A stretch of 64,000 bases of DNA, from positions 106,330,001 to 106,394,000 of the forward strand of contig NC_086373.1 of NCBI RefSeq assembly GCF_036588685.1, given 5' to 3'. The stretch is from Mytilus trossulus. Taxonomy: Eukaryota. Of this stretch, positions 1-64,000 are shown one piece after another (within the stretch, counting starts at the first letter, position 1; every line of letters starts with the position of its first letter). The notes under the pieces are model-generated. The model worked only from the letters and a program-made list of their open reading frames with translations. It did not search any database and was not told the origin of the DNA. The position numbers and the translations under genes are program-made.

Positions 1-2775
1 GTTACTGGCCTTGGTATGAGCTGACATACATTGACAATTGATAGGGTGTGGAGGTCTTTTCAGATAGTTTTAATGATAATGATTTTAAATTCAGTTGAAA
101 CCCTGACCTTGTGTTACTTTTGTATCAAGATAGAATATATGATAACTTAATTGTTTCTTTTCTATTGATAAAAGGACCTTTTAACCACCAGTTAAAGGCA
201 AATCATGAAGGTGTCATATGTTTTCCAAAAATATGATGCTGTAAATGATTTTTCACAATGAAGTTGAACACCAAATTATGCAGTTAAAAGGCTATTGATT
301 TTGGAGGGAGCTATAAATTTAATTGGGTATACTTCACATTTTATTTTCATCTTTGACAGACATCATGAAGCATATGGTGTACCAATGATGAGTCAAACCC
401 ACTCTAGAAGTCAATAACGAATGTATGGTGCTCCTTTTATGATATATATCACTTTATCTGTAGACAATAGGCTAATTAACAATCAATAACATGATGTTTT
501 ACTGATGGGCAAACCTCATCATTCACTGCTTATCGATCATGCTGCTGTGATCACTGTGAATCATTCATTTATATGTCTTAAATCTTCTACAAAGTAAACC
601 AGGCCAAAAGTTGTAGGTGCTATATTGTATATTACACTGGCCAAATTTATGTTGACATAAACAAGGATGTCTTTAATAGGTGCATAGTTCTCATATCAAG
701 GTCAAGCAATCTGAAGTTAATCTCATTTCATTGCTCTATTATGTCATGGAGACTAAAATAATAAATTGTAATGCAATAAAATATTGTCTGCCAATATTAG
801 ATGTGTTTACCTAGAATAATTGACGTTGAAATATTTGCCACTGGCCTATCATTTGAATATGCATCTATTTATTTGCCACTGGCTCTATTATTCTGCATGT
901 GCATATATATATATATTTGCCTCAAGCCTTAATTACTTAATGTGCAGGTGATATTTGCCATTATAAAGCATGGTTTGTCACATAACATTCCCAAGGACAA
1001 GTTTTATTGTACATGTATAGTCATTTGTATCACAAAACAAATTTAAATTATTTGGATTAATTGCCCATTAGAACATATTCTTATTTGGATTTTTTTTATA
1101 TTTCTTTTGAATGATTATGCAGGTGAAATGATGTAACACAACCCTGACATTATATTGAACAGAAGAATAATTGAAGCAATGATCATAGGGAGACTATTGG
1201 CAAACAATGAACATAGATCACTTATCAATTACTGCATCATTTGTTTGACTTGCATATCTGTTTTTGTTGGATGCACACAAATATGTGATTTATTGGTTCT
1301 TGGCCATATTGTCTAAGTCTCATCACTGTAAGGTCAAACAGGTGCTCCCTTAATGATATCACTTTGTCAATAGAAACTCAAGGTTGTCATAGAAATCTTT
1401 ACAGTATTATCATGATGATTGCCAATGAGACAACGATTCACCAGAGACTCTGCCTGAACAAGGATGTAAACAACTAGAGGGCAGGTCAAGATTGTTCCAT
1501 TCTAGAATTAAGTCACATCAGATCTTTACCTCAGGGTCTTTTTTTAAAAGGGGTATAGATCTTCACAGGAATTTCAAATTCTGACCAATAAGGAATGAAA
1601 AGAAGGATTCACCATAGATTGAAAATCAATAAATAAACATCTGATTGGGAAAAGTTCAAATTGACTTTGATTACAGCTGTTTTTATGTATGAATAATCTG
1701 TCCCATAGTAAAGTTCATCACTGATACAGATTAGATTATGTCAGTAAAAGAGTTTTGGAAATACATGGAGAAAGACAGGAAAGAGACAATTACTCAGACA
1801 ATAATTCTTATTTACTCTCTCTGGTATATTGAAAAAATGACTAATATGGCCCCATGGTATATGTTAAAGTAAATTGTTTGTAAATTGGATGTTGTAAATC
1901 AGCCTGAATTGTTTGATTGGTTTTGAACCCACAAGAGATTTACTGGAATAATTGATATCAAAGATTGATTAGGAAGTATGTAGATCAAGCAGATTTATAA
2001 ACCTTTGTTAACTCCAGGGGAATCTAAGGATCAGATCTAAGGAGTAGAGTAAGACATGTAATCTACTAAGTGCCTGAGAGGTTACTAATGGGAGACCTTA
2101 CTCAGGGGAATCTAAGGAGTTGAGTGCATGGGATTACTGATGAATGGCAAAGAATATTTTAAATAAAAAATGGAGGTCGAAGTGTATTTTGAGTAAAAAG
2201 AACTTAGTGCCATTAGAAGTTAGTGATGATGATAATTGATCCTTGTTTAATGTCCAGTGGCAGATAGTACATGTATATAAGAATGGGATCACATGTATGT
2301 TAGTATCATTGTAGTATTATTTGTCCAATACAATACATGGATTATACTTCCATGTTTATAATGATCCTTGTTATGACAGGTCATTCCTTCATTCTATCTG
2401 TCCATCTGTCTTTAAGACCTTGAATCTTTCAACTTTTTTTTTGGGGGGGGGGAGGGGTTTATGGAAAGGAATGATTTTATATTTGTTCTGTAGCTGTGGA
2501 GATGTCAATTTTTATATCTTAAATGTAGTTACTTCCTGTTTGATGATAGATTTCTTATGAAGCACAGAAGCACTTCATTCTAGAAATGTGTGCATGATCT
2601 AACATACACATAATGTAATTATTCAATTATGCACACTGATAATCATGCTATTATAGATTATGCATGAACCTATAATGAAAGTCAAAAACATATCATTCAT
2701 TGAACATTTATTTGTGTTAGTAGCTTTATTATGATTGTTTATATATAAGAATAACCTCTAAAAATATTGTATTAT

Positions 2776-3051
2776 AGGGTTATTGCATGAATATTGGGGA
2801 ATATTGTCCCGAGGCGAATTTTATATTGCACTCGCAAGCTCTACGAGGGACAATATTCCCCAATATTCATGCAATAACCCTTTTATTGTATAGCAACATA
2901 ATATTTGAAAGTAACATTGGTTTAAACTAAGATTTAAACGTTGATGACGTCATGAATTTTGAAGATTTATTGCACTAGTGTAATATTAGAATTTATTGCA
3001 CGCTAACTTTTGGTTATGTTCTGTGGGAAATATTATATTGCTATACAATAA
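2776..3051. mobile_element. Double-hairpin non-autonomous DNA element (Crypton-like architecture)
   Basis: Perfect 35-bp inverted repeat 2776-2810/2847-2881 with loop ...ctcgcaagctctacga. Immediately followed by a 23/24-bp inverted repeat 2883-2906/3028-3051. Confidence 0.7.
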
Positions 3052-5012
3052 TAAGTTTTATCATATCATTAGGTTAATTCCATTTTAACTCTTACACCTT
3101 CCTGATAATTTGTACATACTAATATGATAGGTGTATGGTGATCTAGAATAACTCAAATACAAAGGTGTATGGTGATCTAAAATAACTCCAAAGCAATGCT
3201 GTAATTAACAACCACTCAAATAGTTTAAAAGACAAACACTTTCCAATGGGATATTAGAAAATGATTTGAACATGTTATGACTAATTAAATAGGTGAAACC
3301 TAAAAAGTTCAAAACCCTAGAAAAGTAATTCAATAATATTTAGTATTCGGATCAGAAAGAATCCTTATTTTAGTATTGCGCCATAGACTGAAAACCTACA
3401 AAGTTGGCAGGGTTTTACAGAGTTCAATAGAGGAATTTGTCCTTTCTATATGGTAGTTTTCTCAGTGGGGAGTCTCATAACATAGAAAAATAATTTTATT
3501 GAGATAAGTTTATGTCAACATATTTTGTATGATATTTAAATAATATTATATGAAAATTAGAGTTTGAATTGACATTTAAACATTTAAGTTTTGTTCTAAA
3601 TATTTCTTCCATCTAATCCAATTTCTGACATTATTCAATATTGAGCAGAAATGTGTTAGATATGCATACAGCAATACAATGAAAGGGAGGTAACCACAAC
3701 CAAGTCAACTATAAAACTGTTTGAGAAGTTATATCAAGCATTAAAGTTATGTCAAAGCATGAACCTAACGTCAATTAGGTTTTTGACCTTGGTTTTGTTT
3801 ATCACGTTTTCACTTTCAGAAGAAGTACTTCTGATGATTCTTTTATACACCTTGTTTAAAAAACAAATTTAAATATAGGTAGTACTGAAGATCATAGATC
3901 TATGTAACGTCCAGTGAAAAATATTTCATGCATTTTTATGATTATAGCTTGATAAACTGTTTGTTTAATAATCAATTCAATAAGTTCATTAAAATAAGAT
4001 TTATCTTAGAATGAACATTGCAGATTTTAGATGTCCTTACAGTAGCTTATTGCATGTAATTTTCTATAACAACATTTGCACAGGCATTTTGAATTTTGAA
4101 TGACATTACAGAATAGACTCTGAAAAGATTAATTTTCAAAACAGATTTGTGGATAGTAATAATATTTTGAATTAGCAGAGAAATTTGTTAATACATCTGA
4201 AAACATTTGCTGCTGTATAGTGGTATAGGGATGTTGTTGTCATTTGAAGACTTGGTTTGTACCACGGTTCTATATATTAAAAGGAAAGTTGGAATTGATT
4301 TCGTGGGTTATGACTTGAATTATTTAAGAATTTTGAGACATAAAGGGGCCTGATATAAAGCAAACATATTTTTAGTTTCCTGACACTAACTTGAGTATAA
4401 GTGTATGGATTTGTATATTTTAGAGTAAAAAACTTTGTTTAAATTGCTTATTCTTGACCAACTTCAATGTGGTTAAAATAATATAGAAAATGTTGGAGTT
4501 CTTTGAAATGCCTGATCTTACTGCGTATTTAGAATTAAACAAAGATTGATTTGAATGTGCTGAATCTAATAATGTATACATTTTTAGATTTTGGAATTTC
4601 TGCCTTTTTTTGAGTCATTTTCAAATGAGTCCTGATCACCAGAGTTCAAAAGGGTTCAAAATTTAACTTTTTGTTTAACTTCAACAACAAAAAAGTGATA
4701 GGTGTTTTTTGGTTATCAGTATGCTGATTTGCTTAAATTTGATCAATTTTATTTTATTTCATTTTACATGAAGAGTTACCTCTCTTTCAATGTTTCAGCT
4801 CGTAATGTTTGTCATATATTTAAGGTGATGTGCTAAATTAACTAAGAAATTGGCTGATTCAGAAATATTTGTTTACATGATTATTAAAATCAAAGTTTTG
4901 TTTTGAAATGTACAAAAGAGTTTAAGAGTAAGACTTTTTAATGTCAAATTCCAGTCAATAAGGCTTGAATCAGTTAAGTCATAGATCTTTTCAACACTAT
5001 TGTTAGCCTACC

Positions 5013-6132
5013 CAGGGGCGGATTTAGGCGGGGGCGTGGCGGGCGTGCGCCCCCCCCTAAAATTTGCAAAGCATGGGTTGACTTCAACATATTTAAAGTA
5101 TCAGAAGAGACCATTCAATCTTTTTTAACATTCAAAGTATATAAAACAGTCAGTTTAACAGAATCAACGTGATTACTAATCAACTGACCTACGCTTAGTT
5201 CTATAAATGATTTCAAAGGGAGAAGTCAAACGCGGAGCTGCATTTGATGACACATATAATAGGTTTTTAGCAGTTACACATGTAAAGTAAAAAAAAAACT
5301 GTTACATTGTATTTGCGGTTTTTATAATCAATTTGTTTGATAATTGAAGTTCCAAAACACCCCTTACTCACTTTCACAATTTCATCATGACACGGTCAAG
5401 AAAGCAGTCGGCAGGTAAAATTATTTTATAATATCCGTAATGAAAGATAGAAATACTGTTTCAAGCGAAAGGTTAGTTTATTAATTTGTATCTCTGTGTC
5501 TATATTTACTTCTCATTTGCAACCTAAATATTTAGCCGAAATCTGTACCGTATTACTGTATGCTTGGGTCCCTAGAAAATAAACATAACTGCGTAAATGC
5601 ATCTCATTTTGATTTTAGTTGTTTGTGGCGAACACAGTAAAGTCTGGCACGACCTCCGAAAATCAAAAATGTAAAAAACAGATATTATGAAAGGACAATT
5701 AAAAATCGCTGGTAAAAGTAGAAATTTTCGTTTGAAAAATATATTGGTCTTGTGAGTAGTTGTGATCTGTCTCGTTCACTATGCGTCCGTCTGTCCGCCC
5801 GTCTATCTGTTGATTGTTGTCAGGTGTGGATTAATATAAAAAAGAAGATGTGGTATGATTGCCAATGAGACAACTATCCACAAAAGACCAAAATGACACA
5901 AACATTAACAACTATAGGTCACTGTACGGCCTTCAAGGCGGTTTCAGCTTGAAACTTTAATTCCTCACTAATTTTAACGCACAATAGTTCGAGATATCAA
6001 CATTGCACCCCTTTAGAAGAATATTTCAATAATTTTACTTTAAAAAAACCTCCAAATTTTTTTCGCCTCGCTCCGCTCGGCGAAAATAACAATTTGCGCC
6101 CCCCCTAACTTGAAATCCTGGATCCGCCCCTG
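5013..6132. mobile_element. Non-autonomous TIR DNA transposon with 5-bp TSD (hAT5-like)
   Basis: TIRs caggggcggatttagg / cctggatccgcccctg, flanked by ctacc at 5008-5012 and 6133-6137. GC/CpG-rich ends and no transposase ORF. Confidence 0.85.
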
Positions 6133-6364
6133 CTACCTTAGATTCATAGAATATTTTTGATGTTTTATTTCAAAGCTATGTGACAATTTACACCAGATTT
6201 GAATAATAAATTTACATGTTGTGCATTAGCTTGAGCTTTTTGGGATTAATTTATCCAACCTGTAAATTGTAGTTGGAGTCATTGTAAGTACATTTATTTC
6301 ATATCAGTTAAGAATAAGCTTCCCGTATTGGATTAAAAGGGAAAACATGACATTTATTATTCTT

Positions 6365-7300
6365 CAGTAAAAAGTTCCATTGGTCATAAATAGAACAAAA
6401 CAGACCAGAAAACGGGTTGTGAACGGACTTTTATGATGACGGGTGGGGCATGGTTTCCATCTGTTAATGACTGTTGGGGCGGGGTTTTCGTCTGTTAATG
6501 ACCGTTTGGGCGGGGGTTTTGTCTGTTAATGACTGTTGGGACGGGGTTTCTCTGTTAATGACCTTTGGAGCGTTGTTTCTCTGTTTAGAGAGATGTCCGT
6601 TTAATAAAACATTTTCCTGATTTTAATATCATATTCAAGTTGTTGAATTGCTTACCATATGTTTTCAAAAATTATAAAATTATAGAGAACATTAAGTTTT
6701 AATATTCTGAAATATTGCACTAAAATGAATGGCTAGTCTTCAATTTTTGCCATAGAAATCGTACAACTAATCGAGTTTGTTTTGGACATTTTGAATTTAT
6801 GAAGATTTTCAAAGACATGGTTCATCAATGAAATAAACATAATAGTTCTTGAAGAACTGGACATTATCGTGATACATGGACTGCCTGTAGGACAGTGGTA
6901 ATTTGACTGTGACAGGGATAATGACCTCGCCTTCGGCTCAGTCATTATCACTATATCAGTCAATACCACTGTCCTGTGGGCAGTCCGTATTATAGTATTA
7001 ATGTATGGACTTTTTAATATTGGCCCTGTAACATACCCATACTCTGTCCGAGGCCATTATTAATATCAAGAGCATGTTACAGGGCCAATATGAGAAAGTC
7101 CATATATTGATACTTTATAAAGAAATAAATGACATTTTGATTTAATCGATGTCCCGTTTCATCTGTTCATAATGCATGACAGTGATTCGTAATGCACGGG
7201 TGTGATTTTGTAATGCATGACTAAGATTTCATAATGACTGGCTGTAGCAATTTCTCCGTTCATAATGACCAGATTTCAGGTGTAATGGGACTTTTAACTG
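6365..7300. mobile_element. Non-autonomous TIR element with subterminal repeats
   Basis: TIRs cagtaaaaagttccatt / aatgggacttttaactg (15/17). About 30-bp repeats (ctgttaatgac...gggcgggg) at 6460-6590 and cataatg repeats near the right end. No TSD seen. Confidence 0.6.
6878..7115. mobile_element. Double-hairpin element nested in the 6365-7300 element
   Basis: Hairpin 6878-6986 with loop ctcgccttcggctc. Adjacent second hairpin at about 6993-7114 (atattggccctgtaacat / atgttacagggccaatat). Confidence 0.65.
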
Positions 7301-8569
7301 TCATTAAAATTTAAAGGCAATTTTTAATGCTTAAAAAATTCTCCATTTTATTTTACATAACCAATTTTCTGATTAGTAATTTAATTCTTTCAACAATTTT
7401 CCATTTTAGTCTTTAATTCAATATAGCCTGCAACAGGTTTATTTTACACTCCTGGAATAGCCGTGTATTTACAAATTTGCAGTAAAAGTTTTTCCTGTTT
7501 CCTGCATTGAACAGTGCTTGTTATGTAAAAGAAGTGTTAAGGGAAAGAAATCGGGGAATAAAAAGGGGTCATTTTAAAGTTTTATGGGGTATCCTCTTAA
7601 AGCAGGTTGTTTTGTATGAAATATTTTAAAAATATTTTGTAACAGTTGAGCTGTGTATCATCTATGGATACCTGACTGACTCCATACTAGCTATTTCTCA
7701 GTGATTGATAATGAAACACAAGTATGCTGACGTAAGCATATTGATATGCTATAACTTTGAGAGAGCATCTGTTCATTAATAGCCGTCTTCTGATTAAATC
7801 TTTCATTATCTGACCTGAAAAATCAGATTCTGATGTATTGCAACATATCTTTGAAATTATATATATCCACACAAAAGTTTTGTGAAAACTACTTACAATC
7901 TTGTATGTATGAATGGTTTGAAGTAAATTACACATGTTCTGGGATATTTTAATCAAGAAAGTATAAATATAACTTGTGTATCTGACCTTTTTCTACTGTA
8001 ATATTTTATCTTTGATATGTTGCAGTTATTTCCCTTTGTCTATAGACATAACCATGACAACACTTACGTCAGACTCTCAGTAAGATAGTGACATGGGCAT
8101 TAATTGTAGCATAATAAATGTTCTAATCATTGGGTAATTAGACTTGCCAGAAGTTTTACATTCCTTAGCGCCAAATTCTCCTAACCCTGGTCAGACAAAG
8201 GTCATCAGTACTTGAAAGTTGTGGAAAGTTTTGAAACTTTGACCAGAAGATCCTATCAGATTGATATAGATGAGTGCTCTACATAGAATATTGTTATCTA
8301 TTCTATTTCAATTTTAATTTTCCAATCATTTTAATGGTCTGATTAAGTTGCTCTTGTGAAGAATAAATAATCTGAAAAATTGATTAGAAGTTGAGGGGGG
8401 AGGGAGGGAAATAAGTTTATTATCAAAAAAATTGAAAAAGTGAATGAAATAGTATTATTAAAAATTTGTAGAAAATCAGATTAAATGTTTAATGAAATAT
8501 ATATGATAAACAGTAATATGTAAGTTTTATGTGAATAATGTAAATTCTTGTACAAAGAAAAGAGAGTAA

Positions 8570-8692
8570 AAGCGTTACAGTGTAGATATAATAAGCTCTG
8601 CCAGGTATTACGTAGAGAGCTGACTGATGCTTGTAAATTTGTCAAAGATTCTACTAGTTCTATGTCATTCTCACTGTCATGTTCTCCTTACA
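8570..8692 (+). promoter_or_regulatory. Putative promoter/5'UTR of the 8693 first exon
   Basis: TATA-like gatatataataa at about 8585 and local CpGs, about 100 bp upstream of the ATG. Positional inference only. Confidence 0.25.
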
Positions 8693-8820
8693 ATGGCTGC
8701 AGCTGCTATCTATAGAAAGTTTAAAAAACTTGGTTTAGTTCCGAAACACGGTAAAAAACATAATCATGGAAATCCTAGAGTTAAACATCCGGATGATGAT
8801 GATGAGGAGGATCGGGATAC
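8693..8820 (+). CDS. PDE4: PDE4 alternative first coding exon (MAAAAIYRKFKKLGLVPKHGKKHNHGNPRVKHPDDDDEEDRD)
   Basis: ATG in a good context (acaATGg), 42 codons + 2 nt, donor AC|gtgagt. Phase 2 gives an in-frame join to 35323 (DT-FDVENG). Confidence 0.72.
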
Positions 8821-9585
8821 GTGAGTAATTTTACAGTATGACCTGTTTTATATGAACTTCCGTGTTTAACAGGAATGCATATGTTGTTTATCATAGTTAT
8901 TTATTTATCTTGTGTAGAATTTCTTCATTAATTTCCACCAACATGTTGTTTTATAATGAGGTAACAGAAAGAAACATTGTAAATATCTCGTTTTGATGAT
9001 TTAATTACCTCATGCACAACTTAAACTACTTTCTTGGTGTTAGCTGTGAATGTTTTAGGAATTATTTGAAGATGTTGATGTGTAAACAAAAAAAGGGGGG
9101 GATGATAAAAGATTTGAAGATTGAGAAGGGAATCATTATGGATATCTTGATAATACCTTTAAATTTTAATGTATGTTAAGATGAAGCATCATCGATGATA
9201 ATCCCAAATATAGTTTTTTATTGCAAAGCTATTAATAATCTGGCTTTGACATGTATGTGCACTACTTTTGGTTTGTTTGTTGTTAGTCTGTTTTATTTTT
9301 TAGTCTTAGTAATACAAGTTGTTTCCTATTGTTTCATGAAATATGATTGAAGGTTTCTGTCCCAGTGACATACATTTAATACTTTTGAATCAAATGTATT
9401 TTTTTACTTTTGATTTATTTCTCAAGGACCTTTCATGACACACTAACAGTAGTTTTCAATGTGTCATTTACCATTATTAAGTACCAGTACAATTTTGTTT
9501 TGTTGCAGTAATTCATAATGACCCATATTTCACAGTTCAGCTATTTTATTGAAGTTTGGAAACCTTATGTAGTAAGTTACCATTT

Positions 9586-9672
9586 GTGGATCCAAGGGGA
9601 AAGTTACGGTGATTGGGAAACTAGGTTGGGACCCTCCTGCCCCTGTTAAAAAAAATGGCTGTATCCGCCCCT
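9586..9672. mobile_element. Decayed mini-MITE of the ggcggatccagg TIR class
   Basis: gtggatccaagggg ... gctgtatccgcccc. Confidence 0.5.
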
Positions 9673-10492
9673 TCAACCATTGGTAAAGTCAAACACAGCA
9701 GTTATTTTATCATAATGATCTCCTTTTGTATAATTTTATGTCTAAAGTTTATTCTTTCATTAAGGTTCACATGTCATAAAGGGTATGACTTTTCAACTTT
9801 AACCTTAGGTTAATGAAATAGGGTATGCAGATGCATCGTGGGCTGGGAGTGAGGCATATACTTAGGTCTGGTTAATTTTTGCATTTTGACCCATTTGACC
9901 CCAATTGTAATAAATCCTTATCCAATTAGTGCCAGGCTTATAAAGTTTGTACTGTAGAACTTAGGTTGAGACTTGGTATGCTGATACATGTACATCATGA
10001 AATGTTAATTCATATACAGAAGGATTGTCAATCTGACCTTAAGTTTGACCTTCATCTTTAAGATAGTAAAACATTTCTAATTTATGTTCTGTGCATAACT
10101 TTTGTACCCTAGAAGTTTGAATGATAAAATTTGGTAGATCTTGGTAAGCAAAAGGATTATACTAACCTTGACCTTTTCCTTTGACCCCTATAATAGTAAA
10201 ACATTGTCAGATTTGTGTTTGGTGCATCCCTTTTGTACTGTGGCACTTATATTCTTTAAATAAAGAATTTATTATTATATTATTATTATTATTGACAACA
10301 AATTTTGTATTCAAAAACTTGATGGGATCAGGATGTGTCAAATACCAAAAGTCTCCTTCACCGTTGATCTCTATACTAAAAGTCCATCTCAATTGTCATT
10401 ATTTCAATTCTAAATTTCATGGTAGGAACTAAAACGCTTGTACAGAGGAGTACTAGTCCCACTTTCCAGACATCTTTAGTTGACTCTATATA

Positions 10493-10889
10493 CAAATAAA
10501 CTCATCATAGATACCAGGATCAAAATTTTATATTAACCCCAGTCATTGGTTTTGTCTAAAAAAGACTCATCAGTGACGCTCTAATAAAAAAATGTTTAAA
10601 AGACCAAATAGAATACAAAGTTGAAGAGCATTGAGGACCAAAAATTCCTAAAAGTTTTGCAAAATACAGCTTATAAGGTAATCTATTCCTGAGGTAGAAA
10701 AGCCTTAGTTTTTCAAAAATTCAAAGTTTTGTTTAAACAGCTAATTTATATTTATAAACACATATCAATGATAACTCATAGTCAACACAGAAGTGCTGAC
10801 TACTGGGCTGGTGATACCCTTGGGGAAATAAATCTCCACCAGCAGTGGTATGGACCCAGAGATTGCAAATAAACTCATCATAGATACCA
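10493..10889 (-). mobile_element. Non-LTR retrozyme monomer (~373 nt) with type I hammerhead ribozyme
   Basis: 24-bp direct terminal repeats caaataaactcatcatagatacca at 10493-10516 and 10866-10889. The minus strand reads gagcgtca-CTGATGA-gtct-ttttt-agac-AAAAC, a hammerhead core with the GAAA G mutated. Confidence 0.75.
10538..10581 (-). ncRNA. Degenerate type I hammerhead ribozyme
   Basis: CUGAUGA box and stem II gucu/agac. The second box is AAAAC instead of GAAAC, so it is probably inactive. Confidence 0.65.
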
Positions 10890-11797
10890 TGGGGTCCATA
10901 AACCTTGTCATTGATTATTCTTGTAAAGAAAGGTCTGTACCAAATGTTGTTTCTTTCAAAAATTTGAAAAGGCCTTTTACATAAATTACATTTAAATGCT
11001 ATGAAATTATGATTTGAATTTTATTTAAGATCAGATGAATGAAATAAAAATAAGCCATGCTGAAATGAATTAAGGGGGTACTAACCATGTTTTACAACTG
11101 GTTTTTGAAAAGCTTTTATTTTGCCATTTTGCTATTTTGGCAAAATACCTCTAAGTGAGACATTCAGACTCCGAGGAACTTTAGTTTATTTGGTCTTTCT
11201 ATTGTTCCCATGTTGCATTTCTCTATGTTGTGAAAGAAAATAGGATTATGAGAGATGGTAGAATAAATTGATTTTTGATCAGTTTGATATAATTTTGAGA
11301 TTTTTGAGGGTTTTTTTTGTACTGTTTGTAATATCCTTCTTATTATTATTACTTCCCCCTGTATCAGGAAGACAGATGCCATTGATCGATATTTGGCCAT
11401 TTGATATATTTTCCTTTCTCTTTACACATTTTCACTCTGGGATTGAACTGTAAATATGTGTGTGTTTATTTTTGGAATTGTGAGTGTTTTAGCAGATGAT
11501 GGACAGATACAATAATATACTACAACACTGAGGAAATGTTTTACCATTATCTTTATAGCTTTATCATTGTTCTCACATTAAGAAGGGGTGTTTTCCAGGG
11601 GTGGGGAGAAATATAGCAAAGATACAGAGATGTTTCGTATTTAATCATTGTTCAGACACTATGAAGGGGGATTTTCTGTTGGTGTGCAGATATATATCTA
11701 AGATGAAGCTATTTTATCTATAGGTGGATAGTTAGTGAAGATAGGAGATATTTTGACATTATAAAATGGGGGGACAGATAATAGCAAAGATGATTAA

Positions 11798-12149
11798 GAG
11801 AGCTGTGGTGTACTGGTTAGTGCATTGGACTACTAACACAATGGTTCCTGGTTCAATTCCCGTTTGGGATGAAAATTTCAGGAACTCAATTTTCGGCTTT
11901 CCCTTGACGCAATTTGCAAGTATGGTCTTGAGGAAATGATGATAGTCTGTCGGAAGGGGACGATAAATGGCTTACCCATATTAAGAGAGAGCCATATCTC
12001 TTGCATGTTAAAGACACCCTTGTAGATTTCTAAAAAAGAGTAGGCTAATGCCGCTACAAGGCAGCACTCCCACCCCCAAAGAGGACAGGGATTAATATAA
12101 GTTGCAAAAACTTGTTTCCCAATCCACTATAAATAAATATGTTTAAACT
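11798..12149 (+). mobile_element. tRNA-derived SINE with Meta-like central domain (bivalve Meta-SINE type)
   Basis: tRNA-like head with A box tggtgtactgg and B box ggttcaattcc. Meta-like core gtctgtcggaaggggacgataaatg...tgcatgttaaagacaccc and an AT-rich tail. 12-bp TSD aaagatgattaa (11786-11797) / aaagatgagtaa (12150-12161). Confidence 0.85.
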
Positions 12150-15100
12150 AAAGATGAGTAACGGTATATCAAGGATGGCAGGATTGTTTAAATAGGACAC
12201 ATATAGAGCATAGATGGGCAGATTTTGTTCATAGAGGCCCAGATTTATATCAAAGATTGTCTAATTTGTATGAAGAGGGATTAACCTATATATTAAAGAA
12301 AGGGAGATTTTGTCCAGAGGGGGAGACATATAGCAAAGATGAGGATATATTAAGTTTTTGATGACTGCTCTAATATTGAAAAGAGAGACAGATTTATAGC
12401 AGAGATGAGATTTTGATAAGCATGGGGTATAGTGTGTTTGGAAGTTTGTTAGTCCATCTATCAATCCTCACACTGCTCTATACTTGTATCTGCTTATTAT
12501 CTTAACCACTAATCTGAATTTGAATAACACTTCAGAATCTTAACCATCTTTGCTCAAAGTTGCCATAGGGGTAAACAAAATATCTCTCCACCGTACTTAC
12601 ATCATTAAGGTTATAGTTACTTATTTCATCACTGTTCTAACATTAGAAGGTGTAACATAAGATTAGTTCTAACTTCAAGCAAAGGAGGGTTTTCAGTATC
12701 TTTTTATATTTCTAACTTAAGGGTCAGGGGGTTGTTTGTGTGGGGGCACATATATAGGCAATATGCAGAGATTGCACATCATTATTATCATCAATTTTTA
12801 AAATGAAATGACTACAAATCTTTACAATAAACTTAATGGCAGTATTAAGAAATTGAATTCAATTTAGATTAATTACTACTTCTGTAACGGAAATTTGAAT
12901 TTTTGAAGTCACAAAAAAAATGATTCCAAGTGAATAGATACAAACAGCTTTCCCTGCCGTTCTACCCTTCAATATCAGTGTCCTGTAATAGTATGTTTTT
13001 ACACAATTTGAAATCTGATATGGTTGACAATTCTGGTTGTTCTTTCCATAGATCATACAGCTGATGTTCATTTCTATAAATGAGTAGGTTTGTTAAATAT
13101 CCATAATCAGTCCTAAAATTCTGTGAAATTAACTTTAGCCATAAAAATATGACAAAATATGTACTTATATCATACAAAACAAATTCTACAAGCTCTAACA
13201 AATATCATAATTTTAAAAAAGAATTATAATTTTGACTAGTTCTTGTATATATTTTTAGTAGATTTTACTTCTAAGGAAATTATAGCCACATGCAAGTACC
13301 TTCCTACCCTTTTGTTGGGATGACGTATCTTTTTAAAACTATTTTGTTTTGGATCTAAAGGGTGGCCAATGTTTATGAAAAAGGCCTTACAAATGCATAA
13401 GAACAGGAATTTTGGCTAAAATCTTGTAAAGTACCATCCTATTGAAGCTGTCAACATTTTTAAAATAAACATTAGACAACAAAACTGTTAAGTTATCTAT
13501 CTTTTCCATGTTTTAGATATTTAATACAGTGTTTTACCAGTTTACATATGGTTTAACTCAGTTTGATTATTAGGGCCTTTGTAAGTAGAAATAAGAAAAT
13601 GTGGTATGAGTGCCAATGAGACAAGTCTCCATCCAAGTCACTATGTGTAGAAAGTAAACAAGGCCTTGTTGCCATGAATTCTCCTTTGACAGGTAAAACT
13701 TAGTTAACACATATTTGTGAGTTATTGCTTTGTTTTTTCTTTTACCTTTATTAATATGACATGTTTTTAAACTATATATAATTGTCATAATTATGATAAA
13801 TATCTCATTTTAAAACCTCTTCTTGTGTGGGATATCCATTATACCTTTGTTTCAACATTATTTAAATTATTTTAAACATATTACATGAGATGTAAACATA
13901 AATAAAACGAGATTCATGTAAATTCTCAAAATCTAAAGTGATTGTTACAACAGAAAGTGCAGTAAAGAAATTGTTTTTTTATGTAATTTTTTTCTTAAAC
14001 AGAAGCTTGATCAACTGATTTATTCATTTTAAATGTGACGATATAAATATTAGAGTTATTTCCCTTCTGCCATGTTTAAATTTTCTAGAACTTATTTGAG
14101 GAATAATATTTTGTGAAGGAAGGAGAATTTGCTCTGTTATCTTCTAAAACATTATATAAAATAAACATGTAAAAAGATGGGAACATACAATGAATCAATA
14201 CAGTAAAAAGGATAAGTTTGTAAAAAGATGGAAACACGCAATAATACAATACAATTTAAAGGATGTGTTTGTGAAAAGTGACACTTGATGAATCCACCAT
14301 ATTTGTTTTATAAATGAAATAAAAGATAGGAAAGGGAAGAGTGCAGCATTTTTTATAAACTTTTCAGAACTCTGATTTTATAGATAGTATTGCAGCTGTG
14401 TATTTTAAAGAGATTTGAGAAATGTAAAAGATATTCCTTTCAACAAGATATTTTTTTCCTTGAGAATCACAAAAATGTATCTAACCCATGATAAGGCAAG
14501 GTAACACACTTTAAAATTAACTATATTGTTATCAATTCAATTCAAGTTAAAATATGAAGATGATACTTTTATGACATTATTTATGATAGAAAGTATTTTT
14601 GCAAATCACACAAAGATGATACAGATATTTTTTTTTTAAATTCTTGAAATTATAAGAATGTAAGTTGATTTTTATGCCCAGTCTATGATGAAAGTGTGCT
14701 AAATAAGGTTAAAGTTAATACCATCAACTTTTGATCACATCAACTTGAAATTAAATAAACATGTTTATTGTCATATAAACTTTTGAAATATATGCCAAAC
14801 TAGAGTTTTGACCCATATTGTTGTTTCAGATTAAGATTATTTTATGTAAAAATCAAAGTTCTGACAACTCTGAAAGAATCCTAATCAGTAATAAATCATA
14901 TAATAATAAACAGTATCTGTTTGATAGGAAAAAATTACCTCTGATGAGTTGTTGTTGATGAAATTTTTGTCTGAGTATTTTTGATTTTATCCTCATTAAA
15001 CATTGGCAGAGGTAACCCATAGTTTGATATACAGATATAGTGTAACTTATCTCTCTGCTAAAATAGATTAAATTAACTGATATATTCTGAATATTTTTTT

Positions 15101-15399
15101 TCTCTCTATTTTTGTTATTCTTTCACCTACATAAACACAAGCTGTTAAATGTCATCTACCTGAAAGTTTTATCTTAATGCACTTCAACTTTGTTCTTTAT
15201 TTTGCCTTTAAAATATTTTCATGTAGAGTATCATTGATGACTGGGTCTTTTGTAGATGATCAGGTCTTAGGTTCAAAATTTTAATCCTGGTATGTGTTAT
15301 GAATTTAATTGCAACTATAAAGTTGTGATCCTAAGATTTGGCTCTTTCTAATATGGAGTTGTTGTATGATTGTCAAGAAGACAACTATCCACCAACAAC

Positions 15400-15500
15400 C
15401 AAAGGGATAGGGTGTTCCAACTATATTTCCCCATTCAAATGCATTGATCGGCCCCCAAAAAAGGGGGTTCCAACCCCTGGAACCCCCCTGGATCCGCTAA
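15400..15500. mobile_element. MITE fragment of the ggcggatccagg TIR class
   Basis: Ends in cccctggatccgcta, with internal gggggttccaacccc motifs. Confidence 0.5.
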
Positions 15501-18500
15501 TGGAAAAAGAGCCGAAAGATACCAAAGGGACATTAAAACTCATAAGTTGAAAGTAAACTGACAGTGCCATGGCTAAAAAAGAAAAAGATGTATGATGAAA
15601 GTTAGTGATTCTAAGCAATCCTACATTCCATTGTTGTCAGTATTTCATAGAATTATTCAAACTTTTAAACAGAAGCTTCTTCATCTGTTTATGATGAACA
15701 AAAATCAAGACTCCACAATAATATTTTGAAAATATTTTTTTCATTTTTTTTTTTATGCTTTATTGAAAAAATTGTCATAATTTTGTATTACATGTAGTAG
15801 TTAACATTTACATAGAGTTTAGGTTAACAAAATTAGACCTCAATAATTTTGTCAAACCTTCTTTGAATGTTAAGAGACTATCAGATGCTGATATCTTCTC
15901 ATCAATAAATAGCTAAGACATCCATTTCAAGCTACCACTTACATTTTATCAAACTTATATCTTGTACTGGCATCCAACAGTATGTCAAGTTCAACATGTC
16001 AGTTTCTTTACATTCTCATTCAGTCATGATTTAAATAATATCATCTCTTGTTGAGTAGGAGGCCCTTTTAAATTATATTTTGGTCAATACAAACAAAGGC
16101 CAAGGTCGGAGCAGTTATAAAAAGTCAGAAATTTGGGCAAATTGTTTGTTTCTCTTTGTTACCTATCTTGCCCATAACTTAAATTTAACTTTATACACTT
16201 GGAGCTGAAACATGCCTCAGGGAAGGTAGGACTCAAGAATTAAGAATCCAACAAAAATTATCTGTAGACTCTTGGTATTTCATTATTTTAAAACAATTAA
16301 AGAAATATATACTGAAATGAATGTCAATCAGAACAGTTTTTGACAAAATTTTCCTGTTTTCAATATTTCAATATAAGTCCCATCATCAAAGCTGGTTGTT
16401 TCAGATTAACATATCTACATAACTTTACATGGAAGTACAAACTTCATTGAAAACAAAGCATAATAGGTATTGAAGCCTTCAGAACATCTTTTTTCAAAAC
16501 TTTTGGAAATTAAAAATTGAAGAATACATTGTATTTGTTCAAAGAAACTGGTTTCCAATTTATTCATTTTCAATTGAACTCTGGGTGTGTTTGCATTGCT
16601 CTTCTTTTGTAATTCTTTATTTCTGTATGGAATTGAATGTGAAATGTGTTCCACAAATCTGCAATGAAAAGTGAATTTTGAGAAGATTTCTGTTTTAATA
16701 GTTTTCTTTCTGACAACAAATCTTATTATTGTTTTTCTTTGTGAAGGTGTTATGTTTCCATGTGATTTGATTAATTTCGATGTAATAGTTTATATTAAAC
16801 CTATGCACATTAGAAACAACATATGTGAAGTTATATTGCATTCTGCTACAACATCAAAGATTCAAAGATCATGTCTGGAACAGGTCCAACATACACAGAC
16901 TAAAAAGATGATGGCATTCTCTGATTATACCTGCTGGTTTAAATACTGTACATCAAGAAAGGTTCCTGTTTTGTGTGAAGACTGCCATTAAACTTGGTAT
17001 TGATCATTAACAGATACTTCTAAATAGTTCTTAGTACAGTACTGAGGATGTTGAGGAGGAAGTCACTTGTGGTTTTTATTCACCGAAGCAAACGGTTTTA
17101 GATGGCACATTTCACTACTATTAAAAGATGAGTGTTAAACTGTCATTGTCATTGGAAAAAATCAGGCACTGGATATAACAGTCCTAATTAATTTATTTAA
17201 TTTTTTTTAAACAATTCTGTTTTCTGTATTAAGTTTTTTAGGTTCAGGTTATTAGAGGTTGCCTTAGTTCAGGTCCATTGTTATTTCAATCATCACTTGT
17301 TTGCACCATTTGATATTAGAAAAAAATCCTATCAGATGATGTTACCTTAATTTAACAGATCATTTCTTATCAGTTAGAATATACATAAACCAAGGAAATT
17401 TGGTGCTATAGGTTACCCTGTAAGGTGTCAAGGTCATATTTGGATGTCAAGGTTGGATATATGCATGGTGTTAATGATGAAACATAGCATTAGGTAGTAT
17501 GTAAAAACTTGTATATAGAATATCAGTTGTTTATTATGACCTTTTAATCTTAGAAAAAGGACAATTTTTAAAAAAAGGTGTTCTACTTGTGTTGAAATTT
17601 GCATGTAAACTTCAGATCAAATTTGTATAAAACGGGGACACACAATTACAGGACCAGAACCTGCAATAATGAATGATGTGCAAATTAAAAAACTATATTC
17701 CTGAATCAATACATGGCTTTGATTAGGTTTGAATATGTAAAGTCATTATCACTCTCTAGAGTAAATGAAAGAAAAACATGAAACAAATAGAAATAAAAGA
17801 AAATAAGGGAATCTTTGAATGAAACTTTGATACTAGGTCTGCAAATAGGTCAGCATAGATGAAATTTTCAGTTTTTTTCTGTCAGGATCTACTGCCCTTA
17901 AATGGTGAGGATGCCGTTGTTTTTGGAAAAAAAACTATAAAAAATAGGGGAACTGCTATTTTGCATGTTGCGTGTTGCGTATGTAACCATGGTTGAGTTA
18001 GGAAGCATTGCTGACCATCAGTACACATTAGCAAAAACCATGGTTGAAAGCATGGAGAACCAATGTTTGACCATGGTCAACCTAGTTTTTAACAGGGTCA
18101 ACCATGGCCACATTTTGCAGGGACAGTTCTTTAGAGCCTTTCGTTTCATTTGTTTAGGAATCGAGGGATCAAGGTTATCTTGTTTAATTCATGTGTTGTA
18201 GTTGACAGCTTAGAGTGCTCAAGCTTTGTATATTGAAAAAAATAAGGAACAATTTTATATATATTGTATTTCATATATTTTTATGTTTTGGTGCTGAAAT
18301 GTGTGACGAAAGTTCTAACAATGAATCCTATTATGTAATAGACACAAAGCCTATCTCACAAAGAACTTTAAAAAATGTTTAATCATACCTGCAGTTATTT
18401 ATTTATATCTTTTGCAATAGGGTTTGTTTAAATATTGGGAACCAAGGTGTGTTCTATAAGATCAAAGGTACTGAAATTAAATATTTCATGTGTTGATGCC

Positions 18501-19180
18501 TTCCATTTACAATCAGATCTTTTCTGACTACAAATTATTTACAATATTTGAATAGTTAAGTATTGGACTGATTGATTTATGTACTTATATGTACGTGAAT
18601 GCCTATTTTATCTTTTTAAACCTACCAAACATGATTACGATCATTATCGATACCTGCTTGATCAATCTATTTATTTTACAACGTAAAACTTTCTGAGATG
18701 ATTTGTAAAACTTTCAGAGACGTTACATTAAAGAAAGCATGGGAATAAAGTTTGTTTTTGTGGAAAATGTTGTGTTTAGGAAGTAATTAGCACAAGCGTT
18801 CATTTAAGACGTAATAATTGTAACTCTATCTTATCATAAGTTTGTACACCAGCTGGGAAAGTTCTCATCTTTGATGTAAAAAATATCAATATGTATAAAT
18901 AGGATGTACCATTTGTATGGAAGTCACTGATTATAATACATCAAATTCTGATTTAATCAAGTTTACAAGATCTTCTCAAATCATTTTCTTCTGTTTCATT
19001 TAGAAATTAACGGAGGTTAAAAGAGAACTTTCAGATAATTATAAATTTCCTGGAGTTTATGAACGATATGAATTAACAAGCTTTTTGAGGGTGAATATTT
19101 ATTTACCTATTTTTAATGTAACTTGTTTTTCTTGAATAAGTATAACTGTGTCATATCAGCTTGAGCCTGACTAGGAATTA

Positions 19181-19398
19181 ATGTGTGAAATGACCGAAAC
19201 CAGAATGGATGTATCGGAAAATGAGGGCGTAGAGTTAGATGATGTTTTTAGTATGGATTCAGATAGGAGCAGGTCTGTCATTGAACAGCTAGTCAAGGAG
19301 AAATTTCAAACTCCAGATAAATTTTTGTTTAAACGTTCATCATCATGGATGAATAGACCGAAATCTGTCAAACGACATGAAAAAATTAAAGCTGCCAG
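19181..19398 (+). CDS. PDE4: PDE4 alternative first coding exon (isoform-specific N-terminus MCEMTETRMDVSENEG...KIKAA)
   Basis: ATG-initiated 72 codons + 2 nt with protein-like composition, ending GCC AG|gtaaga. Phase 2 joins 35323 to give ...AAS-FDVENG, or joins via the 21934 microexon. Confidence 0.78.
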
Positions 19399-20396
19399 GT
19401 AAGAAACAGTTTAATTTATTTTTTTATAGTTAAAAGCAATATATTATTTTCTCATACTGGAATTTATATCATTTTGTACTTTTTTTTATGTACATATATT
19501 TGAATTGTGTCTTCAAGATTTGTAAATTAAATATACCTGTAATTTTATACTACTATATAGTCTAAGGAAACAATGTTATCTATATGGACACTACACTAAC
19601 AACATATTAGATGTAGTATCTAACCTAGGGACTGTTTATAAACCTACACTATAATATAAGGGTCAAAATAGCCCACAGTCAAATAATTGGGCCACACAAA
19701 TCATTGTCAACCAGTATAAAAAGTAACCTCTTACTTGAATCTATGTAGGTGTAAAAAATATTTGAGAATTAGGTTGTTAGATATAGTTTCTGAAAGAGTT
19801 GCCACTGTTTTTAAAATCTTAGGCCCAAAGCAGATGTAGATGGACATTGTTATTTTACTCTTTTTGAAATAAATAATAACCAAGAGTCAAATATACTTTG
19901 AAATGAAAGAAAAGTATGCTAAAAAGATAAATATGAAAAACAATCAATAAAAAAGTGACAATATAAAATGGTCTATTTGATAATTGATAACTTGTAGATA
20001 ATAAATCTTTATCCATGCATGTGGTATGAGAGTTTCTTGTATTTTGTCAGTTATATTTTTAACATCAAAAGATATTTTAAAAAGTGGTTGGTAAAGACTT
20101 CAAATTGAAATTGCTCAGGTTGAACCTGGACAGACTGCTGATATTATTCTGTGGTCAAATCTCCTATACCATAGCTTCAATCGTTTCAATAGTTTTATAT
20201 CAACTCTAGATCAAGCTTGAACTGAAGTGACCAGTTGTGATAACAAATGTTAACTGTCAGGATTTACACAGGCAATTCTGGGGGAAATGGTCATCTTAGG
20301 GAACTATTGGTTAATATAAGATAATGAGATGTTTCCATTGTATTTACTAACTAAAGGAACTTTATATAAAGCTCATCACACCCCACTTGTATTAAT

Positions 20397-21063
20397 TGGT
20401 CAAGTCTTTTGAAATAAGTATACATCAAAGCTCTGGTCAAGTCTTTAGAAATAAGTATACCTCAAAGCTCTGGTCAAGTCTTTTGAAATAAGTATACCTC
20501 AAAGCTCTGGTCAAGTCTTCAGAAATAAGTATACCTCAAAGCTCTGGTCAAGTCTTTAGAAATAAGTATACCTCAAAGCTCTGTTCAAGTCTTTAGAAAT
20601 AAGTATACCTAAAAGCTCTGGTCAAGTCTTTTGAAATAAGTATACCTCAAAGCTCTGGTCAAGTCTTCAGAAATAAGTATACCTCAAAGCTGACTGGTCA
20701 AGTCTTTAGAAATAATTATACCTAAAAGCTCTGGTCAAGTCTTTTGAAATAAGTATACCTCAAAGCTCTGGTCAAGTCTTCAGAAATAAGTATACCTCAA
20801 AGCTCTGGTCAAGTCTTTTGAAATAAGTATACCTAAAGCTCTGGTCAAGTCTTTTGAAATAAGTATACCTCAAAGCTCTGGTCAAGTCTTTTGAAATAAG
20901 TATACCTCAAAGCTCTGGTCAAGTCTTTTGAAATAAGTATACCTAAAAGCTCTGGTCAAGTCTTTTGAAATAAGTATACCTCAAAGCTCTGGTCAAATCT
21001 TTTGAAATAAGTATACCTCAAAGCTCTAGTCAAGTCTTTTGAAATAAGTATACCTCAAAGCTG
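20397..21063. repeat. 37-bp minisatellite, ~18 copies
   Basis: Unit ctctggtcaagtcttttgaaataagtatacctcaaag. Confidence 0.95.
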
Positions 21064-21933
21064 TGGTTCCAAACCAATTAAAAATGATTGCTAGCAAATA
21101 TCCAAAGTTTTAATGAAGAGCCTAAGATATTAAGTTTCGTTCAAACCTTGCAATTTAATTAGTTTATCATATTATGTGGTGAGGAGCTCCGTTCAATAAA
21201 TGATTATTGGAAATAATGTTTTGAAAAAATGTAAAAAGGTAAAGTCTGAAAGCATCGATATAATTTCTATAAAAATAAAGGACATTTTTAAGAAGCTTAG
21301 CATATCATAAGAAAACCATTATGGGACAGCATTAGAGAACATGTTTTATGCAAATACCATTAATGCTGCTTTTATTTCTTGGTTATTAGACATGTATTAG
21401 CATTAAGCTCAGTCATTAGACATTATTATGGGTTTCTAATGTTAAAGTTAAGTAAAAGAAAAGTATACAACAATTTACAATGAACATTTTTTTTTTCATT
21501 TTAGAACAAATATGTTTTTATAATAACTCAGTACAAGAACTTAATTAAAAACTGATGCTGCTAAAATTCAGTGTATGGATTGTGCACTTATTTGTGAAGT
21601 TAGGGAGAGGGAGCGAAGTTAGGGAGAGGGAGCGGTCCTTTCATGAGCAAATAAACTTTTGTTTTGTTTGAATTATAAAGTTTTATCATAAATGATGACT
21701 TTATCAATTAGATATTAAGAAATTATCATATCATAAGGAGTTAAAATTTTGTTCAGGGCCAGGTTAAAATAGCGTCAATAGAACATAGAAAATTGGTTGA
21801 AAAATCTGTTGAAAATTAATAAGTGAAAAAAATTTCATCATGTATTATCTATTATTACATGTTAAAATATTGTATATTTATTTCTTTGAAAATTTAATTT
21901 GATCTTATAATAAGATTTTTTTTTACTTTTAAG

Positions 21934-21975
21934 GGTAAAACGTTATTCTGACGGTGAAATAACTTGCTATTCAAG
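21934..21975 (+). CDS. PDE4: Candidate 42-nt symmetric microexon of PDE4 (VKRYSDGEITCYS)
   Basis: Long T-rich tract then aag|, donor AAG|gtaaca. Phase 2/2 with an open frame. Extends exon 19181-19398 as ...KAAR-VKRYSDGEITCYS-SFDVENG. Confidence 0.55.
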
Positions 21976-22326
21976 GTAACATAATTAATAGGTTTGTTTA
22001 CAAACAGAATCTAATAGATTGTGGTGATCAAATCTTCACTAATTCATACAGAGTGTTTAGTGCTTATAGTTTTATTTACCACTTAAAACAAATCTAACAA
22101 GAAAATTGATTATATATAACACAATTTACTGAGGCAGATAGTTCTGTCAAAGTAAATATTTATTGGCAGTGAAATTGATTCCCAAAACAACTATCTCTGT
22201 AGGATGTTTCTTAAAAGAAAAGCTTTGCAATGTCCAACATATAAAACTTTTTCCTCCTTGGACGTGAGATTCTATTTGATCAAATGATGATTAGGGATTG
22301 ATGATGGGTTACATTGACTATCTCAA

Positions 22327-22397
22327 ATGTCTCCGATAAAAAATACGATAAAAAACACGATTCATTTCATTAGAAGAAGACTGATGGGAATTGATTG
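22327..22397 (+). CDS. Possible further PDE4 alternative first exon (MSPIKNTIKNTIHFIRRRLMGID)
   Basis: ATG + 23 codons + TG|gtattc (phase 2) would give ...IDC-FDVENG, resembling vertebrate PDE4 'WICFDVxNG' junctions. The donor is weak. Confidence 0.3.
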
Positions 22398-25300
22398 GTA
22401 TTCTGGATATCATTAAGTCTTGTTGATTTCAATTTCTGAATATAGTTAGAATTGGTACCTATACTTTGTTTCTTGTGATGGAGAACATATTTTGCATACT
22501 TTGATTCTGAACATGTTTGTAATATTTGTAACTGGTTGACTTTTATTCTTTACTGGACATTCTGATGGAAATTTAATATAAATTGAAATATTTGTATCGG
22601 CAATTTATACTTAAAACAAAAATAAAAATCAACAACGTCATAAAGTTAATGGAATATTATGGTGAATGTCTACAAATATTATAAACCTGCTGGAATTAAA
22701 TAAATGTCATAATTCCAAAGCAAAAAACAATAGGCAGAAGTCAAGATATGGACATTTGTTTGTCAAGGTTACAGATACCTACGTAGAAATGTACAAAGAA
22801 CCAAATATGTCTTGGCATCTGTAATCTGTCTAATTTTTCATTACAATCAGACTTGATATTGACATCTCCTGCCGTTTTACACACAAATTGGCTGATTCTT
22901 TATGAAAAATAACCTCCATCAAATGATTCTTTAATGAAAAAATTACTAAATTCTCCATATGATCTTTTATTAAAAACTATATATGGAGTTTTATAAGATT
23001 AGATTTTACTTAAGTCATTTATTTCAGTTATCTATAGTCCAGTGCTTAAAAGTTAGTTCAGGATTTTCTTGAACCGGTGATTGCTTTTGGTTGAGATATA
23101 TGTAATCATGTGTTGACAGTCAGTTAAGCAATGTTTTAAAAATTGCTTTAATTTGGTTAAGCAATATTCTAGCTAGGATGTTATCAAATCAACATAACAT
23201 CTATCTAATATTGGCAAGGATTGTCAGTTTTCATGCCGAAGAGCTTTCTGGTTCTCTTCCCCAATAATAAGTGAGTCGAGATTGCTGAAGGTGCTGTTTA
23301 TCACCAACAAACTGATAAATAGTTACCTTTGGAAAGACTTAAATCATTTATTACAGAGCTTTCTTATTTGCTAATCAATTTAGGAATAGATCGTAATAAT
23401 CTTTTAAAAGTTTCCCATTCATTCCACATTTGTCAACTTCATATTAGATTTTTCCTTTTTGCTTGGCAAAAAAATATCCTTATTAAAAAACACTGAATAA
23501 TATTAAATAAAATTTAAATTGAGGTGAATGGTAAAGTTGACCTGAAGTATTTAGAGATGTCATTGAATGTGCCAAGGCATGTTCATACCTTAATTAAATA
23601 TTGATTCTAAGATTAAATATTCTCATCAAATTTGCGATGTATTTGGTCTGTATAAAATTAATTTAGGATATTTTCATTTTCCCTTTTATGAATTTATAGA
23701 TATGTTTTGTTCTTTTTACATAAAATGCAGAATCTGATAATGAAGTTTGTGACATTAAAACATGAGATGTGTTGCTATTGATTGGTATGTCAGAGTTCTG
23801 TCAGATGACAGCTAAATGTGTTTATAGTCAATGAAAGCCTATTCCAACAAGTTAATAGTATAGTAAAGATAAAGCCATAATTGTGGCTGTAAGAAGTCAG
23901 TAAAAGTTTACATGGTTGTAACGTGTTTGATCATATTGATGAACGTTTACGCTTTGCTCTGATACAAATGTTAAGGCTGATGAGCATGTGTTTTTCCTCT
24001 TGTAAAGATGTTAAATTAGGTTCAGGACAATTAGAACAATATGTTTATTTAACTAGTATGATGTAGTACACCAGTATTGACAATCATACAACATCTTATT
24101 TTGAAAGCCAGATATGATGTCTATGTTTTAACATATTTGACTTTGAGGACATTATATGATGTCCATGATTTACAATGTTAAGAGTTACAAGTGGTAGTTA
24201 ACTTGACCAATAATACTTGACTCAATTTTTTAAACCATTGTGATAGTAATTTAAAAAAATGTTTCAAAATTCTGATAAAACTTTCTGATTATGTTTTTTT
24301 ATTGGACCCTTTTCAAGCCTCTTCATTCTATACAGGCTGTAGCTTGTGTATCCTGGAGTTGTTCACAATATTTTTGAAAACCACATTTGCATAAATCCCC
24401 CTAACCAATTATATATGTGGGTTATCATGGGGTATCACCTTAATCATTTAAAAATACAAATCAGTTAAAGAAAATGTTAATAAGTGTTCATGTTTTATTT
24501 GTAAGTTGAGATTGTTTGACAGGAGCACTCTGAGTTGTCCTGTTTGACAGTTCTATCAAGATAAGACTTTACAAATGGTTCCATAATCTGTTAGTAACTT
24601 ATATGTAATCGATACCATGGCTTGCTGTATGTATTTGGTTATAAATGAGGAGTTAAATGAATTGGATGTTATAATGCATACTCATTACAGAAACACGTAC
24701 CAGGGGATTTAAAGGGATAGAAAGTTTGATCTTGGTGGTTGTGAGAATTCAGAAATAAATGTCAGAATTGCTAATTAGACATGATGAAACTAAGTATCAG
24801 AACTTTTAATCAAATGCCATTGTTAACCATCTTCTTTTCATCGGTCAAAGTCCGTTAGCTCCATCTGTGGCTTTTACATACAAGATGTTGTTAGGACGTA
24901 ACAATTAGGTATTATGATGTGACATGTTTGTATACCACAGAATCAATACAAATATGTAGTCACGTAATGTAACTAGTCTAATGATATCAGGTTCGCACTC
25001 ATAACATTTTCACCAGAGAATTGTTTAAAAAGATAATGCAAATGTCTTTATTTTGAATTTTTTATATGTATTGTGTTGAAAAAGTTATTGGTAATGTTCA
25101 AATTGTGTAAATCACTCATGAAAAGAATTTAAAGTTAATTGAATGAAACGGTTGACAACTGAAAAAAAATCAAAGAAAAACCTGTAAAGTAACTTTTTTC
25201 ATGTTCATTTATATCAGTCATGCATGCTACTAAACAAAACCATGTTTAAGCAGGATTATGAAAAAGAAGGAGTTCTAGTATTGCATTATATGTCTCTTAT

Positions 25301-26264
25301 GTGTTGCGTTACTCTTTGATTAATTTGTTTGTAAACTTATGTGTTGCGTTACTCTTTGATTAATTTGTTTGTAAACTTATGTGTGCATTGAATATTTTGA
25401 CACATGCAGTTTAGGTTAGGCTTTCAAGCCTTTCATTATTGTAACTAACAGTTAGAGGTTAAGGAGTCCAAGTTGTTTTTTGCCTTTGATCCATACATAT
25501 ATTAAGCTAATATTGTGGTTATCTAGCATGCTCTTGGTGTTCTTAATTTGTACCTGTTTAGTTGATAAAGGCATTTCAATAGGGGTTAGAATTTCCCCTA
25601 CCTATCATATTTTATGCCTCCAAATGCCTACCCACTTTTATACCTAAAAATGCATACCCTCAAGTGTTTTAATGTTAAGTGAATGTTCACAAGGATTGTA
25701 TAAGTATGGTAAACACCCATTAAATTCTTGATTGTTACACAATTGTTAGTGGTTCCTTTGTCATGTATGTACTCCAAGTAAAACAATGGAGCAAAACTGA
25801 GAATTCTTACCTTCCTACTATGAGGAAGACATTAACACATAGATAATTGATTGGCCTAATGTGAACTCAACATAACACATGTCACCCAAGCATTGTCAAT
25901 ATGCTGTCATGTCTTATAATGTCATTCACATGTCACCCAATCATTGTCTTAGTGACATATCAAACTCAATATGTTGTATTATCTTATAATGTCATTCACA
26001 TGTCAATGTTTTTAGTTTCATCCTAGACTGAGTTTTCAGTTACTTGCAAATCATCAAAAGTGTATCCTGCTCCAATGCTTCATATCTTTGCTCTATACAT
26101 GAACTTGTACAAGTCAATTATATACCTACCAAAATCTTCTGTATTCTTCTATATGTCAGTTACTTGTCAAAGATAAATGGTAATCATCTGTCACCGTTGT
26201 CAATTACTTTTCAAAGATATATATATAGTTTCCTTAAGTGGGCTTCAGTTGACAGTATTTGTCA

Positions 26265-26600
26265 AAGATATATGGTGTATCTTTGTGTTTGTCAGTAACT
26301 TTATAAGGATATATGGTGTATCCTTGTGTTTGTCAGTAACTTTATAAGGATATATGGTGTATCCTTGTGTTTGTCAGTAACGTTATAAGGATATATGGTA
26401 TATCCTTGTGTTTGTCAGTAACTTTATAAGGATATATGGTTTGTCAGTAACTTTATAAGGATATATGGTGTATCCTTGTGTTTGTCAGTAACTTTATAAG
26501 GATATATGGTGTATCCTTGTGTTTGTCAGTAACTTTATAAGGATATATGGTGTATCCTTGCGTTTGTCAGTTACTTTATAAAGATATCTGGTGTATCCTA
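26265..26600. repeat. 41-bp minisatellite, ~8 copies
   Basis: Unit gatatatggtgtatccttgtgtttgtcagtaactttataag. Confidence 0.9.
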
Positions 26601-28859
26601 CATATCCTAGAGTGTGTCAGTTAATTGTCAAGTGTGAATCTATAACTTAAAAGCATTGATGATGCATTCTGGTTTGTGTCTGAGTTACTTATCAAAGATG
26701 TATAGTGTATCCTGGTTTGTTGTAGTAACTCGTGAAAAATACAAGGTATATCATTCAATGATCTTTATCAAATGTGGTATGATGGCCAGTGAGACAACTC
26801 TCCAGAAGAGACCAAATGACTAAATAAGCTACCAACTGTTACCTTTGCCCATATAAATAAATTGCTTAAAATAATATTAATATTCAGACAATGACACTGA
26901 CCCAAATGAAGAAGACGTTGAACCCAAGTCATCAAACAAAATCTTTATAACTTTTGTCATTTATATTTTATTACTGTTTACTGCTTTTAAGTTTATGGGT
27001 TTTAACACACTGCATGTTATTAGTTATTAAGTTAAACAAATATTTATTTAAATTTTCAATAGATTATAAATATTTACAGTAATTCTTAAACGTTTTTTTT
27101 TTAATTTCTTTAATTCCTTGCTAATGTGTTTTTAATTGCTCTAATTATTTGCTGACTTGGGCAGAAGGTGTAACATAATACAACATTGTGCAGATGATTT
27201 GAATAAAGTTTTCCTTATCCCATTGAACTGAAAGTGTTTCCAAGAATTTATTCCCTGAACATTTCTATGAACTATGTGTCTTTCAGTGAAAGTTTGCAAA
27301 TATAACATATGCTTTCCTCATTTCTCAGTTATAAATAAGTTACATACACTAAATTTTAACTCTATTAGACAAGATGAATTTAGCCAATTTTGATTGTTCT
27401 GTAAATCTCCTTTTGGTTTTCATACTTTCAGATGTTGGTTTTTTTTGTTTTTTGTTTTTGGCTTTCTGAAAATTTTTGGTCTTTAAAGCATACATGATCA
27501 AGGTTATATCCAATAGGAAATTCAGTCCTTATATGCATTAAAGCATATATAATTCATATATTTAATGTGGCATTTTGAATCTAAGGGAGTCTGAAACTCA
27601 ATTTTTGAGTATTCCCTTTCAAATGTTTTTGTTATGGACAATATGTATGTAGTATACCAACTTTCCAAGAGATAAAGTAATTGACAGGAACAAACTAGTA
27701 AATATTTGTGAGATGTCTAGTAAGGAAACGTATTAATTGCAGTATTGGCAGCTACAATTATTTATTACATGAAACATATATTTTTCAGTCTATGAATAGA
27801 CTACTGATGGAAAGATATTTTCAGAGAAAATTTGGGCAAAGATCCAATGTAGAAATTAGAAAAGGGGGGGGGGGGGGGGGGGGTAACCTATTTGCTCTCT
27901 TTTATGGCTGAGGATGGATCAATATTATTCTGACTTACTTTTATTACCTAGATTATACTGAGAACTGTATTGTGATTAGAGGGATTTACTCAGGAAAACG
28001 TCCAATTTATGTTCAATAATTAGAAATATATGGAATATTTGATATAAGTTAGTTTGTATAAATTTGCTTTATAGATACATTGTGCAATTTGATTCCTCAA
28101 CTTCTTTTTGCTTTTTATTTAATAATAATCAGCTTGTATTATTATCTGAAGCCAAATAAGATAAGAATTTATATTAATCTAATCAAGAACCCATAAAGGG
28201 CATCATTTTACAACAATATTATGGACAATATGATTGGAAAAAAGAAAAAAACAAGAACCTTATATAATACAATGTACTGTCATGTTATGGACAGGATCAG
28301 AGCCTCAAACACATCATGTATGACTGTCTTACATAACTTTTACAAAATATCTCATAATAATCATATACTATTTTATATATTATAATTTTACACCTGGATC
28401 TTATTACTAAACATTTAATAATATAATTGCTTAGGCACATGAGAGTTGGTAAATGCTCATAATAAAAAAGATATTAAGATTGAATCTGGAAGATATCATC
28501 CTTAATGTGATGACAAAAAGTTGCATGTATTTAATTTTAGGATTGACTCTGGAAGATGTTATCACTAATGAGATTACCAGAGATAAAACACACTTTAAAG
28601 TTATATCATAAATAAACATTTTTAACTCAGTCATACAAAAACAACAAACCTAATCATATATGATACAGATTTTATTGACCTTTGTAGTTATAGCTATCTA
28701 TTAAGATTCAGTTACTTTGTGATTCTTCATCAAATATTACTTTCACAGATCATGCAGTCCCATTACATAGAAGTACGACTGATCTTTAAAAGTACACTAC
28801 ACATTTTTAATTAATTGATTGCTGGCAACTAGATAATGAAAACTGATTTTCTTATTCCA

Positions 28860-29450
28860 TTATTTATTATTGATAATGAATTGATGTACATAACGTACCT
28901 ATGAGTTGTCCATTGTCTATTAATAAAGAAGTGGTGTACATTGTGTACCTGTTTGGTTGTCTTATGTTTATTGATAAAGAAGTGGTGTACATTGTGTAAC
29001 CCGTTTGGTTGTCCTATGTCTATTAATAAAGAAGTGGTGTACATTGTGTACCCATTGGTTGTCCTATGTTTATTTATAAAGAATGGTTGTACATTGTGTA
29101 ACCATTGGTATCCCATGTTTATTTTTAAAGAATGTGCGTGCTTAATGTACTTTTTGGTTGTCCTATGTTTATTGATAAAAAATGGTTGTACATTGTGTAC
29201 CCATTGGTTGTCCTATTTTATATCGAATGGGTGTACCCATTGGTTGTCCTATGTTAATTGATAAAGAATGGGTGTGCATTGTGTACCCATTGGTTGTCCT
29301 ATGTTTATTGATAAAGAATGGGTGTGCATAATGTAATTAGTCTTCATCCCTTTCAATCTTTCACCTTTCTTTGATGTACCAGTACCTAATTATTGTCCAT
29401 ATTTTATTGATGAAGAATTGGCTGTAAATGATGTACATGCTTATGTTCCT
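28860..29450. repeat. Degenerate ~50-bp minisatellite
   Basis: Unit approximately ttgataaagaatgggtgtacattgtgtacccattggttgtcctatgttta. Confidence 0.85.
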
Positions 29451-30730
29451 ATGTTTCTTTTAAAAGATGGGATGCATAAGTTCTCTTTTATGACCACTTT
29501 TAGTCTACCACCTCAGATAACAAAAGATCATTGCAAGACATTATTTAAAAGATAAAAGTATTAAAATAAATGGAACCACTAGCAAGAAAATTGATGAAAA
29601 CTTGAATGATATATGACATGATAAAAGACAACATTCTGTAGCTAATTAGTGATAGAACTTTTCTGTCATATTTATGTTTACTTATGGATAGATTCAGCTC
29701 TTAATTCAATCATTCTGTTTACATATAGTGTAATGATTAATTACTATAGGAGAAACATTTTTTGTAATCACTTTTCTTAAGGGAGAAGGCTGGAGCTGTT
29801 TAAGATCTTAAGCTAATAAGACTGTTGTTAAATTGTCAGCCTAGACTCTACAAACCGAGCTACAAACCATGTAAGATGACCTGCTACTTATTTGGTAGAA
29901 AAGTCTATAAGAATTGATTTATAAATGAATGGTAGGGAAATAAAGATTTAAAAAGCTTTTTTCACCATTTGAGTTTAGTAATTGAATTTTATTGGCTGTT
30001 TTTATGAGATAGAATAGATATTACACATACAATTCATTAAATGCATTCAGCTTCTTAATGAAAAGCCTTCCAATAATCAATTCAGATAAAGAAATGAACT
30101 ATTACAGAAGTTTGAAAGAAATTAACTATTATATGAAGTTTGTAATGACATCAGTTTTCATGTTAAATCCTTTCATTGGAGTTTATAATCTTGCAGTGGA
30201 AGAAGTCACCTATTAGAAATATTTATATAGTAGATATTTTCTTTGTGTTGTCACATTTGTTCACCTATACAAATGTTCTCCTATACAAATGTTCTATTTT
30301 CACTCTTGTTGCATACACACCATTATACCGATGCAAAGAAAAAAGAAAAGTATCTTTAATGTAGAGTACATATAAACTATAAATGTATTATTAATCATGT
30401 TTCTTCCATTAGCCAGTGCTATGTACATGTTTTCTGTGACGTATTAATTCAGGATTGCTGAGATAAACGGCTATAATCAGATAAATTTACTATGATTTAA
30501 CCAATTCCATCTCTAGTAGCTGTAGGATATTTTGTTACATTCACAATTTTTTGTGATTTTTCTTTAAATATTTTAAAAAAAAACTCATGATAAGACAGAT
30601 GAAAACAAGAGAGCTTGAGTATTAAAAAATTTAAATTTCTGAGGAATTCTTTATACCTACCCAATAAAGATGTATGGTGTAACTTTGTTTGTGTCAGCTT
30701 AGCTTGCCAAGCAAATATGGTGTATCCTAA

Positions 30731-31640
30731 AGTGTGAACCTTTAACTAAAAAGCATTGATGATGTATTCTGGTTTGTGTCTGAGTTACTTGTCAAAGATA
30801 TATGATGTATCCTGGTTTGTTTTAGTAACTTTTGAAAAATACAAGGTGTATCATTCAAAGATCTTTATCAAATGTGGTATTTTGGCCAGTGACACGACTC
30901 TCCAGACGAGACCAAATGTGGTATTATGGCCAGTGATATCTTGGGAAGAGACCAAATGACTAAAGAAGCTACCAACTGTTACCTTTGCCCATATAAATAA
31001 ATTGCTTAAAATAATATTAATATTTATACAATGACTTTGACCCAAATGTCAAGAAGACGATGAACCCAAGTCAACAAACAAAAACTTTATAACTTTTGTC
31101 ATTTATATTTTATTACTGTTTACTGCTTTAAAGTGTATAGGTTTTAACACACTGCATATTATTAGTTATTAAGTTAAACAAATATTTATTTAAATTTTAA
31201 ATGAATTATAAATATTTGCAGTATTTCTAACTTTTTTTTTTTAATTTCTTGAATTCCTTGCTAACGTTTTTTTAATTGCTCTAATTATTTGCCAACATTG
31301 TCAGAAGGTGTAACATGATACAACATTGTGCAGATGAATTTAATAACGTTTTCTTTGTCCCATTTAACTGAAAGTGTTTCCAAGAATTTATTCCCTGAAC
31401 ATTTCTATGAACTAATTTAACTGAAAGTGTTTCCAAGAATTTATTCCCTGAACATTTCTATGAACTAATGTGTCTTTCAGTAAAAGTTTGCAAATATAAC
31501 ACATGTTTTCCTCATTTCTCAGTTATAAATAAGTTACAAAAAATAAATTTTAACTCCATTGGGCAAGATGAATTTAGCCAATTTTGATTGTTCTGTAAAT
31601 CTCCTTTTGGTTTTCATATTTTCAGATGTTGTTTTTTGTT
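30731..31640 (+). repeat. Local duplication of 26631-27447
   Basis: Colinear high-identity copy from agtgtgaa...aaaagcattgatgatg to ttcagatgttg, with small internal tandem duplications. Confidence 0.9.
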
Positions 31641-32683
31641 GAGGGTTCAACTTTAGTCGAAAAAGCGAGACTAAGCGATCCTACATTCTGTCGTCGTCTG
31701 CGGCGGCGTCCACAAATATTCACTCTGTGGTTAAAGTTTTTGAAATTTTAATAACTATCTAAACAATACTGGATTTCTACCAAACTTGAACAGAAGCTTG
31801 TTTATGATCATAAGATAGTATCCAGAAGTAAATTTTGTAAAAATAAAATCCGTATTTTACTTATAAATGGACTTAGTTTTTTTTCTGCGGGGAAACATTA
31901 CATTCACTCTGTGGTCAAAGTTTTTAAAGTTTTAATAACTTTCTTAAACTATCCTTGGTTTGTACCAAACTTGGACAGAAGCTTGTTTATGATCATAAGA
32001 TAGTATCCAGAAGTAAATTTTGTAAAAAAATAAATCCATTTTTTCCGTATTTTACTTTTAAATGGACTTAGTTTTTCTGCGGGGAAACATTACATTCACT
32101 CTGTGGTCAAAGTTTTTAAAGTTTTAATAACTTTCTTAAACTATCCTTGGTTTGTACCAAACTTGGACAGAAGCTTGTTTATGATCATAAGATAGTATCC
32201 AGAAGTAAATTTTGTAAAAAAATAAATCCATTTTTTTCTGTATTTTACTTTTAAATGGACTTAGTTTTTCTGCGGGGAAATATTACATGCACTCTGTGGT
32301 TAAAGTTTTTAAAATTTTAATAACTTTCATAAACTATCCTGGGTTTGTACCAAACTTGGACAGAAGCTTATTTATGATCATAAGATAATATCCAGAAGTA
32401 AATTTAGTAAAAAGATAACTCCATTTTTTCTGTATTTCACTTTTAAATGGACTTAGATTTTCTTCCAGTTAACATAACATACAGTCTGCAGTTAAAGTTT
32501 TCAAAACATTTATTAGATTCATTAACTATCCTAAATTTTTACCAAACTTGGACAGAAGCTTGTTACAATCATAAGATAATATCAAGAGGAATATTTTTAT
32601 TGATTTTTTTCCTCATTTTTGCTGAGCCTGCGATTTACAGCAAAAGTAGGCGAGACACTGGGATCTGCTGAACTATTACAAAT
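31640..32683 (+). mobile_element. Helentron-associated non-autonomous element (HINE/pearl-like) with ~190-bp internal tandem repeats
   Basis: Starts in a T run and carries a (gtc/ggc) microsatellite. About 5 repeats, with cactctgtgg at 31721, 31905, 32097 and 32290. The gcgagac motif occurs near both ends. Confidence 0.8.
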
Positions 32684-32925
32684 TAGCCAGTGCAATGTAC
32701 ATGTTTTCTGTGACGTATTAATTCAGGATTGCTGAGATCAGATAAATTTACTATGATTTAACCAATTCCATCTCTAGTAGCTGTAGGATATTTTGTTACA
32801 TTCACAATTTTTTGTGATTTTTCTTTAAATATTTAAAAAAAAAACTCATGATAAGACAGATGAAAACAAGAGAGCTTGAGTATTAAAAAATTTAAATTTC
32901 TGAGGAATTCTTTATACCTACCCAA
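32682..32925 (+). repeat. Direct repeat of 30408-30664
   Basis: attagccagtgc...tttatacctacccaa is near-identical in both copies. This copy has a 13-bp deletion. Confidence 0.9.
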
Positions 32926-33776
32926 CCCAGGATTAATTGTGATCCTCTTATGCCTAAAAGTAACCAGCTATCACTATACAAGAGGTCCATAGGGTTTTGT
33001 GAAATGAAAGCTTATCTATTGTTTTTGGTATTACTTTCAGTTACTTTTTATCAAATTCAAATGTTGCTTTGAAACAAATATAAAATCGAGGACATTTAAA
33101 ATTGAAAGTTTAATGACACGTTTCATGTCTGGAGTGATTCCAGATGGTACATGTAGGCGCAACTATATTTTGAAATAAATTGTATAACATTTAGAAACAC
33201 AACCTGTTTCCACATTAAAACAATCAATTGCCTTACAAAGGATATATTTACAACATCTTGTTTACAAATGACAAATACTTGATTAATGATGTAGTATGTA
33301 TTGAATGACGTATGATATGTGTGACGATAAAATAAAATGTTAATGTGACGTGGATCATGTATTGTATATAGGAGAATTGAAGGATCGTAGAAATTCTAGT
33401 TATTTGAAATGTTTGTGTAAGTTTAATTTTGAGCAGGGTTATATCACGGAATGAAAATAGGATTGGGGTGTAAAGTAAAGGTGTTTTAGTAAGAGACTCC
33501 CAATGTGACCCTGATTTAGGAGCAAATAAATAAGATGATACAATTAGTCATTAGGTGAGGGGACTAATTAGGAGATTTCTACAGAAGCTTGAAAAAGAAT
33601 GATTATATACTGGATGTGAAAGATATGACATCCAATTTTAAGAAAAATAAGTTGAGCAGAGTTAAAAATAAATGATATTTAGTCAGATAATTGCTGGGTT
33701 GCTGTCTTGTATATGCCCATCCAAATCTTGGTTGTTATATGTTAAGAAAGATATTGACAGTGACGGTTCACGGGCT

Positions 33777-34888
33777 ATCAGTGAAGGGTTACTGGCATAG
33801 TAACTATTAGTGAAGGTTCATTGACATCCTATTACACTTTCAGTGAAGGGTTACTGGCATAGTAACTATTAGTGAAGGTTCATTGACATCCTATTACACT
33901 TTCAGTGAAGGGTTACTGGCATAGTAACTATTAGTGAAGGTTCATTGACATCCTATTACACTTTCAGTGAAGGGTTACTGGCATAGTAACTATTAGTGAA
34001 GGTTCATTGACATCCTATTACACTTTCAGTGAAGGGTTACTGGCATAGTAACTATTAGTGAAGGTTCATTGACATCCTATTACACTTTCAGTGAAGGGTT
34101 ACTGGCATAGTAACTATTAGTGAAGGTTCATTGACATCCTATTACACTATCAGTGAAGGGTTACTGGCATAGTAACTATTAGTGAAGGTTCATTGACATC
34201 CTATTACACTATCAGTGAAGGGTTACTGGCATAGTAACTATTAGTGAAGGTTCATTGACATCCTATTACACTATCAGTGAAGGGTTACTGGCATAGTAAC
34301 TATTAGTGAAGGTTCATTGACATCCTATTACACTATCAGTGAAGGGTTACTGGCATAGTAACTATTAGTGAAGGTTCATTGACATCCTATTACACTATCA
34401 GTGAAGGGTTACTGGCATAGTAACTATTAGTGAAGGTTCATTGACATCCTATTACACTTTCAGTGAAGGGTTACTGGCATAGTAACTATTAGTGAAGGTT
34501 CATTGACATCCTATTACACTATCAGTGAAGGGTTACTGGCATAGTAACTATTAGTGAAGGTTCATTGACATCCTATTACACTATCAGTGAAGGGTTACTG
34601 GCATAGTAACTATTAGTGAAGGTTCATTGACATCCTATTACACTATCAGTGAAGGGTTACTGGCATAGTAGTGAAGGTTCATTGACATCCTATTACACTA
34701 TCAGTGAAGGGTTACTGGCATAGTAACTATCAGTGAAGGTTCATTGACATCCTATTACACTATCAGTGAAGGGTTACTGGCATAGTAACTATTAGTGAAG
34801 GTTCATTGACATCCTATTACACTATCAGTGAAGGGTTACTGGCATAGTAACTATTAGTGAAGGTTCATTGACATCCTATTACACTTTC
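33777..34888. repeat. 62-bp minisatellite, ~18 copies
   Basis: Unit cagtgaagggttactggcatagtaactattagtgaaggttcattgacatcctattacact(t/a)t. Confidence 0.95.
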
Positions 34889-35322
34889 ATGTTAGTTGAT
34901 GTATGTCTGATAAGTTTCCCATGATTCAGCATCCATCCTTAACATTATCTTCATATCATATCTCCAGACCATACCATTTAAATCAAAACACTTGATTTTA
35001 AGTTTTAAGATAGTGATCTTAAATGTTGTTGCCAATATTTACCAGTTCTAGAAGAAAAACAGAAGCTTTTGGATATCAAGCCCAAAAAGTCATAATGAAC
35101 CCTCTCTTCAAAATATTTATTTTTCATCTTATTACATTTAGATATTGACCATATGTGTAATGTCTAGAGTGTTGGACTTCAGTAGCACTATTTTGCGGTG
35201 CCAATGTTCAGCCATCAAAAAGTTTGTTTTTAAAAGAAAAGAAAAAACATTGTTACTCTTGAAAAGAACATTTACATTATCCCACATTTCAGTAGCTTTA
35301 TATTTGTTTATTTCTTTTTCAG

Positions 35323-35505
35323 TTTTGATGTAGAAAATGGAACTGGCCCAGGTCGTCCTACCCTTGAAGGTTCAAGTCCGTCTTCCAGTCGTCTTGTCCT
35401 ACAAAACCTTCCACAGAGACGAGAATCTTTTCTCTATAGATCAGACAGCGACTATGACTTGTCTCCAAAATCAGTGTCCAGACACTCATCCATGCAAAGT
35501 GAGAT
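35323..35505 (+). CDS. PDE4: PDE4 (cAMP-specific 3',5'-phosphodiesterase, dunce orthologue) first common exon, encoding the start of UCR1
   Basis: Acceptor tttctttttcag|, donor |gtaagt. 183 nt, phase 2/2. Translates to (x)[60 protein letters not shown], matching the PDE4 long-isoform FDVENG motif and the UCR1 [16 protein letters not shown]-site motif. Confidence 0.96.
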
Positions 35506-37329
35506 GTAAGTATTAGTAGTGGATCTTATCTTTAATCAGGGTACATGAAAACAGCCAGAAACAGTTGAACTTAAATTATTTTAGTCAGTATAGAACATTC
35601 AGTAGGATTAAAACATACTGATGAAATGAAAGGTCTGTTAAAAGAAACAATAAATGTTTAAAATTTGCTATCTTAGAAAAATCGATAACTTTACAAATAA
35701 TTTCATCATCTCCAAGCATATTATAGTTACCTCCCATATAAAAAGTTATAATGCAGTGTTGAAGTCTACCAGAGTTACTTCCCTTTCAATGTTGAACTTT
35801 AAATTGTAAAGTGATATAGTTTGCGATGTATATGTATTGATTTCTGTCCTCCAGAATTATAGATGATATTACGTCAGTCTTAGATAATTTATTTTCAAGC
35901 ATGACATCTGTCATTTATATCCTATTTCAGATCTAATGATAATTAACTTGAATGTTATTTGTTTTTATTTAGACAGATTTGTACCAAAAAATTAACTGAC
36001 ATTTCTCCTGGCATGTTTTAGGTAGTTCAGATGTTAGTTAGACCACAAAGGACACAGTTATTCATTGCTTATAAAACTTTTCTGTTATCAGTATTCAGTT
36101 TTAAAATCCTAATAATGTCAATCAATATATTATATTTGTTTCAAATGCGGAAAACTTTGGGTTTTTTTCCAATGTAATTGTCATATATATTATTGTCCTT
36201 CAAATTTTCTTATTCGTATCACCTAACAAAGAAGTCCAAGTCTTTCATCAAAGTTTTTGGGTTTTTTATGAAAAGAATTGATTCAATATTTGGTCTGCAG
36301 CTGAATAATGCTGTGCAAAAAATTCTTGGCTTCTATGGCAGGGCTTAACAATTTGACAGCCCTTTTTCTCCCCTTATTTGTTTTCTCACTACAACTCAAC
36401 ATTATCTGACAGCAGACCAAATATAAAACCATTCCCTTTCTTAGAAGCCTAGAAAACTTTGAAACGAGTAGTCAATTTTTACTTCCAACCCTTAGCAACT
36501 TTTGTAAGCCAATAGTTAGACTTACAATTCTAATAGTACAAAGAAATTTTTGTCATGGTTTTCTTGGCTAAGAAATCAATTTTTACATCCAGTGTACAGC
36601 CACTTCCTGTTGGCCGATATATTGAAATTAAACAGCATTCATTATACAAGAAAGTTTTCATTAAAGCTTCTTAAGATGACAACCCATTTCCTCTCTTTAT
36701 ATTAGATGTCTTTTGGGAAAAGGGGGTTTGAATTTGTTAGTTCTTTTTTTAATGCTCTTTCACCAAGCTCTTTAAGAATTGGCAGAAATGATTGGTAATG
36801 TACCTGTTGAATGATACTCTAGACTCTTGAGTTTAAAAATACTTTGAATAATTATCTTGTATCAAATTTCAATTTCTAACATTAAGTATGTTATCACTGT
36901 ACAAATGAACTTTTTATTTCAGCTTTGGTAGACACCTTAACTTTTTATTTCAGCTTCAGAAAAATATTTGAACTCTTTGTTTTAGCTTTAGACATCCAAA
37001 ACAGACCTTTTAAATTTTTTTTTTCAGCTTTGGGTAATGCTTATTAATATAACAGCTTTGGTAGAAACCTTAACTTTTTATTTCAGCTTCAGAAAAATAT
37101 TTGAACTCTTTGTTTTAGCTTTAGACATCCAAAACAGAGCTTTTAATTACTTTTTTCAGCTTTGGGTAATGCATATTAATATTACAGAGCTTTTTAAGTA
37201 TTTTTCAGCTTTAGGTAGTATTAGTAATTTATAGTAATTCAGTATTTCAAATCAGTGTGTTGGCTTTTGCTATTAGATGTAAAGATAAAAATCTTTAAAA
37301 GTACATCTTTGTGCATTTTGTCATTGAAG

Positions 37330-37371
37330 GTCACCACCGACACCAACATCACACACCACTAAAGGTCCCCA
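37330..37371 (+). CDS. PDE4: Candidate 42-nt cassette microexon of PDE4 inside UCR1 (SPPTPTSHTTKGP)
   Basis: Acceptor ttttgtcattgaag|, donor CA|gtaagt. Phase 2/2, in frame with 35323-35505. C-rich island in AT-rich DNA, with TACTAAC at 37394-37400 just downstream. Confidence 0.62.
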
Positions 37372-39441
37372 GTAAGTGTCTTTGCTATGTTTTTACTAAC
37401 ATACCAAATGTTTAGATAGACTGCAAAACTTTCTTTTATTCACAGCTGTTTGATATTTACTTATTGATTTACATTACTACTTTTTTAGCTGTGTAATAAT
37501 ATAAATTGTATATACTTACTTCACTGAAATATTTAACTTATAATTGCACTATTGTGTATCTTATTTCTGTACTGTGATGTATCAAACATTTATGTGTTGA
37601 CTGCTTTAAAACATTAGAGTTACCTCCCATTGACCAAAGATAAGTGTTTATAATAAAAATTTTGCAATAAAATATTTTTGATGTTCTGTAGAGTAAATTG
37701 GATAGATCTTGATTAACTATGTCTAAAATATCATTTCAAAATGCATTTTAGGATTTGATAGTTTATTGACTTTAAGATAAAACCATTTAATTGCAGTGCC
37801 ATGCCACTGACTCACAGCTGTATCAGTATCAGTTATCTTTATTTTGAATATATCCAATGATTTTCTGAAGATTTCTGCAGTTTTTATATACACATCTGTC
37901 AACAAGTTATATTGTTTTGTAAACTCAGTTCACGATTCACACAATCTGTCAAATTTTCTCTAATGAATAGGCAAATGAACTACACGCTAAACAAGCAGCT
38001 AGAAATTGTGCTGATTTCTGCATGTTAGTATGGCTACCTGTTTGTCTGTATGTGATGATGTGTTTTGTTGCTGTGCTTGTTCTAGATCCCTATCCAAAAT
38101 ACTGTAATGGTTAAAACACTTTTAAGTTGCAGTCTACAATTCAGTTCTTTTTATTTATCAACTAGTGAAAAGCTTACAAATTATTTTTTTTTTATAGAAG
38201 TTTTCAAATATATCATATTAAATAGATAGTAGTTATCGTGCAAGCTTTTATAAAAATATGAAACCTTAGATTGTTATGACATTTTATAATAGATATTGTT
38301 TCAAAGATGACTGTGATTATATGTGTTTTGAAAGAAAGGTGAAAATATATTTGTATGGTGAATTAAAGTTCAAGAGGAGATAATTGGACCATGTTTCACA
38401 TATCAAAGAGTGATAACTTTGGCTTCACTTTGCCATTAATTTTATCATTGTTTCCCATACAAAATTACAGTAGATAATATATTCAAATTATAATAACTAG
38501 TTGTATATTAACATGCTCTTTCACAAATTGATTTATAAAATGTCATGATACAAAGTTTTCAAATTAAAACTTTTTATTACTTAGTTAAATAAGATGGTAG
38601 ATATTTTGGAATTGACATAGTTTGGGTAAGATCTGCTACCCTTTTGTCACCATACTTGATTCAATGTGCACAAATTTCTACATGAATCAGCCAAAAAGAT
38701 ATGACAAAAATACTGAATGCCAAGTTGAATTCCAAAAAAGTCCATTAAAACTGACAATATCAAGTGTTATTAACCATCAAACATGTGAAAAAAACCTCAT
38801 ATTTCTAACTTGGTACTTTAAATTGAGAATGAAAATTGGGAATGTGTGAAAGACATAATAACCTGACCAAAGATCATTTTCCTAAGAAATTTATAGCTAC
38901 CTTAACCTCCCACTTTATGACAATTGCAATTGTTTTAGTTCCATTATATTGACAAAATTGGGTGAGCAAACCAAACAAACACAAAAGGTAAATGTAGGTT
39001 TGATGCATTGCTTAATTATAATCAGTATGATCTAGTAAGGATCTCTTAGGACTTGTTAGTACCACATTTTTCAAATAATAAAATCAACCACTTCCAAAAT
39101 GGTGACCAAGAGAATTAACTCAAAATATGTCAAATTGAAACCTGTTTATTTACTCTTCTAAACTTCTTATAAATTACAGTGTTAACCATTCATTGTCGAA
39201 TATTTTCTTTACACTGCATTTACTTCATATTAAAAACAATCTTTCTCAAGCACTGGACTGATGTTTTTTACCTATTTAAACTTTGGAAGATGTTTAGGCC
39301 TATTTGTTATTCTGAAAGGGGAACTCCTATTAGTTAAGTACAGGAATAGATTTAAGAATATTAAACATTGTAATGTTTTTTGAATAACATTGGTAGATAA
39401 GATTTGTCAGATTATATCATGAATAACAAAACATAATACAT

Positions 39442-39551
39442 ACATAAGATAGGTTTCAGTCCAATGAATATTCAGTGACATAAGATATGTTTCAGTCCAA
39501 TGAATATTCAGTGACATAAGATATGTTTCAGTCCAATGAATATTCAGTGAC
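39442..39551. repeat. 36-bp tandem repeat x3
   Basis: acataagatatgtttcagtccaatgaatattcagtg. Confidence 0.9.
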
Positions 39552-41131
39552 TGAAATTAGAATGATTATTTCTGAGTATTTACTCATCTATATACGACCA
39601 ACTATTGGATATCAGGCAGCAGTTGGCAGAAATTCCTCATCTGTTAATGAATTAGAGCTAAAATAGATTTGTTATATTTTGTTTTTAGACTCCAACCTTT
39701 TGCGACACATGTTTTAACTTTATTATTGAGTGCTTTAAAGCAACATTAAACTTTAAAAGATATGATTATAAAGCATAAAATTTAACTGAATCATTATGTA
39801 ATACAGGTGCATTATGCATTCAGTCTTACATGTGAAGTAACGTTTTATAAATTAGCCTATTTATATATACGAGGATAGGATCAGATAAATCACAATTTAT
39901 ATGATAACCTTTGTATAACAGATTGGTGATCCGTTTTATCAACTACTAGTTACCGTGCGTTATACCTGCGTTATACCTTCCGTGTAGTACCTGTAATTAG
40001 CATTATAATTATCTGTGAGTACTTGTGGAGTACCTGCAATCAACTAGAACAATTACTACTGTTTCATCTTGGATTAAGTGTTTGTGTTCTACCTTTACTA
40101 CTAACATTAGAGATCTGACCAATGGGATGTAACCGCTGACCAGTGTAACGTAATTACAGGAATGTCAATATACTGTCAACGATTATTGGCTCTTATGAAA
40201 CAATCCATTTAATCTTACTTTTGTATCGATGCTTTCATCAGAGGAAGGTAGCAGAAAAGTTTATTTTTGGAAATCAGCGACATCATCGTAACCAAGGTTT
40301 CTTTACTGTTTAGTAACATCTTATTAACGAAGGTAAGTTCCTACATTTATTACTAATTAATTATATCATTAACAACTCTGTTGGACAACTTTGCAGTTTT
40401 TTGTTCCGTCATTGAAATACTTTATGCAGTTATAGAAATTTACACTTATCTGCACCATAAAATAAGAGAAGTATAGGGAGGATTTACACTCGAAAACTCA
40501 AAACATTCTAGACTTTCCGTGATTTTCCATTTAATTTCTTTTTTGTTTCAATCATTTATGTTTATTGATTATACAATCATTCAATGCTAAGGGCATGTTT
40601 ATGGGTTTCTTTAATTCACTTAACTAATATACATGTACACATCAATTTTTTATTGAATTAATGATGAAGATATATTTCCCCGAAAGATTTTGATATTAAT
40701 TGCCAAAGGCTGATCTTCAACAAATTATGATGTAACATGTCAGTATAGTAAACGAAAAACAAAAAAAAACACTTTTTCTGCGCAGGATTAATGCTTTTTA
40801 ATTTTCTTTTTCTTAACCTGAATGAAATAAATTTTTCTGTAGTAAACAAGATTTGTCCCTTTCCTTAGATATTTTATAACAGACCAAAACTATGTACCTA
40901 TACTGCTCATTATGAAATGGTTGTCACTTTCCAGGGATACTTTAGAACAGTCCAAAACTAGGTACTTATACTGTTCATTATGAAATGTTTGGAATACTTT
41001 TTAACATCAACAAGATTTGTTATTTTTATTTCTGGACCTCAGAGAACATTAATGTAAACATCAACATTGGTTCTATAAACAGAAACAGCTATATTTATGT
41101 TGATATAAATCTATATGATAATTTTACATGA

Positions 41132-41257
41132 TGTATCTTAGACAATGTACATCAGGGTCTGTATTATGACATTGTATCTTAGACAATGTACATCAGGGTC
41201 TGTATTATGACATTGTATCTTAGACAATGTACATCAGGGTCTGTATTATGACATTGT
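41132..41257. repeat. 41-bp tandem repeat x3
   Basis: tgtatcttagacaatgtacatcagggtctgtattatgacat. Confidence 0.9.
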
Positions 41258-44200
41258 CAAACATTATTGTTACTAAATTTCGGGGTACTGGTACTTTGTG
41301 GATAGAAATGTTTATATATTGAATTAAGTGAAATTTACTAAAATTGTTTTATTTCCCTGCATTTTCTGTTATGAGAGAAAAGTTTATGATGTGGACTTCT
41401 TCTATTTTTGTAACTGAGCTGTGAGTTTGAATCTATAACATTATTGGCCAGCTTTCACTGACCTTCGTTAGCAGGTTATTGACTACAAGAGCTGGCATCC
41501 AATATCTTGTGAACTTGGTTTGATCTCTTTGTGAGGGATGATGTAATCCTAATGGCCATTTTACAAGAGAAAAAGCTTAGTTAATATCAATAATTCAAGT
41601 TACATTAGTGTTAAGTAACAAATTACAGGAATTCTGACAAATTCTATTGCTGTGTATTAATGTTAATAGCAAAATACATTTTTTTGAATGTTTGTAGAAC
41701 ATAGTTGATACCTCCTCGGAGTGCCTGTCTGTAGAAATCATGACTATCTAGTAATTATTATACTCTTATTACTGTTAATTGTCTTCCGTCATGAAGCAGT
41801 GTGGAGGATACGGGAATGCTTTTATCTGTTCTTCTTCCGTCCATTAAGATTGACATCAGCAATATTTTGGAGAAATCGAAGTAGAACAAATAATTTTAAA
41901 GGAGTTATGCCCATTTGAAATATAAATGCTGAGGAAAACATGAAAAGGCTTTTCACAAGTACATTTCTCATTGGAGTTAAAATTGTTGAAATTTATGTCA
42001 AAGATTTGCACAATCAATATCTCAGATGGAGTCAGAAAATCAGAATTGGTAAAATATGTTTTTGGGAGTTATGGCCCTTTGAAAAGTAAATGATCTTTAA
42101 AATCAGTAGTGTTAGCCCTCTCCCACCTATATCAGTAATCTTTATCCTGTCATCCTAAGACACTTTCAAAAATTATCAATGCTATTCATGCTGTACTATC
42201 TCACACCACACTATCTCTCAATACGACCAATAACCAAACCCACATGGTAAAGTCAGCTATAAAAGGCGTTAACTTGACAAAATGTGCAACAGTTGGAAAA
42301 ATAACAATGTCCTGATATGCAGGCTAATATCTTCAACACAGCTTTTACTTCAATCTTTTTGCTAATTAGGTATTAGGCTAAAGACCCATGGTATTACTTG
42401 TAATCCTGTGTAACTTATTGAATGATGGTAGTCATATTGAGTAGTGGTAATTAAGAGGGTCCTTATTTGAGAACCGTAGGGAATAAGGATTTCAATGATT
42501 ATATTCTTCTCTATTGATGACACTGGTTTGCTGCCTAAAGTACTGTCTCACTAACAGTTCCCATGACAGATGCAAAACATATCCCTTTATATCAAATATT
42601 TTCATGGGGAATTTGACCTTTTCACCTTCAATTCTTTTGTTAAAAATGAAAAAAAACAGAAAGGTTATCAAGATATGATATTCTAAATGAATGTTATATT
42701 TGAAATAGAATCAACATTTTACTTTTATCATGGACATAAATCTTTGTGATTTTCAATGTTTGGTGGAGCCTCCAATAAAACATCAATTTCTGTGATGATT
42801 TGTCCTTTGTTAAAAGATATCATTAGATTGTGTCAACACAGTTTTTGTTAGAACATTACATAATGATGCTACAATCAGTCCTCAGTAATGATAATTGTAA
42901 AAGTCAGTTTGATTGAGAAATTAAATGTGATTTGTTTTGTAATACACATTACCAAGCAATATTTAAAGGGTAGAGGGCAAGTTTGACTTCATTATGTTTT
43001 TTGATTGATGGATTTTTAATCAGGTTCAAATCAAAGTTTTACTCAGATAATAATGATTTTTCATGGTTCATAGACTGATTGAACAGTTGAACTGAAAGAA
43101 ATAGTGAATACTTTTCGACAAATCTTGTTATATATTTCTGAGCTCTTTAGAAAAGTAAGTTTGTTTCATTTGTTTATTTCTGAGTTTTAGAATCTTGGTT
43201 ACATGCAGTGGGAATTTTCAAAATTTTGTTCAACTAATCAGTTTTGAGTAAATCTTGCAAAACAATGTGAAGTGTACTGTTAGGAGTGTAATGTATTTTT
43301 AAAAGTTCATTAATGTCGAGCTCTCAATGTCTGTTATGAGGTGTCAGAAAACTACTTATTCTAGTACTTTCATGGTTCTACTGATAGCTGTGAACCCTGC
43401 ATGTATACTTACCAAAATAGAAACAATATTAACCTCACTTGTTACCAGGAATGATGAAAATTGCAATGTCTTCTCCCGTAATTAATTTTTACTCAAGTTT
43501 ATGTTTTTCCACTTTCCAGGTAAAGCTTTTCCATATGTTTTTTACCTAGTAGATATAAGAAGATGTGGTATGAGTAAATATTACCTATAATGGTTTACTT
43601 TTACAAATTGTGACTTGGATGGAAAGTAACTATGTCTCATGTCAATTTTTAAAATTTGTAAAAATAAACCTTTATACAGTCCTCAACACGGAGCCCTGGT
43701 TCACACATAACAGCAAGCTTTAAAGGGCCCCCAAAATGGCTAGTGTAAAAACCATTCAAACGGGAAAATTACCAACGGTCTAATCTATATTAAACACTTT
43801 ATGAATCACATCAACAAACAACAACTACTGCACATCAGATTCCTGACATAGAACAGGTGCTAACAAATGCAGCAGATTTAAAAGCTTATTTTTTTCACTT
43901 TCCATGTATGCTTTTCCATCTGTTTATCCAACAGTTATATGATTACTCGTTCTTTCTTATTCTGTTACCAGTAATGTTGACCATTAAATATAGAAATTTA
44001 AAGGAGATGTGGTATGATGCAGCCAATGAGATAACTGTCAACCAGAGTTCAAATGACATGGATTTAAGCAATTAAAGGTCACATTTTGGCCTTCAACGGA
44101 GCAAAACCCATAACCACAAAGTCAACTTTAATAAAAGGCCATGATATGGTAAAATTTACACATTAATATGAAAAAAAACAAATGACTAGAATTAAAAAAG

Positions 44201-44271
44201 GGACAAACAGCGTTACCAACGACAACCACTGAATTACAGGATCCTAACCAATTATAAATGTGTTAAGGTTA

Positions 44272-44606
44272 ATTCTAATGCAACAACGTTTGTAACGTTC
44301 ATTTTGATTGGATTACGTCACTTATTTACATGGCATCAATTGACAATTGATGCTATGGGACGTACGCGCAAGCGCAGACGGCATATGACAGATTTTAAAT
44401 ACATGTTTTAACGTTGTTTTCTATCAGTTTCATTAGAATGGAGATAACAATATTGTATTTTAAGCTCCGACGGCATCAATTGGGGATTTGATGGTCGCAA
44501 ATACCTGTTTACTGTCTCCGCTAACGCGTCGCCAGTAAACTTAATTTGCGACCATCAAATCCCCAATTGATGCCGTCGGAGCTTAAAATACAATACAGTT
44601 ATCTCC
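44272..44606. mobile_element. Double-hairpin element (Crypton-like architecture)
   Basis: Short IR attctaatg/cattagaat (44272-44280/44431-44439) abuts a perfect 52-bp IR (44451-44502/44544-44595). The inner stem gtttactg/cagtaaac closes the loop ctccgctaacgcgtcg. CpG-rich, and it appears to interrupt another repeat. Confidence 0.75.
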
Positions 44607-46139
44607 TAAATATGTTTGTGGTAAATGAACCATACAGTTTCCACTTTATGGCTAAACATAATAATAACCTGTAAAATCACTCGGAAATGTAATTTTGGCA
44701 AAATTCAACAGCATCTTGTAATACATGTATATGGAAACGCCTTTAATATCACTGTGGCTTATTGCCACTTTTTGTTTGTTTTGAAATTGTTGGAAGATGA
44801 TGCTTTAAGTATGCTTGGATTAAGATGATAATGTAAACACATTATTATTAGGAGTAAATATCAGAATGATCTCTCTTATTATTACATGCTGATAATGTCT
44901 TAATAATGTTAAGTGGTGTATAGGAATCAAATATATATCAAATGGAATTAAAGGCTTTTAAAGATCATCAAAAACATTAAGTTAATTTGAATTGTATATC
45001 ATGCATAATTAAAAGTGAATTAGGCATATCAAATTTATAGAAAATTGAAAATTTACTTGTGATGAATGTTGAAGGAAATTAATTTTTCAACGCTGTAATT
45101 TCAAACATTGGTTTGACTGGGAAATGTCGGAAGTTTTTCATGCTAACTGAATAAATTGCATTATCGAGAGAGCTTTATACCTTAAATCAGTCGATGAAGA
45201 AATTTTACATTTCCCTGGATTTGATATCAAAAGAATGCACATTGATTTCCATCTAAAGTTCTGTCAACTTCTCAGGAATCAATATTTTCAAGTTTTAGTC
45301 TTAGAAATGTTAAAGCACTTCATAGAAAAATCATCTTCTCAATTGAAAAGAAGTCAAATATAATCTTATCATGTGAATAAATGGGGAATAAGTAATTGAA
45401 GAAATTTAATCCCCACCTGATTTTCCAATCTGTGGATTTCTACAAAGCTTAGACAATACTTGGATTATTTTCTGGAAAAAAAATCTTTCTCCATCTCCTT
45501 AAATATCAAATTGATTAAGTTTTATTTTAGCTTAGTAAACATTATATTTCTGTGGTAATTAGACAAACCCCAGTGATCCTTACAGATTTTATTGGGAACT
45601 CTCAGCTTTTATGGTGTAATAAAAACTTAGAAATCACTAACAAGACTTTACCACTATAGATGTCATGTATGTTCTCATTAAAAGTCTGCTTTCTAGAAAG
45701 AACTGGTAGAAAAGAAGTATAAAGTTGAGGTTTACACAAATTTATAGACTTATTGCATTTGTTTAGGTGGGAGAAACTTAGTGCTGCAACTAGGAGTGCA
45801 ACAGTACTCAGTAGGATCAAATTGTTGAGGTTTTAGAACTGCATTTTTTTTTCATGATAAGAAAAGAACAAAGTTTTGTATTGATATCTAAAGTATGATG
45901 ATTTGTTTTTCTTAGGGAGATATTTAAAATAAACAACAGCATTAAATCAACAATCATCAGTGTTTGTCTAAACATACTTTGGCCAGTGTTGGGTGAGGAT
46001 ACAGATCTCAAAATCTTATCTTTCTATGATCATTGCTTTTAATATTTTATAGTGTTGTTCATCTTGAGGTAAAGCTTTGCAATGCATTGTGACTCCTGTA
46101 TGATGATACTATCATTATTGTGATGTTCTAGTAAGCTTA

Positions 46140-46338
46140 TATAGATTAGACCGTTGGTTTTCCCGTTTGAATGGTTTTACACTAGTCATTTTGGGGCTCT
46201 TTATAGCTTGTTGTTTGGTGTCAGCCAAGGCTCCGTGTTGAAGGCTGTACATTGACCTACAATGGTTTACTTTTATGAATTGTTATTTGGATGGAGAGTT
46301 GTCTCATTGGCACTCACACCACATCTTCCTATATCTAT
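46140..46338 (-). repeat. Abundant interspersed repeat (gaagatgtggtatga-tgccaatgagacaact family), best-preserved copy
   Basis: Related copies or fragments at about 1412-1480, 5843-5936, 13594-13660, 26771-26822, 30871-30962, 43555-43880 and 44000-44270 (+), and 47960-48070 and 60090-60320 (-). Confidence 0.75.
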
Positions 46339-46637
46339 ATCTGTAGATTTTTAAATTGCTAAAATCAAATGTCTAGGTAAAGTAAAATAAGTGGTAACTT
46401 GAATTCCCCAAATGAGAAATTTTGTAGATAAGTGTCTTTAGCATTTCTGTAGTCATTCCTTTGTTATTTAATTTTAAAATTTGACATTCTATCACGTTTT
46501 AGGGTTACAGAAAATTTGCATGACTGTTGTTTATAAACTTGGTGATATCTTATAGTAGATAAGAGTCAGCTACCAATCTGCTATCCACATGATTCCAAAT
46601 CATTTCATATAACTGATCAACATTTATAGTAGCACAA

Positions 46638-46860
46638 CATGAATGTCTTGTGATGCAGGATCTGTCTACCATTCCAGAGCACCTGAGAACCCCCTCATTT
46701 GCATGGCTTTTGTTGGGGTATGTGTTGCTCAGTCTTTATTTATCTATTTTGTGTTTTGTTTGTTGTTGTTTCTCTTAAGGTCCTTTTCTTTTTATGCTAT
46801 GGTGTTGTCAGTTTATTTTTAAATTTGATAAGAACTTCACATTTGGATGTCTCCATTTTT
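46638..46860 (+). repeat. Decayed interspersed repeat (gcaggatctg...ttccagagcacctgaga family)
   Basis: The 46770-46820 part resembles the reverse complement of 15505-15590. The family is recognised from general familiarity with mussel repeats. Confidence 0.45.
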
Positions 46861-47519
46861 GATAGGAAGTTGCTGTTTGTGGTTTGCAGCCACATGAAAT
46901 TGACAAAGAACAACCATGAAAACTTGATATATGAGTCCTCTGTCACAATTTAAACTAATATGAGAGTTAATTGCTGTTTTGAGTATAAACAATGTTGATT
47001 TTAATAGACTGTATAGTGGTTTAAGAAAAAAAGGATGTAATTTACCATATACAGTCTGAGCCTTAATGCGCCTAATTATAACTGTGATGGTGATGTCTTA
47101 CTTTCAATAACAAGACCTAGTCTAATCAGATTGTCAAATATTAGACTGAAAAATGGATGTTATTATAGAACAGACAAATTCTAATTATGATACAAGGCAG
47201 ATTTTACAAAGTTTGTATTAAAAAGACTGATTTGGATCAATATTCCGTGTGATGATGACATTCTTGTTGACTTTGAAATTAATCAGTTGTAAAAGTATGG
47301 CAATAAAAGTACAAATTAGAGAGTTTGTAGATTAACATTATGGTTATTACAATTTGGTAATGGTTTAGCTTTCATATAATCAAGATTTATACAGATAAAA
47401 ATAATAGTTATTGAATGGTTATATCATTAGTATACTTTGATGGTAACTCTCAAGTTGAACTAAATCAATCATACGGTTGCATATGAAAAAGGGTAAAAAA
47501 TTCATTGATTATAGGCATT

Positions 47520-47925
47520 CTCTCTGCATTGAAGACCTATTGGTGACCTTCTGTTGTTGTCTGTTCTTTGTCATGGTCGGGTTGTCATCTCTTTGCCACA
47601 TTCCCCATTTCCATTCTCAATTTTATTTAAAACTTATTTCAGTTGAGCATAGAAGGGTTAAGTAATGTTCAGAATTCAGAAAAATGACCATTTCTATTTA
47701 GAAACAAGTAAATTTCCAATTTTTTTTTGTACAATTTGGAGTTTCGTATGGCATTTATTGTCATTGAACTAGTATATATTTGTTTAGGGGCCAGCTGAAG
47801 GACGCCTCTGGGTGCGTGAATTTCTCGCTGCATTGAAGACCTGTTGGTGACCTTCTGCTGTTGTCTGCTCTATTGGTCGGGTTGTTGTCTCTTTGACACA
47901 TTTCCCATTTCCATTCTCAATTTTA
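47520..47925 (+). repeat. Two copies of an interspersed repeat ending cacattccccatttccattctcaatttt
   Basis: ctgcattgaagacct(a/g)ttggtgaccttctg is repeated at about 47525 and 47828. A reverse fragment lies at 38820-38875. Confidence 0.65.
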
Positions 47926-48329
47926 AAGTTTCTATTTTCCAGCTTGGTTAGTCAAATCTGGGCCTTTTATAACTGACTATGCAGTATGGACTTTGCTCAT
48001 TGTTGAAGCCCATACATGACCTATAGTTGTTGTTATTATGTGTTATTTTGGTCCCTTGTAGAGAGTTGTTATCAAACATGAAATACATATTGTGTATTGA
48101 TGTTTTGAGTTAACAGGCTGTTTGATATAAAACCTTGACAATATATTTATTTATTTATTAATGTTATATAATTTACACATGTTGGTATTTAGGTCAGTAA
48201 TTTCTGTTTATGTTCTAAGGTATTTATAAACTTAAACTGAATGTTTTCTGTAGTCTTTGGTTTCGAGCCTACCATCTGATGGTTATTCCAGAAATATGTG
48301 TTGTGCTCACTGTTCATTGGTATATGAAA

Positions 48330-48875
48330 TGGTTGCTGTTCTTTGACATATGTAAGTGTTTGCTATTCTTTAACATATGTAGGTGCTTGCTGTTTTGACA
48401 TATGTAGATGTTTGACACATGTGGGTTTTTGGTGTTATATGACATGTGTAGGTGTTGTTTATTGACATGTCTAGGTGTTGTTTATTGAAATGTCTAGGTG
48501 TTGTTTATTGACATGTCTAGGTGTTGTTTATTGACATGTCTAGGTGTTGTTATTTGACATGTCTAGGTGTTGTTATTTGACATGTGTAGGTGTTTGCTGT
48601 TCTTTGACATACGTAGGTTGTTTGCTGTTCTTGAACATGTATAGACTTTATATGCTGTTCTTTGACGTATTATTTTATATAGATGTTTTACACATGTGAG
48701 TGTTTGGTGTTATTTGACATGTGTAGGTTGTTTGCTGTTCTTGAACATGTATAGACTTTATATGCTGTTCTTTGACGTATTATTTTATATAGATGTTTTA
48801 CACATGTGAGTGTTTGGTGTTATTTGACTTGTGTAGGTGTAGTTTATTGACATGTGTAGATGTTTGCTGTTTTAC
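48330..48875. repeat. Degenerate ~23-bp tandem repeat with higher-order duplication
   Basis: ttgacatgt(c/g)taggtgttgttta units, and an ~113-bp block duplicated within 48610-48830. Confidence 0.8.
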
Positions 48876-50980
48876 TGGTGGATCATTCTTTTTTATTAAC
48901 CAGTTATTTTGAAGTTACAGTTACTGTATATGAGTATTTTTACAAGAGTTTTTTAATATGGTTTAAGTTCCATAATAATGGTTATTTGGCAGAAGTTTAT
49001 TTACGATTGAACTTGTTGAATTGCATGTACTTTAGAAATAAAAATGCATCAGTACTTTGGAAGTTCACACAGTAATTGATAGTATGTTATCTTACAGTGA
49101 TCAGGAATTTAAGTTACACACCTCTAACAATCTCATCAGTTATTCATGTTCAATGTTAAAACAGTAGGTAAGAATACCTGTAGTGTATTCCAATAAGTGT
49201 AAATTTCCAGCTTATTTTATTGCATTGTCATAAACAACTTCCTGGTCTACTTTTAATTCATTAAATAGAAAACTCAATAGTATTCTTCCTAAATTCCTTA
49301 ACTTCATTATTTGCATAAAAGTTCTAATCACTAATGTATTACTTCTCAGTATTATTGAGGTCACTCGGCTGAACAGTTTTTGAGTTCTAGGTTCTCATTG
49401 AACCAGGAGATTTTTTGACACTTGAATATCAACTTCATAAAAGAGTGACTGAATTGGAAATTTTTTACATTTTTACAGTGACAGCAACTAGAAGCTTGTA
49501 TTCTATGTTCTTGTAAATGTTGTAAATTTGGTCACTGTAACCTATTATGTTGACCTATTTGTATCATCTTTAGTAAATAGCCAGGGTTTATTATTTTTCT
49601 TAGATTATAACTCATGACTCTATATCATAAGTCTATATAATGTCAAGGGTAAAGACATGTGAATTTAATCTTAGGAAGACATGCAGTATCATTTATTAAA
49701 ATGATTTGTAAACAAAGTACTCAAACCATTAATTATAAATAATCTATCTTTATTATGTATTTTTGAGCATAGATTCATGCTGAAATTATAGTAGAATTAT
49801 GTTGTTTATAAATAGTACAAAAGTAAATATTTACGTTTAAAATGATTGCAAGTAGCTCAATGTAGGATATAATTAATCATTTGGTAAACAAAAATTATTA
49901 TTGTCAATTTATGACATTATTTTGAAACAGAAATAATGTGCCAGTACAACAAATGTTGGGGCATTAATTTTGACAAAAGTACTATACATTTGTCAGTATA
50001 AACCATTGATAGCTTAGTGATACTCTATTAATGTTTGCCAATATATTTACAGACATCAAAAGTGTTACCCTCTTGATTGAGATTTTTCTAAACTGATAGG
50101 AGCAGATATTCAAGTTGGCTAATTTGATAAACTTGAGGAAGGAATAATTACAGAGTTATCATAATTGAATGTAGACTATGAACAATAACGATTGAATAGT
50201 TTTTAACTTGTTGGATATGCTTAGCCTATAATGTATTGTATTGAGTTAAAAATAGCTACTGTGTATTTATATGGCAAAGTTTTAGATCTTAGTCCATTTA
50301 ATATTATAGGAACTGACGGAAGTTATATGTCTGTTACACAGAGTGGCTTAAAAGGTTTTTAAGTACGATAAGTAATTAGTTGTTTTATGGTGGATATTCT
50401 TTACAGGGGTAAGGAAGATATTTTTTAAAGAACCAGTGTAATTATATACTTACATAATTCAGTAAAAAGTATGGTGTAATACTTGATAGTGTTTCTATCA
50501 GTAATATATATATTTAACCTTGACCCTTGTCCTTAAGAAAATTAACTTTAATTGCATTGCATATTAATATGTAAGTAGTTGTAGTAGAAATTGTAGTTAG
50601 ACTTCTGAAGAATTAGGCCATTGTTTTGACTAATCAAATCTAACTGATGACTTATGGTTGTACAAGGTTTGTGCTAGTTTTGTTAAAATCTTTAATTCTT
50701 GATGATACTTTCTTTCATTGAAATTGCATTGAAATTGGAAGAGTAAAATTTACAAACTTTGTGTATTCAAATTGGTAAGACGTAAATTACTTTGCTGCCC
50801 AATTGTAGTAATAGGGATTAGTGTATTCATACATAATACAAGAGATAAGTCCCTGTCCACAATTTAAGTGGGCTAACACATACTAGTCTGTTTGTCTGTC
50901 TTTTAGTTGCAATTTTCTTGTCAGATCAAATGAATATCAAACTCACTTAGCGGTATAACAGCTAATCTTTTCCCCTCCCC

Positions 50981-52906
50981 TTTTTAGCTCACCTGTCCTG
51001 AAGGGACAAGTGAGCTTATGCCATCACTTGGCGTCCGTCGTCGTCCGTTGTCTGTCGTCTGTCATCTGTCGTCTGTCGTCTGTCGTCCGTCGTCTGTCGT
51101 CGTAAACTATTTCAAGAATCTTCTCCTCTGAAACTACTGGGCCAAATACTTTCAAATTTTAACTGAATGTTCCTTAGGGTATCTTATTTTTAAATTGTAT
51201 CCGAAGTTTTGATCTATCAACAAACATGGTCGCCATTGCTAAAAATAGAACATAGGGGTCAAATGCAGTTTTTGGCTTATAACTCAAAAACCAAAGCATT
51301 AAGAGCAAATCTGACATGGGGTAATATTGTTTATCAGGTGAAGATCTATCTGCCCTGAAATTTTCAGATGAATCAGACAACCCGTTGTTGGGTTGCTGCC
51401 CCTGAATTGGTAATTTTAACGAAATTTTGCTGTTTTCGGTTATTATCTTGAATATTATTATAGATAGAGATAAACTGTAAACAGGAATAATGTTCAGCAA
51501 AGTAAGATTTACAAATAAGTCAACATGACGGAAATGGTCAGTTGACCCCTTTAGGAGTTATTGCCCTTTATAGTCAATTTTTAACCATTTTTCGTAAATC
51601 TTAGTTATCTTTTACAAAAATCTTCTCCTCTGAAACTACTGGGCCAAATACTTCCAAACTTTAAATGAATGTTCCTTAGGGTATCTTGTTTGTAAATTGT
51701 ATCCGAAGTTGTGATCTATCAACAAACATGGTTGCCATTGCTAAAAATAGAACATAGGGGTCAAATGCAGTTTTTGGCTTATAACTCAAAAACCAAAGCA
51801 TTTAGAGCAAATCTGACATGGGGTATCATTGTTTATCTGGTCAAGATCTATCTGCCCTGAAATTTTCAGATGAATCAGACAACCTGTTGTTGGGTTGCTG
51901 CCCCTAAATTGGTAATTTTAACGAAATTTTGCTGTTTTTGGTTATTATCTTGAATATTATTATAGATAGAGATAAACTGTAAACAGGAATAATGTTCAGC
52001 AAAGTAAGATTTACAAATAAGTCAACATGACGGAAATGGTCAGTTGACCCCTTTAGGAGTTATTGCCCTTTATAGTCAATTTTTAACCATTTTTCGTAAA
52101 TCTTAGTTATCTTTTACAAAAATCTTCTCCTCTGAAACTACTGGGCCAAATACTTCCAAACTTTAAATGAATGTTCCTTAGGGTATCTTGTTTGTAAATT
52201 GTATCCGAAGTTGTGATCTATCAACAAACATGGTTGCCATTGCTAAAAATAGAACATAGGGGTCAAATGCAGTTTTTGGCTTATAACTCAAAAACCAAAG
52301 CATTTAGAGCAAATCTGACATGGGGTATCATTGTTTATCAGGTCAAGATCTATCTGCCCTGAAATTTTCAGATGAATCAGACAACCCGTTGTTGGGTTGC
52401 TGCCCCTGAATTGGTAATTTTAACGAAATTTTGCTGTTTTTGGTTATTATCTTGAATATAATTATAGATAGAAATAAACTGTAAACTGCAAAAATGTTTA
52501 GCAAAGTAAGATCTACAAATAAGTCAATTTGACCAAAATTGTCAATTGACCCCTTAAGGAGTTATTGCCCTTTAAAGACTTTTTTTCACAATTTGTTCAT
52601 CATGTTGACTTACTTTAAAAAATCTTCTCCTTTGAAACTGCTGTATCAATTTCAGCCAAACTTAGGCTAAATGAGTTTCAGAGTATCTAGTATAAATTTT
52701 ATATTTTATTTCCTTGTATGTCAAGAAACATAGCTCCTATGGCTAAAATAGAACATAGGAGAAAATGATTATTTTTTTTGGCTTTTGAAGAAAATAGGAC
52801 GATCCAAAAAACATTTAAATAAATTGAAAAGTCAAAATAATCATTGATGAGAGATTTAACCAAAAGAATTAAGGTGAGCGATACAGGCTCTTGAGAGCCT
52901 CTTGTT
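50981..52906 (+). mobile_element. Helentron-associated element (pearl/DINE-like) with ~502-bp internal tandem repeats
   Basis: 5' ttagctcacctg...gtgagc followed by a (ctgtcgt)n microsatellite. Repeat units start at about 51117, 51619, 52121 and 52621. The 3' end has ggtgagcg, the hairpin aggctc-ttga-gagcct and T's. Confidence 0.88.
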
Positions 52907-53574
52907 TATGCCCCACCTACGATAGTAGAGGGGCATTATGTTTTCTGGTCTGTGCCTCGGATCGTTCGTCCGTCTGTGTGTCCCTTCGCTTCAGGTTAAA
53001 GTTTTTGGTCAAGGTAGTTTTTGAAGAAGTTGAAGTCCAATCAACTTGAAACTTAGTACACATGTTCCCCATGATATGATCTTTCTAATTTTAATGCCAA
53101 ATTATAGTTTTTATGCCCCACCTACGAAAGTAGAGGGGCATTATGTTTTCTGGTCTGTGCGTCTGTTCGTTTGTCTGTCCGTCCGTCCGTCTGTCCGTCT
53201 GTCCCACTTCAGGTTAAAGTTTCTGATCAAGGTATTTTTTGATGAAATTGAGTCCAATCAACTTGAAACTTAGTACACATGTACCCTATGATATGATCTT
53301 TCTAATTTTAATGCCAAATTAGAGTTTTGACCCCAATTTTATGGTTCACTGAACATAGAAAATGAGTGCAAATTTCAGGTTAAAGTTTTTGGTCAAGGTA
53401 GTTTTTGATAAAGAAGTCCAATCAACTTGAAACTTAGTATACATGTTCCCTTTGATAAGATCATTCTAATTTTAATGCCAAATTAGAGATTTTATTCCAA
53501 TTTCACAGTCCACTTAAAACATAGAAAATGATAGTGTGAGTGGGGCATCCATGTACTGTGGACACATTCTTGTT
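52905..53574 (+). mobile_element. Second HINE family with a duplicated/nested 5' end
   Basis: ttatgccccacctacga(t/a)agtagaggggcatt occurs at 52906 and again at about 53111. It has a (gtcc)n microsatellite, and a 3' subterminal gtggggcat with the hairpin tcca...tgga and ttcttgtt. Confidence 0.8.
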
Positions 53575-56500
53575 CAGTTTTGTATTATGAGTACAAAATA
53601 TGACATGATAAAAAGTTTCTTCTATTCCAGCTTTTTTACTTTTTACAGCACATGTGAAAGAATAATTTCTCACTATGATTCCTCTCTTTTTAATTATAAG
53701 TTACTATTCTTTACTGTTGAAAATGTCTAATAAAATATCTTAATCTTGCCAGAAATATCAAAGTATATAAATAGGATAGTGTTTCCCAAAATTAACACAT
53801 ACGATCTAACATATACAAAGAGCAATCTGTTGACGACCAAATTTAATAAAAATGAATGAAAATGAAATATGACTGCCAACAATTTCATATTTAATATTTT
53901 GAAGAATGGATTTCTTTGTAGGTTTGTTCAATGTTCAAGGTATATCTTATCATGTTTAGAACATTAGGCATATTGCTTCATGTCTTATCCATCCTTGGTA
54001 GATCTAATACATTGGGTCAGTAAACTCACCATTTTAAATCTCATAAAGACTTGATTAAACAAACATATTTAGTAATATCAATGTCACATTATGTATCATC
54101 GTGGGGAGAACCTCTTTCATTTAAATTCTATGTATAGTCAGTGCAACACTGTATTTATTTCAAAGATTGAATTTTTTCACAATTGAATTTCTTAAAACTT
54201 TTTTTTACCACCCTATTGATTATAGGTTCTCTCTCCATAAAATAATCTCCTTTTCAAAATTAGTTGAAAGCCTGATGACAGAACTCTATGCAGTATCATT
54301 AACGTAACTATTTTACATATTGTAGATAGATAGTTGATTCAAAATTTGAACAGATCCCAATTTTATTCTTCTTCTTTCTTATTTACTGGGTAAAAATTTC
54401 TATATCAGATTATAGGGTTTTATACAGTATCTCACTTTGTTGAGATAGAATGAAAATTGAAAGTGGTTTATTTATTTTGAGAGTTTGAATATTGCAATTT
54501 TTCTAGTTCCAACATGCTGAAGTGTTTTTCTTGTCCCCCATTCTAATCCTCTTATTATTTGCCAATATATTCTCATCATCTCAAAATAAGCAAATGTAAA
54601 ACCATTCACAAAAGTTTCCCATTTTACAGTAATAGCGCACAATAGATTAAAATCATAAGGTTGTTTTCTTATCTTAAAAACACAAGCTATCTTAAAGCTT
54701 AGATACTGCAGCCTCTAATGAAGAGAAGTTAATGTATACAGCATTAAAATGGCCAACAAGGGTAGAGGGGTGAGTTTCTTCATATTTTGGCTAGGTAAAT
54801 ATGAATGTCATGTGAATATTCTGAGACATTTATTTAGGAGATTAAATTCTTTATCTCAAAGTCTTTCTTTAAAATAATATTTGAAATAAGCTTTCTTGTC
54901 AAAAGATTTAAACAATAATTGATTATTTTATGTAATTATAGATCTTTCCTTATTTCAAGTAATGACTGATTATTTCATTTTAAGCATATAATGTAGACTT
55001 CAAGAGATATCTATGCAAACATTAAGGTTATTGAAATTGGTCAGGTGCAACTCACTGTAGAAATTATTTTGCTTTATTATGGAGGAAGGTATTTCTCAAC
55101 TGAAAAGTCTAATCCTCCTTGTAAAAATATTTACTTTGAATTCAATTTTCTTATCACTTCATTTAAAAGAATAATAATGTTGATTTATTTTATTTATACA
55201 AGATAGATTTAAGTTTCCGTATTAATTTGATGTGAATTAATTTTCATGTCTTGGATAGGTATGTTGGACATTACAGTCTAAACTCTTGTTGAACTTTTGT
55301 TGAAATAAATTTCAAATGTTTACTTGACTTATGCTGTTTGTTGTTTCTTGTCATTTTTTGAAGATCATGGAAGTTTTTTTCTAACATAAATTTGCTGATC
55401 AGTGAGCCTTGAGTGTGCTTTTACTATTTTACTTTAAAAAAAAACATGAACATATTGTTTGCAATTGTTGTCCTTAAGTTGATTTACTGATTTCATTGGA
55501 GGCATTTTTATGCCCTGGCAGCCACGGAAACAACTTAGTTAAATCCTTCAATCTGTATTATAATTTCTTTGTTACACCTGCAGATATTGGATTGATATGT
55601 TTGTTTGTACATTTGTACATCAGCGTTTAATGATGATTAAAAAGATTTACTTTGCTTTTCATTCTGGTTAATTAGCTTTTGATGGACTTATGGCTGTAGA
55701 ACTTTCACTTTCATGAAAATTGTACTTCTTGAGGAGTATTTGGGTTATTTTTAGTACATTAGTGTGAAATGAGGCTTTCTGTTTTGTTCCATTGAACCAC
55801 CGTTTGACAGAATGGCTCATATACTGAAGGTCAATGAACATGTCAAAGATATTTCGAATATTTTATCATCTCAAATATTTTATTGGAAATTTAAACATAA
55901 TAAGTGACCTCTTAAAGCTGAAAATTTTGCTATTCATTCTTTTGATTTACTTGCTAAAATATATTATTATGAAAAATTATGCAAAAGTTATATAAAACAT
56001 TCTTACAACTGTGAAGAATGGTTTGAAAAATATGTTTTGTTGAAACGTTAGGTTAAAGGTTAGTAAGTTAACATCGAATTATTATCTATAGACAAGAAAT
56101 AAATTTAGGTGTTAAACGTTAAAAAGCTTCTAAATGATAAATGGAAAGTAACCAGTAGTTGTTTTAATCATATTTATTAAACTTTTTGTACAAAATCCGG
56201 CATATAGATTAAAAAAGCATTTTTAATGAAAATCGTAGCTACATGTACTACTCGTTTAAGCTAGCTGTTTTACCTTGGAAATATTGATTACAGTAACCAA
56301 ACTGATATATACAATTAAAATTGATTGACCTGTGGTAACAGGAAACTTTTTAGTACCAACAATATTATATAACACTTATATATGGATTTGGGTGTAAAAT
56401 GTCCAGCATTGATTATTGGTTGTTTAATATATAGTGGTCAATACTACAGTGTGTTTGCAATGTACTACTACTTTAATATTCTTTTAATGTCCTTGAACAT

Positions 56501-57229
56501 TTTCACTCCCTGTGATAAATTAGTGACATGTTGTCAGTTTTGTCAGAACTGTAAAGAAATTAGAGCAATCACCTTAAGTAAGGTTAGTAGAATAAGATTT
56601 AAAGTAAAGCATGTATGTTTGTTGATATCATGCTATTTTCAATGAAAATGTGATTCTTTTTACTCATCTGGTACAACAAATGTAAAGATGCTACACAGCA
56701 ATCAACTATATGGAACTGGGCTGGGTAACAGAGACAAAATAGTAGTTTTTTAATATTATTATTTTTTATATCAATGTAAAGGTTAACTGTTGTTTGGAAT
56801 GTCTTCATTGATGACTTTAAGAAGTTTTCATCTTATAGCCAGATAGGACAGTCCTTGTGACAGCATGCTATTATTTTTCAGAAGTTATTAGGAAAATCAC
56901 TAAGTTCCCCATTTCTTATTAATTCATTGGTTAATTGATTATATTGTGATAGTCTTATATCTCAGTACCCAGGAAAAAAAGTATTCATTTGACTGTTGTT
57001 AGAATAAATAACTGAGGATCTCATCTTAAAAAAGAACGAGAGAGATAATGGACCATAATGGCTATAGTTTGTGAATGGGACTTAAAACAACATTAATTGA
57101 AATCATATTGGCAAATTTGTAGAAGGAAAGACCATGTCCATATTGGCCAGATTGTTTTAGGAACATCAGACTTTCTTTGATTTGTTTGATGGCTTCTGAC
57201 CTTCAAAGGTCTTTGACATTGAATGGTAG

Positions 57230-58339
57230 CAACAACACAGGTTAATCTCTAATTGTCAACAACTCAGGTTAATCTCTAATTGTCAACAACTCAGGTTAAT
57301 CTCTAATTGTCAACAACACAGGTTAATCTCTAATTGTCAACAACTCAGGTTAATCTCTAATTGTCAACAACACAGGTTAATCTCTAATTGTCAACAACTC
57401 ATGTTAAACTCTAATTGTCAACAACACAGGTTAATCTCTAATTGTCAACAACACAGGTTAAACTCTAATTGTCAACAACACAGGTTAATCTCTAATTGTC
57501 AACAACACAGGTTAATCTCTAATTGTCAACAACTCAGGTTAATCTCTAATTGTCAACAACTCAGGTTAATCTCTAATTGTCAACAACACAGGTTAATCTC
57601 TAATTGTCAACAACTCAGGTTAAACTCTAATTGTCAACAACACAGGTTAATCTCTAATTGTCAACAACACAGGTTAAACTCTAATTGTCAACAACACAGG
57701 TTAATCTCTAATTGTCAACAACACAGGTTAATCTCTAATTGTCAACAACTCAGGTTAATCTCTAATTGTCAACAACTCAGGTTAATCTCTAATTGTCAAC
57801 AACTCAGGTTAATCTTTAATTGTCAACAACTCAGGTTAATCTCTAATTGTCAACAACACAGGTTAAACTCTAATTGTCAACAACTCAGGTTAATCTCTAA
57901 TTGTCAACAACACAGGTTAATCTCTAATTGTCAACAACACAGGTTAAACTCTTATTGTCAACAACTCAGGTTAATCTCTAATTGTCAACAACTCAGGTTA
58001 ATCTCTAATTGTCAACAACTCAGGTTAATCTCTAATTGTCAACAACTCAGGTTAATCTTTAATTGTCAACAACACAGGTTAAACTCTTATTGTCAACAAC
58101 ACAGGTTAATCTCTAATTGTCAACAACTCAGGTTAATCTTTAATTGTCAACAACACAGGTTAAACTCTTATTGTCAACAACACAGGTTAATCTCTAATTG
58201 TCAACAACTCAGGTTAATCTTTAATTGTCAACAACTCAGGTTAAACTCTAATTGTCAACAACACAGGTTAATCTCTAATTGTCAACAACACAGGTTAATC
58301 TCTAATTGTCAACAACTCAGGTTAATCTCTAATTGTCAA
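57230..58339. repeat. 27-bp minisatellite, ~41 copies
   Basis: Unit caacaac(a/t)caggttaa(t/a)ctctaattgt. It produces the 321-aa ORF in the track. Confidence 0.95.
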
Positions 58340-58858
58340 ATGTTGATAGATTTGATTTATTTATAGAACACAGTAAATATTCCCTGTTTATAATAATAGA
58401 ACTAGCTATTTGTCACTCAGTTTTAATCAGGTAAGTGCATTTAATTTTTGGCTAATGAAACATAGTGCACTTCTCAGATTACAACAGATATTCACTTTTG
58501 GCCCATATGGCACTCCATACTTCTTCTAGATTTTCCTTGATTGCTGTTCAATCTTGCAGTTATTGTCCATAATATCATTTCTATATGTGCAGTTGTGAAA
58601 TTATCATTAATTAAATGCCCTTAGGACTGTAAACCAAAAGATTTTCCAGAATTTTCTTGGGAAGACTTACATATTTATAAGCAGAGCTTCTGTGTCACAA
58701 AAATGAACACGTTCTTCATTTATTTCTTCTCAAATGTTACTGCCATATATCTTATTTTAACCCATTTGTCATGATATGTATCGTATATTTACTCAACTGA
58801 TTGACAGTGCAGGATAGTTTTCACTTTTGTCTGTATATTTCATAATTATTGATGTTGT

Positions 58859-59041
58859 GTTCTTGTTACTTCATGTAGTTTGACAGCTTATATGTCACCA
58901 TCATCTTAACAAGGATACAGTTCTTGTTACTTCATGTAGTTTGACAGCTTATATGTCACCATCATCTTAACAAGGATACAGTTCTTGTTACTTCATGTAG
59001 TTTGACAGCTTATATGTCACCATCATCTTAACAAGGATACA
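58859..59041. repeat. 61-bp tandem repeat x3
   Basis: gttcttgttacttcatgtagtttgacagcttatatgtcaccatcatcttaacaaggataca. Confidence 0.9.
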
Positions 59042-61902
59042 TGAGACTTGTAACATTTGAAGTTGCATGTCTGCAATAAATTTAACGAAATCCATCCCAA
59101 TTAGTAGAGCAGATATACCCATTTTACTTGCCATATATCAGTAATGTGAAACACTCATTCTATTAATGCAGTTCCTTTAAAACAATAATTGGAGAATGTC
59201 ATATATGATTTGCGGAGTAAAATATATGGTTACCCCTTCCAATTGTTATTAGGTTCATCACATGGGATTTTTCTGTCCATCTAAAAAATAATTCAAAATC
59301 CTGATTTTACAATTACCTCAGAAAACAAATAACCATAATGCAATATGTATTTTAATATTTGCAGATGTTAATCTCAGATTTTACATTTGCAAATATCAGT
59401 TTTATACTCTAGCTCTACTAACTTATCTGAGGAAAATTATATTTGTGACAGTGAATTTTCTATATGGTAGGAATCACCTTGTGGCACTCTGATACTTTAT
59501 TATATTTTCTACTCCTCAAAACTTATTGTATTACTTAAAGTCTTGAAGTGACATAACATGGTTTTATTGAAAACATTCTGAGCTTGATATTTAATTTGTC
59601 TATGGTATGTTTTCTTTAAAGAAAGTTATTTGTAAGAAATAATGTTTTCAACTTAGACAGTAATTTTAAACAGACATGTTTTCTTAATAATTATGTAATT
59701 TTTCATGCTGTTCAATTAAGTTAAACCATGGTTTCCTAAAGTATGGCTTAATTTGATTGTTTAATTCTGAAATTGTCTGCTGTTTTCTAATTAAATGTTA
59801 GTACAATTTACTTTGATTCAGTTCACAATAACTGATACATTTTGTACTAGGATATAGGTGCAGGTTTTAAACAGGAGGGATTAAACTCATGTAAAAGAGA
59901 AATGTTCATTTGACATGGGGTGTTTAGGTTTGATGCCATATATCAGTTGGAGTTGTGAGCCTGTGTTGGGAGAGTGCCATCTTTTCTATCCACTAAAAAA
60001 ACCGTTGTCCTTTGAGGTACATTTCCTTCATGGATTGATATGTATTGTGTAATACAATGAATTGATAACAGAACATTTGAATGAAAACATCATTGGTTGT
60101 CGTTTGTTGCTTTGTTACATATTTTTATTTTCATTCATTATTTTGTACATAAATTAGACCATTAGTTTTTTCTTGTTCAGTCATTCCTGGACCTTTTATA
60201 GCTGACTATGCAGTAAAGACTTTGCTCATTGTTGAAGGCCGTATGGTGACCTATAGTTGTTAATTTCTGTGTCATTTGGTCTCTTGTGAAGAGTTGGTTC
60301 GTTGGCAATCATACCACACTAAAAATTTCTTTTAAACATGTATAACAAAAAGTCATTTATTTTTTATCATTGGGAAAAAAAAACTGAATTTATGCATGCA
60401 CAACACATGATTCTTAACCTTTATTGTAATATATAAGTTGCCTTCAACTACAAATAATATGGAAAACCAAAAATTGTATATATTTCATGATAACAATAGA
60501 AAAATAAAGGTCATGAATTGAATATGAAAAAACTGTCTTTCTAGGTCAACTTTGTCTTATAGAGCTTCTTCCTCAAATATTAGGGTATTTACATAATTTA
60601 ATGAACTGTAATTTGTAACAGGTAATCTCAGCAATGTTATGAATGTTGGTTACTGCCTAAATGCTTATTGTATATCAAGTTGATTGACAAAAAGTTTTCT
60701 CTGACTTGACTCGCCAAGGATTTTCATTTGAAGCCATTCCTCAAAGATCATGCCACTTAACTCAATTGTCTTAACACTAAAAACCTGTCTTGCTTCTTAT
60801 CATTTAAGGCATGCAACCAATATGCTGAACTATCTCAGCACCGACTCATTTGCTGTTGTCAACCACCAAAGTCTTAAAACAGCCTATGGCTAAACTTGTT
60901 GATTACAGAAAAATCACAGCCTTTTCAACTTTTGCATTAATCATCATTCAATGACTTCAATCTCCATTCACCAAGTATTCTATTGATTTCATAAACATGA
61001 AGTTCTAAGCACAAAAAACCCACATTAAACCACTATTCCGTATTATGCCATTACAGTTTTGAGGAAAACATTAACTGGTATAATTTAGCTATAAAATATG
61101 GTACTCTAATTCTCAGTTACATAAGGAAAATTAAATGTAACAGTAAAAACTTTTTATGACACCTATCTGGAATTCTCATAAACAGTGATTTATAGATAGG
61201 TTCTGTTTATTTTAAGGGAAAGTATTGAGTATTATGATAGCTGCCTGCCAGCTTAATGAGGTGAGAAGTAATTTTTCTTGAGTTTATCATGTAACTTTAT
61301 TAGAGTAAGAACTATACCCCAGTAAGATTATCAGAAGTCAAATTCGTGTACTACATGGTAATCTTTGATAACATATTATAGTGCTTGTCTTGTCCTGGCA
61401 ACAATCATCCAGAAAATGTAGTTACCATGTGTTTTGTTGTTAAGATTTTGTTTTTTTAGTAATTTATTGGTAATCCATTATTTTTTTATGAAATAAAACT
61501 GAATTGTGTGCATTATCTACTACTGTGATGTTGTTTTCACAACCAAATTAAAAATAACATCAAAGAAATTTTCAAATTCCAAAAATTTCCTGGTTATAAA
61601 TAAATATTTTTTTCATATTGTTTTCCCACCTGTGAAAAGTTTACCTATTTACAAATGAATGGTGACCCAAGATTCTCAGTTGTTTTCTTTATATTAGGAC
61701 ACTTCAACTACAAGATATTTATAGACTGTTACATATTTTCTCAGCTGTATTAAGTGCAGGTATTAATCATGAAAAACTTCACATGAAGATTTTCTGTGAA
61801 GAATGACAACTGTAGGAACATTTTAAAGGAAGCAGAAATTAAAACTTTTCTAATTCAATAACTTCCATAAATATTTGTTTGTTTCTCATAAATTACCACT
61901 TA

Positions 61903-62056
61903 TAGGCGGATCCAGGGGAGCCCTGAGGGGCCTGGGCCCCCTTTCGTGTGAAAATTTGGTTGATTATATAGGGAATCATTGAAGCATGACTCAGGAGTGG
62001 GCCCCCCTTATGTCAGTCAGCAGGCCCCCCTTAGGAAAAGTTCTAGATCTGCCACG
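61903..62056. mobile_element. MITE with ggcggatccagg-type TIRs
   Basis: Ends taggcggatccagg / tctagatctgcca. GC-rich, with the same TIR class as 5013-6132. Confidence 0.65.
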
Positions 62057-64000
62057 CAGCCACTCTTAGAGTTTGCCCTTACTCACATTGCAGTGAACTT
62101 GAAGATATCTTATTATTATTTTTTGACATGCTAATGACTACATACAGATTATTAGAGTATCTTCATGCTACTACAGCATCTGTAGAAATATTTAAGGTGA
62201 TTTAAGAAACTTTGACCTATCAAGGGTGTACTCATTATCTCTGCATTCTTTGTACCTTGGTATTTTTTTTATTCTTTCTTCTATCTCTCATTTCATTCAT
62301 GGTAAAATACTTCACACATCTATTCTTTGGTTCAATGATATAATTGACAAAGAAAAAAATTTAATATCCTTTTTCATAACGTTTGTTACAACAAGTGAAC
62401 TAATAAAGTAGGTTATAAGTTGTAAAAAGCTAATATTAGCATCTGTTGACACAAAAGGTTTTCCGCATCAACACTTAAAATGTGTACAATAAAAGAGGCC
62501 CTCTTTACACTTTAAATAACACTATTGATCCCCGACATTTTAATATTTAAATTGATGATATTTTAACTTTACGTTCAGAACCTTTGTGTTAGTTGATTAT
62601 CATGTTACTAGAGTTGTAATTCTGGAGGTTTCATAAAAGTTTTGCATAGTAAGCATTATGTGAAAGGTGAGCTGCATATATATTTTTCTGTACTTTAGAT
62701 AATTTTCTTATGCGTATCAGTTATTTATAATTATCTTATGTATAATTATATTTTTTGTTTATAATTAATTATGTGTGTTTGGAAACTGCAAGCCATGGTC
62801 CTTTTACTGAAATTAACTTCCATAAAATTCACTTCCATATAAGAACAATTATATTGAAGTAATATGTGTGTCTAAGTTCAGATATAAAAGTTTTCTTTAA
62901 AGTCAAGCATTTCAATCTTACAATTCATCTTACTTTTTGATAAATTTTCTGCAAAGTGTTTTTAGGATGAAATCACAGTTGCTGAGTGTAGCTCTTTTAA
63001 TGGCCATGTTCTTTTTCTACAACCATAAGTTTTTGATTGTCAACTTGTTATCTTCTGCTGCTTGTATCATCTTTAAATATTGTACCAAAAACAAATTAAT
63101 GTTTAATTTTCATAGAACTAATTTGTAATTTGAAATAGACAAGTGATCTATTGTTGTGACTTTGTAAGGATAATTGTCATCATTATCGAAGGATAGAAAA
63201 GTGTTAGTATGCTGTCGATCACGTTTCTAATCAAGATCCTGTAATCAACAAGGTTGACAAATTATGTTCTTTATTAGATCAATATCTAAGCCATATTCTA
63301 CTGATGTTTATAGCTTCCCATTTCCTTCATCTCTAGAATGTCAAAGTAAAACAAAAATAACCCCAGACGAAGACATCTTTTAAATCTAATATATTAATCA
63401 TGATCAAATATCAAAACATTTTGATGTCATTGGAAAACACAGTTTATTTTGTTTGTTTCTAAAATCATGTTTTTTTCACGTAGACTTTTACATTATTCCC
63501 AAGAAACAAAAGTATAACTTGAAAATTCTTCTTTTAAATCTAGGAAAATCAAACAAAAATATTATTGAATTATTTTATTTTATTATTATCATAACATTTA
63601 TTTAAATTTTGGATATGGTCAATTCTCAATTTGTACTAAGTTTATATTATGGTCTTTAATGTATGATAGTTTAGGCTTCTTACTCTGTTGTATTATTTAA
63701 AGCTCCTTTAAACCAAGGGAAGGAGTTAAATATTTGTAGAAAACTGTCTCATGCTGTAAATTTTAGAACTTCAGAGATCAGAAGTATTCATGATCTACTT
63801 CAAGAATCGTGGCATTAGGATTGAAATTTTATACCGTTCATCTTTTTTCCAATCATGAACATATTTAGCAGCCTGACAAGATCATACAATAAAGCTCTAT
63901 GTAACATATCTCTGACCCCTTATATCATTGACAACATATCAAATCTTCAATGGGACATCCCTTAGGACTCAGTTTATCACTCTTCAGCATATCCTTTAGG

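What the first reader, a model, noticed from the sequence alone, without database searches (positions are those of the whole stretch)
2776..3051. Shared 'double-hairpin' architecture in three sequence-unrelated elements (2776-3051, 6878-7115, 44272-44606)
Seen: each is a ~240-335-bp CpG-rich insert made of two abutting inverted-repeat modules, not one pair of terminal repeats. One hairpin loop in each carries a similar motif: ctcgcaagctc, ctcgccttcggctc or ctccgctaacgcgtcg. In two of them the other module encloses a CCAAT-like attgg and a CRE-like acgtca. The stems differ in sequence but are perfectly complementary in two (35 and 52 bp). No TSD is evident. Inference: these are non-autonomous members of one mobilisation system that recognises DNA structure. 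The best guess is tyrosine-recombinase (Crypton-type) or HUH/ssDNA-based mobilisation, with the loop motif as a protein-binding site.
Basis: partly seen in the sequence, partly recalled or inferred. Interest (0 to 1): 0.7.

Follow-up and report, generated by a model that had tools for sequence, protein, structure and literature searches.

The report
Hairpin-ended Crypton mini-transposons in mussel
These are short, gene-less copies of jumping genes that share their end design, and in two cases their end sequences, with recombinase-coding Crypton transposons in the same genome, and that design suggests they likely move as a folded single DNA strand, a route never shown for this class.

Summary
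The hairpins are real. Elements A (2773-3051) and C (44273-44609) are whole copies of high-copy families. The middle 'element' is a composite: the cut end of a 730-bp family B (6294-6990) plus an inserted family D (6991-7277). All four share one plan: 5' end a, interior, a short inverted copy a', then a long 3' terminal hairpin. There is no target-site duplication. The same plan ends 14 multi-copy DUF3504 tyrosine-recombinase (CryptonA) families in this genome. C and D have coding partners with 94-99% identical ends; none was found for A or B. The a'|b junction mirrors the joined ends plus 2 nt. Targets read A-8 bp-T, with both junctions one base inside one arm and no spacer homology. Stems covary, and G·A/G·T mismatches favour one strand. 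Best reading: non-autonomous CryptonA elements (shown for C and D) that likely insert as a folded single-strand dumbbell by one strand exchange, as integron cassettes do (inferred, untested). Papers read report no terminal repeats in animal Cryptons and no demonstrated mechanism. This scan has reported the same design on other DNA before.

The parts
2773..3051 (-). Element A, whole copy of a 295-bp non-autonomous family (a end at 3051, hairpin end at 2773); tip flipped and 16 bp deleted in this copy
3028..3051 (-). A: 5' end a (24 bp, perfect inverted copy of a')
2883..2906 (-). A: a', abutting the hairpin; a'|b junction is the mirror of the joined ends
2776..2881 (-). A: terminal hairpin b..b', outer 35 bp perfect
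6294..6990 (+). Element B, older copy (79% to a family member) of a 729-bp non-autonomous family; ATTGG near 5' end, internal GC-box-like tandem units; right hairpin arm cut at 6990
6839..6990 (+). B: terminal hairpin (left arm, tip TC-GCC-TTC-GGC-TC at 6926, part of right arm), preceded by a' at about 6822-6835
6991..7277 (-). Element D, internally deleted and 5'-truncated copy of a ~0.9-kb family, inserted in B's hairpin arm; hairpin remnant 6991-7117 lacks its tip; partner is coding family F16 (L323, L324)
44273..44609 (+). Element C, whole young copy (97-99% to other copies) of a 337-bp non-autonomous family; partner is coding family F15 (L211-L214)
44273..44320 (+). C: 5' end a, with ATTGG (44307) and ACGTCA (44315), likely the retained promoter region of the recombinase gene
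   Evidence: promoter role inferred
44428..44439 (+). C: a', abutting the hairpin
44440..44606 (+). C: terminal hairpin, 52 bp perfect core, tip TC-CGC-TAAC-GCG-TC; 98% identical to the end of F15

Best explanation
The elements are gene-less CryptonA-type DNA transposons (coding partners found for C and D, membership likely for A and B) that are likely mobilised in trans by a DUF3504 tyrosine recombinase acting on a folded single DNA strand. Shown: plan a-interior-a'-hairpin; a'|b equals the inverted joined ends minus 2 nt; no TSD; symmetrical target A-N8-T with both junctions 1 nt inside the right arm. Inferred: the bottom strand, as a circle, folds into a dumbbell in which the joined ends pair with the inner mirror copy and make a recombination site with a 9-nt over 7-nt spacer; the recombinase cuts 5'-arm-N^ on that strand and on the same-sense strand of an 8-bp-spacer target, exchanges one pair of strands, and replication resolves the junction, which also raises copy number. 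The GA/GA-closed mini-hairpin at the tip likely nucleates folding or binds protein. Odds: Crypton membership about 0.93, folded single-strand route about 0.6.
For: Partners: F15 (4.5 kb, 4 full-length copies fetched) matches C over its last 182 bp at 98-99% and shares the first 11 bp; its ORF hits DUF3504 and Phage_integrase, keeps R-HxxR-H-Y, and folds like Cre (Z 17.0, rmsd 4.4, 272 aligned). F16 matches D at 97% (200 bp) and 94% (203 bp). 9 of 13 multi-copy DUF3504 families first examined end in the long hairpin, and 5 more were found later. Inner mirror: the a match sits 2 nt closer than at the joined ends in 9 of 11 elements tested, 1 nt in F12, unresolved by the script in F10 (listing). 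Targets: A(-8) in 24 of 27 A, 19 of 20 B, 40 of 43 C; T(+2) in 27 of 27, 20 of 20, 39 of 43; arm complementarity peaks at spacer 8 in all three. The element's own spacer stays at the right junction; the left junction resembles it in 1 of 27, 1 of 20, 0 of 43; copies found by internal-only queries agree (14 of 14 C; 6 of 7 new A, one truncated). All 8 exact matches to A's joined ends lie in head-to-tail tandems, none in a permuted copy. Covariation: 28 of 61 pairs change on both sides, 96.5% of cells paired, 0 of 500 shuffles as high, only 2 one-sided changes. Strand bias over 14 hairpins: C·T 23 v A·G 3 (p 9e-5) and A·C 15 v G·T 5 (p 0.04) on the top strand, so G·A and G·T on the bottom strand. 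The tip polarity follows the ends, not the gene: F9 has its gene the other way round. Precedent: attC and CTX (PMC3458562, passages); Crypton copy number rises despite excision (bioRxiv 2022.05.23.493040, passages).
Against: No intermediate was observed; all mechanism is read from sequence. Long inverted repeats homogenise by template switching (general knowledge), so covariation need not mean function. The mismatch counts use single copies, not consensuses, and families are related; folding energies differ little between strands (bottom better in 16 of 17, by 0.3-5.8 kcal with DNA parameters). a' is short in several coding families (about 5-8 bp in F7, F12). 4 of 13 DUF3504 families (F2, F4, F5, F11) showed no terminal hairpin at their aligned ends and F6 no a'. 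No coding partner for A or B in about 200 YR-bearing stretches. The recombinase fold is closer to Cre and XerA than to integron IntI4 (Z 12.9). B's target shows no match to its own end at -2 (3 of 20). Both D-partner copies carry a stop in the YR exon.
Confidence: 0.6

Rival explanations
1. Classical Crypton model: excision to a double-stranded circle and two-strand recombination into the target; the hairpin and a' serve another role (extra binding site, terminator, or self-maintained palindrome).
For: It is the model in print (PMC3212892 and PMC13565253, passages). The enzyme folds like Cre. Tandems carry the perfect joined-ends sequence.
Against: Two staggered cuts without spacer homology should put the element's spacer on either side or carry donor flank along; neither is seen. 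No 4-6 bp terminal direct repeats. A second, inverted site in a duplex circle should give permuted copies; 0 of 7 loci. It does not explain the fixed 2-nt offset or the strand bias.
Confidence: 0.2
2. Double-stranded circle inserted by one strand exchange and replication, with the long hairpin acting as a replication origin or primer that amplifies the circle.
For: Explains the one-sided footprint and copy gain without a folded site; flipped tips in 2 of 39 A hairpins recall hairpin-primed copying.
Against: Does not explain why a' is kept complementary to a and placed at a fixed offset in unrelated families. Flipped tips are rare (0 of 30 B, 0 of 30 C).
Confidence: 0.12
3. Non-autonomous Helentrons (HINE/DINE-1 type) moved by an HUH Rep-helicase.
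For: HINEs also have subterminal inverted repeats, a 3' palindrome, no TSD and start in T-rich sequence (PMC4067079, passages).
Against: HINE palindromes are 5-10 bp, here 95-200 bp; the long elements sharing C's and D's ends encode a YR gene and no Rep-helicase-sized ORF; the target is A-N8-T, not a T run. No search for HUH elements with A or B ends was made.
Confidence: 0.04
4. Non-autonomous DIRS-like retroelements in which the inner mirror is an ICR that splints cDNA ends.
For: The ICR of DIRS is complementary to both termini (PMC6681497, passages), the same logic as a'|b; many Phage_integrase ORFs of likely DIRS/Ngaro type are in the genome (type not tested).
Against: Partners have no RT and keep large introns; stems avoid G·U-type pairs; tip polarity is independent of gene direction.
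Confidence: 0.03
5. Chance adjacency of ordinary TIR MITEs.
For: True of the pairing drawn at 6878-7115, which joins two families.
Against: A and C move as whole units in 40 of 40 top-scored copies each; no TIRs, no TSD; even the B/D pairing is targeted, recurring at L032 and L254.
Confidence: 0.01

Closest known systems
CryptonA DNA transposons of animals and their non-autonomous derivatives (Kojima and Jurka 2011, PMC3212892; Kojima 2018, PMC5753468: Eulor5/6, salmon Crypton-N1)
   Same: DUF3504 tyrosine recombinase as only gene, no TIRs, no TSD, abundant short derivatives sharing both ends with the coding element.
   Different: That paper found no terminal repeats in animal Cryptons ('n.d.' in its Additional file 1); here a/a' and a 95-200 bp terminal hairpin with a conserved tip recur in many families, and the target has a symmetrical 8-bp-spacer form. 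Repbase/Dfam entries could not be compared.
CryptonF/CryptonS
   Same: YR-only DNA transposons with target preference.
   Different: They have 4-6 bp direct repeats at both ends; these do not.
Integron attC cassettes and CTX phage (PMC3458562)
   Same: Predicted: folded bottom strand as substrate, structure conserved over sequence, one exchange resolved by replication, head-to-tail stacking.
   Different: Eukaryotic; enzyme is not an IntI (Cre-like fold); site is built from the joined ends plus an inner mirror copy; dispersed genomic targets. Works-like claim only, untested.
DIRS1 internal complementary region (PMC6681497)
   Same: An inner segment complementary to both termini.
   Different: No RT, no long ITRs, introns kept.
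Helentron/HINE/DINE-1 (PMC4067079)
   Same: Subterminal inverted repeat plus 3' palindrome, no TSD.
   Different: Palindrome 10-20 times longer, YR instead of Rep-helicase partner, different target.

Membership tests
CryptonA | Autonomous element encodes a DUF3504 tyrosine recombinase with R-H-R-Y and no RT or DDE transposase | tested here: met
   F15: DUF3504 E 3e-8, Phage_integrase E 4e-6, catalytic residues kept, Cre-like fold; 12 further elements hit DUF3504
CryptonA | Non-autonomous copy shares both ends with a coding element | tested here: met
   C with F15 (3' 98-99%, 5' about 78% over 70 bp); D with F16 (97% and 94%)
CryptonA | Same test for families A and B | tested here: inconclusive
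   No partner in about 200 YR-bearing stretches; shared plan, tip and target only
CryptonA | No TIRs and no TSD | tested here: met
CryptonA | Phylogenetic placement with named CryptonA reference proteins; match to Repbase/Dfam entries | not testable with these tools
   No reference sequences held; profile's best PDB hit is the CryptonA-derived QRICH1 (E 3e-14)
CryptonF/S | 4-6 bp terminal direct repeats | tested here: not met
Helentron/HINE | Partner encodes Rep/Helicase | tested here: not met
   Partners of C and D encode YR only; not testable for A, B
Helentron/HINE | 5-10 bp 3' palindrome; T-rich target | tested here: not met
   definition from PMC4067079 passages
DIRS1 | RT/RNase H ORF and ITRs | tested here: not met
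DIRS1 | Internal region complementary to both termini | tested here: met
TIR MITE (incl. Kolobok) | Terminal inverted repeats and fixed TSD | tested here: not met
attC-like single-strand recombination (works-like) | Enzyme binds and cuts the folded bottom strand only | not testable with these tools
   Indirect support:

The most novel reading that the evidence does not exclude
Animal CryptonA transposons are eukaryotic integron-like elements: a tyrosine recombinase reads a folded single-stranded dumbbell whose site is assembled from the element's joined ends and an inner mirror copy, inserts it by one strand exchange into A-N8-T targets, and replication copies it.
Probability: 0.55. Interest if true: 0.8.

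Novelty: new variant of a known kind. Interest (0 to 1): 0.6.

Why it matters
A 2026 review states that Crypton transposition has not been demonstrated and assumes a double-stranded circle (PMC13565253, passages). These ends give exact substrates, a predicted active strand, a cut position and a matched young enzyme-donor pair (F15 and C), so the question becomes directly testable. If true it would be a eukaryotic case of structure-specific single-strand recombination by a tyrosine recombinase, would explain copy gain without TSDs, and would give a structural signature for classifying many unassigned hairpin repeats in animal genomes.

Tried and rejected
Search for coding partners of A and B: none among stretches around Phage_integrase, DUF3504 and two protein-query hit lists; only part of the hit lists was fetched, and only short 3' flanks for the last 20, so absence is not shown. 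Empty allele for A: no joint across it in 4 runs of contigs. Empty allele for C: contigs of X1 and X3 skip about 44251-44653 (77 letters in place of 403 in X3), which fits absence of C but does not fix the junction; X1 may be the source sample. CCAAT/CRE as a shared mobilisation signal: rejected, absent from many families. GNA triloop as universal: rejected, several tips have other loops. Flip-flop of the tip as a regular step: rare. Fold search gave no special likeness to IntI or protelomerases. Literature: searches found no paper describing terminal hairpins or a single-strand model for Cryptons; two searches were too loose to be informative; subscription journals, Repbase Reports (e.g. the CryptonV note) and Dfam were not searchable, and 5 of 6 supplements of PMC3212892 were not read.

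Full report
Setting. The window lies in a 1.30-Gb, AT-rich animal genome (G000:C1:106330001-106394000). The closest named proteins to the recombinase found below are from Mytilus mussels, so the host is likely a mussel.

Observation. The 35-bp and 52-bp perfect stems, the three loop motifs and the ATTGG/ACGTCA boxes of A and C are where stated. CpG o/e is 1.02 (A), 1.51 (C) and 0.40 (middle) against 0.28 for the window. A and C are whole members of repeat families (1514 and 2513 first-look candidates; the 40 scored of each are essentially full length). The middle stretch is not: most hits cover only its first 121 bases. It is the central part of the terminal hairpin of a 729-bp family B (6294-6990) cut by a copy of family D (6991-7277, minus strand, internally deleted). 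The same D-in-B junction occurs at L032 and L254. The window's A copy has a flipped tip and a 16-bp deletion.

Ends and targets. Nested insertions fix the ends exactly: C in C (L072), C in host tandem repeats (L062, L070), A in A (L012), B in A (L055). All families start with TT and end in TA or AA, with no duplication (B had both ends in 20 of 28 loci). Rebuilt empty sites (27 A after dropping one mis-parsed and two tandem rows, 20 B, 43 C after dropping one duplicate) show A at -8 and T at +2, ATA-N8-TAT for A, with arm complementarity highest at an 8-bp spacer. Both junctions lie one base inside the right arm. Only positions -1 and -2 resemble the element's end (A: 19 and 25 of 27; C: 41 and 25 of 43, with 13 more matching the inner copy; B: 9 and 3 of 20), and the element's spacer stays on the right. 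To limit bias from end-matching queries I repeated the search with internal parts: 14 of 14 C copies and 6 of 7 new A copies had the same ends. Contigs of two runs skip the C site roughly; none skipped A.

Coding relatives. DUF3504 has 150 scored matches in the genome. Of 13 distinct multi-copy families first delimited, 9 end in a 90-200-bp hairpin; F2, F4, F5 and F11 did not show one. Eight of the 9 have an a' next to it (5-23 bp); F6 did not. A protein search led to F15, 4.5 kb: its last 182 bp are 98-99% identical to C, its first 11 bp identical and first 70 bp about 78% alike. Its large ORF hits DUF3504 and Phage_integrase, keeps R, HxxR, H and Y, and a database protein of 522 aa matches a two-exon reading. 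The model (pLDDT 91.9) is closest to Cre (Z 17.0), XerA (16.3) and QRICH1 (15.3), then IntI4 (12.9). F16 (L323, L324; 4.6 kb) matches D at 97% and 94% over about 200 bp at each end; both copies have a stop in the YR exon. F17-F19 add three more families with the plan. No partner was found for A or B.

The shared design. Read a to b, the joined ends equal the reverse complement of the inner a'|b junction with 2 extra bases (listing of 15 elements; 9 of 11 by script, 1 base in F12, F10 not resolved). The conserved A sits at -9 on the joined ends, -7 on the inner copy and -8 in targets (read), so a folded site would have 9 over 7 nt where the target has 8 bp. The tip reads TC, 2-5-bp GC stem, 2-4-nt loop, stem, TC on the a-to-b strand in all 19 hairpins listed but F17 (TC..TT) (the script placed 9 automatically, the rest I read by eye), that is GA/GA on the other strand. 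This polarity holds in F9, whose gene points the other way. Stem mismatches favour G·A and G·T on the bottom strand. Across nine C-group hairpins 28 of 61 pairs change on both sides and almost none on one side only; relatedness and palindrome self-correction weaken this.

Mechanism. From established YR chemistry (own knowledge: the 3'-phosphotyrosine stays on the arm side), a junction one base inside the right arm is a bottom-strand cut. Seeing only that junction, without spacer homology, donor-flank carry-over or permuted copies (8 exact joined-end matches, all in tandems), is what one strand exchange resolved by replication would leave. The bottom strand is also the one favoured by the mismatches. 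The inner mirror then supplies the partner strand of the site in a single-stranded circle. How the circle is released is not shown; recombinase excision from the folded strand during replication is the simplest guess. All of this is inference.

Literature seen. PMC3212892: passages, section 8 and Additional file 1 (no terminal repeats in animal Cryptons; circle model). PMC5753468, PMC8869645, PMC4455052, PMC13465315, PMC13565253, PMC3458562, PMC6681497, PMC4067079 and bioRxiv 2022.05.23.493040: passages only. None of the passages describes these ends. Repbase and Dfam were not available, so the families may already be catalogued there.

Earlier scan notes report the same design and the same single-strand idea in this and other genomes. 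My reading of Crypton membership, the inner mirror and a single-strand dumbbell was written down before the first look-up; the explicit one-exchange argument was worked out afterwards and agrees with them. They are not counted as support.

Verdict. Real, non-autonomous CryptonA-type elements; one of the three was mis-drawn. The end design is not in the papers read and points to a testable single-strand mechanism. New variant of a known kind; interest 0.6.

Noticed in passing
L181:3068-6259 (F9) and L168:4525-7755 (F6): The recombinase gene points opposite to the a-to-b direction, while the hairpin tip keeps its polarity; possibly an old inversion between a and a'.
   Followed up: partly
L211:1568-6079 (F15), L177, L180, L187: The long intron of C-group coding elements holds several decayed copies of their own hairpin and a C-like element: self-targeting.
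   Followed up: partly
L155-L158 (F2), L163-L165 (F4): DUF3504 families with arrays of internal hairpins carrying the same tip type after the gene; ends not resolved.
   Followed up: no
L333:2539-5236: A 2.46-kb coding family (F17) inserted cleanly into an A element.
   Followed up: partly
G000 hits (F13): About 14 copies of one recombinase exon at 96-100% identity, some in tandem: a very young family and a good second test enzyme.
   Followed up: no
G000:C2:12157908-12164904; C4:958810-961866; C8:57998895-58002396: Pairs of recombinase copies in inverted orientation a few kb apart, likely nested self-insertions.
   Followed up: no
window 6430-6590: Tandem GC-box-like units (about 27 bp) inside family B.
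   Followed up: no
window 5830-5936, 26772-26820, 44000-44146, 46160-46338, 47527-48070, 60187-60352: Other high-copy repeats, also found inside introns of the coding Cryptons; not identified.
   Followed up: no
window about 8690-8822: A short open frame ending at a GT splice-like site, perhaps an exon of a host gene near B/D.
   Followed up: no
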